Shown one piece after another: positions 1-38,198 of a DNA stretch of 38,198 nt. Below the pieces are notes generated by a model that was not told the DNA's origin, ran no database searches, and saw only the letters and a list, made by a program, of their open reading frames with translations. The translations under genes and the position numbers were made by a program. Source of the DNA: Candidatus Kerfeldbacteria bacterium RIFOXYC2_FULL_38_9 (GTDB lineage Bacteria > Patescibacteriota > Patescibacteriia > UBA9570 > XYC2-FULL-38-9). Positions within the stretch are counted from its first letter, which is position 1; every line of letters starts with the position of its first letter. Where the stretch lies: assembly GCA_001818355.1 (NCBI GenBank), contig MHKJ01000034.1, positions 12,723 through 50,920 on the forward strand. The letters run 5' to 3'.

Positions 1-10
1 TAAGTGTTTG

Positions 11-47
11 CTAACGCAACGGTAATGGCGCGAACGATGTGCGAAAT
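11..47 (+). repeat. 37-nt intergenic element, copy A (CTAACGCAAC-N9-GCGAAC-GATGTGCGAAAT)
   Basis: Same length and architecture as 28951..28987 and 30962..30998. Shares CGCAAC...GCGAACG with 29702..29738. Follows a TAA at 1..3 and ends 12 nt before ATG 60. Confidence 0.6.
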
Positions 48-59
48 AGTAAACTTTTT

Positions 60-566
60 ATGACAATGAACAAAGTTTTAATCATAGGGATAAGTGGAAC
101 AGGTAAAACAGGGTTGGCAAAAAAAATATCCGATTTTTTAAAAATTCCAGTCACCCATTATGACGAGTTTGTTTGGGATGAAAACTGGAATGAAGTGGAT
201 GAAAAAATAGTAGAGCAAAAATTGGAGGAGGTTATCAAAAAGGATGGGTGGATTATTGAGGGTTTTATACACCCAGCCGCTAAGAGCAAATTAAAAAATG
301 CTGACACTGTAATTTATTTAGATTATTCTGGCTGGCAAGCATTTTTGGGCGGTTTAAACAGGTGGTGGATATACCGAGGTAAAACAAGGCCGGAGATGGC
401 AGCTGGGTGTATTGAAGATTTTAACTGGAATTATTTAAAAGTCATGTGGAAACGTGCAGAAAGACAGGAAATTGAGGAAACAATCAAAGGATTTGAAAAT
501 AAAATGATTCGCCTAAAAACAAGAAGCGAGACGGATAATTTTCTTGCCAAACTGCTTGCGAAGTAA
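60..566 (+). CDS. Small P-loop NTPase, adenylate-kinase / topology-modulation (FlaR)-like
   Basis: ORF 39..566. Walker A GISGTGKTG follows directly after MNKVLIIG, so ATG 60 or 66 is a more likely start than 39. About 170 aa, typical of stand-alone AAA/adenylate-kinase-like proteins. Confidence 0.6.
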   Translation: MTMNKVLIIGISGTGKTGLAKKISDFLKIPVTHYDEFVWDENWNEVDEKIVEQKLEEVIKKDGWIIEGFIHPAAKSKLKNADTVIYLDYSGWQAFLGGLNRWWIYRGKTRPEMAAGCIEDFNWNYLKVMWKRAERQEIEETIKGFENKMIRLKTRSETDNFLAKLLAK

Positions 567-581
567 AAAGTTTACTACACC

Positions 582-718
582 GCACAACAGCCGATATGCG
601 GTTCAAGAAAAAGAATGATAAATATTTTCAGCGGATACTTTTTTCTCTCACCCATATTTCGCACAAATTTAATTTTTAAGGAGTGTGCGAAACATCGCAT
701 ATCGGCGTTAGACGAAAT
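582..718 (+). repeat. 137-nt imperfect palindrome, long form of the intergenic element family
   Basis: GCACAAC-A-GCCGATATGCG (582..600) pairs with CGCATATCGGC-GTTAGAC (696..713); the 11-bp arms are perfect. Nested hairpin TTTCGCACA (657..665) / TGTGCGAAA (684..692). Ends GTTAGACGAAAT like the other copies. Confidence 0.7.
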
Positions 719-838
719 AAATTTTTTATCTTAGTGGTAATTTTAGGGTTTTGGTGATATAAATAAAAACAGAAAATTTTATTTTTAATTTATTTAAAGA
801 GGGGTAACAAGGAATTTTTTCTTCTTTTATATTTTTCA

Positions 839-1747
839 ATGGAGGAAGAAAAAAGTTATTTAATTTTAAAAGCTATGAAAAATATTGGAGTTTTAATTTA
901 TACATACAACAGAGTTGATGATGCTAGAATAAATTTAGACATCATTAGGAATGTTTGGGAAAAATCCAAGCATTTTAAAAATGTAAAAATAGTTCACTCC
1001 TTCAATGGTGAAAAAAGCTGGTATGCGAAGAAGGAATTAGAAAATGATTTAGTGGTTTTGAAAAATAGCTGGCATTTTCAAGGGGCATCTGATTTAATTG
1101 ACGCTGGAATCAAGACATTTCAAAAAAAGTATACAAATATTGATTATGTTATTGTATTGGCTTCTGATGCTTGGCTGATAAAGCCCGAGTATGTGAAAAA
1201 CCTGATTAGCAGAATGAAAAATGATGAATTATATTTAGCAACTTGTTCATGGGGACTTCCCGACAGAGACAATGTCGCTGATGTTGGCGTGGCTGTTGAT
1301 TTATTTATAATCGATTTGAAGTGGGCAACAAAAAATAAACTGTTTCCAATTGCATATGGAAAATTTCAGAAAAAATACAAAGATTTGTTTGCCTATCAAA
1401 AAGCTGACAATATTATGCTGGAAAAATTATTTTTGGCACGATATTTGGAAGCTATTAGCAGATCCGAAAAAATTGATGGCATTGCAAGAAAAATTGCGAT
1501 TGAAAAAACCTTATTACTAAAGGACAGAGAGCCTGTGCATAGTAGTATTGATAAAAAAGGAAATTGGGTTAGAAAAATGTATTGGCCTAAAATGGGACTG
1601 CTAACACATCACGAACCAGAACCAAAGAGAAATATTTTAAAAAAAAAGAAAATCAGCAATGGTAAAAATGTTGAACTTTTACTAAAAAGTAAAGATTTGT
1701 CATATTTTAACAATGGTATTTCTAAAATGAAACATAATTGCAATTAA
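839..1747 (+). CDS. Hypothetical protein, possible GT-A fold (GT2-like) glycosyltransferase
   Basis: 302-aa ORF. N-terminal IGVLIYTYNR resembles the GT2 IPtYNr motif, and DYVIVLASDAW resembles the DxD-region strand. No stronger match recognised. Confidence 0.45.
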   Translation: MEEEKSYLILKAMKNIGVLIYTYNRVDDARINLDIIRNVWEKSKHFKNVKIVHSFNGEKSWYAKKELENDLVVLKNSWHFQGASDLIDAGIKTFQKKYTNIDYVIVLASDAWLIKPEYVKNLISRMKNDELYLATCSWGLPDRDNVADVGVAVDLFIIDLKWATKNKLFPIAYGKFQKKYKDLFAYQKADNIMLEKLFLARYLEAISRSEKIDGIARKIAIEKTLLLKDREPVHSSIDKKGNWVRKMYWPKMGLLTHHEPEPKRNILKKKKISNGKNVELLLKSKDLSYFNNGISKMKHNCN

Positions 1748-1969
1748 GGAGTTTTGGGTTCGGGCATTCACCCCTTAATCCCTTGGTTTACTCTTTTTTT
1801 GATTTTTTTGGCAATTTATTGCTCTGTTTGTTGATTTTGCAGTTCATCAAATGTATCAGCTTCAATCCAAAATCCCCGACTGATATCATGATGTCTATAG
1901 CGCGGGTTGACATAATTCCTTAATATGGTATACTATAAATACTTCATTAAACCATATTAAGTATTTTCC

Positions 1970-2319
1970 ATGACCTCTCTATCACTTATTATAAAAGCTC
2001 GTTTGGAAGAAAAACTGACTAAACTCAACAAACTCCGTCCCCTGCCAAAATCGACAATGCTGAAACTTCGAGAAAAATTCCAGATTGAAATGACTTACAA
2101 TTTATTGCTCAATCCGTAGAGCGCTCGCTTGATATCTACCTCAAAACTTTAACTCCCGCCACCACTAAACAGGAGAAATTTTGACACTCACGGACATAGC
2201 TAAAAACACTCATTTCTCTGCCAAATATTTAAACTTACTTGCAAGGCAGGAACTGGCTAACATCGAAAGAAGCCGTTGAGCGATACTTGAAAAATAGGAC
2301 AAGACAACGAAAAGTGTAA
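1970..2319 (+). pseudogene. Decayed Fic-family N-terminal fragment plus frameshifted HTH fragment
   Basis: 1970..2119 encodes a 49-aa ORF, MTSLSLIIKARLEEKLTKLNKLRPLPKSTMLKLREKFQIEMTYNLLLNP*. This resembles the Fic N-terminus up to the (W/M)TYNSNAIEG region and then stops. 2181..2319 encodes LTDIAKNTHFSAKYLNLLARQELANIE, followed after a +1 frame shift by SKEAVERYLKNRTRQRKV*, an HTH-like tail. Confidence 0.45.
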
Positions 2320-2354
2320 CAAAATTCATTTTATAATCAATACACGATAACTAT

Positions 2355-2867
2355 ATGAGTGATTTTACTCCGGAACAATTAAACCTTATCTCTAACATTG
2401 AACATGCTTTTGAAAATGTCACAAGGGAAGATGGTAAAACACTACATGAAGCCTTCGCTGAAGATCAGTATCTTTCAAAAGAAGAATGTCTTGAAGCGAG
2501 AAAATTAGATACCGATACCCGCTGGCAAGACGTGTCAGATGAAATGATAAATGAAATACCGAGCCCATTTTCTTTTTTAGATGGCAAAGGAAGACGTTAT
2601 TACCTGCCGGCCTTCATGCGGTTTGGCGTAAAATATCCTAACCACTATGCTACCAGCATGCTGATTTATATCCTTTATCCATTTACCAGCACACAAGGTG
2701 AAAAACAAAATTGGACAGTTGAATCACTAGTGCAAGATTTTAAATTTAATAAACAGCAATGTCGAGTTATTTTTGATTTTCTAAAAAACATATGTGAAGA
2801 TGAATTTTTGTTAAAAAAACCTGAATGGGTTAAGGCGTTGCAAGAGTGGCAACGATTATCAGAATAA
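2355..2867 (+). CDS. Hypothetical protein, DUF6714-like
   Basis: 170-aa ORF. TLHEAFAEDQYLSKEECLEARKLDTDTRWQDV...FSFLDGKGRRYYLPAFM resembles the DUF6714 signature as I recall it (LxEAxxxDxY...ARxxDxxxxWxDI...FLDxxGFRFYLPAYM). Family assignment is from memory only. Confidence 0.5.
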   Translation: MSDFTPEQLNLISNIEHAFENVTREDGKTLHEAFAEDQYLSKEECLEARKLDTDTRWQDVSDEMINEIPSPFSFLDGKGRRYYLPAFMRFGVKYPNHYATSMLIYILYPFTSTQGEKQNWTVESLVQDFKFNKQQCRVIFDFLKNICEDEFLLKKPEWVKALQEWQRLSE

Positions 2868-2968
2868 AAACAGAAAATACATCGTACAGCAAAAAAATAT
2901 TTATTCTATAAACCTCTCACTCCAAAACTAGACTAACTCCAATTAAAAAATAATTGAAATCAAAAACT

Positions 2969-3889
2969 ATGTCAGAAAGACCATTTTTAGATAAACTGTA
3001 TACTTCTCAAGAAAAAAAATTACCAGAAAATGTTATAAGAATTAAAAAACCGGAGGGAATATATCGTTTGGTGTTGTCTGACAGCCATGCAACCCAAGAA
3101 AGCGTGTCCACAGTCGATGGTTCAGATGGTGTGATCCTTGAAGGTGATGTAATTATATTTGGTGATTTTAATTATAGTGATCCTAAGATTGCCAAAAGAG
3201 CTATTGAGACAGCGGCCAGAAGAGATGAACAGTACAAAGATATTATTCTCTGGTGTCAACAAAATGATAAACCAATCTATTATACTGATCTACAATACAT
3301 CAAACTTATTCCTTTTATCCAAAAAATATTACGGGGCTTGGAATTTGGTGTTGCGGCTAATTTGCTGATGCGTTTTGGGGTTAATATTACAAAAAAGCCG
3401 ATCAACAGAAGAGATTTTCTTAAATTGACTGCCGGCGCTTTTTTGGCAACCCCAACCCTGGAGGATTTTCTTTTTATTCTTGATAAAGACAACAACCACC
3501 ATACCAGCGCTGTTTCTGCAACCAGGGATAGGCTTGGAGAGGTAAATGAAAAAATGCATCCGGAAACCCATGCTATTATCAGAACATTGCGTAATTGCCT
3601 AATGGCACAAAAATGGAAAACCATTATGCAAATTAGCGCTACATCCCAAACAGGACACAAACCCGAAATCGCACAAGTAGTCGGAGCGATGCATACCGGC
3701 ATTGAGGACGCTCTTAATGAAGACGACAGTGAACGAATTGCTACCATAAAACAACTCCTGTCTGTGCCGGGGCTTGAAGAAGATAGAAAAAAAATAGCAA
3801 GTATTGCCCGCGTTCTTTATTCGAAAAAAACGCAAACTTGGGTGGTAACAGAATATCAAGACCCACTACTTAAGCCGTTGGAAAAATAA
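2969..3889 (+). CDS. Hypothetical protein with an internal twin-arginine-like motif
   Basis: ORF 2954..3889 opens at TTG; ATG 2969 (MSERPF) is preferred. No family recognised. NRRDFLKLTAGAFLATP lies at residues about 151-167. Confidence 0.55.
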   Translation: MSERPFLDKLYTSQEKKLPENVIRIKKPEGIYRLVLSDSHATQESVSTVDGSDGVILEGDVIIFGDFNYSDPKIAKRAIETAARRDEQYKDIILWCQQNDKPIYYTDLQYIKLIPFIQKILRGLEFGVAANLLMRFGVNITKKPINRRDFLKLTAGAFLATPTLEDFLFILDKDNNHHTSAVSATRDRLGEVNEKMHPETHAIIRTLRNCLMAQKWKTIMQISATSQTGHKPEIAQVVGAMHTGIEDALNEDDSERIATIKQLLSVPGLEEDRKKIASIARVLYSKKTQTWVVTEYQDPLLKPLEK

Positions 3890-3914
3890 AATTTGATATG
3901 CTTTTGCTGAACTT

Positions 3915-3931
3915 GACCTTAGGTCTTTTTT
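3915..3931 (+). terminator. Weak intrinsic terminator-like hairpin
   Basis: GACCT-T-AGGTC followed by TTTTTT, 26 nt after the stop at 3889. The stem is only 5 bp. Confidence 0.35.
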
Positions 3932-3952
3932 GAGTTACACTATAAAAGCAAA

Positions 3953-3971
3953 CTAACGAACTAGACGAAAT
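3953..3971 (+). repeat. Short copy of the intergenic element (CTAACGAACTAGACGAAAT)
   Basis: Shares CTAACG with copies A and C, and TAGACGAAAT with 709..718. Lies at the junction between the accessory cluster and rny. Confidence 0.5.
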
Positions 3972-4119
3972 CTTAATAAAGCAAAGGTTTGTGTAATTAT
4001 TTGTTGAAATTTTCCTAAAACATGATAAAAAAACACCTTGACGGTAAAGTTTGGAACGATAAGTAATTGGTTTTTTATTACACAAAAACTTTAGTGTTTC
4101 GTCTCTAACACTAATAAAT

Positions 4120-5634
4120 ATGGAAATTATTATTGGGGTGATGGCTGTGGCCGTGGGTCTGGTTTTGGGTTGGATTTTAAGACAAGTAAAAGCAACAGCC
4201 AACCAAAATTCTGCGGAAATGAAAGCAGAAAACCTGTTAAAAGAAGCGAAGGCCAAACAACAAGAAACCTTGGTGGAGGCCAAGGAAAAAGCAATTACAA
4301 TTATTGATGAGGCTAAAAAAGAAGAACAAGAACGTCGTCAAGATTTGCAAAAAATGCAACAACGCTTGGAAGATCGAGAAAACAAATTTGACGAAAAATT
4401 GCTGGATTTAGAACAAAAAAAAGAATCTTTGCAAACTAAAGCTGAAGAAATAACTCAGGTAAAAAATGAAGTTTTAAAAATTAAAAAAGAACAGTTGGCT
4501 AAACTGGAACGCGTGGCCGGTCTGGATCGTGAACAAGCTAAAGAGGTTTTGTTAACAAGTGTGGAAAAAGAAAACAGCGAAGCTTTGGCCTCTCGTATAA
4601 AAAAACTGGAAACTCAATCTAAAGAAGCTTATGACGAAAAAGCGCGGCGCATCCTTACTGATGCCGTACAAAGATGCGCTCTTTCTCATGCCGCCGAAAC
4701 CACCTCCACTGTTTTAAACCTGCCGTCAGACGAAATGAAAGGAAGAATTATTGGTCGTGAGGGTCGCAACATCAGGCGCTTGGAAGAATTAACCGGAGTA
4801 GAGGTGGTGGTTGATGATACGCCGGAAACTATTTTACTTTCCGCTTTTTCTCCTATCCGTCGTCATTTGGCTAAGCGCACTTTGGAAAAACTCATGGAAG
4901 ATGGTCGCATTCATCCTACTAAAATAGAAGAGGTGGTGGAAAAATCCAAAAAAGAACTGGCGGAAGAAATTATGCGCGCCGGTGAAGAGGCTTTATACGA
5001 AATGGGAATTACCGGTATTGATCCCAAACTTATTAAAATCCTGGGGCGTTTACGTTATCGCACCAGTTATGGCCAAAATGTTTTGCGTCATTCTTTAGAG
5101 GTGGGCGTTTTAGCCGGCTTATTAGCGTCAGAATTGGGAGCAAATGTTCCTTTGTGTCGTAAGGCCGGGCTCTTTCATGATATTGGTAAAGCGTTGGATC
5201 ATGATATTCAAGGCACTCATCCTGAAATTGGACGTGATATTGGTCGTAAATTTGGTTTTGACCAAAAATTATCTGATGCGGCTTTCTGTCACCACGAAGA
5301 TCAACCGCCGACTCTGGAGGCGATTATTGTGCAGGTGGCTGATTGTATTTCCGGCGGTCGTCCAGGAGCACGCAAAGACACCTACGAACAATATATTCAA
5401 CGCCTGGAAGAACTGGAAGGAACAGCGACCGCTTTTGAGGGTGTAGAAAAAGCTTATGCTATTCAGGCTGGTCGAGAAATTCGAGTATTTGTAGAATCAG
5501 AAAAAATCAACGACCTCGAAGCTCATCAGTTAGCCAGGGATATCGCTAAAAAAATTGAAGGTGAATTAAAATATCCAGGTGAAATCAAAGTAAATGTTAT
5601 TCGGGAAACCAGGGTGGTGGAATATGCGCGCTAG
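4120..5634 (+). CDS. rny: Ribonuclease Y
   Basis: N-terminal TM helix MEIIIGVMAVAVGLVLGWIL, a long E/K-rich coiled coil, KH motif GRIIGREGRNIRRLEELTGV, HD motif LFHDIGKA. 504 aa. Confidence 0.95.
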   Translation: MEIIIGVMAVAVGLVLGWILRQVKATANQNSAEMKAENLLKEAKAKQQETLVEAKEKAITIIDEAKKEEQERRQDLQKMQQRLEDRENKFDEKLLDLEQKKESLQTKAEEITQVKNEVLKIKKEQLAKLERVAGLDREQAKEVLLTSVEKENSEALASRIKKLETQSKEAYDEKARRILTDAVQRCALSHAAETTSTVLNLPSDEMKGRIIGREGRNIRRLEELTGVEVVVDDTPETILLSAFSPIRRHLAKRTLEKLMEDGRIHPTKIEEVVEKSKKELAEEIMRAGEEALYEMGITGIDPKLIKILGRLRYRTSYGQNVLRHSLEVGVLAGLLASELGANVPLCRKAGLFHDIGKALDHDIQGTHPEIGRDIGRKFGFDQKLSDAAFCHHEDQPPTLEAIIVQVADCISGGRPGARKDTYEQYIQRLEELEGTATAFEGVEKAYAIQAGREIRVFVESEKINDLEAHQLARDIAKKIEGELKYPGEIKVNVIRETRVVEYAR

Positions 5635-5637
5635 TTT

Positions 5638-6447
5638 ATGAATATTCTGATTTTTGGGGATATTATCGGACGACCAGGACGCAAAACCATGCAAAAAGCT
5701 CTGCCGGATTTATGTAAAAAGCATCAAGCCGATTTAGTCATTGCCAATGTAGAAAACTTAGCTCACGGCTTTGGTATTACAGATGACACCATTGCCGAAA
5801 TGCGCCAAGCCGGGATAAATTTTTTTACTACCGGAAACCATATTTGGAAAAACGAAAAAGGAAAAAAACTGTTGGCACAAAATCCCGCTGATATTATTTG
5901 TCCGGCCAATGTAACCGGCAATCTCCCTGGCAAAAAAATGGCTGTCATCACGGTCAAAAAAATAAAAATTCTCCTGATCAATTTACTGGGCCAAGTCTTT
6001 ATGGAAACAAAAGAAGAAAAAATTGTCTCTCCCTTTGAAACCTTTGATCAGATTTATCAAGAAAACGGTCAAGATGCCTTGGTGATTGTGGATTTACACG
6101 CAGAAGCCACAGGAGAAAAAAGAGCTTTTTCTTGGTACGTAGATGGTAGGGCCGATATTGTAGTTGGCACCCACACCCACGTCCAAACTACCGATGAACA
6201 AATTATGCCAAAAGGTACGGCTTATATTACCGATTTGGGTATGGTGGGCGCGGCAGATTCTTCCTTGGGCATGGAAAAAGAACGAGTTCTAGCAAAAGTT
6301 GCCCTTAAAAAAGAAACGCATCTGGAACCGCCTACTCATGCTAAGGCTGGAGTTTTATCCGGCATTTTGGTGGTGGTTGATGAAAAAAAGAAAAAAGTGA
6401 AGTCTATTCAGCGCCTTTTACAAAATTATGAATTGACCAATGCTTAA
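5638..6447 (+). CDS. ymdB: YmdB-type metallophosphoesterase (2',3'-cyclic-nucleotide 2'-phosphodiesterase family)
   Basis: MNILIFGDIIGRPGRK ... ANVENLAHGFGIT ... DLHAEATGEK ... GTHTHVQT. Shows the conserved rny-ymdB adjacency. Confidence 0.85.
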   Translation: MNILIFGDIIGRPGRKTMQKALPDLCKKHQADLVIANVENLAHGFGITDDTIAEMRQAGINFFTTGNHIWKNEKGKKLLAQNPADIICPANVTGNLPGKKMAVITVKKIKILLINLLGQVFMETKEEKIVSPFETFDQIYQENGQDALVIVDLHAEATGEKRAFSWYVDGRADIVVGTHTHVQTTDEQIMPKGTAYITDLGMVGAADSSLGMEKERVLAKVALKKETHLEPPTHAKAGVLSGILVVVDEKKKKVKSIQRLLQNYELTNA

Positions 6448-6503
6448 AGCTGTCCTATACTATTGAGGAATAAATAACAACATATTGAGAGGAGGTGAGT
6501 TTT

Positions 6504-6797
6504 ATGAATAAAGCCAAATTAGCAGAGGTCTTAGCCGAACGCACAGGCATTTCCAAAAAACAAGCGGAGGATTTTTTAGAAAACTTTGTAGAAGTAGTCA
6601 AAGAGTCTTTGGTAAAGGGCGAGGAAGTAACTTTAGCGGGTTTTGGTACGTTTATGGCCAAATTTCGAGGTAGCCGCATGGGGGTTAACCCACAAAATCC
6701 ATCACAACGCATTCAAGTTCCAGCTGTTACCATTCCTAAATTTAAAGCCGGCAAAAACCTTAAAGACGCATTAAAAAATACAGCTCAAACCGTTTAG
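6504..6797 (+). CDS. hup: HU-family DNA-binding protein
   Basis: MNKAKLAEVLAERTGISKKQAEDFL ... GFGTFMAKFRGSRMGVNPQNP ... IPKFKAGK. GGAGGTGA sits 6-8 nt upstream of ATG 6504; the track start 6495 is a GTG inside the RBS. Confidence 0.92.
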   Translation: MNKAKLAEVLAERTGISKKQAEDFLENFVEVVKESLVKGEEVTLAGFGTFMAKFRGSRMGVNPQNPSQRIQVPAVTIPKFKAGKNLKDALKNTAQTV

Positions 6798-6894
6798 TTT
6801 AAAATAAATATTATTTTTTCCTTATTTTGTGCGGGTTTTTGTTGTGGATAAAAAAAGTGTAATTTTTTCATATTATTGCTAGGATAAAGTTCTG

Positions 6895-7911
6895 ATGAAA
6901 AAAACCGTTTTAACTATTTTGCAAAACTACCCCTTAAGTGCGGTTAAAAAAATCCAGCCCATTGCCATAGGTTGGGTAAATAAAAATTTTTATATTACAA
7001 CCGACCAAGGAGATTATGTATTACAGCGCTTGGCGCCGGTTTTTGATGAACGCACTATTGAAGATATAGCTCTGGTGGTTGCCCATCTAAATAACAAAAA
7101 GGTTCCTACTTTGAAATTAACCAAAACCAAGCGGGGTGGCTGGCATCATAAACACGATGGTCATTTGTGGAAACTGATGCAAGCGATTAAGGGGGAGACT
7201 CACGAAGAGATACGATCTGATAAAATGGCCTATGAAGCCGGGCGTGCCTTAGGAGAATTTATTCAAGGCATGAAGGATTTTAATAGCAAACAATTAAAAA
7301 ACCCTTTGCGCTTACATCAAACCGCTCAAGTTTATGCGGCTTATTTAAAAATCTATAGTCAATTAACTGAGCAAGAAAAAAATACTGCTCTGTTGTCTTG
7401 TTTTTCTTATATTAAAGAACAGTTACCACAAATGATGCTACCGGAAAGTCTGCCACAAAGCATTGTGCATGGCGATCCAAAAATTTCTAACATTATTTTT
7501 CAAGGAGAGCATGCCTGTTGCATGATCGATTTAGACACCTGTATGTTACACACTCCTTTGGTGGATATTGGCGATGCCATGTGGTCATGGTGCGGCCAGG
7601 CGGAAGATTGCCTAGAAAACACTTTTTCTCTCAGTCGTTTTAAAGAAGCCTTGCGTGGTCTTACTCTTTCCTTGGAACTTTCTGCTGACGAAAAAAAATA
7701 CATTTATCAAGCCCTGCAAATGATTACTTTGGAACTAGCTTCTCGCTTTGCCAAAGATATTGTGGAAGACGCTTATTTCGGTTGGAATCAAAATAAATAT
7801 TCTTCTCGGAGCCAACATAATCAAGCGCGTGTTCGCAGTTTAGTGCATCTTTCTCTGGATATGTGCGCCAAAAAAGAAGCTATTGAAAAAATTGTCTTTC
7901 CACAAAATTGA
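6895..7911 (+). CDS. Phosphotransferase (APH / homoserine-kinase type II / choline-kinase fold) family protein
   Basis: Catalytic-loop motif VHGDPKISNIIF and metal-binding MIDLDT. N-terminal GWVNKNFYITTDQGDYVLQR is typical of this kinase family. Substrate cannot be inferred. Confidence 0.7.
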   Translation: MKKTVLTILQNYPLSAVKKIQPIAIGWVNKNFYITTDQGDYVLQRLAPVFDERTIEDIALVVAHLNNKKVPTLKLTKTKRGGWHHKHDGHLWKLMQAIKGETHEEIRSDKMAYEAGRALGEFIQGMKDFNSKQLKNPLRLHQTAQVYAAYLKIYSQLTEQEKNTALLSCFSYIKEQLPQMMLPESLPQSIVHGDPKISNIIFQGEHACCMIDLDTCMLHTPLVDIGDAMWSWCGQAEDCLENTFSLSRFKEALRGLTLSLELSADEKKYIYQALQMITLELASRFAKDIVEDAYFGWNQNKYSSRSQHNQARVRSLVHLSLDMCAKKEAIEKIVFPQN

Positions 7912-7951
7912 CGAAATGGGCTTTGTTTTGTATCGTTATATAGCTTTAAAT

Positions 7952-8029
7952 GCGCCCGTAGCTCAACTGGATAGAGCGTCTGGCTTCGGACCAGAAGGTT
8001 TGGGGGTTCAAGTCCCTTCGGGCGCACCA
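7952..8029 (+). tRNA. tRNA-Arg (anticodon TCG), CCA encoded
   Basis: Acceptor GCGCCCG/CGGGCGC, D arm GCTC-AACTGGATA-GAGC, anticodon arm TCTGG-CTTCGGA-CCAGA, T arm GGGGG-TTCAAGT-CCCTT, then ACCA. The variable region appears 1 nt longer than usual. Confidence 0.85.
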
Positions 8030-8033
8030 ATAA

Positions 8034-8105
8034 GGGATCATAGCTCAATGGTAGAGCAGCTGCCTCTTAAGCAGTTGGTTGAAGGTTCAAATCCTTCTGG
8101 TCCCA
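8034..8105 (+). tRNA. tRNA-Lys (anticodon CTT), CCA not encoded
   Basis: Acceptor GGGATCA/TGGTCCC, D arm GCTC-AATGGTA-GAGC, anticodon arm GCTGC-CTCTTAA-GCAGT, T arm GAAGG-TTCAAAT-CCTTC, discriminator A. Confidence 0.88.
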
Positions 8106-8138
8106 CTCTTTCCTTGTGCATAACTTTCTTGTTTTTTC

Positions 8139-8167
8139 TTGCGACAAAAAAACAAGGTTGTTATAAT
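8139..8167 (+). promoter_or_regulatory. Sigma-70-type promoter for the ferredoxin / acyltransferase / OFOR block
   Basis: TTGCGA (8139..8144), 17-nt spacer, perfect TATAAT (8162..8167), 30 nt before ATG 8198. The -35 lies in the loop of an A/T-rich 10-bp hairpin (8128..8156) downstream of tRNA-Lys. Confidence 0.55.
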
Positions 8168-8197
8168 GATCGCGCTTTTAAAAAATAAAATAAAAAT

Positions 8198-8479
8198 ATG
8201 CCAAAAGTAAATTTTAAAGATGACGACTTAATAGTAGAGGCCGAAATCGGCGCCAACCTAAAAGAGGTGGCTCAAGCAGAGGGTGCGAGTATTCCCTTTG
8301 GATGCGAACAGGGCGTGTGCGGAACTTGTTTGGTAAAAATTGTAGAAGGAGAAGAAAACGTCTCTGATGTTTCTGACCAAGAAAAAGAAACCTTGGAATC
8401 CATGGGGGCGGAGCCAGGAGAACGTTTGGCGTGTCAGTGTCAAATTGAAGGAGACATAACCGTAACCAGCGCTCACTAA
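8198..8479 (+). CDS. 2Fe-2S ferredoxin
   Basis: Cys pattern GCEQGVCGTCLV (C-x4-C-x2-C) plus a distal LACQC. 93 aa. Lies upstream of the ferredoxin-dependent oxidoreductase genes. Confidence 0.85.
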   Translation: MPKVNFKDDDLIVEAEIGANLKEVAQAEGASIPFGCEQGVCGTCLVKIVEGEENVSDVSDQEKETLESMGAEPGERLACQCQIEGDITVTSAH

Positions 8480-8484
8480 AATAA

Positions 8485-9546
8485 ATGGTGTTGGCACCAA
8501 AAAAAATATTTTTTGTAGACCTAGCCAAAACCTTGGGTATTATTTTAATTGTCTTTACTCACCTTAACCAAAATTTTCATTTTTTTAACGCCCTCTATTT
8601 AACTTATCAAAAAAAAGAACTCTTTTTTGTTTTGGAAAGAATGGCTTATGTTGCGGGTCATGTGGGCGTCAGCTTGTTTATCGTGGCCAGCGGTTTTGGT
8701 TTAACCTATTCTCTGCTAAACAAAACCAATCCGAACTGGAAAAAATGGCTGATCAAAAAAATCATCCGCATCTACCCTTTGTTTTGGTTAAGTTTTTCTG
8801 CTTTCTTTTCTTTAAGCATCGTCAATTCTTGGTGGCGTCATGGTTATTTGGTTTTTCCTATTGGTAAAAAAGAGTTAATCACCACCCTGTTGGGCGTGCA
8901 GGCTTATTTTGGTTATTGGGGCGGCCACCTTAATCCGGTTTATTGGTTTTTGTCTTTAATTTTGGCTTTATATTTAATCTTTCCTTTTTTATACCTGCTT
9001 TTAAAAAAAAGGCCGCGGTTAAGTTTGGTTTTGTTGTTTTTTTTAAGTTTGGCCACAGGCTTGCCTTTGCTTAATCATTCCATGGAAGTTTTTCGTTTTA
9101 TTTTTATTCCTCATTTATTTGAATTTTATAGTGGTATGTTTTTGGTTTTTTGGTATCAAAAAAGACTGTCAACAAAAAAACAATCTTGGCATGGTTTGTT
9201 TTCCTTGGGCTTATTTATTGCTATTTTTATCATTTATTATTTATTGAAACAAAATTATCTGACTGTTCTTTTGGTAATCACCGCCGGCCCCTTATTATTT
9301 TTTACCTTTTATTCTTGGGAAAATCCCAACCGAAATCATTACTGGCAGTATTTAGTGGAAAAATTAGCCAAATATTCTTTTGCTGTTTTTCTTTTTCATT
9401 TGCCTTTAATCAACTTGCATCAACTGCTTAAGCCCTCGCCAATTTTTCTCTTGTTTTATTTCCCGCTGGTGGGCATCGTTTCTTTTATGGGCAACTTCAT
9501 TATAGAAAAAATCACCCCCCGGATTCAAAAATTACTTTTGCCTTAA
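8485..9546 (+). CDS. Membrane acyltransferase, Acyltransferase_3 family
   Basis: 353-aa polytopic protein. N-terminal FVDLAKTLGIILIVFTHL and about 10 predicted hydrophobic helices are typical of O-acyltransferase family 3. Confidence 0.7.
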   Translation: MVLAPKKIFFVDLAKTLGIILIVFTHLNQNFHFFNALYLTYQKKELFFVLERMAYVAGHVGVSLFIVASGFGLTYSLLNKTNPNWKKWLIKKIIRIYPLFWLSFSAFFSLSIVNSWWRHGYLVFPIGKKELITTLLGVQAYFGYWGGHLNPVYWFLSLILALYLIFPFLYLLLKKRPRLSLVLLFFLSLATGLPLLNHSMEVFRFIFIPHLFEFYSGMFLVFWYQKRLSTKKQSWHGLFSLGLFIAIFIIYYLLKQNYLTVLLVITAGPLLFFTFYSWENPNRNHYWQYLVEKLAKYSFAVFLFHLPLINLHQLLKPSPIFLLFYFPLVGIVSFMGNFIIEKITPRIQKLLLP

Positions 9547-9572
9547 TCTGCCCTTTTTGCTAAAATTCAACC

Positions 9573-11324
9573 ATGATTAAAAATAATTTACAATGGAAAA
9601 TAGGCGGGGAAGCGGGTTTTGGCATTATGACCCTTGGTGTTCTCTTTTCGCGCATTTGTACGCACGGCGGCTTAAAAACCTTTGCCTATCCTGAATACCC
9701 CTCTTTAATTCGTGGCGGACACAATACTTATCAAGTTTTTATCAGCGACCAGCAAGCCACCTCTCAAATTCACGATGTACATCTCTTGGTGGCTTTAAAC
9801 CAAGAAACTCTAAAATTACACTTGGCAGAGTTAGCGGACGGTGCGGCTGTCATTTATGATCCAGCGGATTTTGGTTCAGAAAGTCCAAAAACAGAGGGCA
9901 AGAATGTTGTTTTGGTACCCATAGAAATGAATAAGTTAATTAAAGAAAAAAACGGAAAACCCATAGAACGAAACACTGTTGCTTTGGGCGCATCTTTTGG
10001 TTTGTTGAAATATCCTTGGCAGTACGTAGAACAAGCTATCAGGCATTGGTTTAAAGACAAAAAACCCAGTCTGGCGGAATCAAACGTGGCTTTTGCCAAA
10101 AATGGCTATGAACTGGCTCAAAAACAAGCAGAAAAATTTGGTTATGTCTTAACAACCATAGATAATGCTGAAAAACAAATGGTTGTTTCCGGCAATGAAG
10201 CTATTGCCTTGGGCGCTATTCAAGCCGGTTTGAAACTTTTTGCCGCTTATCCCATGACGCCTTCTTCCGCCATTTTAAGCTCTTTGGCTAAAAACGAAAA
10301 AAAATATAACCTCGTGGTGAAACACACAGAAGATGAATTGGCGGCCATGAATTTAATTATTGGAGCTGGCTTTGCCGGGGCGCGTGCCATGACCGCTACT
10401 TCTGGCGGCGGTTTTGCTCTGATGACCGAGGCCTTGGGAATGGCCGGCATAGCTGAGGTGCCGGTGGTGGTAATCATGGGTATGCGCGGTGGTCCTTCAA
10501 CCGGACTGCCAACATGGACATCGCAAGGTGATCTGCGTTTTGTGCTTCATGCCTCACATTCAGAATTTCCTCGCCTGGTTTTAGCTCCCGGAGATGCGCA
10601 AGAGTGTTTTTATTTAACCCACCAAGCTTTTAACTTAGCCGAAATCTATCAACTGCCGGTAATTATTTTGGTTGATAAATACGTGCAAGAGTCTTGGCAG
10701 TCTATACCACTTTTTAACACCGCCAAACTACAAATAAACCGTGGTAAACTTTTAACCCAAACCCAGTTAGCAAAGCGGGCAGCAGAAGAAATTTTTCCGC
10801 GCTACCAACACACCGCAGATGGAATTTCTAATCGCGCTCTTCCTGGGTTGGCCGGAGGTATCCACATTGCTTCTTCTTATGAACATACCCCAGAAGGCTA
10901 TACCACTGAAGATGAAACAGAAGTTACTGCACAAAATGATAAACGGTTTAAAAAACTTGATGCTTATTTGGCTAAAGATGTCTGCGGCCCCAAACTTTAC
11001 GGAGCAAAAAAGGCGGATGTGACTTTAATTGGTTGGGGGTCAACAAAGTTGCCTGGCCAGCAAGTTTTGCGCCTGGCAGAAAAACAAAACATTTCAGTAA
11101 ACTATCTTCATTTTACTTATCTTGATCCCTTGCCTATCAATTTGGTACAAACGGCTTTACAGAACTGTCAAAAAACCCTTTGTGTGGAAGGTAACAAACT
11201 AGGACAATTTGAGGGGTTGTTAAAACAAAAGATTGGTTTTACTATGACCGGCCATTATCGAGAATATGGAGCGCGGCCGTTTTATCCTGAAAAAATTCTG
11301 GAGCAAGTAAAAAAAATTCTATGA
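9573..11324 (+). CDS. 2-oxoacid:ferredoxin oxidoreductase, alpha subunit (gamma domain fused)
   Basis: N-terminal GGEAGFGIMT (gamma-type domain), then GNEAIALGAIQAG...AAYPMTPSS and MGMRGGPSTGLPT. 583 aa. Stop overlaps the beta-subunit start (ATGA). Whether the substrate is pyruvate or 2-oxoglutarate cannot be determined. Confidence 0.88.
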   Translation: MIKNNLQWKIGGEAGFGIMTLGVLFSRICTHGGLKTFAYPEYPSLIRGGHNTYQVFISDQQATSQIHDVHLLVALNQETLKLHLAELADGAAVIYDPADFGSESPKTEGKNVVLVPIEMNKLIKEKNGKPIERNTVALGASFGLLKYPWQYVEQAIRHWFKDKKPSLAESNVAFAKNGYELAQKQAEKFGYVLTTIDNAEKQMVVSGNEAIALGAIQAGLKLFAAYPMTPSSAILSSLAKNEKKYNLVVKHTEDELAAMNLIIGAGFAGARAMTATSGGGFALMTEALGMAGIAEVPVVVIMGMRGGPSTGLPTWTSQGDLRFVLHASHSEFPRLVLAPGDAQECFYLTHQAFNLAEIYQLPVIILVDKYVQESWQSIPLFNTAKLQINRGKLLTQTQLAKRAAEEIFPRYQHTADGISNRALPGLAGGIHIASSYEHTPEGYTTEDETEVTAQNDKRFKKLDAYLAKDVCGPKLYGAKKADVTLIGWGSTKLPGQQVLRLAEKQNISVNYLHFTYLDPLPINLVQTALQNCQKTLCVEGNKLGQFEGLLKQKIGFTMTGHYREYGARPFYPEKILEQVKKIL

Positions 11325-12187
11325 ATATCTCTTTAGCAAATTTACAAGCACAAGAAAAAATAACCTGGTGTCCGGGGTGTGGTAATTATGGCATCTTAAT
11401 GGCGGTCAAAAAAGCCTTGGTCGCGCTTAACCGCCCCAGCTATGAAACCTGTTTGGTTACTGGTGTAGGTTGTTCGGGAAAATTTAATCACTTTGTGAAA
11501 ACTTATTCTTTTGAGAGCTTGCATGGCCGCTCTTTACCGGTAGCAAGCGGGATTTGTTTAGCAAACCACGAACTTAATGTGGTGGCTGTCGGTGGTGATG
11601 GCGATGGTTATGGTATTGGTTTAAATCACTTTCTGCATACCATGCGGCGTAATCTCAATTTTACCTATATTGTACACAACAACCAAATTTATGGTTTGAC
11701 TACCGGCCAATACTCTCCCACCACAGCCAAGGGGACGATTAGCGCATCTTCTCCGTTTGGCGCTTTAGAGGAGCCGGTTAATCCGATTAAACTAGCCCTG
11801 GCTTCAAATGCGGCCAGTTTTGTGGCGCGCGGTTTTGCCGGAGATATTAAACAATTAACCAACCTCGTCACCCAGGCCATGCAACATCGTGGATTTTCTT
11901 TTATTGATGTTTTGCAACCATGTGTGACCTTTAACAAAATAAACACCTATGAATTCTTTAAAAAAAGAGTTTATAAATTAGAAGATGATAAATCTTACGA
12001 TAAAACCAATAAAAAACAGGCGGAGGAGCGCTGTTTAGAGTGGGACAAGCGAATTGCAACCGGTGTTTATTTTCAAGCTGATCTGCCAATCTACGAAGAT
12101 GCTCTTCCTGCTTTGGCCACAACGCCTTTGGTGAAACAAGATATAAAGAATATTGATATTTCTGCCAGTTGCGAAGAATTTGTTTAA
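11321..12187 (+). CDS. 2-oxoacid:ferredoxin oxidoreductase, beta (TPP-binding) subunit
   Basis: WCPGCGNYGI and the TPP motif GGDGDGYGIGLNH...NNQIYGLTTGQ. Confidence 0.9.
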   Translation: MNISLANLQAQEKITWCPGCGNYGILMAVKKALVALNRPSYETCLVTGVGCSGKFNHFVKTYSFESLHGRSLPVASGICLANHELNVVAVGGDGDGYGIGLNHFLHTMRRNLNFTYIVHNNQIYGLTTGQYSPTTAKGTISASSPFGALEEPVNPIKLALASNAASFVARGFAGDIKQLTNLVTQAMQHRGFSFIDVLQPCVTFNKINTYEFFKKRVYKLEDDKSYDKTNKKQAEERCLEWDKRIATGVYFQADLPIYEDALPALATTPLVKQDIKNIDISASCEEFV

Positions 12188-12191
12188 AAAA

Positions 12192-13292
12192 CTATTCCTC
12201 TGTTTTTGGATTTTTGTATTCGGTTAAAGAGGCGGGGTTTAACATATAACTTAAAGCGGTTTCTTTGGTGATTTCATTATTGCCATAAAGCCGCCTGATG
12301 TCTTGATCCATGGTTTGCATGCCAACATTAGCGCTGGTTTGAATAATGGTGTTAATCTGAGAAATTTTATTTTCTCTAATTAAGTTGGAAATAGCCGGAG
12401 TGTTTAACATAATCTCTCTGGTTGCTAAACGCCCGCCGTTTTTTCGCGGCAGTAATTGTTGAGAAATAACTCCGCGCAATTCCATGGAGAGTTGAATGCG
12501 AATTTGCGGTTGTTGATGGGGTGGAAAAACATCGACAATACGATCAATGGTATCGGCCGCATTACTGGTATGCAGGGTAGCTAAAACCAGATGGCCTGTT
12601 TCTGCCACAGTAATTGCGGCCGCGATGGTTTCTAAATCACGCATTTCTCCAACCATAATAACATCCGGGTCTTGTCGTAAAACGTGTTTTAGCCCCTCGG
12701 GAAAAGACAAAAAATCAGAGTGGTATTGTCTTTGACGAATTAAGGAGAGTTTGGATTGGTATAAAAACTCAATCGGGTCTTCCAGGGTTACTATATGAGC
12801 GCGGCGTTCGGTGTTAATAAGGTTAATCATGGAAGCCAAAGAAGTAGACTTGCCACTACCGGTTGGTCCGGTAACTAAAATTAAACCCTGGCGACCACGA
12901 ACCAATTTGTACACCACCTCTGGAAATCCCAGTTCTTTCATAGAAGGAATGTTGTTGGCTACTACCCGCGCTACCATGCCAACGCTTTCTTTTTCATAGT
13001 GCAAATTAACCCGAAATCGACAAAAACCCATTAAATCATAAGAAATGTCTAATTCTCGTCTATTTAAAAATTCTTCTTGCTGGGGTTTGTTAAGAATAGA
13101 AAAAATCATCGCCTGGATCTGCTGGGCAGATAGCTTATCATATTGAGATATTTCAACCAACTCGCCGTTGATGCGTAAAATTGGGGAAGAGCCTGCGGCT
13201 AAATGTAAATCAGACGCTCCTTTTTGATAGGCTTGTTGAAATAGGCTGTCAATAATTTTTCTAAATTTTGTGTTTGTTTGAAGGGGTAACAT
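12192..13292 (-). CDS. pilT: Type IV pilus retraction ATPase PilT
   Basis: GASDLHL...GSPILRINGEL, Walker A GPTGSGKST, TLEDPIE, VGEMRD, and ATLHT (His box). 366 aa. Confidence 0.9.
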   Translation of the reverse strand: MLPLQTNTKFRKIIDSLFQQAYQKGASDLHLAAGSSPILRINGELVEISQYDKLSAQQIQAMIFSILNKPQQEEFLNRRELDISYDLMGFCRFRVNLHYEKESVGMVARVVANNIPSMKELGFPEVVYKLVRGRQGLILVTGPTGSGKSTSLASMINLINTERRAHIVTLEDPIEFLYQSKLSLIRQRQYHSDFLSFPEGLKHVLRQDPDVIMVGEMRDLETIAAAITVAETGHLVLATLHTSNAADTIDRIVDVFPPHQQPQIRIQLSMELRGVISQQLLPRKNGGRLATREIMLNTPAISNLIRENKISQINTIIQTSANVGMQTMDQDIRRLYGNNEITKETALSYMLNPASLTEYKNPKTEE

Positions 13293-13419
13293 GTTTATAA
13301 TTTAATTATACCAAAAAATTACCCTCCTGTCCAGAAAACAGACTCTTAAACACACACCTCAATGTAAAACACTTTTTTCCAACAAGCAAATTAACCTCTT
13401 TATTTTCTACCATCTTTAT

Positions 13420-13884
13420 CTAAGCTTTTTGTTTTTTGTAAATAAATTTTGCCTTATGAAATTCTTGTTCGTATTTTGTATCGCTTACTCTTTTTATTCC
13501 TGGTGATTTTTCTGCTGCCCGTAATGATGGTTTGTTTTCAAGATCTATTGTTAAAGTGATAAAGGGAAGTCTTAGTTTGTCCATAAGCCGTTCGTTAAAC
13601 TGTCTTGCAAGGCCTTGACCACGAAATTCTGGGGCAACAATAGTGTGGATTATGTTTTGGTCTTCAGCGGTATCGTAGACCCCAACAATTCCCAGTTTTT
13701 CTCCTTTTACACCTGTTACGGTAAAATATCGCGGATTCCTGCAGTTGTCTTGTCCAATTGCAATCCAGCCCTTTTCGCCCTCAAGTTCTTGAAAATATCC
13801 CATATCAAAATCACTAAATTCTCCAACTTGGGGCTTATCGCCTTGTTCTGTTGTGTAAAATGATACTTTTTTTTCTATGCTCAT
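13420..13884 (-). CDS. GNAT-family N-acetyltransferase (small, divergent)
   Basis: Acetyl-CoA motif A-like VAPEFRGQGLARQF in a 154-aa protein. The rest is not recognisable. Confidence 0.55.
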   Translation of the reverse strand: MSIEKKVSFYTTEQGDKPQVGEFSDFDMGYFQELEGEKGWIAIGQDNCRNPRYFTVTGVKGEKLGIVGVYDTAEDQNIIHTIVAPEFRGQGLARQFNERLMDKLRLPFITLTIDLENKPSLRAAEKSPGIKRVSDTKYEQEFHKAKFIYKKQKA

Positions 13885-13937
13885 ATTTATAATGAAAAAA
13901 TCAGAGCTCTTAGTAGTTTTCTGGATAATATTTAATT

Positions 13938-14213
13938 TTACAACACACTCATCTCTTGTCTTAATTCTTGAGCTTCTTCAGCTGACAATTCTACTGTTGC
14001 GTCTATATCGGGCGTGGTTTCTGGTGGTATTTCGTTTATGTTGCGCGCGCCCAACCGATTAAGGTTATTCCAAAATAACTTTTGTCTATCAGACCAAGTA
14101 CCTGATGTTCCAACCCCAAACCTTGTTTCAAATTCCGTTTTGATGTCACGAACGGTTATTTTTTCTGATGCTTCTAAGTCTGGTCGCACACGCGTCAATT
14201 CTGGTGATCTCAT
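13938..14213 (-). CDS. Hypothetical 91-aa protein
   Basis: ORF only, lying directly upstream of the GNAT gene on the same strand. No family recognised. Confidence 0.4.
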   Translation of the reverse strand: MRSPELTRVRPDLEASEKITVRDIKTEFETRFGVGTSGTWSDRQKLFWNNLNRLGARNINEIPPETTPDIDATVELSAEEAQELRQEMSVL

Positions 14214-14327
14214 AATATATTATTGGTTAATAAATTAGTCAAAACTCGTAAAAAACCACTTTCCATTCAGGTTTTGTTGGGTTTATACTAATCCTTTTTC
14301 ATGTTTTTTACAAGAACAAACCAGTAT

Positions 14328-14356
14328 TTGACAAATAATAGACTTTGTCATATCAT
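14328..14356 (+). promoter_or_regulatory. Sigma-70-type promoter with overlapping inverted repeat, for brnTA
   Basis: TTGACA (14328..14333), 17-nt spacer, TATCAT (14351..14356). Inverted repeat TGACAAA (14329..14335) / TTTGTCA (14344..14350). ATG 14363 lies 6 nt after the -10, implying a leaderless or near-leaderless mRNA. Confidence 0.6.
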
Positions 14357-14362
14357 AAATGT

Positions 14363-14653
14363 ATGAAGTATTTTGATTGGGATATTGATAAAAATAAAAA
14401 ATTAAAACAAGAGCGTGAGGTCTGTTTTGAAGATGTTCTCATAGCTATTGATGAAAACGGATTATTAGATGTGGTTCAACATAAAAATAAAAAAAAATAC
14501 CCTAATCAAAAAATATTTGTAGTAAACATTAACGATTATGCCTATTTAATTCCTTTTGTAGAAGATGACAAAAAAATCTTCTTAAAAACCATTATCCCCA
14601 GCAGACAAGCTACAAAAAAATATATTATTAAAAACAACCCTAAATTATTATGA
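14363..14653 (+). CDS. brnT: BrnT-like (DUF497) type II toxin
   Basis: FDWDIDKNKKLKQEREVCFEDV at the N-terminus and KTIIPSRQATKKY near the C-terminus match the BrnT pattern (F.WD..K...N...HGV.FE.. / RIISAR.AT..E). ATG 14363 is preferred over TTG 14345. Confidence 0.7.
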   Translation: MKYFDWDIDKNKKLKQEREVCFEDVLIAIDENGLLDVVQHKNKKKYPNQKIFVVNINDYAYLIPFVEDDKKIFLKTIIPSRQATKKYIIKNNPKLL

Positions 14654-14907
14654 AATATTACAATTTTACAAAAGAAGAGGAAAAAATATTACACGATTTT
14701 TCAGCTAATGACTTTGTTTCCGTAAAAGAACATAATATTAAAGCTCTTTATCGTGATTACGCTCGGGCTACTGTTGCAAAAACCCGCAATATTAACATCC
14801 GGTTGAGCGAAAGAGATATCCAAAAAATTAAAGCCCGCGCCCTTGATAAAGGAATTCCTTATCAAACCTTGGTGGCCTCTATTTTACACCAATATAACAA
14901 TAGTTAA
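14650..14907 (+). CDS. brnA: BrnA-like / CopG ribbon-helix-helix antitoxin
   Basis: C-terminal NINIRLSERDIQKIKARALDKGIPYQTLVASILHQY matches the BrnA signature (iRLd...l..lK..A...GipYQTLi..iLh.y). Overlaps brnT by 4 nt (ATGA). Confidence 0.75.
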   Translation: MKYYNFTKEEEKILHDFSANDFVSVKEHNIKALYRDYARATVAKTRNINIRLSERDIQKIKARALDKGIPYQTLVASILHQYNNS

Positions 14908-14949
14908 TGAAAATAGAGTTGCCAACCAAAAATTTTATTTATAATAAAA

Positions 14950-15738
14950 CTAAGCTTTTTTTGCTGATGTTAATACTTGGGGGTTGTTTTTGTTCTTTTC
15001 TTTAAGAAAAATCAACTGTTGAATCCAGGTAAAAGCCGTAGAACTTAACCAGTACAAGGTTACGCCGGCCGGGAACTGATAGCCAAACACTACGGTAATA
15101 ATAGGAAAAAAATACAACATTTGTTTATTAAGAGCCGCGGCCATGTTTTCGTCTTTAGCTCCGGGCACCTTAACAGCACCGCGTTTAGTTTGTAACATTT
15201 TAGCTTGTAAAAACTGTACTGCACCTGTAATAACCGCCAAAGCAATGTTTTTGCTGGCGGCTAAATTAACCACTCCTAAAAAAGTATAATTGATGGCGGT
15301 GGTGCTGTAAATAGAACGCAGGCCTTCATAAAGATGGTTGAGTTGTTCGGTAATTAAAAAACCGGTTTTGGGGTCGGTGTTGAGGCCACCAAAAAACACT
15401 TGAAACAGTGCCCATAAAATGGGTAGCTGAATTAACATGGGTAAACAAGACGAAAAAGGATTAACTTTGTTTTCTTTATAAAACTTCATTATTTGCCTAC
15501 CCATTTCTTCTTTGTTGTCTTTGTATTGCTTTTTGATTTCTTCTAATTTGGGCTGAACATCTTGCAAAGATTTTTGTGAACGCAGTCCCTTTAAAGAAGG
15601 GTAAAAAAGCAAAAGCTTAATCAAAAATGTTAAAATAATAATTGCCACTCCCAAATCTTTCCAGGGAAGCACGTTGTAAATAAAAATTAAAGCATTAAAA
15701 AGCGGTTCGTATAAAATTGTGTTGAAAATTTGTCCCAT
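14950..15738 (-). CDS. yidC: Membrane protein insertase YidC (short form)
   Basis: SSCLPMLIQLPILWALFQVF and the GVTLYWLSSTAFTWIQQ motifs. Sits in the rnpA-yidD-yidC order. Confidence 0.9.
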   Translation of the reverse strand: MGQIFNTILYEPLFNALIFIYNVLPWKDLGVAIIILTFLIKLLLFYPSLKGLRSQKSLQDVQPKLEEIKKQYKDNKEEMGRQIMKFYKENKVNPFSSCLPMLIQLPILWALFQVFFGGLNTDPKTGFLITEQLNHLYEGLRSIYSTTAINYTFLGVVNLAASKNIALAVITGAVQFLQAKMLQTKRGAVKVPGAKDENMAAALNKQMLYFFPIITVVFGYQFPAGVTLYWLSSTAFTWIQQLIFLKEKNKNNPQVLTSAKKA

Positions 15739-15755
15739 GTTAATTGTTTTTTAAT

Positions 15756-15992
15756 TTATTTTTTGATTGGTTCGTCTACTCCGCCCGCAGAAAAAGGATT
15801 ACAGCGTAAAATTCGCCACAAACCCTTAATGCCGCCCAAGCCCAGACCGTGTTTTTTTATGGCTCTTAACGTATATTCTGAACAAGAAGGATAAAAACGA
15901 CAGCCTTTATAGGGGGTAGCAAAAAAAACACCATGATCAGGAGAAATGGTTTTTTGATATAGTTGAATAATGGCAATAACCAATTTTTTCAT
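15756..15992 (-). CDS. yidD: Membrane protein insertion efficiency factor YidD
   Basis: [11 protein letters not shown]...[10 protein letters not shown]...RILRCNPF signature. 78 aa. Confidence 0.92.
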
Positions 15993-15993
15993 T

Positions 15994-16338
15994 TTAATTT
16001 TTTAAAAAATGTATTTTTATCAGCGCTTGGGTAATTTCTTTTTTAATCTCAGCAAAAGAGGTAAGGGCAATATCTGGTTTAACGCAGATTACCACATCAT
16101 AACCAACCTGGGTCTGTTTGGCAACGGAAAGTAAAGCGTTGCGAATTTGTCTTTTTTTCTTATTGCGCTGTACGGCCTTTTTTATCACTTTATTAGACAA
16201 CACCACTCCAAAACGAGTGTTTTTTAGGTCATTTTTAGCGGTTTTGATAAAAAAAAGCTTGGTGCTGAGAGTTTTTCCGTTTTTGTAAACTCGGGAAAAA
16301 TCCGTGTTTTTTCTTAAACGCTGTCGCACTTTCAACAT
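15994..16338 (-). CDS. rnpA: Ribonuclease P protein component
   Basis: [15 protein letters not shown] near the N-terminus. Basic 114-aa protein located between rpmH and yidD. Confidence 0.88.
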
Positions 16339-16354
16339 GTTTGATATTAAAAAA

Positions 16355-16501
16355 CTAAGCGGTTAATTTTTTTCGGCCTTTAGCTCTTCTTCTTTTAACC
16401 ACGTTATTTTTTGCTGATTTTCCGCCTTTTTCTTTACGCGCAAAAAAACCGTGTTTCTTGCTTTTTTTTCTTTTGTTTGGCTGATAGGTTCTTTTTGGCA
16501 T
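16355..16501 (-). CDS. rpmH: 50S ribosomal protein L34
   Basis: Not in the ORF track because it is under 60 aa. My reverse-strand translation is MPKRTYQPNKRKKSKKHGFFARKEKGGKSAKNNVVKRRRAKGRKKLTA*, the classic L34 pattern, immediately upstream of rnpA. Confidence 0.9.
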   Translation of the reverse strand: MPKRTYQPNKRKKSKKHGFFARKEKGGKSAKNNVVKRRRAKGRKKLTA

Positions 16502-16693
16502 CTTGTTAAATTACTTAATAGTAAATAACACTATACCATGGTTTTTGTTTTTCTCCAAGCCCAAAACCAAATCAACAAGCTATACACATCTTATAAACAA
16601 CATATTAACTTTCTTGTAATTTTTATTGTGTTCGAAAAATAACCAGACTGTGTTAGTATAAATAATACGGTTTTATTTTTTACAAAAATCAAT

Positions 16694-18097
16694 ATGACAT
16701 CGGAAGAATTGTGGGATGCGGCTCTGGGAGAATTAGAGCTGGAGCTTTCAAAAGCAAATTTTACCACCTGGTTAAAGGGAACTTTTATTTTAAAATACCA
16801 AGATAGCAACGTGGTGGTGGGGGTTCCCAATGCTTTTACTAAAGATTGGTTGGAAAAAAAATATCACCACCCCATTGTAAAGGCTTTGCGCCACATTTCG
16901 GATGAAGACGTAAAAACCGTAACCTATGCTGTTTCTGGAAAAACAACTCAAGCTAAAAAAATACCAACGGAAGAAAAAACAAAACAACCAGAAAAACCAA
17001 GTGAACAAAAAATCGTCAATAAAATCAGAGATTATAAAATTAACACTAATAATGTTCTTAAAAAAACCGGAGTAAATCTTACCCTTAATCCCAAATATAC
17101 TTTTGAAAATTTTGTGGTTGGTAAAAAAAACGAACTGGCTCATGCCGCGTGTATGGCGATAGCGGAAAAACCCGGCTTGGTTTATAGTCCTTTGTTTATT
17201 TTTGGCGGAGTAGGTTTGGGAAAAACCCATTTAATGCAGGCGGTGGGCAATCGGGTAAAAGAAAAAAGCGCTGATAAAAAAATACTTTATGTTACTTGTG
17301 AAACCTTCACCAACGAATATATCCGTTCGGTTGGTGAAGGCCGCGCCAGTCAATTCAAAGAAAAATTTCGTTCGGTAGATATCTTATTGGTCGATGATGT
17401 GCAGTTTTTGGCCGGTAAAGAAGGAACGGCCGAAGAATTTTTTCACACCTTTAATCATCTGCATCAACAAAACAAACAGGTAATTGTAACTTCCGACCGA
17501 CCGCCACGCGCCATTCCTACCCTGGAACAGCGCCTGGTCTCTCGTTTTGAAGGCGGTATGATTGTAGATGTTAACACTCCCGACCTCGAAACCAGAATTG
17601 CTATTTTAAAAACCAAATGTGCCGCCGGCGGCTACAACCTTAATGCGGAAATATTACAATTTATTGCTTCCAACGTGCAAAACAACGTGCGAGAGTTGGA
17701 AGGCGCCCTCAACAGAGTGATAGCCAATCAACAGCTTACCAAAAAAGAACCCACCCTGGAATCGGTGAAAGAGCTTTTGGCTTCTTATTCGGAAACACCA
17801 AAAAGAGGAGCGATTACTACCAAAAAAATACTTTCTACCGTAGCTGACTTTTTTGATATTTCTGTTCCTGATATTTCCGGCGACAGTAGAAAAAAAGAAC
17901 TGGTAGTACCAAGACAGATTGCGATGTATTTAATGAGGGAAGAAATTAATTCTTCTTTTCCCAATATTGGACAAGAGTTGGGGGGAAGGGATCACACCAC
18001 CGCCATGCATGCTTGTCAAAAGATTTCTAAGTTGGTAGAAGGAGATGAAAAAATGCACGACGATATCAACCTCATTAAACAACGTTTGTATAATTAA
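16694..18097 (+). CDS. dnaA: Chromosomal replication initiator DnaA
   Basis: Domain I LWDAALGELELELSKANFTTWL, Walker A GGVGLGKTHL, Walker B LLVDDVQFL, sensor VREIEGAL-like NVRELEGAL, domain IV GGRDHTTAMHA. Confidence 0.97.
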   Translation: MTSEELWDAALGELELELSKANFTTWLKGTFILKYQDSNVVVGVPNAFTKDWLEKKYHHPIVKALRHISDEDVKTVTYAVSGKTTQAKKIPTEEKTKQPEKPSEQKIVNKIRDYKINTNNVLKKTGVNLTLNPKYTFENFVVGKKNELAHAACMAIAEKPGLVYSPLFIFGGVGLGKTHLMQAVGNRVKEKSADKKILYVTCETFTNEYIRSVGEGRASQFKEKFRSVDILLVDDVQFLAGKEGTAEEFFHTFNHLHQQNKQVIVTSDRPPRAIPTLEQRLVSRFEGGMIVDVNTPDLETRIAILKTKCAAGGYNLNAEILQFIASNVQNNVRELEGALNRVIANQQLTKKEPTLESVKELLASYSETPKRGAITTKKILSTVADFFDISVPDISGDSRKKELVVPRQIAMYLMREEINSSFPNIGQELGGRDHTTAMHACQKISKLVEGDEKMHDDINLIKQRLYN

Positions 18098-18315
18098 CAT
18101 CTTGTGGATAGAACGGTTAAAAACCTGTTCAAAAAAGGAGGAAAAAAAACAACAAAACTTATCCCCTGTTTATCCTAGGAAAAACCACAACACTTTTCCC
18201 AACCATATCCACATTAAAAAACAAAATCCGCGCTTCAAAAATAAAAACAAAAAAGAGTTTTCCACTTAACCACACCCCTTATTATTATCATTATTAATTT
18301 AATATAAACTCTTAT
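18098..18315. other. Candidate oriC (DnaA-box cluster plus AT-rich unwinding tract)
   Basis: DnaA-box-like 9-mers: TGTGGATAG (18103..18111), TTATCCCCT (18159..18167), TTATCCTAG (18170..18178), ATATCCACA (18205..18213), TTTTCCACT (18258..18266). Then TTATTATTATCATTATTAATTTAATATAAA (about 18279..18310) just before dnaN. Confidence 0.6.
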
Positions 18316-19440
18316 ATGAAATTCTCTTGTACACAAGAAAACCTTAATCGAGGTTTGCAAAATCTTATTCACCTTACTAGTAAAAATGTTAATTTGCCCA
18401 TTTTGCATAATGTCTTAATTGAAACCCGAGAATCCGGAATAGATCTTATTGCTACCAACCTGGAAGTGGGGTTGCGAATTCACCTTCGAGGAAAAATTGA
18501 AGAAAGCGGATCTTTTACCGTACCAGCCAATTTACTTGCTAATTACGTTGGTTTATTATCTGCCGAGAGAGTAGATGTTTTTCTGGAAGAACCAAACATG
18601 ATTATTAGCGCCGGTAATCAACAAACTAAAATCAAAGGAGAAAAATCCTCCGAGTTTCCCATAGTACCGGAAGTGGAAAAAAATAACCGCGTTTTAATTC
18701 CAATTAAAGAACTTAAAACCGCCATCAAACAAAGTGTTATTTCCGCTTCCCACGATATCGCCAGACCAGAAATTTCCGGAGTTTTATTTTATTTAAAAAA
18801 TAGATTGGTGACTATTGCGGCCACCGACAGTTATCGGCTCACAGAGTGTATTATAAACTTAACAGAAGAAATCACAGAAGAAAAAAAGGTTATCATACCA
18901 ACCCCAACCCTAGGAGAGCTTTCACGAATTTTCCCGGAAACAGACGCCGAAGACAGTGTAGAAATATATTTTGGGGATGGTCAGATTTTATTTCAAACCA
19001 AAGAATTTAAGATGACCAGCCGTTTAATTGAGGGGCAGTTTCCTGATTATAAACAAATCATTCCCAAACAAGAACGTACGGTAGTTGTGGTTGATAAGGT
19101 GGCTTTTATCAAAGCCATTAAAGCGGCTAGTTTGTTTTCTAAATCAGGTATTCACGATGTAAACATGCATTTTTCCCCAGAAAAACAAACAATTACTTTA
19201 ACCACAGTGAACAACCAAATAGGAGAAAACACTACCAAGATAGAAGCCGAGATTGTTGGCGACTCATCTAATAGTTCGGTACTTAATTACCGCTATTTAC
19301 TGGAGGGGCTTTCTAATATTCCCACGCAAAAAGTAAGGATGTATTTGGCGGACAGTACCACTCCGGTTGTGTTTCAACCCCACGGAGACAAAGATTTAAG
19401 AAAAACTTACACTTATATTGTAATGCCCATCAAACAATAA
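18316..19440 (+). CDS. dnaN: DNA polymerase III beta sliding clamp
   Basis: MKFSCTQENLNRGLQ, ILHNVLIE, and ATDSYRL motifs. 374 aa. Directly after dnaA. Confidence 0.95.
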   Translation: MKFSCTQENLNRGLQNLIHLTSKNVNLPILHNVLIETRESGIDLIATNLEVGLRIHLRGKIEESGSFTVPANLLANYVGLLSAERVDVFLEEPNMIISAGNQQTKIKGEKSSEFPIVPEVEKNNRVLIPIKELKTAIKQSVISASHDIARPEISGVLFYLKNRLVTIAATDSYRLTECIINLTEEITEEKKVIIPTPTLGELSRIFPETDAEDSVEIYFGDGQILFQTKEFKMTSRLIEGQFPDYKQIIPKQERTVVVVDKVAFIKAIKAASLFSKSGIHDVNMHFSPEKQTITLTTVNNQIGENTTKIEAEIVGDSSNSSVLNYRYLLEGLSNIPTQKVRMYLADSTTPVVFQPHGDKDLRKTYTYIVMPIKQ

Positions 19441-19441
19441 G

Positions 19442-19741
19442 ATGTTTAAAAAGGCTGGTTTTTCTTTTTTTACCCAAAAATTAAAAAAGGCAGGCATTGA
19501 AGAACAAATCGAGGCGGTTTTGTGTCTTAAGGTGGTTACGGAAGTTTTAGAAGATTTTTTTGGCAAAGGTTTTTACGAACACGCCAAGCCTTGTTGGGTA
19601 AAAAAAAGAACACTGCTTATAGAAATAGTTCATCCGGCTGTGGGAGAACAAATTCGTTTGCAAGAGAGTGCTATTTTGTTTGAAATAAACAAAAAACTAA
19701 AAAAAGCCGAGGTGGTAAAAATTCAATTTAAAACCAACTAA
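19442..19741 (+). CDS. DUF721 / DciA-like protein
   Basis: 99-aa ORF 1 nt after dnaN. The pattern ...VVTEVLEDFFGKGFYEHAKPCWVKKRTLLIEIVHPAVGEQIRLQESAILFEINKKL...V.KIQFK fits DUF721 (a 'g.L.v.v.s..wa.eL' core with a C-terminal i.f). Confidence 0.6.
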   Translation: MFKKAGFSFFTQKLKKAGIEEQIEAVLCLKVVTEVLEDFFGKGFYEHAKPCWVKKRTLLIEIVHPAVGEQIRLQESAILFEINKKLKKAEVVKIQFKTN

Positions 19742-22380
19742 TTTTTATTTTTTGTATTATTGGTCTTTTTTATAAAACTAATATTCGTGGTATCTTGAGC
19801 GGTGTGTTGGCGATCGTCTGTGATGCGAACCGTAACACTGTGTTTGCCAGCGGTAAGACTGCTGGGATTATAGAAAGACTGGATGTTTTGTTGTGTTTTT
19901 ATAGTTAAGCCTGTGCGGGCGTCTACCACCAAATTATCTATTAAAAAAGTTACGGCGGTAATGGTGCGGCCGGTGCCAGGTGTGGCTGAGGCCACCAAAA
20001 TAAGATTTTTTTCCACATAATCCACTCCGGCAGAAGGGCTGATCAAGGTAAGTTTTGGTTGTTGATTTTCTCCAGTAACTCCACAATTTACTTTAGGAGT
20101 AGCTTCAGTAAGATATTCTTTTTGATTCTGTTCAGATTGCGTCCAGCCTTTTACCGCGCCTTCCCAAGAAGAAAACATCGGATCTTGGTTGGGGTCTTGC
20201 GGGGGCGGGCCTGTGGGATTGTTTTTATCAACATAATACAAAATAGAGTGTGCTTCTTTCATTTCTTTTTTTAACACATATTCTTTAGGATAAGTGTTTA
20301 AACATTCGTCAGGAATGATCTCGCCACTATAAACATCAACATTAACCTCTTTGGTTTTTTCCAAATTTCCGGCCAAGGCGCTGTTGGCGGCTTTATAATC
20401 AGCGGTTTGAAAAGTTTCTACTGGCGTACCGGCCAAAATGCTTTCCATATAAGTTTTCCAGATGGGTGTGGCCACCACCAGGCCGTCTGCTCCGTATTTC
20501 ATCGGGGTAAAATCATTATTGCCCACCCACACTCCTACAGCCAAAGAAGGTGTGTAACCCATAGTCCAAGCCGCTCTAAAATCATCGGTGGTGCCGGTTT
20601 TGGCGGCCACAGGACGATCTGATAGGTTAAGGGTAGCAAAGATCCCCTCTCTGGAATTAGAGTCGGACAGTACAGAATTGAGGGTTCTGACAGACTCTTG
20701 TTTGATTACCTGTTGGGGGTTGTCTTTCCATTCTTCTAACACATTTCCATTACGGTCTTCCACTCGCAGAACTGTTACGGGTTTATGGTACTCTCCTTCT
20801 CTGGCATAAGTAGCATAAGCGGCAGTGTGTTCCAAAGGAGTAACTTCCGCACCTCCCAACACTACCGCCAAACCAAAACGACTGCGATCCTTAAAGGAGG
20901 TGTAGCCTAATTTTTCTGCTAAATCTAAAAAGTTGTTTACTCCTACCAAATAGAGCGTTTTTACAGCTGGGATGTTTAAAGAGTGACTAAGGGCATATCT
21001 TAAAGTGACTGGCCCGGCCGTACCCAAACTGTAGTTGTGGGGTTGATAATTCGGTCCGCCATCTAAAGAAGGAAAATTAGTCACTAAATCAAAAACTTTG
21101 GTTTCCGGAGTATAACCTTTATCAAAAGCGGCTAAATAAGCTACGGGCTTAATAGAAGACCCGGGTTGCAATAACCTGGTGGTCATATTAATTTGTCCCC
21201 CGTGTTCGTTATCAAAGAAATCTCGCGAGCCCACCATGGCCCAAACCTGTCCGGTGTGCGGGTCTATGGCCACCAAAGCGGCGTTAGAGCCGCCGTATTG
21301 TTCCACTTTTGTAATACCGTTGCGCACCGCTTCTTCTGCTTTTTGTTGTTTATCCCAGTCCAGAGTGGTAATGACTTTTAAACCGCTTAAGCCAACCGAG
21401 GTTTGACCGTATTTTTCTTCCAGATATTGTTTTACATAAAGCGCAAAATGAGGAGCGTCGATATTATCAATACGCTCATTAATGGAAATGTTTTCCTGTT
21501 TTGCCTGTTCTGCTTCGTCTGAGGTAATATATCCCTCTTCGGCCATTACATCCAAGGCGTAGTTTTTTCTGGCTTGCAAGCGATCCGGATTAGTTAGCAT
21601 GGTAGTAGGAGCTTTGGGTATGGCCGCCAAAGTCGCGGCTTCAGCTAAAGAAACATCAGCCGCCGATTTGTGAAAATATTCTTGCGCCGCTTCTTCAATA
21701 CCATAAACATTTCCGCCATAACCAACCTCATTTAAATACATGGCCATAATTTCGTCTTTGCTGTATTTTTGCTCCAAACGCAAAGATAAAATCGCCTCTT
21801 TAAATTTACGCTTAAAGGTGTGGTCTTTATTAAGAATGGCGTTTTTTATAAACTGTTGAGTAATAGTAGAGGTGGCGCTGGCGTTGGTAACGCTGTGTGA
21901 ACGAATAATGGCACGGGCAATTCCTAAAAAATCCACACCGCTATGAGTATAGAATTTTCTATCTTCTAAAGAAATGGTGGCCAGCTGAATGTTTTTATTG
22001 ATACGGTCAACAGGCACCACAGTGCGTCGGTAATCTCCCACCTCGTATAAAAGTTTTTCGCCGGTGCGATCATAAATTTTAGTAGACTCTTGCACGGTGC
22101 GGGTTTCAATGTCGGTGATGTCTGCTAAATCTTTAGATACCCAAGAATAAGCCGCGGCTATTCCGATTAACCCCAGCCCCAATCCAAGAACAGCCAAAAT
22201 TAAAACCAGCCACAAAAGTTTTTTCCAAAGTTTTTTCTTTTTTTTACCAGGGCCTTTTTTTGTTTCTTCTTCTTTTTTCTTTTGGTCCAAGCGCTTTTTA
22301 AGAGTGGGTTTTAAAGAACTGTGCCGCGTGTTGATAGCGGAATTGCGGTGTTTCTTTTTGGCTATATCTGGAATGGGCAT
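19738..22380 (-). CDS. Class A penicillin-binding protein (transglycosylase + transpeptidase, PBP1A type) with C-terminal beta-rich extension
   Basis: GT51 motifs SLEDRKFYTHSGVD, ITQQFIKN and RKFKEAILSLRLEQ. Transpeptidase motifs SSIKP (SxxK), SHSLN (SxN) and KTGTT. K-rich cytoplasmic N-terminus plus one TM helix. Confidence 0.93.
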   Translation of the reverse strand: MPIPDIAKKKHRNSAINTRHSSLKPTLKKRLDQKKKEEETKKGPGKKKKKLWKKLLWLVLILAVLGLGLGLIGIAAAYSWVSKDLADITDIETRTVQESTKIYDRTGEKLLYEVGDYRRTVVPVDRINKNIQLATISLEDRKFYTHSGVDFLGIARAIIRSHSVTNASATSTITQQFIKNAILNKDHTFKRKFKEAILSLRLEQKYSKDEIMAMYLNEVGYGGNVYGIEEAAQEYFHKSAADVSLAEAATLAAIPKAPTTMLTNPDRLQARKNYALDVMAEEGYITSDEAEQAKQENISINERIDNIDAPHFALYVKQYLEEKYGQTSVGLSGLKVITTLDWDKQQKAEEAVRNGITKVEQYGGSNAALVAIDPHTGQVWAMVGSRDFFDNEHGGQINMTTRLLQPGSSIKPVAYLAAFDKGYTPETKVFDLVTNFPSLDGGPNYQPHNYSLGTAGPVTLRYALSHSLNIPAVKTLYLVGVNNFLDLAEKLGYTSFKDRSRFGLAVVLGGAEVTPLEHTAAYATYAREGEYHKPVTVLRVEDRNGNVLEEWKDNPQQVIKQESVRTLNSVLSDSNSREGIFATLNLSDRPVAAKTGTTDDFRAAWTMGYTPSLAVGVWVGNNDFTPMKYGADGLVVATPIWKTYMESILAGTPVETFQTADYKAANSALAGNLEKTKEVNVDVYSGEIIPDECLNTYPKEYVLKKEMKEAHSILYYVDKNNPTGPPPQDPNQDPMFSSWEGAVKGWTQSEQNQKEYLTEATPKVNCGVTGENQQPKLTLISPSAGVDYVEKNLILVASATPGTGRTITAVTFLIDNLVVDARTGLTIKTQQNIQSFYNPSSLTAGKHSVTVRITDDRQHTAQDTTNISFIKKTNNTKNKN

Positions 22381-22419
22381 TTTTGATTTTTAACTAGATT
22401 ATGTTAAGATGACTTTATT

Positions 22420-23649
22420 ATGACAGAAAAAGCATTAAACAAGCAAGTAAAACCAACAACAAACACAAGGCTCTTACAAGATATTATGTCGCGTGGGGTT
22501 TCAGACATCATTCCCCGTAAACTTTTTGAAAAAAAACTTAAAAAAGGCGAGAAAATGCGGATTTATTACGGCGTTGATCCTACCGGTCCTTTTATTCACC
22601 TGGGGCATGCTATTTATTTATGGAAATTGCGTCAACTGCAAGAGCTGGGACACGAAATCATTCTTTTGATTGGAGATTTTACCGCTCGAATTGGTGATCC
22701 CACGGATCGAAGCGCCGCTCGCATAGCCCTCACCCCGCAAGAGGTGCTGGCAAACGCTAAAACTTATAAAAAACAAGCGGCTAAAATTTTACGCTTTTCT
22801 GGCAGAAACCCGGTAAAAATAAAATATAACAGCACGTGGCTTGATAAACTTAAGTTTGCTGATGTGATTGAGCTTTCTGCGCAATTTACAGTGCAACAAA
22901 TGATGGAGCGCGACATGTTTCAAAAACGCTTAAAAGAAGCCAAGCCAATTTATGTGCACGAATTCCTTTATCCTATTATGCAGGGCTATGACAGTGTGGC
23001 CATGGGTGTTGATGTGGAAATGGGAGGCACTGATCAGTTGTTTAATATGTTAACCGGCCGCACCATGTTGTTGACCATGAAACAAAAAGAAAAAATAGTT
23101 ATGACTTTTGATTTGCTGGCCGGGTTGGACGGCCGTAAAATGAGCAAAGGTTTTGGAAATATTATCGGCGTGACAGACGAACCCAACGACATGTTTGGTA
23201 AAGTTATGGCCATGCAAGATGATTTAATTTTGCCATATTTTTGGTTGTGCGCCAATGTTTCCAAAAGCGACATGGAAGGCATCGAGTACGCCCTGCGCAA
23301 AGGAGAAAATCCACGAGACATCAAGCTGTGTTTGGCGCGTAAAATCGTCACGCTTTACCACGGCTTAGCATCAGCTGGAGCGGCGGAAAAAGAATTTGCC
23401 CAGGTGTTTCAAAAGAAAAACAAACCCACGGATATTCCCACACACCAGGTTTCTCAGAAAACAACCAGCCTTATTGATTTGGTGGTGGCGGTTGGTTTTG
23501 CTGGCTCTAAAGGAGAGGCGCGGAGGCTGATAGAACAAGGCGGGGTGCGGGCAGACAACAAAAAAATTACAGACACAAAAGCGATGGTTAAAATAAAATC
23601 CGGCCAAATTTTACAAGTTGGAAAACGTCATTTTGTAAAACTGGTTTAA
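22420..23649 (+). CDS. tyrS: Tyrosine--tRNA ligase
   Basis: YYGVDPTGPFIHLGHA (HIGH region), RKMSKGFGN (KMSKS), C-terminal S4-like GEARRLIEQGGVRADNKKI. Confidence 0.9.
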   Translation: MTEKALNKQVKPTTNTRLLQDIMSRGVSDIIPRKLFEKKLKKGEKMRIYYGVDPTGPFIHLGHAIYLWKLRQLQELGHEIILLIGDFTARIGDPTDRSAARIALTPQEVLANAKTYKKQAAKILRFSGRNPVKIKYNSTWLDKLKFADVIELSAQFTVQQMMERDMFQKRLKEAKPIYVHEFLYPIMQGYDSVAMGVDVEMGGTDQLFNMLTGRTMLLTMKQKEKIVMTFDLLAGLDGRKMSKGFGNIIGVTDEPNDMFGKVMAMQDDLILPYFWLCANVSKSDMEGIEYALRKGENPRDIKLCLARKIVTLYHGLASAGAAEKEFAQVFQKKNKPTDIPTHQVSQKTTSLIDLVVAVGFAGSKGEARRLIEQGGVRADNKKITDTKAMVKIKSGQILQVGKRHFVKLV

Positions 23650-23694
23650 ATTTCAGCATTGACTAAGCCGGAAAACCGGCTATACTTATACCGC

Positions 23695-24351
23695 ATGTTG
23701 AAAAATATTAAACTACTAATTTTTGATGTGGACGGCACCCTGGTTGATTCTTCCGGTGTTATCTGCGAAGCTTTTAACGGAACTACTTTGGAAATGGGTT
23801 TGTCCCAAGCGTCTCCGGATGCCATTACGCCACACATTGGTTTGTCTTTAGAAGACATGTATTTTAATGTTTTTGGTAAGCGCCTGAATGAAGATGAGGT
23901 TTTGTTATTTTACGAAAAATTTCGCCGAATTTATGATGAAGTAGATATTGAGGGCGAGGATCAGTTGCAACCAAGTGTAGTTGAAACTTTGGAATATTTT
24001 ATAAATGATAAACAAATTTCCGTTGCCACCACCAAACCGGTGGCGGTGGCGGAAAAGATTTTGGCACAACAGGGCTTGTTGCGTTATTTTTCCGCAGTTT
24101 TTGGCGGAGACAGCGTGGAAAACATCAAGCCCGATCCGGAAATTGTGCATAAAAATTTAGCAGAGTTTAACGTAGAACCGCACGAAGCGGTTATTATTGG
24201 CGATACCACCCTGGATGTTTTGGCCGGTAAAGGCGCAGGCATTCATACTGTAAGCGTTTTAACCGGTGCGCACGACCGCGCCACCCTAGCAGAAGCTCGG
24301 CCGGATTATATTATTGAAACCCTGGAAGATTTAAAAAATATTGTGGCTTAA
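23695..24351 (+). CDS. HAD-superfamily hydrolase (phosphoglycolate phosphatase-like)
   Basis: Motif I LLIFDVDGTLVDS, motif II VATTKP, motif III/IV KPDPE ... IGDTTLDVLAGKGAG. ATG 23695 is preferred over TTG 23659, which lies in the tyrS 3' hairpin AGCCGG-aaaa-CCGGCT (23666..23681). Confidence 0.85.
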   Translation: MLKNIKLLIFDVDGTLVDSSGVICEAFNGTTLEMGLSQASPDAITPHIGLSLEDMYFNVFGKRLNEDEVLLFYEKFRRIYDEVDIEGEDQLQPSVVETLEYFINDKQISVATTKPVAVAEKILAQQGLLRYFSAVFGGDSVENIKPDPEIVHKNLAEFNVEPHEAVIIGDTTLDVLAGKGAGIHTVSVLTGAHDRATLAEARPDYIIETLEDLKNIVA

Positions 24352-24387
24352 TTTTGAGCGTGGTCTGGATTAAAGAATTATATTGAT

Positions 24388-26202
24388 ATGTTAAAAAGCA
24401 TTTCTTATGCGCAAGCAACCATTTTCGTTATTTTAATTTTGTTGATTATGGGTGTGGCTGGTGTGTGGAACGCACACGGCGATTCTTTAACTGCAGATGA
24501 AATAGCACACATTCCTGCGGCTTATGCTATTACGGCTTTGCACGACTACAGACTCAATCCAGAACACCCCCCACTTATTAAAATGTTATCAGGAATTCCG
24601 CTATATTTTTTAAAACCAAACTTTAACAATGCCTGGAAAGAAGGAAAAAATTCTCAAAGTGCTGTTGGTGAAATAATGTTATGGAAATCCGCAAACAATC
24701 CAGATCAAATATTATTTTGGGCTAGATTGCCAATAGTTATACTGGCGGCATTTTTTGGTTTGGCGGTATATAAGTGGGCAACGGTTGTTGGTGGGCGCGC
24801 GGCAGGACTTGTCGCTATTACTCTTTATGCTCTTTCACCCAATATTATCGCGCACAGTCATTTGGTAACCACAGATTTTGGATTAACAGCCGGCACAACT
24901 CTATGTTTATATTTTTTGTTACGCTGTATTCATAAGCCCACTTGGTGGCGCGCTGTTGTTGTTGGTGCGGTTTACGGCTTAACCTTATTAACCAAATTTT
25001 CCGCCATTGAACTTATACCGTTTTTTGGTTTGGTACTTATTTATATTGTTATAGCTCATGTGCCATTTAAATTAAAAATTCATAAAAAGATATTATCTAC
25101 CGCGCAGTCTATTGTTTTAGTAATAACATTAATATTATTTACCAGCTTAATTGTTGTTTGGACTGGGTGTATGGTTGCTTCTTATCGTACGCCCCAGGCG
25201 GTAGTGGAGCAAATGATTAACACCGCTCCTTTTGATGATAAAGGATTGGGAATATTTTCTAAACAACACAGTCAAGAATTATTGCGCAAAACCGCTACAC
25301 ACACCCTAACTCGCCCGTTGGCTCTTTATACACTAGGGGTGACCAAGGTGTTTGCGCGTGTAAAAAATGGAAGCACTGTTTTTTTTCTAGGCACGGAACA
25401 TCAGCACGGTCTTTGGTATTATTACCCCTTGTCTTTTTTGATCAAAACTCCCCTTTCAGTATTGATTTTGTGTTTATTTTCGTTAGTATATTGTCTGTAT
25501 TTATGGTTCCATCGAGCGAAGAACACGCCTCTACAAAAAACCATAATGCGATTTTTAGATGAAACAATAATAATCGCGGCCTTAATGTGGTTAATTGGTG
25601 TGGGAATCTCAAGTAATTTAAATATTGGCCTGCGTCATTTATTACCCATTTATCCCTTGTTGTTTATTTTGCTTGGAGTAAGTAGTACGCGCTTTTTTCG
25701 TCTGTTGTTGAACCGTTCCGGTCTTTGGCAACGCAGAATGATTTTTTTGTTGATATTGGCCTTGTTTATTTATCAAATAATCACCCTAATAACACATTTG
25801 CCCCATACACTATCTTACGTGAATGAGGCTGTGGGAGCACATCGAGCTTATGCCATTACCGTGGACTCTAATCTTGATTGGGGTCAATCTTTAAAATATT
25901 TGGTCAAATTCGTGAATGATCGTCAAATTCGTCATATTAAGCTTGATCTTTTTGGAGTTTCTCCTCAAGAGGCACAATATTATCTTGGTAAAAAACAAGA
26001 AACATGGCGCAGTAAAAACGGTTACACCACTGGTTGGTTGGCGATTTCGGTAACCTATTATCAAAGCAACTCTTATTACCCCAGTACCTCTAAAAGTGAT
26101 GCTACCTACGATTGGTTACGCGCTTATAGACCCGTTGCCCTTATTGGTGGTAGTATTTTGGTTTTTTATATTGAACCACAAAGTGATACCGTCGACTATT
26201 AA
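24388..26202 (+). CDS. GT-C fold glycosyltransferase (GT39 / ArnT / PMT-like)
   Basis: 604-aa polytopic membrane protein. First-loop acidic motif GDSLTADEIAHIPAAY, many hydrophobic helices, and a C-terminal soluble domain. Confidence 0.65.
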   Translation: MLKSISYAQATIFVILILLIMGVAGVWNAHGDSLTADEIAHIPAAYAITALHDYRLNPEHPPLIKMLSGIPLYFLKPNFNNAWKEGKNSQSAVGEIMLWKSANNPDQILFWARLPIVILAAFFGLAVYKWATVVGGRAAGLVAITLYALSPNIIAHSHLVTTDFGLTAGTTLCLYFLLRCIHKPTWWRAVVVGAVYGLTLLTKFSAIELIPFFGLVLIYIVIAHVPFKLKIHKKILSTAQSIVLVITLILFTSLIVVWTGCMVASYRTPQAVVEQMINTAPFDDKGLGIFSKQHSQELLRKTATHTLTRPLALYTLGVTKVFARVKNGSTVFFLGTEHQHGLWYYYPLSFLIKTPLSVLILCLFSLVYCLYLWFHRAKNTPLQKTIMRFLDETIIIAALMWLIGVGISSNLNIGLRHLLPIYPLLFILLGVSSTRFFRLLLNRSGLWQRRMIFLLILALFIYQIITLITHLPHTLSYVNEAVGAHRAYAITVDSNLDWGQSLKYLVKFVNDRQIRHIKLDLFGVSPQEAQYYLGKKQETWRSKNGYTTGWLAISVTYYQSNSYYPSTSKSDATYDWLRAYRPVALIGGSILVFYIEPQSDTVDY

Positions 26203-26272
26203 CAGTAAACAGTCAACGGTTTGTTGGTTGATGATGTTGTGGGTTTTTTGGGCAACACCTAATGAGGTGGTT

Positions 26273-26335
26273 AAATTTCAGGTACACTTGAAATTTAGCA
26301 TTTTTTTTCATATATTTCAGGTACACTTGAAATTT
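26273..26335. promoter_or_regulatory. Two copies of a 22-bp palindromic box upstream of uvrB (candidate operator)
   Basis: ATTTCAGGTACACTTGAAATTT occurs at 26275..26296 and identically at 26314..26335, a 39-bp period. Each copy is an imperfect palindrome (AAATTTCA..GT..AC..TGAAATTT). The second copy ends 45 nt before ATG 26381. Confidence 0.6.
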
Positions 26336-26380
26336 TTATATATTTACTTGAAACGATTATGGTGTAAGGTATAACAAAAC

Positions 26381-28350
<1,970 letters not shown>

Positions 28351-28354
<4 letters not shown>

Positions 28355-28773
28355 AGAAAACGGTTTTAGTTTTCGGTACGTTTGATTTATTCCATCCGGG
28401 ACACCGATTTTTTTTGCAAGAAGCTAAAAAGCACGGTGATTTTTTAGTGGTGGTGGTGGCGCGAGATCAAAATGTAAAAAAAATAAAAGGAAAAAAACCA
28501 AACGAAGACGAGAAAACCAGAAGAAGCCTGGTCGCCAATTTTTCCGCAGTAGACAAGGCGATTTTAGGCTATCAAGACTGGAAAAAACACGAACAAGTTT
28601 TACAAGACATAAAACCAAATGTTGTTTGTTTAGGCTATGATCAGCAGGCAAAAATAGCGCCAGGCACCTGGGAAATAGTACGCCTACCATCTTTTCATCC
28701 GGAAAAATACAAAACCTCTCTTTTGGTTAAAAAAACCCCAAGAGAAGCTACCAAAAAAAATTTTCACAAATAG
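28351..28773 (+). CDS. Cytidylyltransferase-fold nucleotidyltransferase (RibL/TagD-like)
   Basis: VLVFGTFDLFHPGHRFFLQEAKKHGDFLVVVVARD carries the HxGH signature. 140 aa. Overlaps uvrB by 4 nt (ATGA). Confidence 0.7.
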
Positions 28774-28810
28774 ACCATAAGACGCTCTTGCCAACCAATA
28801 TTGAGTTCGC

Positions 28811-28913
28811 CTAACTACCTATATACCAGTCAACCCCACCACTGTGGATAATGGAGTTGATTTTGTTCTTGATAAGGCTTGTTGTTTTTCCAAACAGCCC
28901 TGTTGATTTTTAG
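28811..28913 (+). repeat. ~103-bp direct repeat, copy 1 (contains a terminator-like hairpin)
   Basis: Hand alignment to 30826..30926 gives 9 mismatches plus a 2-nt indel; the last 53 nt differ at 1 position. Preceded by and overlapping GCCTAAC (28809..28815). Hairpin AAGGCT..AGCCC(T) with a T-rich tail at about 28874..28910. Confidence 0.85.
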
Positions 28914-28950
28914 TTTTTTGTTAGCTAAAATTTAAGGTATGATACAGGAG

Positions 28951-28987
28951 TTAACGTAACACTAGTGGTGCGGGCGTTATCGGAAAT
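28951..28987 (+). repeat. 37-nt intergenic element, copy B (TTAACGTAACACTAGTGGTGCGGGCGTTATCGGAAAT)
   Basis: Same 37-nt architecture as copies A and C. The ends TTAACG / CGTTAT are near reverse complements. Ends 26 nt before ATG 29014. Confidence 0.6.
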
Positions 28988-29013
28988 TTCATTAATAATT
29001 TACTTTTATCAAT

Positions 29014-29646
29014 ATGGTTTCAGAAAATTCATTATCACCCTTGTATCAATTTATTCAAGAAGTACAAAAATTAAAGTATATTGATAGAGCGGTTTTGGCA
29101 ACTGAGAGCAGGAAAGAAAGTTCTGCAGAACATTGTTGGTCAGTTGGAGTTATTGTATGGTTTTTGTCAGATGCTTGGAAAAAAGAATTTAATACTGACA
29201 TTGATGTAAACAAAATCATTAAGATGGCTTTAATGCATGACATTATCGAAGTTCGGGTTGGTGATGTTTCGGTTTGGGACAAAAAAAAGAGATTACAGAT
29301 TGAACAGAAGGAGAGGGACGGCTTTATGTCTATCATAAGTACTCTGCCAACTTCTTTACAGACAGAATTGGCATCATTATGGAATGAATTACAAGAAGGA
29401 CAAACTCTGGAAAGTAAAATGGTGAGTGGTGCTGATAGGTTAAGCGCTGCTATCCAACGTTTGATTACTAAACAAGGCTGGGTCACAGAAGGTCATAATG
29501 AAAAGGATTTGGATGGTATTCAATTACCAAAAATAAACTTTAGCAAAGTTCTCCTTTCTTTCTATAATGAAATAAAACAAGAATCGTTTAATAACGGTTT
29601 ATTAGAAAAATCCTCATCTGATGAAATTTCCGATAACAGCAAATAA
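29014..29646 (+). CDS. HD-domain phosphohydrolase, YfbR-like 5'-deoxynucleotidase family
   Basis: LKYIDRAV...ESSAEHCWSVGVIV...MALMHDIIEVRVGDV...GADRLSAAIQ fits the H...HD...D metal-ligand pattern and spacing of the YfbR/HD_3 group. Confidence 0.7.
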   Translation: MVSENSLSPLYQFIQEVQKLKYIDRAVLATESRKESSAEHCWSVGVIVWFLSDAWKKEFNTDIDVNKIIKMALMHDIIEVRVGDVSVWDKKKRLQIEQKERDGFMSIISTLPTSLQTELASLWNELQEGQTLESKMVSGADRLSAAIQRLITKQGWVTEGHNEKDLDGIQLPKINFSKVLLSFYNEIKQESFNNGLLEKSSSDEISDNSK

Positions 29647-29664
29647 ACGCAATTGCTTCACATC

Positions 29665-29738
29665 GGTTGTGATGTTATGCTAACTTTATCACAACCTTGT
29701 TTCGCAACTGGTGTTTACCTGCGAACGTTAGGTGAAAT
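29665..29738 (+). repeat. Intergenic element, copy D, with an extra perfect hairpin
   Basis: GGTTGTGAT (29665..29673) / ATCACAACC (29688..29696) with CTAAC in the loop (29680..29684). Then CGCAAC-N12-GCGAAC-GTTAGGTGAAAT (29703..29738). TTCGCA/TGCGAA inner stem. Ends 16 nt before ATG 29755. Confidence 0.65.
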
Positions 29739-29754
29739 TTCTAAAAAATTATTT

Positions 29755-30369
29755 ATGAACAAGCTGGAAAAATTTATTATCAATCCAACAAATGAATTTC
29801 ATATTCTTAGGCACTTTAGATATGTAGATGATTACTACAAAAAAACTCTTATTGGACAACTATATTGGTTTTATGACTACGGTCAAAAGAAGTTTGTTTC
29901 TTCGAAAATTTCGCAAATTGACATTGAAAATGCTCTAAAAACAATCGGCACTAAATTTGAAAAAAATATTATTGGTATTGAATCCCCAAAAAAACCACTA
30001 GAAATAATCAAGAATAGATTTCAAGAATTACTATCGAACAACAAAATTTATTGGATTGATAATCTCGAATACAAAACTATTGCATTTACATTTGATTACC
30101 AATTTTTTGTGGGCCAAATGAATTGTTTAAATAAGGATAGTATTCTTGAAAGAGACAAAAACCGAATCAAGCCGGTTTTGAAAAGTAAATGTGCAGGAGA
30201 AAATGCAGTTATTGTAAATACTATTTCCGACATAGAATTATCTTCTACAAAATCAATCCATGTAGAAATCGTTGAAACAAAACAACTACCGTTTTACACA
30301 ATAACCGCATTTCCAGATTGTTCACTTTCAGATGACATTCCAGATGAAAATATTGTTTTTGTAGTATAA
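29755..30369 (+). CDS. Hypothetical 204-aa protein (orphan)
   Basis: ORF 29653..30369 opens at TTG inside the palindromic element, so ATG 29755 (MNKLEKF) is preferred. No family recognised. Confidence 0.5.
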   Translation: MNKLEKFIINPTNEFHILRHFRYVDDYYKKTLIGQLYWFYDYGQKKFVSSKISQIDIENALKTIGTKFEKNIIGIESPKKPLEIIKNRFQELLSNNKIYWIDNLEYKTIAFTFDYQFFVGQMNCLNKDSILERDKNRIKPVLKSKCAGENAVIVNTISDIELSSTKSIHVEIVETKQLPFYTITAFPDCSLSDDIPDENIVFVV

Positions 30370-30413
30370 TTTTTTAGAAACACCACATACACATCTTCAC
30401 ATTAAGTCAAAAT

Positions 30414-30425
30414 GTTAGGTGTAAT
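30414..30425 (+). repeat. Right-end motif of the intergenic element (GTTAGGTGTAAT)
   Basis: 11/12 identical to GTTAGGTGAAAT at 29727..29738. Ends 14 nt before ATG 30440. Confidence 0.5.
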
Positions 30426-30439
30426 TTTTTCCTTTAACC

Positions 30440-30829
30440 ATGAAAGATATAATAATTAAAAAATCAGAAAAGCATTGCCGCGGCGTTTTTGTTGCTAGAA
30501 ATTTTAAAAAAGGCGAAATAGTTGTTCCTTGGGTAGTCAAAAAAATTCTTGATAAGCAAGAATTATCATCATTAACACAGCAAGAAAAAGAATATGTTTC
30601 AAAAAGAGAGGACGGCAAATATGTTTTGTTTGCAGAGCCTGCCTGTTGCGTTAATCATTCTTGCGATCCAAACACAAAATCAGAAAACAATGCCAATGTA
30701 GCAATACGAGATATTAAAAAAGGTGAGGAAATCACCACGGATTATGAATTAGAAGGAGCGCTAAACAAATTTAAGTGTTCTTGCGGTAGCAAAAATTGCA
30801 GAGGCTCAATCGGAGAAAATTACATCTAA
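30440..30829 (+). CDS. Minimal SET-domain protein (putative lysine methyltransferase) with post-SET Cys cluster
   Basis: GRGVFA-like CRGVFVARNFKKGEIV, NHSCDPN, GEEITTDY, and C-terminal FKCSCGSKNCRG (CxCx4C post-SET). 129 aa. Confidence 0.8.
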   Translation: MKDIIIKKSEKHCRGVFVARNFKKGEIVVPWVVKKILDKQELSSLTQQEKEYVSKREDGKYVLFAEPACCVNHSCDPNTKSENNANVAIRDIKKGEEITTDYELEGALNKFKCSCGSKNCRGSIGENYI

Positions 30830-30926
30830 CTATCCATATACCAATCAACCTCACCACCGCGGATAAGGGTTAATTTTGTTCTTGATAAGGCTTGTTGTTT
30901 TTCCAAACAGCCTTGTTGATTTTTAG
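30826..30926 (+). repeat. ~103-bp direct repeat, copy 2 (contains a terminator-like hairpin)
   Basis: Starts within the stop codon region of the SET gene (ATCTAAC 30824..30830). Hairpin AAGGCT(T)GTT / AAC-AGCCTT at 30887..30914, followed by GTTGATTTTT. Confidence 0.85.
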
Positions 30927-30961
30927 CTTGGTTGTGGTATTTTTAAGATACTTTATTTATT

Positions 30962-30998
30962 CTAACGCAATACTGGCGCTAGAAACGTTGGGTAAAAT
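30962..30998 (+). repeat. 37-nt intergenic element, copy C (CTAACGCAATACTGGCGCTAGAAACGTTGGGTAAAAT)
   Basis: Ends CTAACG / CGTTGG (5 of 6 complementary), with a central near-palindrome CTGGCGCTAG. Ends 24 nt before ATG 31023. Confidence 0.6.
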
Positions 30999-31022
30999 TA
31001 ATTTTAGTAAAACCACAAAACT

Positions 31023-31394
31023 ATGCTGGTTGTTAAAACAAAGATAAAAGAAATAAACGGAAAGGGGATCGGCTTAATTGCTGATCAAGAAATTAAAAAA
31101 GGTCAACCAACCTGGGTTTTTAATTCCGTTATTGATATAAAAGTTAACAAAAAAGACATTCCTAAATTTGCAAAAGAATTTTTTGAAACGTATGCTGTTG
31201 ATATAGGAAAAGACTATGTTTATTTAAATATAGACAATGCCAGGTTTAAAAATCATTCCAACAATCCAAACACAAAAAGCCTCGGGTTATACAAAGACAA
31301 CATTGCTACAAGAGACATTCATGTCGGAGAAGAAATTACCATTGATTATAACGAAATTGATGTAAACGGAGTTGATTTTAATACTGAAAATTAA
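31023..31394 (+). CDS. Minimal SET-domain protein, second divergent copy (no post-SET cysteines)
   Basis: GKGIGLIADQEIKKGQ, RFKNHSNNPN (NHS.xPN), GEEITIDY. 123 aa. Confidence 0.7.
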   Translation: MLVVKTKIKEINGKGIGLIADQEIKKGQPTWVFNSVIDIKVNKKDIPKFAKEFFETYAVDIGKDYVYLNIDNARFKNHSNNPNTKSLGLYKDNIATRDIHVGEEITIDYNEIDVNGVDFNTEN

Positions 31395-31402
31395 GTTATT
31401 CA

Positions 31403-31435
31403 GCCTAACTTGACGAAGCAAAGGAAAGGTGAGAT
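31403..31435 (+). repeat. Degenerate copy of the intergenic element (GCCTAAC-N18-GGTGAGAT)
   Basis: GCCTAAC as at 28809. GGTGAGAT resembles GGTGAAAT of copy D. Ends 13 nt before ATG 31449. Confidence 0.4.
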
Positions 31436-31448
31436 CTTATAGTATCCT

Positions 31449-34400
31449 ATGAAACACTTTTTTATTTTTATTAGCATAGCAGTAACTTTTGGCTGTTTTT
31501 ACACCACAACAGCAGCTTTGGCTATGAAAACCACGGTTGTCTTTCATGAAGAAGAAGGAATAGAAAGAAAAAATGAGCCGGTCACTTTCGGTGTCCCCCT
31601 AACACAAAAGGCTAACATTTTAACTACGAATAATTTTGGCGTATTTGATGGCACCGGCACGGAAATTCCCGCTCAATTTACAGTTACCGCTCGTTGGGGC
31701 GGCACCGCAGACAATACCAAGCTACCCATTCGTTGGGTGTTGGTAGATACCCAGGTTAATGTTTCCGGAAATAATATTGCTACTTATACTATTTCCAGCA
31801 AAAAAGGCAGGGGCAACGCCACCGGTGCCACAACCGGTCTTTTTCTTACAGAAGATGCCAATTATTATACTATTCAAACCGGTGCCACAACCTTTCGTTT
31901 ACGTAAAGATAAATTTAACGGTTTTGACCAGGTTATTACCGCAGATAACCAAAAAATTATTGACTCTTCGTTACAAGACGGATTAAAGATCGTGGATAAA
32001 AACAACAACACGCATTACGCCAGCGAAATAAATTTCTCCGATATAGCGCCGGCCACCGTCACTGAAGATTTTGACAGTAATACTAACGGACAAAAAAAAT
32101 ATTCTTACAACAATTATCGTTTTGGTTCGAGTGTAGAGAGAGAAGGGGCTATGCGCATTCGTTTGCGCTACCACGGAAAGTTTGCCGGTAGTTTTTCCGA
32201 TGAATCTGTTTCCGGCAATAGCGACGAAGCCAATTTAACAAATTACAGCTGGCAGTATAAAGAAAACGAGGTGTCTGGTGACGACGAGATTGAGTATACG
32301 GTTTTGTTGGATTTTTATGCCGGTACCGGATTTGTACGTGCCTATGTTACTTTTGAAAATAACAATTCTTGCTTAATTGGCGATACCACCTGGACCTGTC
32401 AAGGGCAAGGTTCTTATAACAGTGTGACCGTAGAAGATTTTTCTTGGTTGGTTACGCCGAATTTAAAAGATCAGGCTTTGTCTTATAAGGTTTTTGGTGA
32501 AGACCAAGCCTATCAAGGGGCTTTGAATAATAACGAGAATATAAATTTATACCAAGACTCTTCGGGTGGGAAAAATTGGGATTATTATCAAAATTTAGCA
32601 CCGCGTCTAGGGGCATATTCTAAAAATAAAGCCTACACTTTAAAAAAAGACAGTACGGTTTTAAGCACCGGCGGTACGCGAGCACTTGGCTGGTTGGATC
32701 TTAACGACGGTACAAACGGGGTAGTGATAGGGGTGCGAGATTTTTGGCAAAATTTTCCCAAGGCGGTTTCTGCCACCAATGATTCTGATAACAGTGCCAC
32801 GGTGCGTCTTGGTTTAATGCCTGCAGAATTTGGCGCTTTGCATACTTTGCGAGCCGGCGAACATGATACCCAAGAAGTCTTTTTCTATTTTCATAACCCT
32901 GGCCAGCCATCGGCAAATACCATTGCCACAAGTTTCAACAACCCCCTCATTCCGGTATTGCCGGCAAAATATTATCAAAAAACCAAAGCCCTGGGATATT
33001 TACAACCATTTTCCGGTCAAACAGAAAACACGGGAAGTGATTTTGATCAATGGACAGCTTATGATGCTTACAACGCCGCCAGCATTGATACCAAAGTGAG
33101 CTCTTATTATCAAACTACCGGTGGTGACATTAACAGTATTTTAACTAACATTGAGAATTATGATTTTTATGGCTATGCCACCTATGGTTATCACCCCTCG
33201 GATTATGAAGCCAGAACCGGAACGGATAACCATAAATATGATTTTAATAACGGACAGTTAGTGCAGTTTGCGCGCACCGCTTTACGAGATTTTACCTACG
33301 GAAAGATTTGGTGGAACATGGCGCGCACCGCTAACGAGGCCATGGTTGATTCTTGTGTTTTGCATGAACCGCATGCCTTGCAACACCTTTGGCGCGGAGG
33401 TTGTGTGCAACATATTTTTCATGATCAGCCGCAGATCGATCAATTTTTAAGACAGTTGGGAGCGCCCTCGCCGGTGGTGGCCGGAGGCATTGCCGGTTGG
33501 AGTAATTATTATTTTATGACCGACTACCAAAAAGCCAAAGAGGCGGCAATAGAATATGCTAATCAATTGTTGTGGCGCTGGGACAATCGTAATGGCGACG
33601 GTTCTTTTTTACAAACCCTGCCCGAACGAGAACTGGCCAACGGTTTGCGTATTTTTGTTGACACCTACCAATTAACCGGCGAAGAAAAATATTATACCGC
33701 GGCTAAAGAAATTGTTACCGGAAATGAGCTTTCCGGTCGCGAAGGGTATTATTTGCACTGTAAAAATCCAGGCGCTTGCACAGATGCGGAATTTAGCGCC
33801 ATGTATGAATCATTGGGTGTTTCAGAGGGTGACTATGATCAAGTGCGCTCCCCGATTACTTTTTGGAAAGAAATGATGATGGAAAGCCTAGGGTTATTTT
33901 TAGAAGTATCCACTGTTCGTGATGAACAAAACAGCGCCGCACACCAGGCGGCTTTTACGGCGCTTTCTGATCGAGCAGATTTTTTTACTAATTATATTTT
34001 AAAGACCAAAACCAAACAGCAGATGATTGATGAAGTAGCCGGAGGCTCGGCCGAGATAAATTTTTTACAAAACGACGGTCTAAAAAATTATACCTTTGTA
34101 CCTTATCATTATGCTTTAAACGGCAGTGGTGATAATGTGGACGGCAATGATTTTCAAAACGACGAAACAAATCTTTCCAACTTTCATTTTTTTGGTGTAG
34201 ACGGCTTGGCCTATGCTTATAAATATACCAATCGACAACAATATTTGGACACCGCTACGGCCTGGTATCAAACTTTGGCGCGCTATCCTTTTTCTTTGGG
34301 TTGGGATAATAGACGCTATGCGCAAATCAAGGAAGCCGGCAAATGGGCGGAATACGGCCGTACTTATTTGGGTATTTTGACAGAGAAAACCGCAATTACG

Positions 34401-34856
34401 CAAAAAAATAAAAAATACTTTTTACGCATTTTGCCGCACCATAAAGGAGTGGTGGCGATTTATGAAAAAGGCACTAAAAAGAAAATTGCGCAATTTCGAG
34501 TTTTTAAAAGAAAAATCCAAGCCAGTTTATACGCCTCAAAAAATAATTGGTATGTAGTAGCCATGCCATTGAAAAAAAGTAAGCAGTTAAGAGTTTTTTC
34601 TCTTCATGGTAAATTGTTACATAAAATTAGGTTAAATAAAAAAAAGAAAACACATCGCATATTAGTAACCAATGTTGTAAAGAATAACTCAGCTAAAGAA
34701 TTGGTGGTGGCCAGAAAATTTAAAAAAGCCATAGTTTTATTTAAATTTTTTGTTTTAGATGATCAGGCTCACGTTCAAAAAATTCTCCAAACAACCAAAT
34801 ACCTGAAAAAAGCCAAACCCTTGTCAAAATTAAAACTAGGTGCTATTTTAAAATAG
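31449..34856 (+). CDS. Large secreted protein, possibly PcRGLX/YetA-like polysaccharide-lyase fold, with a Lys-rich C-terminal tail
   Basis: Signal peptide MKHFFIFISIAVTFGCFYTTTAALA. N-terminal NEPVTFGVPL...GTEIPAQF...ARW...IRWVLVD and GWLDLNDGTNGVVIGVRDFWQNFPKA resemble the first domains of exo-rhamnogalacturonan-lyase-like proteins as I remember them. The last ~150 aa are K-rich with (R/L)VF...GK strand-like repeats. Confidence 0.6.
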   Translation: MKHFFIFISIAVTFGCFYTTTAALAMKTTVVFHEEEGIERKNEPVTFGVPLTQKANILTTNNFGVFDGTGTEIPAQFTVTARWGGTADNTKLPIRWVLVDTQVNVSGNNIATYTISSKKGRGNATGATTGLFLTEDANYYTIQTGATTFRLRKDKFNGFDQVITADNQKIIDSSLQDGLKIVDKNNNTHYASEINFSDIAPATVTEDFDSNTNGQKKYSYNNYRFGSSVEREGAMRIRLRYHGKFAGSFSDESVSGNSDEANLTNYSWQYKENEVSGDDEIEYTVLLDFYAGTGFVRAYVTFENNNSCLIGDTTWTCQGQGSYNSVTVEDFSWLVTPNLKDQALSYKVFGEDQAYQGALNNNENINLYQDSSGGKNWDYYQNLAPRLGAYSKNKAYTLKKDSTVLSTGGTRALGWLDLNDGTNGVVIGVRDFWQNFPKAVSATNDSDNSATVRLGLMPAEFGALHTLRAGEHDTQEVFFYFHNPGQPSANTIATSFNNPLIPVLPAKYYQKTKALGYLQPFSGQTENTGSDFDQWTAYDAYNAASIDTKVSSYYQTTGGDINSILTNIENYDFYGYATYGYHPSDYEARTGTDNHKYDFNNGQLVQFARTALRDFTYGKIWWNMARTANEAMVDSCVLHEPHALQHLWRGGCVQHIFHDQPQIDQFLRQLGAPSPVVAGGIAGWSNYYFMTDYQKAKEAAIEYANQLLWRWDNRNGDGSFLQTLPERELANGLRIFVDTYQLTGEEKYYTAAKEIVTGNELSGREGYYLHCKNPGACTDAEFSAMYESLGVSEGDYDQVRSPITFWKEMMMESLGLFLEVSTVRDEQNSAAHQAAFTALSDRADFFTNYILKTKTKQQMIDEVAGGSAEINFLQNDGLKNYTFVPYHYALNGSGDNVDGNDFQNDETNLSNFHFFGVDGLAYAYKYTNRQQYLDTATAWYQTLARYPFSLGWDNRRYAQIKEAGKWAEYGRTYLGILTEKTAITQKNKKYFLRILPHHKGVVAIYEKGTKKKIAQFRVFKRKIQASLYASKNNWYVVAMPLKKSKQLRVFSLHGKLLHKIRLNKKKKTHRILVTNVVKNNSAKELVVARKFKKAIVLFKFFVLDDQAHVQKILQTTKYLKKAKPLSKLKLGAILK

Positions 34857-34889
34857 CTTGAAAAAGGATTATTAAATTATTTTTAAAAT

Positions 34890-35156
34890 ATGCCAAACAT
34901 TGAATCAGCTAAAAAAGCTTTGCGTCAAAATAAAAAAAGAACCATTCTGAATTTAACCAAAAAAAGAAAAATCAAAGAATTGGTAAAAAAATTAGAAAAA
35001 TCTTTAGTAGCGAGCGAAAAATCAGCAGGAGAAAAATTGTTACAACAATTACACAAAGCTTTAGATAAGGCCGGAAAAACCAACACCATTCATCCTAACA
35101 AGGCCAGTCGTTTAAAATCCAGAGCTCAAAAAAAGTTTAATGCTTTAAAAAAATAA
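34890..35156 (+). CDS. rpsT: 30S ribosomal protein S20
   Basis: MPNIESAKKALRQNKKRT... Basic 88-aa helical protein. Confidence 0.92.
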   Translation: MPNIESAKKALRQNKKRTILNLTKKRKIKELVKKLEKSLVASEKSAGEKLLQQLHKALDKAGKTNTIHPNKASRLKSRAQKKFNALKK

Positions 35157-35168
35157 ACAACCAGCGCG

Positions 35169-36098
35169 TTATTTAAGCGGGTTAGTTTTTTCACAAGCCA
35201 TCACCACCAACTGCTCTAACAACACCCACGGGTTGAGGTTGGTGGTTTTGCTTTTATGATCAATGGTCAACAGCCGCCAGTAAAGCCCTAGTAAATTTTT
35301 TAAAGAAAAATAACGAATTTGTTGTCGGGCTTTTTGTAAAACAAAAGGATGTAACTTTAACCCCTGACCGTTGGTTTTTTTTACTTTAATCAAATTAGCC
35401 AAATGTCGACCCAGCATCACAATCAGATATTGAACATTGGTACCGGATTTTAGTTGTTGTTCTAAAAGAATAGTGGCTTGTTTACTGTTTTTTAAACCCA
35501 GGGCGTCGGTTAAATGAAAAATATCATTATCCAGTTGTTCTTGAGCAAATTGCTCTACGATTTTTTTGGTAATGACGGTAGAAAAATTAGCCAGTTTATT
35601 TATTTCCGAAGACAAAGACCAAAGATCGTTGCCAAAAGCGTTAATGAGTTTTTGTGCCGCCTCGTTGTCTATTTTGGCTTGGCGCACAGAGCATTCTTTT
35701 TTAATAAATAACTGTAATTTTGTATGATCCAAGTCACCAAACATTTCCACCACTTCGCTTTGCAGAAGTTTTTTAAAAAGTTTATTGTCTTTACGCGGCG
35801 GTTCGTCGGCATTAAGACAAAGAATGGTATCTACAGCAACACCATCAATTTCCGAAAGCATTTGTTCTTGTGTTTCTTTAGTCAGCGCCCAAATATTTTT
35901 TAAAACCACAAATCTTTTAACCGTAAACAACCCGCCGGATTTTGTGTATTTGCGAAAATCGTCAAGATTAAAATTATCGGCATCTAAGGAAATTACACTT
36001 ACACCCTGTTTATCAAATTTTTCGCAAAAAGCCGTTTTTAGCTTTTGCATCCTTTGGTGCCGCAGATAAGAATTTTTGCCGTGTAAAAATATTACCAT
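35169..36098 (-). CDS. holA: DNA polymerase III delta subunit
   Basis: N-terminal VIFLHGKNSYL, length about 309 aa, a helical C-terminal half, and the common rpsT/holA adjacency. ATG 36098 is preferred over TTG 36128. Confidence 0.7.
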   Translation of the reverse strand: MVIFLHGKNSYLRHQRMQKLKTAFCEKFDKQGVSVISLDADNFNLDDFRKYTKSGGLFTVKRFVVLKNIWALTKETQEQMLSEIDGVAVDTILCLNADEPPRKDNKLFKKLLQSEVVEMFGDLDHTKLQLFIKKECSVRQAKIDNEAAQKLINAFGNDLWSLSSEINKLANFSTVITKKIVEQFAQEQLDNDIFHLTDALGLKNSKQATILLEQQLKSGTNVQYLIVMLGRHLANLIKVKKTNGQGLKLHPFVLQKARQQIRYFSLKNLLGLYWRLLTIDHKSKTTNLNPWVLLEQLVVMACEKTNPLK

Positions 36099-36140
36099 AA
36101 TGTTTGGTATTGTGGCACAACGGCTCAAAAAATCAAACCC

Positions 36141-37745
36141 TTACTTTTTTGCAATTTTCCACAATGATTGGAAATGTTTGAGTAACATTTGTCTTGCCGA
36201 CTCGCGTGTAGTTTCAATAGCAAGTGCTTCATCATAATCCCACAGGATCAGTAATGCTGATTTTGGATAAATAATAGTGAGAGAGGGTGTTAATAATTCT
36301 TGATCTAGGAAACGGACTTTACTGAGCTCTAGTTTTGGGTCACCAGAGCGAACTTCTTCAAGGAGCTGTTTTCGCACATCTTCAAAACCAATCATCTGTA
36401 AACGAATGCCGAGTTTGTTTTTCTTTTTTTGATATTCACAAAAAAACTGAAAAAAATGTTCAGGATTTTTTTCTCCATATTGCCCACCATACACATAATA
36501 GGTGTCTCCTTTTTTCATTTCATCTAATTTTCGAAAAATAAGTTGCTCAACATTTTCTCTTCCTGAAATTAATTGTGTATCTTGCTTCCACAAGGCATCA
36601 AAATATAATTTCATGGCACCTCGAATTTCACGTCTTCGAATATCAACAGCCACGGCTTTTTCACCCTGTGCCCAATAGAACAACACAACAGAATCAGGAT
36701 AAATTTCAATTTGCATTGGTGATTCATTATAAGTATCTGAAAATTTTAATTCAGATATTTTTAATTCCGGGTCACCCGCGTACTGCATTTCTTGCATTAA
36801 GAGGTCACGGTCTTTTTCAAACCCTAAATATTGTAAGCGCACACCCTCCTCTACTCTCTCTTTGTGGAATGCTTTAAAGAACGGAAATAGTTCTTTTTCT
36901 GTTCCTGGCTCATAATTTCCCCACAGTACAGAAAATTGATCTCCTTTTTTTAAGGCGCGTAATTTTTGATATCGCAATTTTTTGAGAGCTTCAAGGCCGG
37001 TAATAACAGACGTATCTTGACCCCACAACATTTCGAAATATTCGCGGAAAGAATTTGCCAATGTTTGATTTTTAATAGCAATGATAAAGGGTTCAATATC
37101 ATACAACATGAATGCAACCTGATCTTTCCAAATATCAATACTACTCGGATTTTTCATTTGCTGTGGGAGTAGACGCACCTTTGTGAATGGAATTTTATTT
37201 CGTTTTTGTACAGTGTAATCAATGTCTGTTGGGAACAGCATACGCGCAGGTATGTGCTCTGCGGCACGTTTGTGATGAAATTTTTCCCAAAACGATTCGA
37301 GTGGTTCCTGATTTGCTTTTGAATGAACACCAAGCACCAGAAGCTCGCCACCTTCTGGTGATTTTTTAATATCATCTAATATTTTATATCGATGTGATTT
37401 TAACCCTTCAACACCTTCATAGAGTTTAATTTCATGAGTGGATTCTTGACGCAATGAATTTATTTCATGTGCTACTTCTTGGGCGGCGGTAAGTTGAGAT
37501 TTTGCATCTTGAACGAGAGTGTTTGCATCAGAAAGCTGAAACAAGGCAACGCCACCTTTTGTGGTTTTGAAGGCAAGGTGTTTTTCTACCAACACCTCTA
37601 ATGCTTCATAGACAATGTTTCTATGCAGGTTCGTTTTTTTGATAATGGCCTGTGCTTTGCACTGCCCAATTTCAATGAGTGCTTTGTATACAATGGCTTG
37701 ATTATGGGAAAAGCCGAGCTGTATAAGTTTTTCTGATAAGTCCAT
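36141..37745 (-). CDS. TrmB-family HTH regulator with three tandem copies of the C-terminal domain
   Basis: N-terminal wHTH LIQLGFSHNQAIVYKALIEIGQCKAQAIIKKTNLHRNIVYEALEVLVEKHL. Then three ~140-aa repeats (aa 106-245, 246-390, 391-534), each ending F..LW.QDT or LWK. Confidence 0.75.
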   Translation of the reverse strand: MDLSEKLIQLGFSHNQAIVYKALIEIGQCKAQAIIKKTNLHRNIVYEALEVLVEKHLAFKTTKGGVALFQLSDANTLVQDAKSQLTAAQEVAHEINSLRQESTHEIKLYEGVEGLKSHRYKILDDIKKSPEGGELLVLGVHSKANQEPLESFWEKFHHKRAAEHIPARMLFPTDIDYTVQKRNKIPFTKVRLLPQQMKNPSSIDIWKDQVAFMLYDIEPFIIAIKNQTLANSFREYFEMLWGQDTSVITGLEALKKLRYQKLRALKKGDQFSVLWGNYEPGTEKELFPFFKAFHKERVEEGVRLQYLGFEKDRDLLMQEMQYAGDPELKISELKFSDTYNESPMQIEIYPDSVVLFYWAQGEKAVAVDIRRREIRGAMKLYFDALWKQDTQLISGRENVEQLIFRKLDEMKKGDTYYVYGGQYGEKNPEHFFQFFCEYQKKKNKLGIRLQMIGFEDVRKQLLEEVRSGDPKLELSKVRFLDQELLTPSLTIIYPKSALLILWDYDEALAIETTRESARQMLLKHFQSLWKIAKK

Positions 37746-37909
37746 ATAGTTTAATTTTATGCTAATTTTGGCTTATTTATTATTTGTCATTAGTTTAATG
37801 ATAACAGAAAAAGTAATAGTTGTCGAGTCATTATTTTCCGTATGGATAACTTTTTAGCTAATTTTAGCAATTTTTGTCGTGTCATATAAAAATTGTCATC
37901 ATAAAACGA

Positions 37910-37938
37910 TTGACAAAAATGATTTTGTAGAGTATGCT
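37910..37938 (+). promoter_or_regulatory. Sigma-70-type promoter reading rightward toward the GC-rich contig end
   Basis: TTGACA (37910..37915), 17-nt spacer, TATGCT (37933..37938). Confidence 0.5.
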
Positions 37939-38130
37939 CGGTGGTTCTTTGATAATTTTTTATGGTTCGTTTAATCCTCAGCTGTTTTTTGTACGTGCTC
38001 GTAGCCGTTCCAAGCCCCCGGTCACGGCACTGCGCGCGTTCGAAAAACAGCTTCGGATTAGCTTACCGCTCGTGTTCCATTTTCGGAACCGAGCTGTTCT
38101 CAACGCGCTAACCCATAAGGAGGGTTTTCT

Positions 38131-38198
38131 ATGAAGCGCGCAATCGTTCTCGTTTCCGTTTTTTTGTCCCTGTTCGCCACTGCCGGCCACGCCCAGGC
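38131..38198 (+). CDS. 5' end of a secreted/periplasmic protein gene (partial, runs off the window)
   Basis: Strong RBS TAAGGAGGG 6 nt upstream. MKRAIVLVSVFLSLFATAGHAQ is a canonical Sec signal peptide with an AxA-type site. Lies in a segment with very different GC content from the rest of the window. Confidence 0.55.
   Translation, partial: MKRAIVLVSVFLSLFATAGHAQ

Follow-up and report, generated by a model that had tools for sequence, protein, structure and literature searches.

Accessory gene clusters and repeated elements

The window, the whole 38,198-nt stretch of DNA analysed here, contains one cluster of accessory genes at its left end and a second, smaller one at 28.8-31.4 kb (Table 1). 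An earlier note had described repeated elements at 11-47, 582-718 and 3953-3971, and related ones at 28952-28987, 29700-29738, 30414-30425 and 30962-30998. Re-reading of the sequence confirmed the first three, and the others were as described. All belong to one family, which is restricted to these two clusters within the 58 kb examined (the window and 10 kb on either side); the proposal that the elements are homologous and confined to accessory DNA thus held. The element at 582-718 is a long imperfect palindrome with the terminal sequence GTTAGACGAAAT, and that at 3953-3971, CTAACGAACTAGACGAAAT, has the 10-mer TAGACGAAAT in common with 709-718. A weaker copy proposed at 2955 (TGAAAT) failed, having no family features. 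Among the gene assignments made at the same time, DUF6714 held, as did the P-loop kinase on a weak match; "GT-like" and "HTH" rest on sub-threshold hints only (NTP_transf_3, E 0.012; AraC HTH, E 0.1), and "Fic debris" has no Pfam support.

Table 1. Features of the left and right accessory clusters, labelled according to the cassette-array reading
Feature	Position	Strand	Description
S2, 3' end, attC-like	1..47	+	site starts at L081 9672, 269 nt left of the window
S2, conserved 3' half	11-47	+	CTAACGCAACGGTAATGGCGCGAACGATGTGCGAAAT, 12 nt before ATG 60; CTAACGCAAC, L' remnant, GAAC spacer, R' arm GATGTGCGAAAT (36-47)
Cassette ORF, 168-aa P-loop (AAA_18-like) kinase	60..566	+	weak AAA_18 match
Kinase cassette R'' arm	564..589	+	AAAGTTTACTACACCGCACAAC; inverted-repeat partner of 38-60
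S3, complete attC-like site	578..718	+	strict hairpin finder; R'' GCACAAC, A, L'' GCCGATATGCG ... L' CGCATATCGGC, R' GTTAGAC GAAAT
Putative decayed-cassette stretch	719..3945	+	decay inferred
302-aa ORF	839-1747	+	within decayed stretch
Sigma70-like promoter	1907-1934	+	with small ORF fragments; within decayed stretch
Possible relic boxes flanking DUF6714	2314-2325; 2879-2890	+	GTGTAACAAAAT; ACATCGTACAGC
DUF6714 gene	2355-2867	+	Pfam E 1e-25
306-aa orphan ORF	2969-3889	+	within decayed stretch
S4, remnant site	3946..3971	+	read from sequence; L boxes and loop deleted; CTAAC (3953-3957), GAAC (3958-3961), R' arm without GT TAGACGAAAT (3962-3971)
Terminal stretch without ORF	3972..4109	+	read from sequence; tentative
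S5, right-array start	28809..28987	+	R'' GCCTAAC (28809-28815), module A/B hairpin, conserved 3' half; R' arm GTTATCGGAAAT (28976-28987)
Cassette ORF, HD_3 / YfbR-like phosphohydrolase	29014..29646	+	own-flank score 17
S6, attC-like site	29621..29738	+	R'' CGATAAC, A, long imperfect L stem, GAAC, R' GTTAGGTGAAAT
Cassette ORF, 204 aa	29755..30369	+	no assigned function; own-flank score 15
S7, degenerate short site	30384..30425	+	terminal R' arm GTTAGGTGTAAT (30414-30425)
Cassette ORF, SET-domain protein 1	30440..30829	+	own-flank score 14
S8, composite like S5	30824..30998	+	R' arm GTTGGGTAAAAT (30987-30998)
Cassette ORF, SET-domain protein 2	31023-31394	+	last cassette (entry 31023..31409)
Terminal R'' box	31403-31409	+	GCCTAAC; abuts core promoter TTGACG

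Accessory ORFs are bracketed by their own inverted repeats

The 37-nt element proposed as the unit needs correction: it covers just the 3' half of a longer hairpin site, and the partner of each element, located downstream of the following ORF, had been missed. The consensus layout of the sites is R''(..YAAC)-A-L''...L'-GAAC-R'(GTTRRRY)GAAAT, and each family element is likely to be either the whole body of an integron-type attC site or its conserved 3' half. Own inverted repeats that end in family cores bracket six of the accessory ORFs, with own-flank scores of 13-22. The null, composed of all cross pairs, has a mean of 8.2, a standard deviation of 1.5 and a 99th percentile of 12.5, and none of the 36 core genes scores above 11. 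A second inverted-repeat search independently recovered the flanking repeats. The kinase cassette (score 14.5) has arms at 38-60 and 564-586 that are complementary at 87% over 23 nt; the phosphohydrolase cassette has a perfect 17-nt inverted repeat (28976-28992/29621-29637), and the 204-aa cassette one of 24 nt at 83% (29729-29752/30366-30389). The stop codon of SET-domain protein 1 falls within the R'' box ATCTAAC (30824-30830).

Completeness varies among the sites: only S1, S3 and S6 are intact, the composites S2, S5 and S8 have no L'' partner, and S4 and S7 are stumps. S8 matches S5 at 95% over a 61-nt core and at 90% over 93 nt. As single-stranded DNA, 578-718 folds with -21.8 kcal/mol on the top strand (z -3.5) and -24.2 kcal/mol on the bottom strand (z -4.5); the corresponding z values for S6 are -3.35 and -3.66. 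S3 shows full-length homology to a site in another contig (L109), and the CGCAAY-N3-L'-GAAC-GTTRRRYGAAAT layout of S2 also recurs in sites on other contigs.

Cassette-specific pairing was evident along the arrays, the R' arm of one site matching the R'' arm of the next in 12 of 15 neighbouring pairs through GTT and 5-7 variable bases. In 25 sites, all outside the window, compensatory changes were seen in 10 of the 11 L-box pairs, and 96% of the L-box cells were paired, falling to 16-49% when the partner was slid by 1-3 columns. A caveat is that the attC sites were chosen partly by demanding L-stem complementarity. With this caveat, the site architecture, the covariation and the cassette-specific arm pairing are shown. 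The strict hairpin finder yielded 3 weak matches in 1.37 Mb of unrelated loci. A covariance model from trimmed external sites detected the window sites weakly (E 3e-5 to 3; 0.028 for S6) because the model cannot span the long loops. No Rfam family matches the elements, and no sigma70-like promoter coincides with them.

The short motif CGTTAGGTGAAAT on its own gave marginal support: at up to 2 mismatches there were 4 matches against 1.4 expected, a number reached by 6 of 100 shuffles, and at up to 3 mismatches 23 against 14. All four 2-mismatch matches lie on the + strand in accessory spacers. The claim that the elements did not arise by chance nevertheless held on the flanking inverted repeats, an exact 18-mer common to L081 9366 and window position 29721, and homologues elsewhere.

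Limits of the arrays

Extension of the sequence leftward by 10 kb, proposed earlier, located the start of the left array at L081 8673, 1268 nt left of the window and directly after a SAM_HAT_C gene. An attI-like site lies at this start (L081 8729-8758), 1.2 kb left of the window and directly after a core gene. The integrase expected outside the window was not found; no recombinase gene is present in the window or within 10 kb on either side. Window positions 1-3971 probably correspond to the inner and distal portion of a cassette array of integron type.

In 719-3945, the own-flank scores (6.5-9.5) are not above background, and the GT-like, DUF6714 and 306-aa genes gave no significant own repeats in this test; "decayed cassettes" is therefore only an inference. 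The left cluster had been thought to end exactly at the boundary with rny. Its limit is 3971 or, more probably though still tentatively, an R''-like box, TTTCGTCTCTAAC, at 4097-4109, which lies 10 nt ahead of the start codon (ATG) of rny. This box is complementary to the R' arm GTTAGACGAAA except for a 2-nt insertion; a gapped inverted-repeat test of the 3972-4109 region was not significant. A tentative promoter-like sequence, TTGACG-N16-TAAGTAAT, precedes rny at 4038-4067. Both arrays terminate in a bare R'' box, an arrangement not expected from the canonical G|TT crossover and one that counts against the integron reading.

Related sites and a linked recombinase in other genomes

An exact 18-mer, GCGAACGTTAGGTGAAAT, retrieved 21 metagenome loci, about 12 of which have the family architecture. 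Five co-oriented sites in L094 and six in L097 separate GNAT, kinase, NUDIX, HIT and Pycsar genes, and ORF-free units with family arms occur in L110 and L103. Homologues of the kinase, 70-83% identical, are located in unrelated rows of accessory genes; the one in L127 has its own matching arm pair (GTTATAG/CTACAAC). In a distant relative, whose infB is 43% identical, the syntenic position after infB-rbfA holds a recombinase gene and wholly different cassettes. Within the source population, cassette order is identical in every assembly (>10), with no strain variation in cassette content, so mobility in this genome is not demonstrated. The earlier proposal that the elements mark a special class of variable region is supported; they most likely form one family of site-specific recombination sites delimiting cassettes.

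In related Patescibacteria, a tyrosine recombinase of ~273 aa is encoded divergently beside a conserved attI-like site. This was observed at six independent loci (L103, L115, L116, L117/118, L121 and L143, the last from Kerfeldbacteria), two of which have truncated or frameshifted recombinase copies. The motif, TTCGCATAwAAACnA-GTTAGAC-GAAAT (relaxed, TTCGCATAwwAACnA-GTTnnnn-GAAAT), is on the strand opposite to the recombinase gene, 60-170 nt upstream of it. Family attC sites are on the attI-like side at 4-5 of the six loci (L103, L116, L121 and L143 among them), and L120, a seventh locus with a recombinase, has one on the same side without a clear attI-like motif. Elsewhere in 3.8 Mb the motif was found only in this genome, other assemblies of the population aside. 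These loci show that recombinase, attI-like site and array are linked in other genomes.

That this recombinase is the acting enzyme is inferred. It scores below the cut-off of the IntI model (TIGR02249, 219 bits versus 265) and above that of XerA_Arch (226 versus 220), and among PDB entries it resembles VchIntIA (154 bits) and XerA (156 bits) equally, with XerD far lower (90 bits); nothing is closer to it than integron integrases and archaeal XerA are. It belongs to a family that is very large in CPR, and the recombinase could therefore be the housekeeping Xer. The recombinase lacks the IntI-specific insertion (~50 aa), which is regarded as essential for attC recombination; this counts against it as the enzyme.

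Alternative explanations

The elements could be promoters or operators of a regulon, such as alternative-sigma or repressor sites upstream of accessory genes. All strong copies are located on the coding strand, 12-120 nt ahead of an ATG, and the GAAAT/TAAAAT tail is better kept on the upstream arm than its complement on the downstream arm. However, no sigma70-type -35/-10 pair is found at the elements, whereas core genes have a clear TTGACA-N17-TATAAT; the distance between the conserved blocks is not fixed (15 or 18 nt), and the downstream inverted arms, the covarying L stems and the linkage to a recombinase and attI-like site remain unexplained. We consider this reading very unlikely. The asymmetry of the tail possibly hints at a second role, for example as a -10-like box. 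Structured RNA, either leaders or 5'/3' UTR pairing that stabilises or regulates each mRNA, would likewise be expected to give hairpins with compensatory changes and complementarity around ORFs. Against it, there is no Rfam match, ORF-free units bear the same arms, and the folds are equally good on both strands; the chain of R' arms matching the next R'', together with arrays divergent from a tyrosine recombinase, is a signature of DNA recombination. The RNA reading is likewise very unlikely.

The units might instead be MITE-like non-autonomous transposons with a transposase elsewhere, or Xer/dif modules like Acinetobacter pdif. The ORFs are indeed flanked by inverted repeats, conserved in their outer 12 nt, and the linked recombinase scores as XerA-type. 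The R' arm TTAGGTGAAAT is also similar to TTATGTTAAAT, the XerD arm of dif in E. coli, with agreement at 9 of 11 positions. Nevertheless, the inner arm parts are cassette-specific rather than family-specific, there are neither target-site duplications nor a transposase, and a conserved hairpin with covarying stems makes up the DNA that separates the units. Site orientation does not alternate as in pdif, and no terminus-like skew switch coincides with the attI-like site, which in L117 lies 4 kb from dnaA. This origin, too, appears highly improbable. Chance resemblance of AT-rich spacers draws only on the short-motif counts, about 3-fold over expectation, and is all but excluded by the exact 18-mers, the full-length homologues in other contigs, the covariation and the negative control.

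Discussion

We favour the view that the repeated elements are attC-like hairpin recombination sites between mobile gene cassettes. A cassette would comprise one small ORF, co-oriented with its neighbours, with an R' arm (GTTRRRY + GAAAT) on its upstream side and an R'' arm (...RYYYAAC) on its downstream side; in the single-stranded circle formed by excision, these two arms would base-pair. Neighbouring cassettes would be separated by the hairpin body, an L''/L' stem with a 1-nt versus 4-nt unpaired spacer (A/GAAC) and a variable loop. In Patescibacteria relatives, the compact recombinase would excise and insert such cassettes; folded single-stranded DNA as substrate and the position of crossover are likewise inferred.

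The arrangement resembles sedentary chromosomal integrons, such as the Vibrio super-integron with its VCRs, and CALINs, defined as attC clusters without an integrase (IntegronFinder definitions, PMC4889954, PMC9024848). Shared features include small co-oriented accessory ORFs between imperfect palindromes, RYYYAAC ... GTTRRRY cores, paired L boxes, an asymmetric unpaired spacer, first bases of each cassette that complement its own R'', site types repeated within an array as in VCRs (S2, S5 and S8), typical cassette functions (GNAT, NUDIX, kinases and defence genes) and, in relatives, a recombinase divergent from an adjoining attI-like site. Unlike known integrons and CALINs, the host belongs to CPR/Patescibacteria, and the linked recombinase, of ~273 aa, has no IntI-specific insertion. 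The R arm is longer (9-12 bp + conserved GAAAT), the spacers are 1 versus 4 nt rather than about 5 versus 5-6, several sites span 170-340 nt, some with an ORF in their loop, the attI-like site forms a hairpin of its own with GTT after it, and the arrays end as described above. Archaeal integrons, found in MAGs as attC arrays with diverse cassettes (Ghaly et al. 2022, PMC9668308), also extend integrons beyond classical Bacteria; they were detected with canonical IntI and attC models, whereas the recombinase here fails the IntI model and passes XerA_Arch.

Single-recombinase Xer systems include XerA/dif in archaea and XerS/difSL, in which the site adjoins the gene; among elements that make use of Xer systems, CTX-phage integrates a folded single-stranded DNA hairpin at dif. 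Xer-like recombinases from candidate phyla have been described as a 'Cand' group (PMC8138268). The system here similarly has an Xer-sized, Xer-like recombinase with its cognate site directly beside the gene and an R' arm like an 11-bp XerD-type arm, and its folded hairpin would mimic a two-arm core site. Unlike Xer systems, its sites delimit cassette arrays at a location that is not terminus-like, and its recombinase is as similar to VchIntIA as to XerA. The pdif modules consist of accessory genes that lie between inverted Xer-type sites and are shuffled as units; those sites are 28-bp, double-stranded, alternating and on plasmids (PMC7399989, PMC9771954), whereas the sites here are chromosomal hairpins of 60-340 nt in a single orientation.

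In the literature searched, we found no description of integrons in CPR. This tiny-genome bacterium probably carries two integron-like arrays, both without an integrase nearby, the left one likely partly decayed and spanning window -1268 to about 3971-4109. The attI-like site is kept, the recombinase is absent from 58 kb, sites are truncated or composite and cassette order is invariant; we therefore regard the array here as most likely a static repository of accessory genes that is decaying, the equivalent of a CALIN.

Results

Accessory ORFs are bracketed by their own inverted repeats

The window is AT-rich, with a GC content of 32-44%. Its RNase Y shows at most 60% identity to any GTDB species representative, the top matches being Patescibacteria/CPR MAGs. 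Contig L081 adds 9941 nt on the left (window coordinate equals L081 coordinate minus 9941) and gives the gene order bactofilin, infB, rbfA, DHH protein, clpP and SAM_HAT_C, followed by a 101-aa ORF, an 84-aa SWEET/PQ-loop ORF and the P-loop kinase (window 60).

Accessory ORFs were found to be bracketed by inverted repeats of their own, the outer ends of which carry the conserved cores, GTTRRRY(GAAAT) on the upstream side and RYYYAAC on the downstream side. In a uniform test, six accessory genes gave own-flank scores of 13-22 and none of the 36 core genes scored above 11; the null, composed of all cross pairs, had a mean of 8.2, a standard deviation of 1.5 and a 99th percentile of 12.5. The inner arm sequence varies from cassette to cassette; thus pairing, not sequence, is what is conserved. 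The cassette signature, in which the start of a cassette is complementary to the outer arm R'' of its own attC, is present in this genome and in external arrays, and homologous kinase cassettes bear different R'/R'' pairs, each matching internally.

No significant own repeats were detected in this test for the GT-like, DUF6714 and 306-aa genes. The stretch that holds these genes also contains ORF fragments and a strong internal promoter, and we infer that it represents decayed cassettes. The label 'Fic debris', given by the earlier note to a 49-aa ORF in this stretch (window 1970-2119), is unsupported, as no Pfam family was found for the ORF. An inverted repeat seen by eye in 3962-4109 was not significant in the gapped test and remains tentative. 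A search for shared cassettes found none common to the window and the fetched loci.

The DNA between cassettes resembles attC hairpins

The DNA separating the cassettes is very likely an attC-like hairpin site, composed of outer arms (R'' and R') and inner stem boxes (L'' and L'). Eight such sites were assigned, S1-S4 in the left array (S1 and the start of S2 lie in L081) and S5-S8 in the right array. Folding of S3 as single-stranded DNA gave z values of -3.5 and -4.5 for the two strands. The exact 18-mer GCGAACGTTAGGTGAAAT occurs at two places, L081 9366 (upstream of the SWEET gene) and window 29721; a 93-nt block is common to two spacers at 90% identity, and a third spacer shares 24 nt. Site lengths are about 57-67 nt in L116 (a locus from a relative), 127-141 nt for S3, 107 nt for S6, 177 nt for S1 and 175-340 nt for composites or sites with an ORF in the loop; the reference range for attC is 57-141 nt. 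The spacers between R and L boxes are constantly asymmetric, being 1 nt (A) on one side and 3-4 nt (GAAC/AAAC/GAC) on the other, whereas canonical integron attC sites have a 5/5-6 spacer with extrahelical G and T; the role of this asymmetry is inferred.

A repeat of about 110 nt, 'module A', directly follows R'' in three sites. Numerous short contigs from this population break off within it, and the module is therefore a probable cause of assembly breaks.

Features of the cassette arrays and related loci. Coordinates refer to the window unless a contig is named.
Feature	Location	Description
S1	L081 9198-9384	ATCTAAC, A, GCGCGTA-TGCG ... CGCATTACGCGC, GAAC, GTTAGGTGAAAT; cores ATCTAAC / GTTAGGT
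S3	578-718	R'' GCACAAC, A, L'' GCCGATATGCG ... L' CGCATATCGGC, R' GTTAGAC GAAAT
S6	29621-29738	Longer imperfect L stem; ends GAAC-GTTAGGTGAAAT as in S1; cores CGATAAC / GTTAGGT
S2, S5, S8		Composites with a 110-280-nt 'module A/B' hairpin after R''
S4	3953-3971	Stump
S7		Stump
SWEET cassette		Upstream arm GTTAGGTGAAATAAATTTTTAACTCTT, downstream arm AAGAGTTAAAAATTTACTTCCCCTAAC; 27 nt, 93%
101-aa ORF cassette		Inverted repeat, 23 nt, 83%
P-loop kinase cassette	38-60 / 564-586	Arms, 23 nt, 87%
HD cassette	28976-28992 / 29621-29637	Arms, 17 nt, 100%
204-aa ORF cassette	29729-29752 / 30366-30389	Arms, 24 nt, 83%
Module A	28809-28916; 30824-30929; L081 9677-9750	Two window copies 90-95% identical; terminator-like hairpin GGCTTGTTG-TTTTTCC-AAACAGCC, then T-rich tail
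attI-like site	L081 8729-8758	57 nt past the SAM_HAT_C stop codon
Start of right array	28809-28815	GCCTAAC
Bare terminal R'' boxes	31403-31409; 4097-4109	Against core DNA; the latter tentative
Sigma70-like promoter	1907-1934	Best of the cluster; TTGACA-16-TATACT with upstream TG, 11/12 matches; precedes the 49-aa ORF
Sole mismatch to L081 across the 10.5-kb overlap	10	G vs T; directly before the CTAACGCAAC block of S2
tRNA-Arg(TCG), tRNA-Lys(CTT)	7952-8106	In tandem, between APH-like and ferredoxin genes
Imperfect inverted repeat	37972-38060	37 nt, 76% complementary, 15-nt loop; near right end, unrelated to cassette sites
Pycsar-like cassette	L097 754-2105	Cyclase and PycTM effector (anti-phage system) in one cassette
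ORF-in-loop sites	L116 7177-7523; L143 about 1360-2000	300-600-nt loop between L'' and L' holding a 78-85-aa ORF
Split recombinase	L117/L118 9762-10576	Parcubacteria GW2011_GWA2_31_28; 80-aa and 191-aa ORFs, by frameshift or assembly error
Skew switch	L121 about 9900	GC skew from -0.12 to +0.28 exactly at the recombinase/attI-like site; gene orientation also flips

The earlier note had claimed that a repeated 'element' family marks variable regions at window 1-3971 and 28.9-31.4 kb. Every sequence it quoted is present where the note placed it. Its 37-nt 'element' held in part, being the conserved 3' half of the hairpin site (CGCAAY, 3 nt, L', GAAC and the R' arm). The short motif, allowing at most 2 mismatches, was found 4 times with 1.4 expected, which is marginally over chance by count; all copies are on the coding strand and in accessory spacers. 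Leftward extension by L081 reached the array start and the attI-like site and revealed no integrase. At the rny region, none of 14 Patescibacteria loci from GTDB genomes carries sites; as the best RNase Y identity is just 60%, no close relative is available for comparison.

The same site family is present in other contigs

Scanning JGI metagenome contigs with the 18-mer retrieved 21 loci, of which about twelve contain the whole architecture. The site in one of them (L109) can be aligned with S3 over the full length. L094 and L097 carry five and six co-oriented sites, respectively, which separate genes for GNATs, an AAA_18 kinase, NUDIX, HIT, a TPP enzyme and a Pycsar-like cyclase/effector pair. 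In the ORF-in-loop sites of L116 and L143, the small ORF could be either a nested cassette or a loop-borne gene.

A strict hairpin finder, which gave 3 weak matches in 1.37 Mb of unrelated loci, gathered 25 sites from outside the window, with the caveat that selection was partly on stem complementarity. The initial loose finder performed no better than on shuffled sequence and was superseded by the strict versions. AAC in R'' and GTT in R' are invariant in all 25 external sites. Within this set, selected as it was for stem complementarity, 10 of 11 L-box pairs show compensatory changes on both sides, and 96% of L-box cells are paired versus 16-49% for slid partners; the L-box covariation score was 0.518, compared with 0.149 for shuffles and 0.02-0.16 when the partner was slid. 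R' of one site matches R'' of the next through GTT plus 5-7 variable bases in 12/15 neighbouring pairs within arrays, and this chaining is the classical integron cassette signature. A covariance model built from trimmed sites finds 3' halves rather than whole long-loop sites and gave weak E-values on the window sites; it is not our main evidence. The architecture ..AAC / A or AA / L'' ... L' / GAAC / GTTRRRY..AAT is also found in the high-GC contigs L108 (63% GC) and L099 (46% GC). The site type thus extends beyond low-GC CPR genomes, which prompts the question whether cassettes pass between phyla.

A tyrosine recombinase and an attI-like site adjoin the arrays of relatives

In a tblastn search with IntI1, the only strong match was L103, in which the N-terminus of a tyrosine recombinase is divergent from a GTTAGAC site about 66 nt away, with family sites beyond. 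Homologues of this protein are short CPR recombinases. In L116, part of an 822,872-bp contig, the full 273-aa recombinase gene adjoins rbfA-infB-bactofilin, the same block that precedes the left array of this genome (infB 43% identical), and diverges from at least 7 family sites whose R' and R'' arms chain perfectly. The same layout was observed in L121, in L120 (Dojkabacteria) and in L143 (Kerfeldbacteria), the last being chosen by protein similarity alone.

An attI-like motif, TTCGCATAwwAACnA-GTTnnnn-GAAAT, lies 60-170 nt upstream of the recombinase in L103, L115, L116, L117/118, L121 and L143. Elsewhere in the 3.8 Mb examined, an anchored regex scan found it solely at the start of the left array (and in other assemblies of that stretch). 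The attI function is inferred; the site differs from classical attI in being hairpin-like. In L117/L118, the recombinase is located about 4 kb from dnaA-dnaN, together with the attI-like site; the locus yielded no family attC sites. The skew switch in L121 could be an origin-like pattern or a mere coding-strand effect.

Among NCBIfam models, the recombinase scored highest with XerA_Arch, 'tyrosine recombinase/integron integrase' (226 bits, cut-off 220); the integron integrase model TIGR02249 gave 219 bits, below its cut-off of 265, and XerC/XerD about 188 bits. Comparison with solved structures gave 156 bits for Pyrococcus abyssi XerA, 154 bits for Vibrio IntIA and 90 bits for XerD. The alignment to VchIntIA (2A3V) falls into two blocks (query 16-191 with chain 14-193, and query 202-273 with chain 246-317), skipping IntIA residues 194-245, the IntI-specific insertion; about 52 IntI residues thus face 10 in the recombinase. 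With this split and the TIGR02249 score below cut-off, the criterion of an IntI-specific additional domain is not met by the recombinase of the relatives. This very large family comprises at least 6805 clusters at E <= 1e-30, with members named variously XerD or 'integron integrase', and is likely the 'Cand' group of Xer-like recombinases (PMC8138268).

The arrays of this genome appear sedentary

Gene and Pfam lists together with the IntI1 tblastn revealed no tyrosine recombinase in the window, in 10 kb to the left (L081) or in 10 kb to the right (contig L086). The criteria for a CALIN, a cluster of attC sites lacking an integrase (at least 2 attC within 4 kb and no integrase nearby), are met by S1, S2 and S3 (plus S4) on the left and by S5 to S8 on the right; the complete-integron criterion of intI adjacent to the array is not. 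Given an attI-like site at the start of the left array without an adjacent recombinase, the recombinase gene was lost or never present there. All assemblies of the population, looked up through exact matches to the CTP_transf, RNase Y, kinase and TrmB proteins, share one cassette order. The degenerate sites, the lack of a nearby recombinase and the one fixed order together make the arrays look sedentary and decaying. Homologues of the kinase, 70-83% identical, reside in quite different accessory gene rows elsewhere, and the copy in L127 has its own matching R'/R'' pair, demonstrating past mobility of the kinase cassette.

Alternative readings of the elements

If the elements were a known RNA family, Rfam should recognise them; no Rfam 15 match below E 0.2 covers them, only two tRNAs reach the gathering score, and nothing relevant appeared in either cluster at the gathering score or at E up to 10. 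A sigma-70 promoter reading demands -35/-10 boxes at 16-18 nt spacing, and none exists over 11-47, 700-718, 3953-3971, 28952-28987, 29700-29738 or 30962-30998. Sigma54 and ECF-type promoters were dropped by eye owing to unfit spacings, and a terminator scan showed no coincidence with the elements.

Xer/dif modules (pdif, IMEX) are defined by 28-bp double-stranded dif-like sites in alternating orientation or by integration at the terminus dif. This criterion is not met; the sites are long hairpins, all in one orientation. Nor is a chromosomal dif role of the attI-like site supported, there being no terminus-like GC-skew switch in this genome and the site in L117 lying 4 kb from dnaA. The favoured reading is that of integron-type cassette arrays without an integrase nearby.

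Discussion

By analogy with integrons, we propose that a cassette would be excised as a circle and that its R''/R' arms and L boxes would fold into a hairpin mimicking a two-arm core site, allowing the recombinase to exchange one strand with the attI-like site or another attC. Binding would fall to the conserved 11-12-nt R' arm (TTAGGTGAAAT), and the A/GAAC bulge may serve as a polarity mark; an empty site would read, for example, GAGTTCGCCTAACTTGACG. All these steps and roles are inferred. The crossover point is unresolved. The bare R'' boxes that end both window arrays and the GCCTAAC that also starts the right array would be consistent with crossover at the AAC side, whereas recombinase-proximal sites have a GTT box, like classical attI.

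Integrons are seen as bacterial, mostly proteobacterial, and lately also archaeal, and their integrases are defined by the domain reading extrahelical attC bases. In the literature searched, no description of integrons in Patescibacteria/CPR or the named lineages was found. It is about as likely as not that CPR possess a widespread integron class of their own, with a 'Cand'/XerA-like integrase of about 270 aa without the IntI domain, a hairpin attI and attC sites with an 11-12-bp Xer-like R arm. Such a class could be an ancestral integron form, in which an Xer-like enzyme already used folded single-stranded cassettes, or an independent invention. The IntI insertion has been stated to be essential for integron function (PMC8138268); if CPR do have such a class, cassette recombination can proceed without it. 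At best, integron finders that rely on the IntI domain would list such arrays as clusters lacking an integrase, and the cassette-site repeats probably account for assembly breaks and variable islands seen in CPR MAGs. What is new is cassette logic in ultra-small, host-dependent CPR bacteria, tied to a minimal Xer-like recombinase without the IntI domain, which offers a testable candidate for the origin of integrons from Xer recombination. With cassette contents that include kinases, NUDIX, SET, HD, SWEET and defence genes, the system, if confirmed, would give genomes thought to be streamlined a way to exchange genes and to store accessory ones.

Follow-up and report, generated by a model that had tools for sequence, protein, structure and literature searches.

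A probable integron-type gene-cassette array lacking an adjacent integrase on a Candidatus Kerfeldbacteria chromosome

Results

Four probable gene cassettes between the uvrB operon and the 1135-aa gene

The segment 28809-31435, located between the uvrB operon and a gene for a 1135-aa protein, is probably a sedentary gene-cassette array of integron type with no integrase next to it ('CALIN'). It lies within a 38,198-nt stretch (the window) of the chromosome of Candidatus Kerfeldbacteria (CPR), a small-genome groundwater bacterium. Four cassettes were identified, carrying genes for an HD nucleotidase, an orphan protein and two SET-domain proteins (SET1 and SET2), and in each a short leader and a single ORF are followed by a 3' attC-like site (Table 1). 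The cassettes are 440-750 bp in size with accessory cargo, and as in integron cassettes every ORF is on the same strand as R''...R'. The order within a cassette site is R'' (RYYYAAC) at the stop codon, L'' arm, variable centre, L' arm, GAAC spacer and R' (GTTRRRY). The original prediction of an integron-cassette-like array was partly supported: its RYYYAAC/GTTRRRY logic of the attC type and its one gene per module stood, but its anatomy did not, the sites being whole spacers of about 40 to 185 nt. For most sites this removes the objection, raised with the prediction, that they are shorter than canonical attC. The bounded modules are four and not the five predicted; the 1135-aa gene is not a cassette, being preceded by a degenerate site (GAAAGGT at 31424) and followed by no site at all.

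SET2 is 35% identical to SET1 (BLASTP), and the 204-aa orphan protein matched no family in the Pfam search. The start of the orphan ORF is best placed at ATG 29755; the starts that would lengthen it, TTG 29653 (ORF list) and ~29677 (public gene call), fall inside the preceding recombination site.

Table 1. Features of the two arrays (window coordinates; L008, left flank)
Feature	Position	Strand	Details
First array site, 'c-type', long attC-like	28809..28982	+	R'' GCCTAAC 28809-28815
Conserved core, ~106 nt	28811-28916	+	includes terminator-like hairpin with T-run, ~28874-28913
37-nt element	28951-28987	+	R' GTTATCG 28976-28982; GAAAT 28983-28987
Cassette 1, HD_3 / YfbR-like 5'-deoxynucleotidase	28977..29727	+	TT of R' to G of next R'; ORF 29014-29646; Pfam HD_3 1.5e-31
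attC of HD cassette	29621..29738	+	boxes, folds, CM match at 29627-29738
Extension and R''	29621-29637		ATGAAATTTC-CGATAAC
L''	29638-29656		AGCAAATAAACGCAATTGC
Variable hairpin	29665-29696		9 bp
L'	29704-29722		GCAACTGGTGTTTACCTGC
Spacer	29723-29726		GAAC
R'	29727-29733		GTTAGGT; GAAAT 29734-29738
Cassette 2, orphan protein	29728..30414	+	ORF 29755-30369
attC of orphan cassette, short and degenerate	30366..30425	+	extension ATAATTTTTTAGAAA 30366-30380; degenerate R'' (..CACATAC) ~30381-30390; R' GTTAGGT 30414-30420; GTAAT 30421-30425
Cassette 3, SET-domain protein 1	30415..30987	+	ORF 30440-30829; Pfam SET 7e-14
attC-like site of SET1, c-type	30812..30998	+	extension and R'' GGAGAAAATTAC-ATCTAAC 30812-30830, overlapping stop codon; conserved core 30826-30929; 37-nt element 30962-30998; R' GTTGGGT 30987-30993; AAAAT 30994-30998
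Cassette 4, SET-domain protein 2	30988..31424	+	ORF 31023-31394; Pfam SET 4e-10
Terminal site, truncated; array end	31382..31435	+	R'' GCCTAAC 31403-31409; after 14 nt, degenerate R' GAAAGGT 31424-31430; GAGAT 31431-31435
Second array, right part	1..718	+	array starts in left flank, L008:8742
Element of second array	11-47		mutated R' GATGTGC 36-42
P-loop kinase-like cassette	37-707	+	ORF 60-566
Canonical attC	578-718	+	R'' GCACAAC 582-588; L'' GCCGATATGCG 590-600; L' CGCATATCGGC 696-706; R' GTTAGAC 707-713; GAAAT 714-718
Left-flank cassettes			101-aa gene, PQ-loop gene; attC at L008:9198-9383

Anatomy of the repeated elements

Every sequence string reported in the prediction was confirmed in place. 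When up to two mismatches are allowed, the window contains 13 copies of the core GTTAGGTGAAAT, where 5.5 +/- 2.4 are expected, and none of 100 shuffles reached 13. Seven of the 13 copies lie in the two arrays, including those on the reverse strand at 28804-28815 and 30819-30830, which represent inverse cores. The inverse core RYYYAAC is located at or just past the preceding stop codon, and the predicted position of GCCTAAC (28809 and 31403) and ATCTAAC (30824) at or next to stop codons was correct.

The 37-nt units had been proposed to form hairpins, but alone they are not significant: DNA folds gave -2 to -7.6 kcal/mol, and z-scores for the three copies described as exactly 37 nt were +0.7, -1.0 and -0.3, with pairings varying among copies. 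Nor are these three independent elements, as they represent the 3' ends of three homologous spacers of 170-340 nt (28809-28987, 30824-30998 and L008:9657-10000). Each 37-nt element forms the right-hand end (L'-spacer-R', ..GAAC-GTTAGGT followed by conserved GAAAT) of a spacer-filling attC-like site. Two cassettes meet within the motif CGTTRGGTGAAAT: up to G it belongs to the attC of the upstream cassette, and TTRGGTGAAAT... is the start of the next. The first array site is homologous to 30824-30998 (89% over 106 nt and 95% over 61 nt) and also to L008:9657-10000. Folding of the SET1 site predicted stems for both the R box and the L box and, between L' and R', a further local hairpin, TTCTAACGC/GCGCTAGAA.

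Another array of this kind is located 28 kb away, at the left edge of the window. Its canonical attC, 578-718, folds on the bottom strand into a long imperfect stem (-26.2 kcal/mol).

The attC family and covariation of its helices

Through a common 18-mer, a Peregrinibacteria MAG (L019/L034) was reached, in which single short ORFs are separated by 9-10 textbook sites such as GCCTAAC-A-AGCACTATGCG ... CGCATAGTGCT-GAAC-GTTAGAT. A family covariance model (CM R1) was trained on seven Peregrinibacteria sites plus two from the left end of the window, including 578-718. This model matched 29627-29738, which is not a training sequence, with 33.4 bits (E = 5.5e-6 for 210 kb and 1.2e-7 locally), but the other four of the five array sites were not recognised. 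The long c-type sites 28809-28982 (4 bits) and 30824-30993 (SET1) scored at noise level; between L' and R', both carry a non-canonical insert of ~35 nt that has a hairpin of its own, and both also contain the internal terminator-like hairpin. The orphan attC gave 10.4-12 bits, which is not significant, and is identified by its boxes and own-end pairing. The terminal site has neither a CM match nor a stable fold (-3.3 kcal/mol). Across ~55 kb of flanking housekeeping DNA, no other match was obtained.

The R-box and L-box helices covary, with compensatory changes in 9 of 20 pairs in the nine-site alignment. Among 29 sites, 83% of cells are paired versus 68% in shuffles, and double-change cells number 86 versus 30 (0/500 shuffles reach 86); slid controls gave 21-36% paired. 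The family consensus, CATC-R-N-M-TAAC-A ... R-AAC-GTTAG-R-Y-GAAAT, fits RYYYAAC/GTTRRRY, and GAAAT beside R' is kept in 22-28 of the 29 members, depending on position. Arrays of the same family elsewhere carry cargo typical of cassettes, such as Cass2/GyrI-like proteins, CutA1 and methyltransferases. Homologues of the SET-domain cargo occur in DPANN archaea and in CPR; in other CPR genomes they are ordinary genes without such sites.

These data bear on the possibility that the repeats are REP/BIME- or MITE-like palindromes, single genes with terminal inverted repeats moved by a transposase (e.g. RAYT/HUH), or bidirectional terminators. Inverted repeats of 17-27 bp with the conserved core GTTAGGTGAAAT / ATTTCACCTAAC indeed flank each ORF, no integrase is nearby, and the c-type spacers have a terminator-like hairpin with T-run in which a compensatory change (GGCTTG/CAGCC to GGATTG/CAATCC) preserves the stem. 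Outside the core, however, the inverted repeats of different modules are not alike, which argues for selection on pairing and not on a transposase-binding sequence. Unlike REPs, the sites all have one orientation relative to genes, and the inter-module segment (L''-centre-L') is a covarying hairpin adjoining the R boxes, the exact architecture of attC. T-runs are absent from most sites, and no transposase or RAYT is among the annotated genes. We regard mobile or terminator palindromes as very improbable.

Position of the elements relative to genes

As predicted, the strong copies are all on the + strand, and a small accessory ORF begins 13-26 nt after each, or 120 nt after in the case of copy B. 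None of them precedes any of the ~40 housekeeping genes, which have ordinary TTGACA/TATAAT-like promoters. A dedicated promoter plus palindromic operator, common to the accessory genes, was named with the prediction as a serious alternative. In this reading a regulon of small accessory genes would share either a promoter for an alternative sigma factor or one of ECF type (xxAAC-N16-19-CGTT), or an operator whose palindromes bind a regulator. Such signals would account for the constant position before the start codon on the coding strand, and for the GAAAT beside R', for which the integron model has no need; GCAAC-N17-CGTT of copies D and H also resembles the ECF -35/-10 spacing. The AAC-to-CGTT gap, however, differs among copies (12, 14, 17 and 19 nt), and in the family as a whole the start codon follows GAAAT at anything from 12 to ~65 nt. 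No sigma-70-like match was found at the elements, and the regional total was below the shuffle expectation. Left unexplained are the long-range, module-specific complementarity of each leader to sequence past its own stop codon, the L''/L' covariation, and the same 100-140-nt sites that were found in different phyla and phage-like contigs. Shared expression signals are thus disfavoured, and we consider them very improbable.

Pairing of each cassette with its own 5' end

The first 17-27 nt of a cassette, counted from GTT of R', pair with its own R'' region 0.4-0.7 kb downstream, and the partner changes at the G of R'. Such pairing from GTT is expected if cassettes form circles by crossover at G|TT. 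The p value was at most 0.0005 for the PQ, AAA, HD, orphan and SET1 cassettes, and 0.014 for SET2; in the second array, the pairing at 564-586 gave p = 0.0005. For HD, 28976-28992 is complementary to 29621-29637 over 17 nt (100%, p = 0.0005), and R' at 28976 is the partner of the cassette's own R''. For the orphan cassette, 29729-29752 is complementary to 30366-30389 with 15 nt perfect (p = 0.0005), and for SET1, 30414-30432 pairs with 30812-30830 at 17 of 19 positions (p = 0.0005). In folds of the circular junction, attC with its own 5' end was more stable than with any other by 4.6-10.8 kcal/mol in five of six cases, for instance -35.1 versus -24.3 kcal/mol or weaker for HD, -14.3 versus -5.3 or weaker for the orphan and -22.7 versus -18.1 or weaker for SET1. 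The pairing of SET2 (31382-31397) is weaker, and its own end was not the top partner. Own-end preference was also observed in seven of nine cases in the Peregrinibacteria array.

That the complementarity acts in RNA, with 5'/3' pairing controlling stability or translation of monocistronic mRNA and the attC likeness incidental, fits the location of the paired segments in the 5' leader and right after the stop codon, both within the mRNA if each module is transcribed alone, but is the least probable reading, since there is no evidence of monocistronic transcripts, the partner changes exactly at the G of GTTRRRY, a landmark of DNA recombination, and classical class 1 cassettes show the same, shorter pairing.

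By analogy with integrons, a tyrosine recombinase would act on the folded bottom strand of the attC-like sites, strand exchange would take place between G and TT, and the cassette would be excised as a circle, its own 5' end closing the attC hairpin.

Search for a recombinase

The prediction noted no integrase in the window, and this agrees with a tblastn search using a validated IntI1 and a Xer-like query: no integron integrase or tyrosine recombinase was found in 58 kb around the array. The array is accordingly filed only as CALIN and not as an integron.

In three phage-like contigs, same-family attC arrays adjoin Xer-like recombinases without the integron-integrase insertion (L111:8001-9026, L114:10001-10834 and a homologue in L115); none of these is in the window. 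They contain SAM-like and catalytic domains with top scores on Xer-type models, and what connects them with the cassettes is their adjacent position.

Discussion

In IntegronFinder, the term CALIN denotes clustered attC sites without an integron integrase (Cury et al. 2016; Neron et al. 2022, PMC9024848). The Kerfeldbacteria array resembles such clusters in having at least two co-oriented attC-type sites less than 4 kb apart between short, promoter-poor accessory ORFs, in its chromosomal location and in the lack of a nearby integrase. It differs in its CPR host, in that only one array site fits a family model, and in two sites of 170-175 nt that have an additional hairpin and a core resembling a terminator. 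In the literature library searched, no paper connected integrons with CPR phyla. Archaeal integrons were likewise described as arrays in MAGs of uncultivated lineages, mostly without detectable IntI (6 IntIs in 75 genomes; Ghaly et al. 2022, PMC9668308); the present host is a bacterium.

As in sedentary chromosomal integrons whose attC repeats are homogeneous (e.g. Vibrio cholerae VCRs), attC sites of near-identical length and conserved sequence form long arrays in this family (six 104-nt sites in L111; 94-138-nt sites with common internal motifs in L034), and three spacers of the Kerfeldbacteria genome have a common core of ~106 nt. The Kerfeldbacteria arrays are however tiny (3-4 cassettes each), with heterogeneous site types and no intI/attI/Pc platform. 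With class 1 cassettes (59-base elements), the family has in common the RYYYAAC...GTTRRRY boxes, boundaries at G|TT and complementarity of the own 5' end to the inverse core. In the class 1 control locus (L039, intI1-blaVIM-blaOXA-10-aacA4), however, the own end pairs over 11-12 bp, versus 17-27 bp in the Kerfeldbacteria cassettes; the family CM does not match class 1 sites, and conserved GAAAT after R' is found only in the present family. The recombinases of L111, L114 and L115 resemble XerC/XerD-like and phage tyrosine integrases in domains and scores; they end in SPLD/SPVD as does IntI1, to which they are 32% identical, but are without the ~45-aa IntI-specific insertion.

All array-spanning contigs returned by three look-ups (several samples) have one gene order, with no presence/absence polymorphism seen, and the short contigs end at the 106-nt repeat. 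Since several boxes are degenerate (R' GTTATCG, R'' ..CACATAC and terminal GAAAGGT), the last site is truncated and the population is without structural polymorphism, the array of this CPR bacterium looks old and is possibly inactive.

Organization of the array

The array has the uvrB-cytidylyltransferase operon, which ends at 28773, on its left and a 1135-aa gene, with rpsT after it, on its right. Within 2.6 kb it carries five sites, all on the + strand, and four ORFs of 123-210 aa on the same strand, which encode an HD_3/YfbR-like nucleotidase (HD), one protein without family (orphan) and two SET-domain proteins (SET1 and SET2, 35% identical to each other). The five-module integron-like array of the original prediction was partly supported, as a cassette array of four cassettes; the 1135-aa gene is not a cassette. 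The sites bounding these cassettes are of unequal quality: one is typical of the family described below, one is short and degenerate, two are long (c-type, 28809-28982 and 30824-30993) and one is truncated. The array shows at least two co-oriented sites less than 4 kb apart, with the ORF sense strand corresponding to the R''-to-R' strand, as is used to define a CALIN, a cluster of attC sites without an integron integrase. The HD protein has an identical counterpart in Candidatus Kerfeldbacteria bacterium RIFOXYA2_FULL_38_24, of the Patescibacteria/Parcubacteria (CPR) group. For the orphan gene, longer ORFs starting at TTG 29653 (ORF list) or about 29677 (public gene call) both begin inside the attC site of the HD cassette; because the cassette boundary is at 29727/29728, the protein start was set at ATG 29755 (204 aa).

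With about 10 kb added per side from the flanking contigs encoding window proteins (L008, left; L013, right), 58 kb of one genome was analyzed. A second array, with 101-aa, PQ-loop and P-loop kinase-like genes, starts at L008:8742 (to 9941) and ends at window position 718. As a possible R'' remnant of its last cassette, TTTCGTCTCTAAC at 4094-4110 was considered and rejected, its score being at chance level. This sequence sits just before the RNase Y start and is weakly complementary to the leader (cassette 5' end) located after the last attC of the left array, GTTAGACGAAAT.. at 707. A terminal 'cassette' of 3.4 kb with four genes might thus have left TTTCGTCTCTAAC as its orphaned inverse core. 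Upstream of uvrB (26281-26354), the 16-mer GGTACACTTGAAATTT is present twice (about 26281-26296 and 26320-26335) together with a partial third copy, TACTTGAAAC. These repeats could be a repeated operator of the uvrB operon, a candidate for the SOS/LexA type.

Features of the two arrays and of the arrays next to recombinases in phage-database contigs
Feature	Position	Strand	Remark
Cassette 1, HD	28977-29727	+	
Cassette 2, orphan	29728-30414	+	
Cassette 3, SET1	30415-30987	+	
Cassette 4, SET2	30988 to ~31424	+	
R'' GCCTAAC	28809	+	fits RYYYAAC
R'' CGATAAC	29631	+	off consensus; complementary to own R'
R'' ..CACATAC	30384	+	degenerate
R'' ATCTAAC	30824	+	fits RYYYAAC
R'' GCCTAAC	31403	+	fits RYYYAAC
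R' GTTATCG	28976	+	off consensus
R' GTTAGGT	29727 and 30414	+	fits GTTRRRY
R' GTTGGGT	30987	+	fits GTTRRRY
R' GAAAGGT	31424	+	off consensus
Left array, truncated first site	L008:8715-8748		ATATGCG..CGCATATAAACCA-GTTAGAT
Left array, 101-aa cassette			follows truncated site
Left array, canonical attC	L008:9203-9378		176 nt
Left array, PQ-loop/SWEET-like cassette			84 aa
Left array, c-type site			137-nt insertion
Left array, P-loop kinase-like cassette (last)	window 37-707		
Left array, last attC	window 578-718		
Tyrosine recombinase, 341 aa	L111:8001-9026		then mini-site after 86 nt
Array and recombinase region	L111:8001-15651		
Array and recombinase region	L114:7791-10834		
Array and recombinase region	L115:9225-10840		

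Identification of the motif as one end of an attC-like site

All motif strings quoted in the original prediction were present where it had placed them. With up to two mismatches, GTTAGGTGAAAT occurred 13 times in the window against 5.5 expected; the strong copies were all on the + strand and upstream of small accessory genes, and over the 58 kb the motif was restricted to the two arrays. The view of these elements as stand-alone 37-nt hairpins was not upheld: they folded no better than shuffled sequences (z near zero), with pairings that differed between copies, and the three copies of exactly 37 nt were found to be the ends of homologous spacers (28809-28987, 30824-30998 and one just left of the window).

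An exact scan of genome contigs with the 18-mer common to two motif copies, GCGAACGTTAGGTGAAAT, gave matches in five genomes, which at first seemed chance-like; four of the five fell in attC-like arrays or sites. In a Peregrinibacteria MAG, six motif copies were found in 8 kb, at a locus where textbook attC sites separate single short ORFs. Each site consists of an inverse core (e.g. GCCTAAC), an unpaired A, a GC-rich L'' arm, about 90 variable nt, the complementary L' arm, GAAC, the core GTTAGAT and GAAAT. Because these sites end in L' arm, GAAC, core and GAAAT, the Kerfeldbacteria motif was identified as the L'-spacer-R' end of an attC site. A site of this kind surrounds one motif copy at 582-713 (GCACAAC-A-GCCGATATGCG ... 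CGCATATCGGC-GTTAGAC; bottom-strand fold of -26.2 kcal/mol), and a copy in the left flank (L008:9198-9383) is likewise part of such a site. A generic scan for AAC...GTT arm pairing also ranked 586-707 top, but was abandoned as the background in coding DNA swamped every threshold.

As to the attC box logic proposed at the outset, inverted R'' and R' boxes were found and the family consensus, CATC-R-N-M-TAAC-A ... R-AAC-GTTAG-R-Y-GAAAT, fits both, but several individual boxes deviate. Measured from R'' to R', the sites are 103 nt (HD), 132 nt (582-713), about 40 nt (orphan), 170-174 nt (c-type) and 28 nt (terminal) long; relative to the attC range of about 55-141 nt, the lengths are mixed, some canonical and others below or above it. 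Throughout the family, R and L boxes are separated by a conserved 1x4 internal loop (A versus GAAC), and on the bottom strand of the site at 582-713 one T is bulged out. These are candidate counterparts of the extrahelical T/G bases of canonical sites.

In the c-type sites, R'' lies at the stop codon, R' pairs with the next cassette's own end, and an extra segment of about 35 nt with a local hairpin is inserted between L' and R'. They share a conserved core of about 106 nt with a terminator-like hairpin and T-run, located at 28811-28916, 30826-30929 and L008:9665-9972 (identity 89% and about 74-78%). In the third copy, the hairpin loop is enlarged by a 137-nt insertion while a compensatory change keeps the stem. 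This core is a candidate terminator, insulator or part of the site. A sigma-70-like TTGATT-N17-TAAAAT (28903-28931) is present in the first c-type copy only (28809-28982). The 106-nt repeat accounts for the breaks of short-read assemblies near 28.9 and 30.9 kb; three short-read Logan contigs (L003, L004 and L014) end at it.

Pairing between the two ends of each cassette

The inverted-repeat list showed complementarity between each leader and the region of the stop codon of its own cassette: the HD leader (28976-28992) matches 29621-29637 at 17 of 17 positions, the orphan leader (29729-29752) pairs with 30366-30389, and the SET1 leader (30414-30432) with 30812-30830. In the shuffle test this own-end pairing gave p <= 0.0005 in five cassettes, two of them in the left array, and p = 0.014 for SET2; leaders of other cassettes always scored lower. 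For a folding test on the bottom strand, every attC was cut after the G of R' and fused in turn with the initial 28 nt of each cassette. The own leader was better than all others by 4.6-10.8 kcal/mol in five of six cassettes, and was the best in seven of nine cassettes of the independent Peregrinibacteria array. Pairing begins at G/TT of R' and never 5' of it, the upstream bases being paired with L'' of the same spacer. From this arrangement of the sequence we infer that the cassette boundary (crossover) lies between G and TT of R'. In integron cassettes, the cassette's own TTRRRY closes attC after excision, and the switch of leader pairing at G/TT of R' is a signature of such cassettes. Pairing of the 5' and 3' ends of each module at the RNA level would also concern the same two segments; it is possible but unnecessary.

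Own-end pairing was also observed for a class 1 control (intI1-blaVIM-blaOXA-10-aacA4), but over 11-12 bp, whereas the stems of the present family are 17-27 bp long and include the whole leader with GAAAT. If confirmed, the length of the closing stems and the conservation of GAAAT, together with the c-type sites and the Xer-like neighbours described below, could mark a variant.

Covariance model of the attC family

The model (R1) was built from an alignment (A3) of seven Peregrinibacteria and two Kerfeldbacteria sites, the consensus fold of which consists of an R helix and an L helix with compensatory changes in 9 of 20 pairs. This family model served as a substitute for the curated attC model of IntegronFinder. 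Searched against 210 kb, R1 detected the HD/orphan spacer (29627-29738; 33.4 bits, E = 5.5e-6), which was not in the training set, as well as sites in Gracilibacteria and Anaerobacillus MAGs. Without filters, the orphan spacer (30381-30425) was marginal, at 10-12 bits. Three of the five sites of the array were missed by the family model, both long c-type spacers being at noise level. The HD site aligns to both helices, and L pairing of the c-type sites was observed only in MFE folds. A search of 71 phage-database loci carrying a 15-mer of the motif yielded three further arrays. With a broader model (R2), again nothing was found in housekeeping DNA of the window, and the class 1 integron control likewise remained unmatched. 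Rfam, at gathering and E-value thresholds, gave two tRNAs and sub-threshold noise, with no attC match.

In an alignment of 29 sites, 83% of cells were paired; shuffled alignments reached 68% and slid controls 21-36%. Double-change cells numbered 86 against 30 expected. At the family level, the L helices showed compensatory changes in 5 of 5 and 5 of 7 pairs, and the covariation score was 0.365 versus 0.137 for shuffles.

A REP/MITE-like reading leaves both the single orientation and the covarying inter-module hairpin unaccounted for. The alternative raised in the original prediction, a promoter plus operator shared by a regulon of accessory genes, fails: the spacing from AAC to CGTT varies from 12 to 19 nt, the consensus scan gave no sigma-70-like match at the elements, and the strongest objections come from the module-specific pairing over long range and from the covariation of the L arms. 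Housekeeping genes of the window have upstream regions of the ordinary TTGACA/TATAAT type. SigB-like, ECF-like and extended -10 readings were discarded for inconsistent spacing and an empty consensus scan at the elements, and AGGTGA, at 17-31 nt from the start codons, is too distant for a Shine-Dalgarno sequence. The reading as attC sites explains the 'regulatory-looking' motif without a new promoter class.

The Anaerobacillus sp. MAG (JAKFDP010000045.1, Bacillota) carries four same-family matches on one strand (L020:3915-7116), and RhuM and DUF6236 are among the cargo, as is a GyrI-like/Cass2 'integron-associated effector binding' protein. Since Bacillota are regarded as seldom carrying integron-type arrays, the binning of this MAG is provisional.

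Search for a recombinase

The IntI1 query was validated by its score of 799 bits with the NCBIfam equivalog NF011946. By tblastn with IntI1 and Xer-like queries, no match was detected in the 58 kb, and Phage_integrase Pfam domains were absent from the precomputed gene tables, in agreement with the earlier observation that the window contains no integrase. The array thus differs from a complete integron, in which intI adjoins the array, by the absence of an intI gene within 58 kb.

With the same IntI1 query, a homologue was found beside a same-family array in the phage-database contig L111. Its gene is followed by the mini-site CATAAC-N16-GTTATGCGACAT (L111:9112-9150) and then by six co-oriented cassettes with 104-nt attC sites; the leader of the first cassette pairs with its own R''. 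In contig L114 and its 67%-identical relative L115, a 277-aa recombinase (L114:10001-10834) is divergent from the array, the nearest family-model site being about 320 nt (L114) or 670 nt (L115) from its start. Identity is 35% between the two recombinase types and 32% between them and IntI1. Both end in SPLD/SPVD, as does IntI1, but the IntI-specific insertion of about 45 residues is missing from them, and their scores are Xer-like. On the far side of the recombinase, L111 encodes a terminase small subunit and a tape-measure protein (Pfam), and L114 has phage-type genes as read from ORF translations alone. These recombinases may be prophage integrases that merely abut the arrays, and the link of a Xer-like recombinase to the cassettes is a lead, not a result.

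Comparison with relatives

Gain or loss of single modules, a check set out in the original prediction, was not observed: in this species, one gene order is shared by every contig spanning the array. One contig (L005) was rejected as a cassette polymorphism: it has low coverage, diverges 15 nt past one of the motif elements and has unrelated sequence at both ends, one of them inside a gene, and was treated as a chimera. HD homologues of 61-64% identity occur in other contexts and are too divergent for breakpoint mapping. In metagenomes searched for cytidylyltransferase synteny, relatives were of at most 53% identity and none was syntenic, so that insertion breakpoints could not be mapped.

In a relative (L022:6500-10800), a 64%-identical HD gene belongs to a different co-oriented run, of NUDIX, Imm5-like, RidA, Ldh_2, a 63-aa gene, HD and DHH. 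Its spacers contain palindromes ending in CGAAAT/TGAAAT (e.g. AAACGGCGGAG...CTCTGCCGTTGGAATGAAAT), which are unmatched by the family model and may represent a different attC type.

Close homologues of the small SET cassette protein (46-71% identity) are widespread in CPR and also occur in DPANN (Woesearchaeota, Diapherotrites); elsewhere they are mostly ordinary chromosomal genes. Around SET homologues in four CPR genome contigs (L035-L037 and L112), no family attC sites were found, decayed remnants being seen in L112 only. In this relative (Ca. Kerfeldbacteria CG_4_10), the remnants lie between small co-oriented genes (L112:7069-7853) and consist of AACATCGCCTCCGCGCCAGAC-GTTAGAT-GGAAT and, directly after a stop codon, CATCTAAC, both below the model threshold. 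The Kerfeldbacteria array is best seen as sedentary and partly decayed.

Implications for CPR bacteria

CALINs are common in bacteria. We file the Kerfeldbacteria array as a probable further case of this known kind, in a CPR host. In the literature searched, of which coverage was incomplete, we found neither integrons nor attC sites described for CPR phyla.

The CATCNNCTAAC...GAAC-GTTAGGTGAAAT family was seen in Kerfeldbacteria, Peregrinibacteria, Gracilibacteria, a Bacillota MAG and phage-like contigs. We consider it rather unlikely that this family forms a separate integron lineage with an IntI-related Xer-like recombinase devoid of the IntI-specific insertion and often beside phage genes. 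If true, standard tools would label every such array as an orphan CALIN, the 17-27-bp closing stem and GAAAT might replace structural cues read by the missing IntI domain, and the accessory genes of CPR would come out of a pool of cassettes that phages and other phyla share. Should the lead on the Xer-like recombinase hold, many arrays now classed as integrase-less would need re-reading.

CPR bacteria have genomes of roughly 1 Mb, in which mobile elements are usually said to be scarce. The presence of two arrays in 58 kb implies that integron-type gene capture contributed to CPR accessory content, in this case genes for a nucleotidase, SET-domain proteins, a transporter and a kinase-like protein. 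Three CPR phyla, a Bacillota MAG and phage-like contigs all contain this one sequence-conserved attC family. A cassette pool common to them is indicated, and the covariance model provides a concrete marker with which to trace it.

What the first reader, a model, noticed from the sequence alone, without database searches (positions are those of the whole stretch)
28811..30926. ~103-bp direct repeats bracket the HD / orphan / SET module (2,015-bp period)
28811..28913 and 30826..30926 align with 9 mismatches and one 2-nt indel by hand. The 3' 53 nt differ at a single base.

Each copy begins at an RYYYAAC heptamer next to the stop codon of the upstream gene: GCCTAAC after the cytidylyltransferase-fold gene, and ATCTAAC overlapping the TAA of the first SET gene. 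Each copy contains a terminator-like hairpin and is followed about 35-40 nt later by a 37-nt element.

The structure is [repeat + element]-HD-orphan-SET1-[repeat + element]-SET2. That is what a cassette-block insertion or duplication would leave behind. It also provides substrates for RecA-mediated loss of the 2-kb block.

The 5' halves have diverged much more than the 3' halves, suggesting either selection on the hairpin half or a recent conversion tract. Copy 1 carries a perfect DnaA box (TGTGGATAA, 28843..28851), which is CGCGGATAA in copy 2.
Basis: seen in the sequence. Interest (0 to 1): 0.6.

Follow-up and report, generated by a model that had tools for sequence, protein, structure and literature searches.

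The report
Junction repeats of integron-like cassette array
The two ~105-base repeats are real, but they are two of at least six copies of a folded "junction" element that sits between single-gene modules, each framed by its own inverted repeat, in an ultra-small groundwater bacterium. The layout works like an integron gene-cassette array and is not the scar of one 2-kb insertion.

Summary
**Observation.** Confirmed. 28811-28916 and 30826-30929 align over 106 columns at 88.7% identity (E 8e-31), with a 37-nt identical core.

**Interpretation.** Only partly right.
- The pair is not unique. The same organism carries at least four more copies (c3-c6) behind unrelated genes, each at single-copy depth.
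- No single-repeat (deleted) allele appears in any of about 20 independent contigs or in 8 metagenome runs.
- c1 is a mosaic. It matches c3 on both flanks and c2 in a ~43-nt centre, so a conversion tract is supported.

**New result.** Every small accessory gene next to these elements is framed by its own 15-27-bp inverted repeat: HD, orphan, SET1, SET2 (weaker), a SWEET-like gene, a 166-aa gene, a small membrane protein and an aminotransferase.
- The outer ends read GTTAGG... and ...CCTAAC, which is the integron core-site consensus (GTTRRRY / RYYYAAC).
- Seven of 51 genes exceed the 99th percentile of mismatched controls. No housekeeping gene does.
- The finding's repeat starts exactly after that TAAC.
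- Other junctions fold as AAC | L'' - variable hairpin - L' | GTT, like attC sites.

**Best reading (about 0.5).** These are junction (attC-like) elements of an integron-like cassette array in a Patescibacteria chromosome.

The parts
28809..28916 (+). Copy c1 of the family-A junction repeat (5' module). It contains GCCTAAC 28809-28815, Block 1 TAACTACCTATATACCAGTCAA 28812-28833, hairpin A about 28829-28861 (includes TGTGGATAA 28843-28851), hairpin B 28873-28901, and a T-run from 28907.
28917..28975 (+). 3' module of the c1 junction. It carries TTAGCTAAAATTTAAGGTATGATACAGGA and then the small palindrome GTTAACGTAAC..GGGCGTTA (28950-28979). Positions 28908-28967 are 97% identical to copy c3.
28976..28992 (+). 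Left arm of the HD module: GTTATCGGAAATTTCAT
   Evidence: (I4, 17/17 complementary)
29014..29646 (+). HD_3 / YfbR-like gene (cassette cargo)
29621..29637 (+). Right arm of the HD module, ATGAAATTTCCGATAAC. It lies inside the last codons of HD.
29638..29726 (+). B-type junction hairpin (HD to orphan). Layout: AGCAAATAAACGCAATTGC .. hairpin GGTTGTGAT/ATCACAACC .. GCAACTGGTGTTTACCTGC + GAAC. It measures 103 nt from the ..TAAC of the HD arm to the GTTAGGT of the orphan arm.
29727..29752 (+). Left arm of the orphan module: GTTAGGTGAAATTTCTAAAAAATTAT
   Evidence: (I2)
29755..30369 (+). 204-aa orphan gene (cassette cargo)
30366..30389 (+). Right arm of the orphan module, ATAATTTTTTAGAAACACCACATA. The outer end is degenerate.
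   Evidence: (I2, 24 nt, 83%)
30414..30432 (+). Left arm of the SET1 module: GTTAGGTGTAATTTTTTCC
   Evidence: (I7)
30440..30829 (+). SET-domain gene 1 (cassette cargo)
30812..30830 (+). Right arm of the SET1 module, GGAGAAAATTACATCTAAC. It covers the last 5 codons plus the stop. Its final TAAC is the first base run of repeat copy c2.
   Evidence: (I7, 19 nt, 89%)
30824..30931 (+). Copy c2 of the family-A junction repeat (5' module)
30932..30986 (+). 3' module of the c2 junction: TTGTGGTATTTTTAAGATA .. TCTAACGCAATACTGGCGCTAGAAAC. It is 80% identical to the tail of copy c5.
30987..31011 (+). Left arm of the SET2 module: GTTGGGTAAAATTAATTTTAGTA
   Evidence: score 9.5, weaker
31023..31394 (+). SET-domain gene 2 (cassette cargo)
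31382..31409 (+). Right arm of the SET2 module: TACTGAAAATTAAGTT..GCCTAAC
1..37 (+). Tail of family-A copy c5. The body of c5 lies just left of the window start, at L014:8898-9190, after a SWEET-like (MtN3/PQ-loop) gene.
38..60 (+). Left arm of the 166-aa module, TGTGCGAAATAGTAAACTTTTTA. The right arm is at 564-586. A B-type junction hairpin follows: AGCCGATATGCG .. CGCATATCGGC | GTTAGAC.

Best explanation
**What it is.** The two repeats are members of one family ('A') of about 105-130-nt folded junction elements. These elements separate single-gene modules in an integron-like cassette array on a Patescibacteria (CPR) chromosome.

**Shown.**
- Each accessory gene is a discrete module with the layout 5'-GTTAGGnGAAAT + unique arm - ORF - complementary unique arm + ..CCTAAC-3'.
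- The A element begins immediately after that TAAC. It ends a few bases before the GTT of the next module.
- A second junction family ('B') folds as AAC | L'' - variable hairpin - L' (with one extra base) | (GAAC) | GTT. This is the R''-L''-VTS-L'-R' plan of attC sites.
- Members of family A exchange segments with each other. c1 is a mosaic of c3-like and c2-like parts.

**Inferred.**
- The modules are gene cassettes, captured and shuffled by a site-specific recombinase acting on these folded sites.
- In that model, A and B are the cassette-associated recombination sites, comparable to the repeat families of sedentary chromosomal integrons. Alternatively A is an insertion into such a site.
- c1 marks the start of the array, directly behind the conserved uvrB / cytidylyltransferase genes.
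- The left-arm motif GTTAGGTGAAAT probably also serves as each cassette's promoter -10 region.

The 2-kb spacing between c1 and c2 is simply three cassettes (HD, orphan, SET1). It is not a unit of insertion.
For: **Family membership.**
- c5 is at L014:8886-9200, after a SWEET-like gene.
- c3 and c6 are on L042/L083, after a Bro-N gene and after a small membrane gene.
- c4 is on a 12.4-kb Logan unitig.
- Depths track the organism across runs. X1: c1 19.4, c2 22.3, c3 20.2, c4 17.7, c5 20.3, c6 21. X6: 5.3, 4.9, 5.4, 5.8, 5.9, 7.8.
- Sequence shared by exactly two copies sits at about 2x depth (46.1 and 34.3).
- All six copies are co-oriented with both neighbouring genes. Each lies 0-60 nt after a stop codon.

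**Gene-specific inverted repeats.**
- I compared the upstream 60 nt of each of 51 genes with the reverse complement of its own 3' end, using mismatched gene pairs as the control.
- Seven genes score at or above the 99th percentile (12.0), and each ranks first in its row: 166-aa 15.5, HD 17, orphan 15, SET1 14, SWEET-like 22, small membrane protein 12, aminotransferase 19.
- No housekeeping gene does. Arms and ends are listed.
- Three of these pairs had been reported blind by the repeat finder (I2, I4, I7).

**attC-like folds of B junctions.**
- AGCGCGTATGCG / CGCAT[T]ACGCGC + GAAC + GTTAGGT.
- AGCGTCTATACGAC / GTCGTAT[G]AGACGC + GGAC + GTT (75 nt).
- AGCCGATATGCG / CGCATATCGGC + GTTAGAC.

**Other support.**
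- Homology between family members stops at TAAC| on the left and within 3-8 nt of |GTT on the right.
- The region is variable. In a relative, the cytidylyltransferase gene and rpsT are separated by one unrelated gene instead of HD-orphan-SET-SET-1135aa.
- The cassette regions have low GC, 0.33-0.35 against about 0.40.
- SET and HD homologues in other genomes sit in different neighbourhoods.
- The SET homologue at 71% identity again has GTTGGAT 14 nt before its ATG and ACCTAAC over its stop.
Against: - No recombinase gene occurs in the ~85 kb examined.
- No excision or deletion junction, and no empty site, was seen in any assembly or Logan contig set. Only contigs were available, not raw reads, so rare variants would be missed.
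- The sites are not canonical attC sites:
  - sizes run from 75 to about 300 nt;
  - GTTRRRY holds for only about half of the left ends, and RYYYAAC for about half of the right ends;
  - the unpaired spacer lies on one side only;
  - the complementarity of a cassette's own ends (15-27 bp) far exceeds the canonical 7 bp.
- Family A itself folds less cleanly than family B. It has 36 extra nt before the GTT. A test for terminal inverted repeats was not significant.
- The conserved left end GTTAGGTGAAAT also resembles a promoter. A similar GTTAGTATAAAT precedes dnaA. Part of the conservation may therefore be transcriptional.
- The inverted repeats could act in RNA rather than DNA.
- HD homologues at 61-64% identity in other genera lack a clear repeat of their own, so no compensatory evolution could be shown.
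Confidence: 0.5

Rival explanations
1. **RNA-level modules.** The inverted repeats flanking each gene pair the 5' and 3' untranslated ends of each message, as processing or stability stalks like those around rRNAs. The A and B elements would be 3'-UTR / terminator-plus-promoter intergenic modules. They would have spread and been homogenised by gene conversion, with no cassette mobility.
For: - All six A copies are co-oriented with transcription and lie 0-60 nt after a stop codon.
- Every full copy has a small hairpin followed by a T-run in the same alignment column, although the stem sequences differ.
- The 3' part carries a motif, GCGAACGTT-N4-GAAAT, that recurs 14-26 nt before at least 11 start codons. 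A variant precedes dnaA.
- Gene conversion between copies is evident.
Against: - No canonical terminator was detected in the repeats.
- Plus-strand folding is not better than shuffles. No Rfam family matches.
- If GAAAT is the -10 element, a cassette's own transcript would lack the outer half of the left arm. Yet the complementarity runs to the very ends, GTTAGG / CCTAAC.
- This reading does not explain why only accessory, low-GC, variable-region genes carry the arms.
- Three metatranscriptomes gave no coverage, so there is no RNA evidence either way.
Confidence: 0.2
2. **Small non-autonomous transposable element.** Family A would be a MITE-like element, or a derivative of the IS200/IS605 type, that targets the sequence (C)TAAC. 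It would have landed repeatedly in junctions that already ended in CTAAC.
For: - The element is bounded by TAAC on the left. A second (C/T)TAAC follows 9-18 nt after its right inverted-repeat-like segment. This is CTAAC..CTAAC in c2 and c5.
- Short and long forms exist. c5 and c6 carry an extra ~140 nt.
- In every copy the minimum-energy fold closes the element by pairing TACCT / AGGTA (TATC / GATA in c2, one compensatory change).
Against: - Complementarity of the terminal inverted repeats is no better than in shuffles (shuffles reach the score in 107-413 of 1000).
- The orientation is always the same relative to genes.
- No empty site and no transposase were seen.
- No copies occur outside cassette junctions in about 95 kb.
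- No relatives were found in the viral, phage, genome or metagenome collections, apart from the same organism's own contig.
Confidence: 0.15
3. **The first reader's model.** The two repeats are the direct-repeat scar of one insertion or duplication of the 2-kb HD-orphan-SET1 block, which can be lost again by homologous recombination.
For: - The two copies are 2,013-2,015 nt apart in direct orientation and share a 37-nt identical core.
- The region is variable compared with a relative.
Against: - At least four further copies lie behind unrelated genes.
- c1 is closer to c3 than to c2 outside a ~43-nt tract.
- The three genes between the copies are each separately framed modules.
- Interior depth is not lower than flank depth (22.3 vs 19.4 in X1), and no joint from 28.8 kb to 30.8 kb was found.
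- All assemblies carry the same arrangement.
Confidence: 0.05

Closest known systems
Sedentary chromosomal integrons and CALINs (arrays of attC sites without a nearby integrase), for example the Vibrio repeat (VCR) arrays
   Same: - One-directional array of small, diverse, low-GC accessory genes.
- Each gene is followed by a folded imperfect-palindrome site whose ends read ..YAAC and GTT.. (RYYYAAC / GTTRRRY).
- The right end often overlaps the stop codon.
- Sites within a genome fall into highly similar repeat families of about 100-130 nt.
- B-type sites have paired inner boxes, a variable apical hairpin and a single extra base.
   Different: - No IntI, attI or Pc was found within ~85 kb.
- Site sizes run from 75 to about 300 nt, against 57-141 nt.
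- The core consensus is met in only about half of the sites.
- The unpaired spacer lies on one side only.
- Each cassette's own two ends pair over 15-27 bp, so the gene itself sits in the loop of a long hairpin.
- Cassettes seem to carry their own promoter-like motif.
- The host phylum is Patescibacteria. I found no description of integrons in this phylum in the searched literature.
Modular intergenic repeats and MITEs (pneumococcal BOX and RUP, Neisseria Correia elements, enterobacterial ERIC)
   Same: - About 100-300-nt multi-copy intergenic elements with a modular make-up.
- Both short and long forms occur.
- They form secondary structure.
- They are co-located with gene ends.
- Copies exchange segments with each other.
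   Different: - No significant terminal inverted repeats.
- Orientation relative to genes is strictly fixed.
- Copies occur only at the boundaries of inverted-repeat-framed gene modules.
- Copy number is very low (at least six).
dif modules of Acinetobacter plasmids (gene modules bounded by inversely oriented XerC/D sites)
   Same: Discrete gene modules are bounded by inverted recombination-site-like sequences and arranged in rows.
   Different: - Here the arms are module-specific, apart from about 12 conserved outer bases.
- There is no 11-6-11 Xer site architecture. A resemblance of GGTGCGGATAA in c5 to the XerC arm has no proper partner arm.

Membership tests
Integron / attC cassette array | Integron integrase (IntI, a tyrosine recombinase with the extra IntI-specific domain) next to the array, with attI and Pc | tested here: not met
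   Pfam scans and precomputed Pfam annotation found no recombinase. They covered all called genes from 9 kb left of the window to 10 kb right of it, and the 8.6-kb c3/c6 contig. The rest of the genome could not be searched. CALIN-type arrays also lack a nearby integrase.
Integron / attC cassette array | Sites bounded by RYYYAAC (5') and GTTRRRY (3') | tested here: inconclusive
   TAAC / AAC and GTT are nearly universal at module ends. The full RYYYAAC holds in 5 of 10 right ends: c1, c2, the SET2 arm, the B junction on L014, and the L011 SET homologue. The full GTTRRRY holds in 6 of 13 left ends.
Integron / attC cassette array | Folded R''-L''-variable loop-L'-R' structure with extrahelical bases, 57-141 nt | tested here: inconclusive
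   B-type junctions have paired 11-14-nt inner boxes, a variable apical hairpin and one extra base. Two are in the size range (75 and 103 nt) and two are larger (178 and ~195 nt). The spacer is one-sided (GAAC). Family A, the subject of this finding, fits worse: 166-300 nt, with 36 extra nt before the GTT. The IntegronFinder attC model was not available.
Integron / attC cassette array | Co-oriented array of small accessory ORFs whose content varies between relatives | tested here: met
   HD, orphan, SET1 and SET2 are all on the + strand, 123-210 aa, with GC 0.34-0.35. A relative has one unrelated gene between the cytidylyltransferase gene and rpsT. Homologous SET and HD genes sit in other contexts elsewhere.
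MITE | Terminal inverted repeats | tested here: not met
   In the best left/right complementarity test for each copy, shuffles reach the observed score in 107-413 of 1000 trials.
MITE | Target-site duplication and presence/absence polymorphism | tested here: inconclusive
   (C)TAAC occurs at the left edge and again 9-18 nt beyond the right segment in all five full copies. It is the same sequence everywhere. No empty site was found.
Intrinsic (Rho-independent) terminator | G+C-rich stem directly followed by a T-run | tested here: not met
   The consensus scan finds no terminator-like site in either repeat. Hairpin B is 6+3 bp with a bulge, and the T5 run starts 6 nt after it. A weak hairpin plus T-run is nevertheless present in all copies.
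DnaA-box cluster (origin-associated or DnaA-titrating site) | Several closely spaced TTATCCACA boxes, conserved between copies | tested here: not met
   There is one box per copy. It is perfect in c1, c3, c4 and c6, has one mismatch in c5 and two in c2. The window's likely origin lies at dnaA / dnaN (16.3-18.3 kb), 10-12 kb away.
Known RNA family (Rfam 15) | Match to a curated covariance model | tested here: not met
   There is no match at gathering score. No meaningful match appears at E up to 5 over c1, c2 and c5.

The most novel reading that the evidence does not exclude
Patescibacteria run an active gene-capture system that works on the integron principle but with its own site geometry.
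- Chromosomal rows of single-gene cassettes have ends that pair with each other over 15-27 bp.
- The cassettes are chained through folded junction sites bounded by ..TAAC | .. | GTT...
- The recombinase is encoded elsewhere and need not be a classical IntI.
- The family-A repeat of this finding would be one of the functional recombination sites.
- The arrays here flank the replication origin region.
Probability: 0.35. Interest if true: 0.8.

Novelty: new variant of a known kind. Interest (0 to 1): 0.6.

Why it matters
CPR / Patescibacteria have tiny genomes and are thought to carry few repeats and few mobile elements. How they acquire and exchange accessory genes is poorly understood.

A cassette array with folded boundary sites would give them an integron-like route for gene capture. 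It would also extend the integron principle to a new phylum and to a different site geometry.

Practical consequences:
- These repeats break metagenome assemblies. The window itself starts inside copy c5, and contigs end at c3 and c6.
- The GTTAGG.. / ..CCTAAC arms give a simple rule for delimiting accessory-gene modules in such genomes.

If the RNA rival is right instead, this would be an unusual case of gene-by-gene 5'/3' end pairing in bacterial messages.

Tried and rejected
No genome-wide copy count or recombinase search was possible.

**Searches for further copies or relatives.**
- An exact pattern of Block 1 found nothing in genome contigs or metagenome contigs.
- A looser pattern gave 19 + 23 + 17 hits. 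All were at chance level except L042, which is the organism's own c3/c6 contig.
- blastn against phages gave no match.
- Walking 9 kb left and 10 kb right of the window found only c5.

**RNA evidence.**
- Rfam at gathering score and at E up to 5 gave nothing.
- Three metatranscriptomes gave zero coverage.

**Tests that came back negative or unhelpful.**
- I searched SET1 homologues for a protein ending ..EISGYIT, the gene before c4. None was found.
- SET1 homologue contigs carry no repeat.
- The terminal-inverted-repeat test for family A was not significant.
- I looked for a partner arm for the sequence before c1. None exists upstream.
- HD homologue contigs were fetched to look for compensatory changes in the arms. 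The homologues are too distant and have no clear arms.

**Ideas considered and dropped.**
- A conserved small ORF in the repeat: frames are not conserved between copies.
- A dif / Xer site: there is no 11-6-11 architecture.
- An IHF site.
- A sigma-70 promoter inside the repeat: only c1 has a 9/12 match.
- Similarity of the repeat to the SET2 3' end (20 of 26 nt): this is at chance level for the region.


Full report
**1.

- A self-blastn of the window gives 28811-28916 vs 30826-30929: 106 columns, 88.7% identity, one 2-nt indel, E 8e-31. There is no further copy in the 38 kb.
- The gap-free core 28856-28916 / 30869-30929 is 95% identical.
- A 37-mer is shared exactly. It occurs in none of 100 shuffles.
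- GCCTAAC starts 36 nt after the cytidylyltransferase stop, not beside it.
- The 'terminator-like' hairpin is weak. No intrinsic-terminator pattern is called in either copy. Plus-strand folding is not better than shuffles (z -0.7 and -0.9). The minus strand of copy 1 scores z -3.5 through G-U pairs, but this is not conserved.

**2. Context**

- The window comes from an ultra-small groundwater bacterium. Homologues are annotated as Patescibacteria, and the runs are groundwater metagenomes.
- Gene order around the finding: uvrB 26381-28354, a cytidylyltransferase-fold gene 28351-28773, HD 29014-29646, a 204-aa orphan 29755-30369, SET 30440-30829, SET 31023-31394, a 1135-aa protein, then rpsT.
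- The window also holds rnpA, dnaA and dnaN at 16.0-19.4 kb, which is the replication-origin region.

**3. The pair is not unique**

Logan contigs of four metagenomes break at the repeat, as expected for a repeat. They also reveal further copies at the organism's own depth.

- The 40-nt unitig shared by c1 and c2 is at 46.1, against 19.4-22.3 for the flanks. That core therefore exists exactly twice.
- Partial relatives exist. c3 is on a 2,373-nt unitig at depth 20.2. c4 is on a 12,440-nt unitig at depth 17.7.
- Walking left of the window gave c5. It lies immediately before the window start, after a SWEET-like (MtN3/PQ-loop) gene.
- A loose pattern scan of the metagenome collection gave L042, which holds c3 and c6 on either side of a small membrane-protein gene. 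The same contig is MHKH01000013.1 of an NCBI genome bin.
- c5 and c6 are long forms with an extra ~140 nt. Their shared insert unitig is at 34.3, against 20-22 for each flank, which means two copies.
- Depths of all six copies co-vary across runs, so they belong to one genome.
- An nhmmer profile of the family finds no more copies in the ~95 kb that I hold.

**4. No alternative allele**

- About 20 contigs from ENA, JGI, NCBI and Logan assemblies carry the identical arrangement.
- No joint links 28.8 kb to 30.8 kb. Interior depth (22.3) is not below flank depth (19.4).
- Only contigs could be laid, not raw reads, so rare variants are not excluded.

**5. Mosaic structure**

Identity of c1 to c3 and to c2, by segment:

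| Segment | c1 vs c3 | c1 vs c2 |
|---|---|---|
| 28811-28864 | 51/54 | 44/54 |
| 28865-28907 | 20/43 | 42/43 |
| 28908-28967 | 58/60 | 34/60 |

- c4, c5 and c6 carry c1/c2-type centres, so that centre is ancestral.

**6. What the repeat abuts**

A contig showed that the sequence just after the SWEET-like gene is the reverse complement of the sequence just before it. The repeat finder had already listed such pairs around HD (I4, 17/17), the orphan (I2, 24 nt) and SET1 (I7, 19 nt).

I tested this systematically.
- For each of 51 genes, I aligned the upstream 60 nt to the reverse complement of the gene's own 3' end.
- All mismatched gene pairs served as the control: mean 7.4, 99th percentile 12.0.
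- Seven genes reach the 99th percentile, and each ranks first in its row: 166-aa 15.5, HD 17, orphan 15, SET1 14, SWEET-like 22, small membrane protein 12, aminotransferase 19.
- SET2 is weaker (9.5). No housekeeping gene qualifies.

The arms are listed.
- Left arms begin GTTAGG(T/G)GAAAT or GTTAT.., 3-45 nt before the start codon.
- Right arms end ..CCTAAC or ..ATAAC. Some lie inside the last codons (HD, SET1).
- Only the outer ~12 nt are shared between modules. The inner part is module-specific but complementary: 25/27, 22/24, 21/23, 17/17, 17/19.
- The finding's repeat starts exactly after the TAAC of the upstream module's right arm. It runs to a few bases before the GTT of the next module's left arm.

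**7. Other junctions**

- A second family, B, fills other junctions.
- The general plan is AAC | AGCGCGTATGCG .. variable 10-bp hairpin .. CGCAT[T]ACGCGC | GAAC | GTTAGGT.
- Four examples span 75, 103, 178 and ~195 nt. Their paired inner boxes differ in sequence but keep the pairing.
- This is the R''-L''-variable loop-L'-R' plan of integron attC sites.
- The end motifs match the integron core consensus in about half of the cases.

**8. Variable region**

- In a relative (57% identical cytidylyltransferase), uvrB, the cytidylyltransferase gene and rpsT are kept. A single unrelated gene replaces HD-orphan-SET-SET-1135aa. Another relative differs again.
- The cassette stretches have GC 0.33-0.35, against about 0.40.
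- Homologues of SET1 and HD in other genomes lie in unrelated neighbourhoods.
- The 71% SET homologue again has GTTGGAT 14 nt before its ATG and ACCTAAC over its stop.

**9. Reading**

- Shown: a repeat family at module junctions, gene-specific framing repeats, attC-like folds at B junctions, exchange between copies, and a variable region.
- Inferred: the modules are cassettes moved by site-specific recombination at these folded sites. Family A is then either a recombination site family or an insertion into such a site.
- I put this at about 0.5.

Points against:
- no recombinase in ~85 kb;
- no excision product seen;
- non-canonical site geometry;
- the left-end motif looks like a promoter -10 region, and a variant precedes dnaA;
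- family A folds less cleanly than family B, and shows no significant terminal inverted repeats.

The main rival is an RNA-level role: paired message ends and terminator-plus-promoter modules. It cannot be tested, because three metatranscriptomes gave no coverage.

**10. Comparison and novelty**

- The closest known systems are sedentary chromosomal integrons and integrase-less attC clusters.
- The differences are listed under Membership tests. The locus cannot be filed as a classical integron.
- Full-text searches found no description of integron-like arrays in CPR / Patescibacteria.
- After my own, I found that earlier notes of this scan describe the same architecture in other Patescibacteria genomes. 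Some of those arrays lie beside a Xer-like recombinase.
- Those notes are unchecked AI notes. One related bold reading has since fallen. I use them as leads only.

Noticed in passing
L014:8990-9130 and L042 (reverse strand), about 7790-7925 of the reverse complement: The long forms c5 and c6 share a ~140-nt insert. Its central ~75 nt (GTTCATGGTAGCAACCAGGGCGACTCGATATGGCTTTCC..GAAATTAC) are identical between the two copies, while the flanks differ by about 12%. The insert is G+C-richer than its surroundings and contains a 21-codon ORF (MVATRATRYGFPSDLFFWKNR). It has no Rfam match.
   Followed up: partly
window 29919-30300: In the soil metagenome run X3, a second 382-nt unitig (depth 6.3, against 15.2 for the reference form) differs at 39 positions. 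The differences lie only inside the orphan gene, and the flanks are identical. This is a localised divergent allele of one cassette's cargo.
   Followed up: no
window 29753-29805: A 7,152-nt contig at the organism's depth (20) in run X1 matches the first ~50 nt of the orphan ORF with 7 mismatches and then diverges. It is a paralogous gene start elsewhere in the genome.
   Followed up: no
window 15994-19440: The window holds the replication-origin region: rnpA (-), dnaA and dnaN. Three one-mismatch DnaA boxes lie in the dnaA-dnaN spacer (18103, 18205, 18266). Cassette arrays lie on both sides, about 17 kb to the left and 10-12 kb to the right.
   Followed up: partly
window 706-822 and L042 reverse complement 2524-2636: The ~120-nt leader before the 302-aa gene is 77% identical to the leader before a BtrH_N/DUF4872 gene on the c3/c6 contig. 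Both begin with GTT(A/G)(G/T)ACGAAATAAATTTTTTATC. This is a further shared intergenic module.
   Followed up: no
L065:9995-11975 (JGI contig C687J26609_1000160): In this assembly uvrB is called as two ORFs (481 + 181 aa) instead of one of 657 aa. This is a frameshift, or an assembly or strain variant.
   Followed up: no
L042 / L083, genes before c3: The c3/c6 array sits next to Bro-N and RhuM-family genes. These gene types are common on phages and genomic islands.
   Followed up: no
window 28740-28815: An A8 run (28752-28759) lies near the end of the cytidylyltransferase gene. A one-base frameshift there would extend the ORF by 14 codons, ending exactly at the TAA of GCCTAAC (28812-28814).
   Followed up: no
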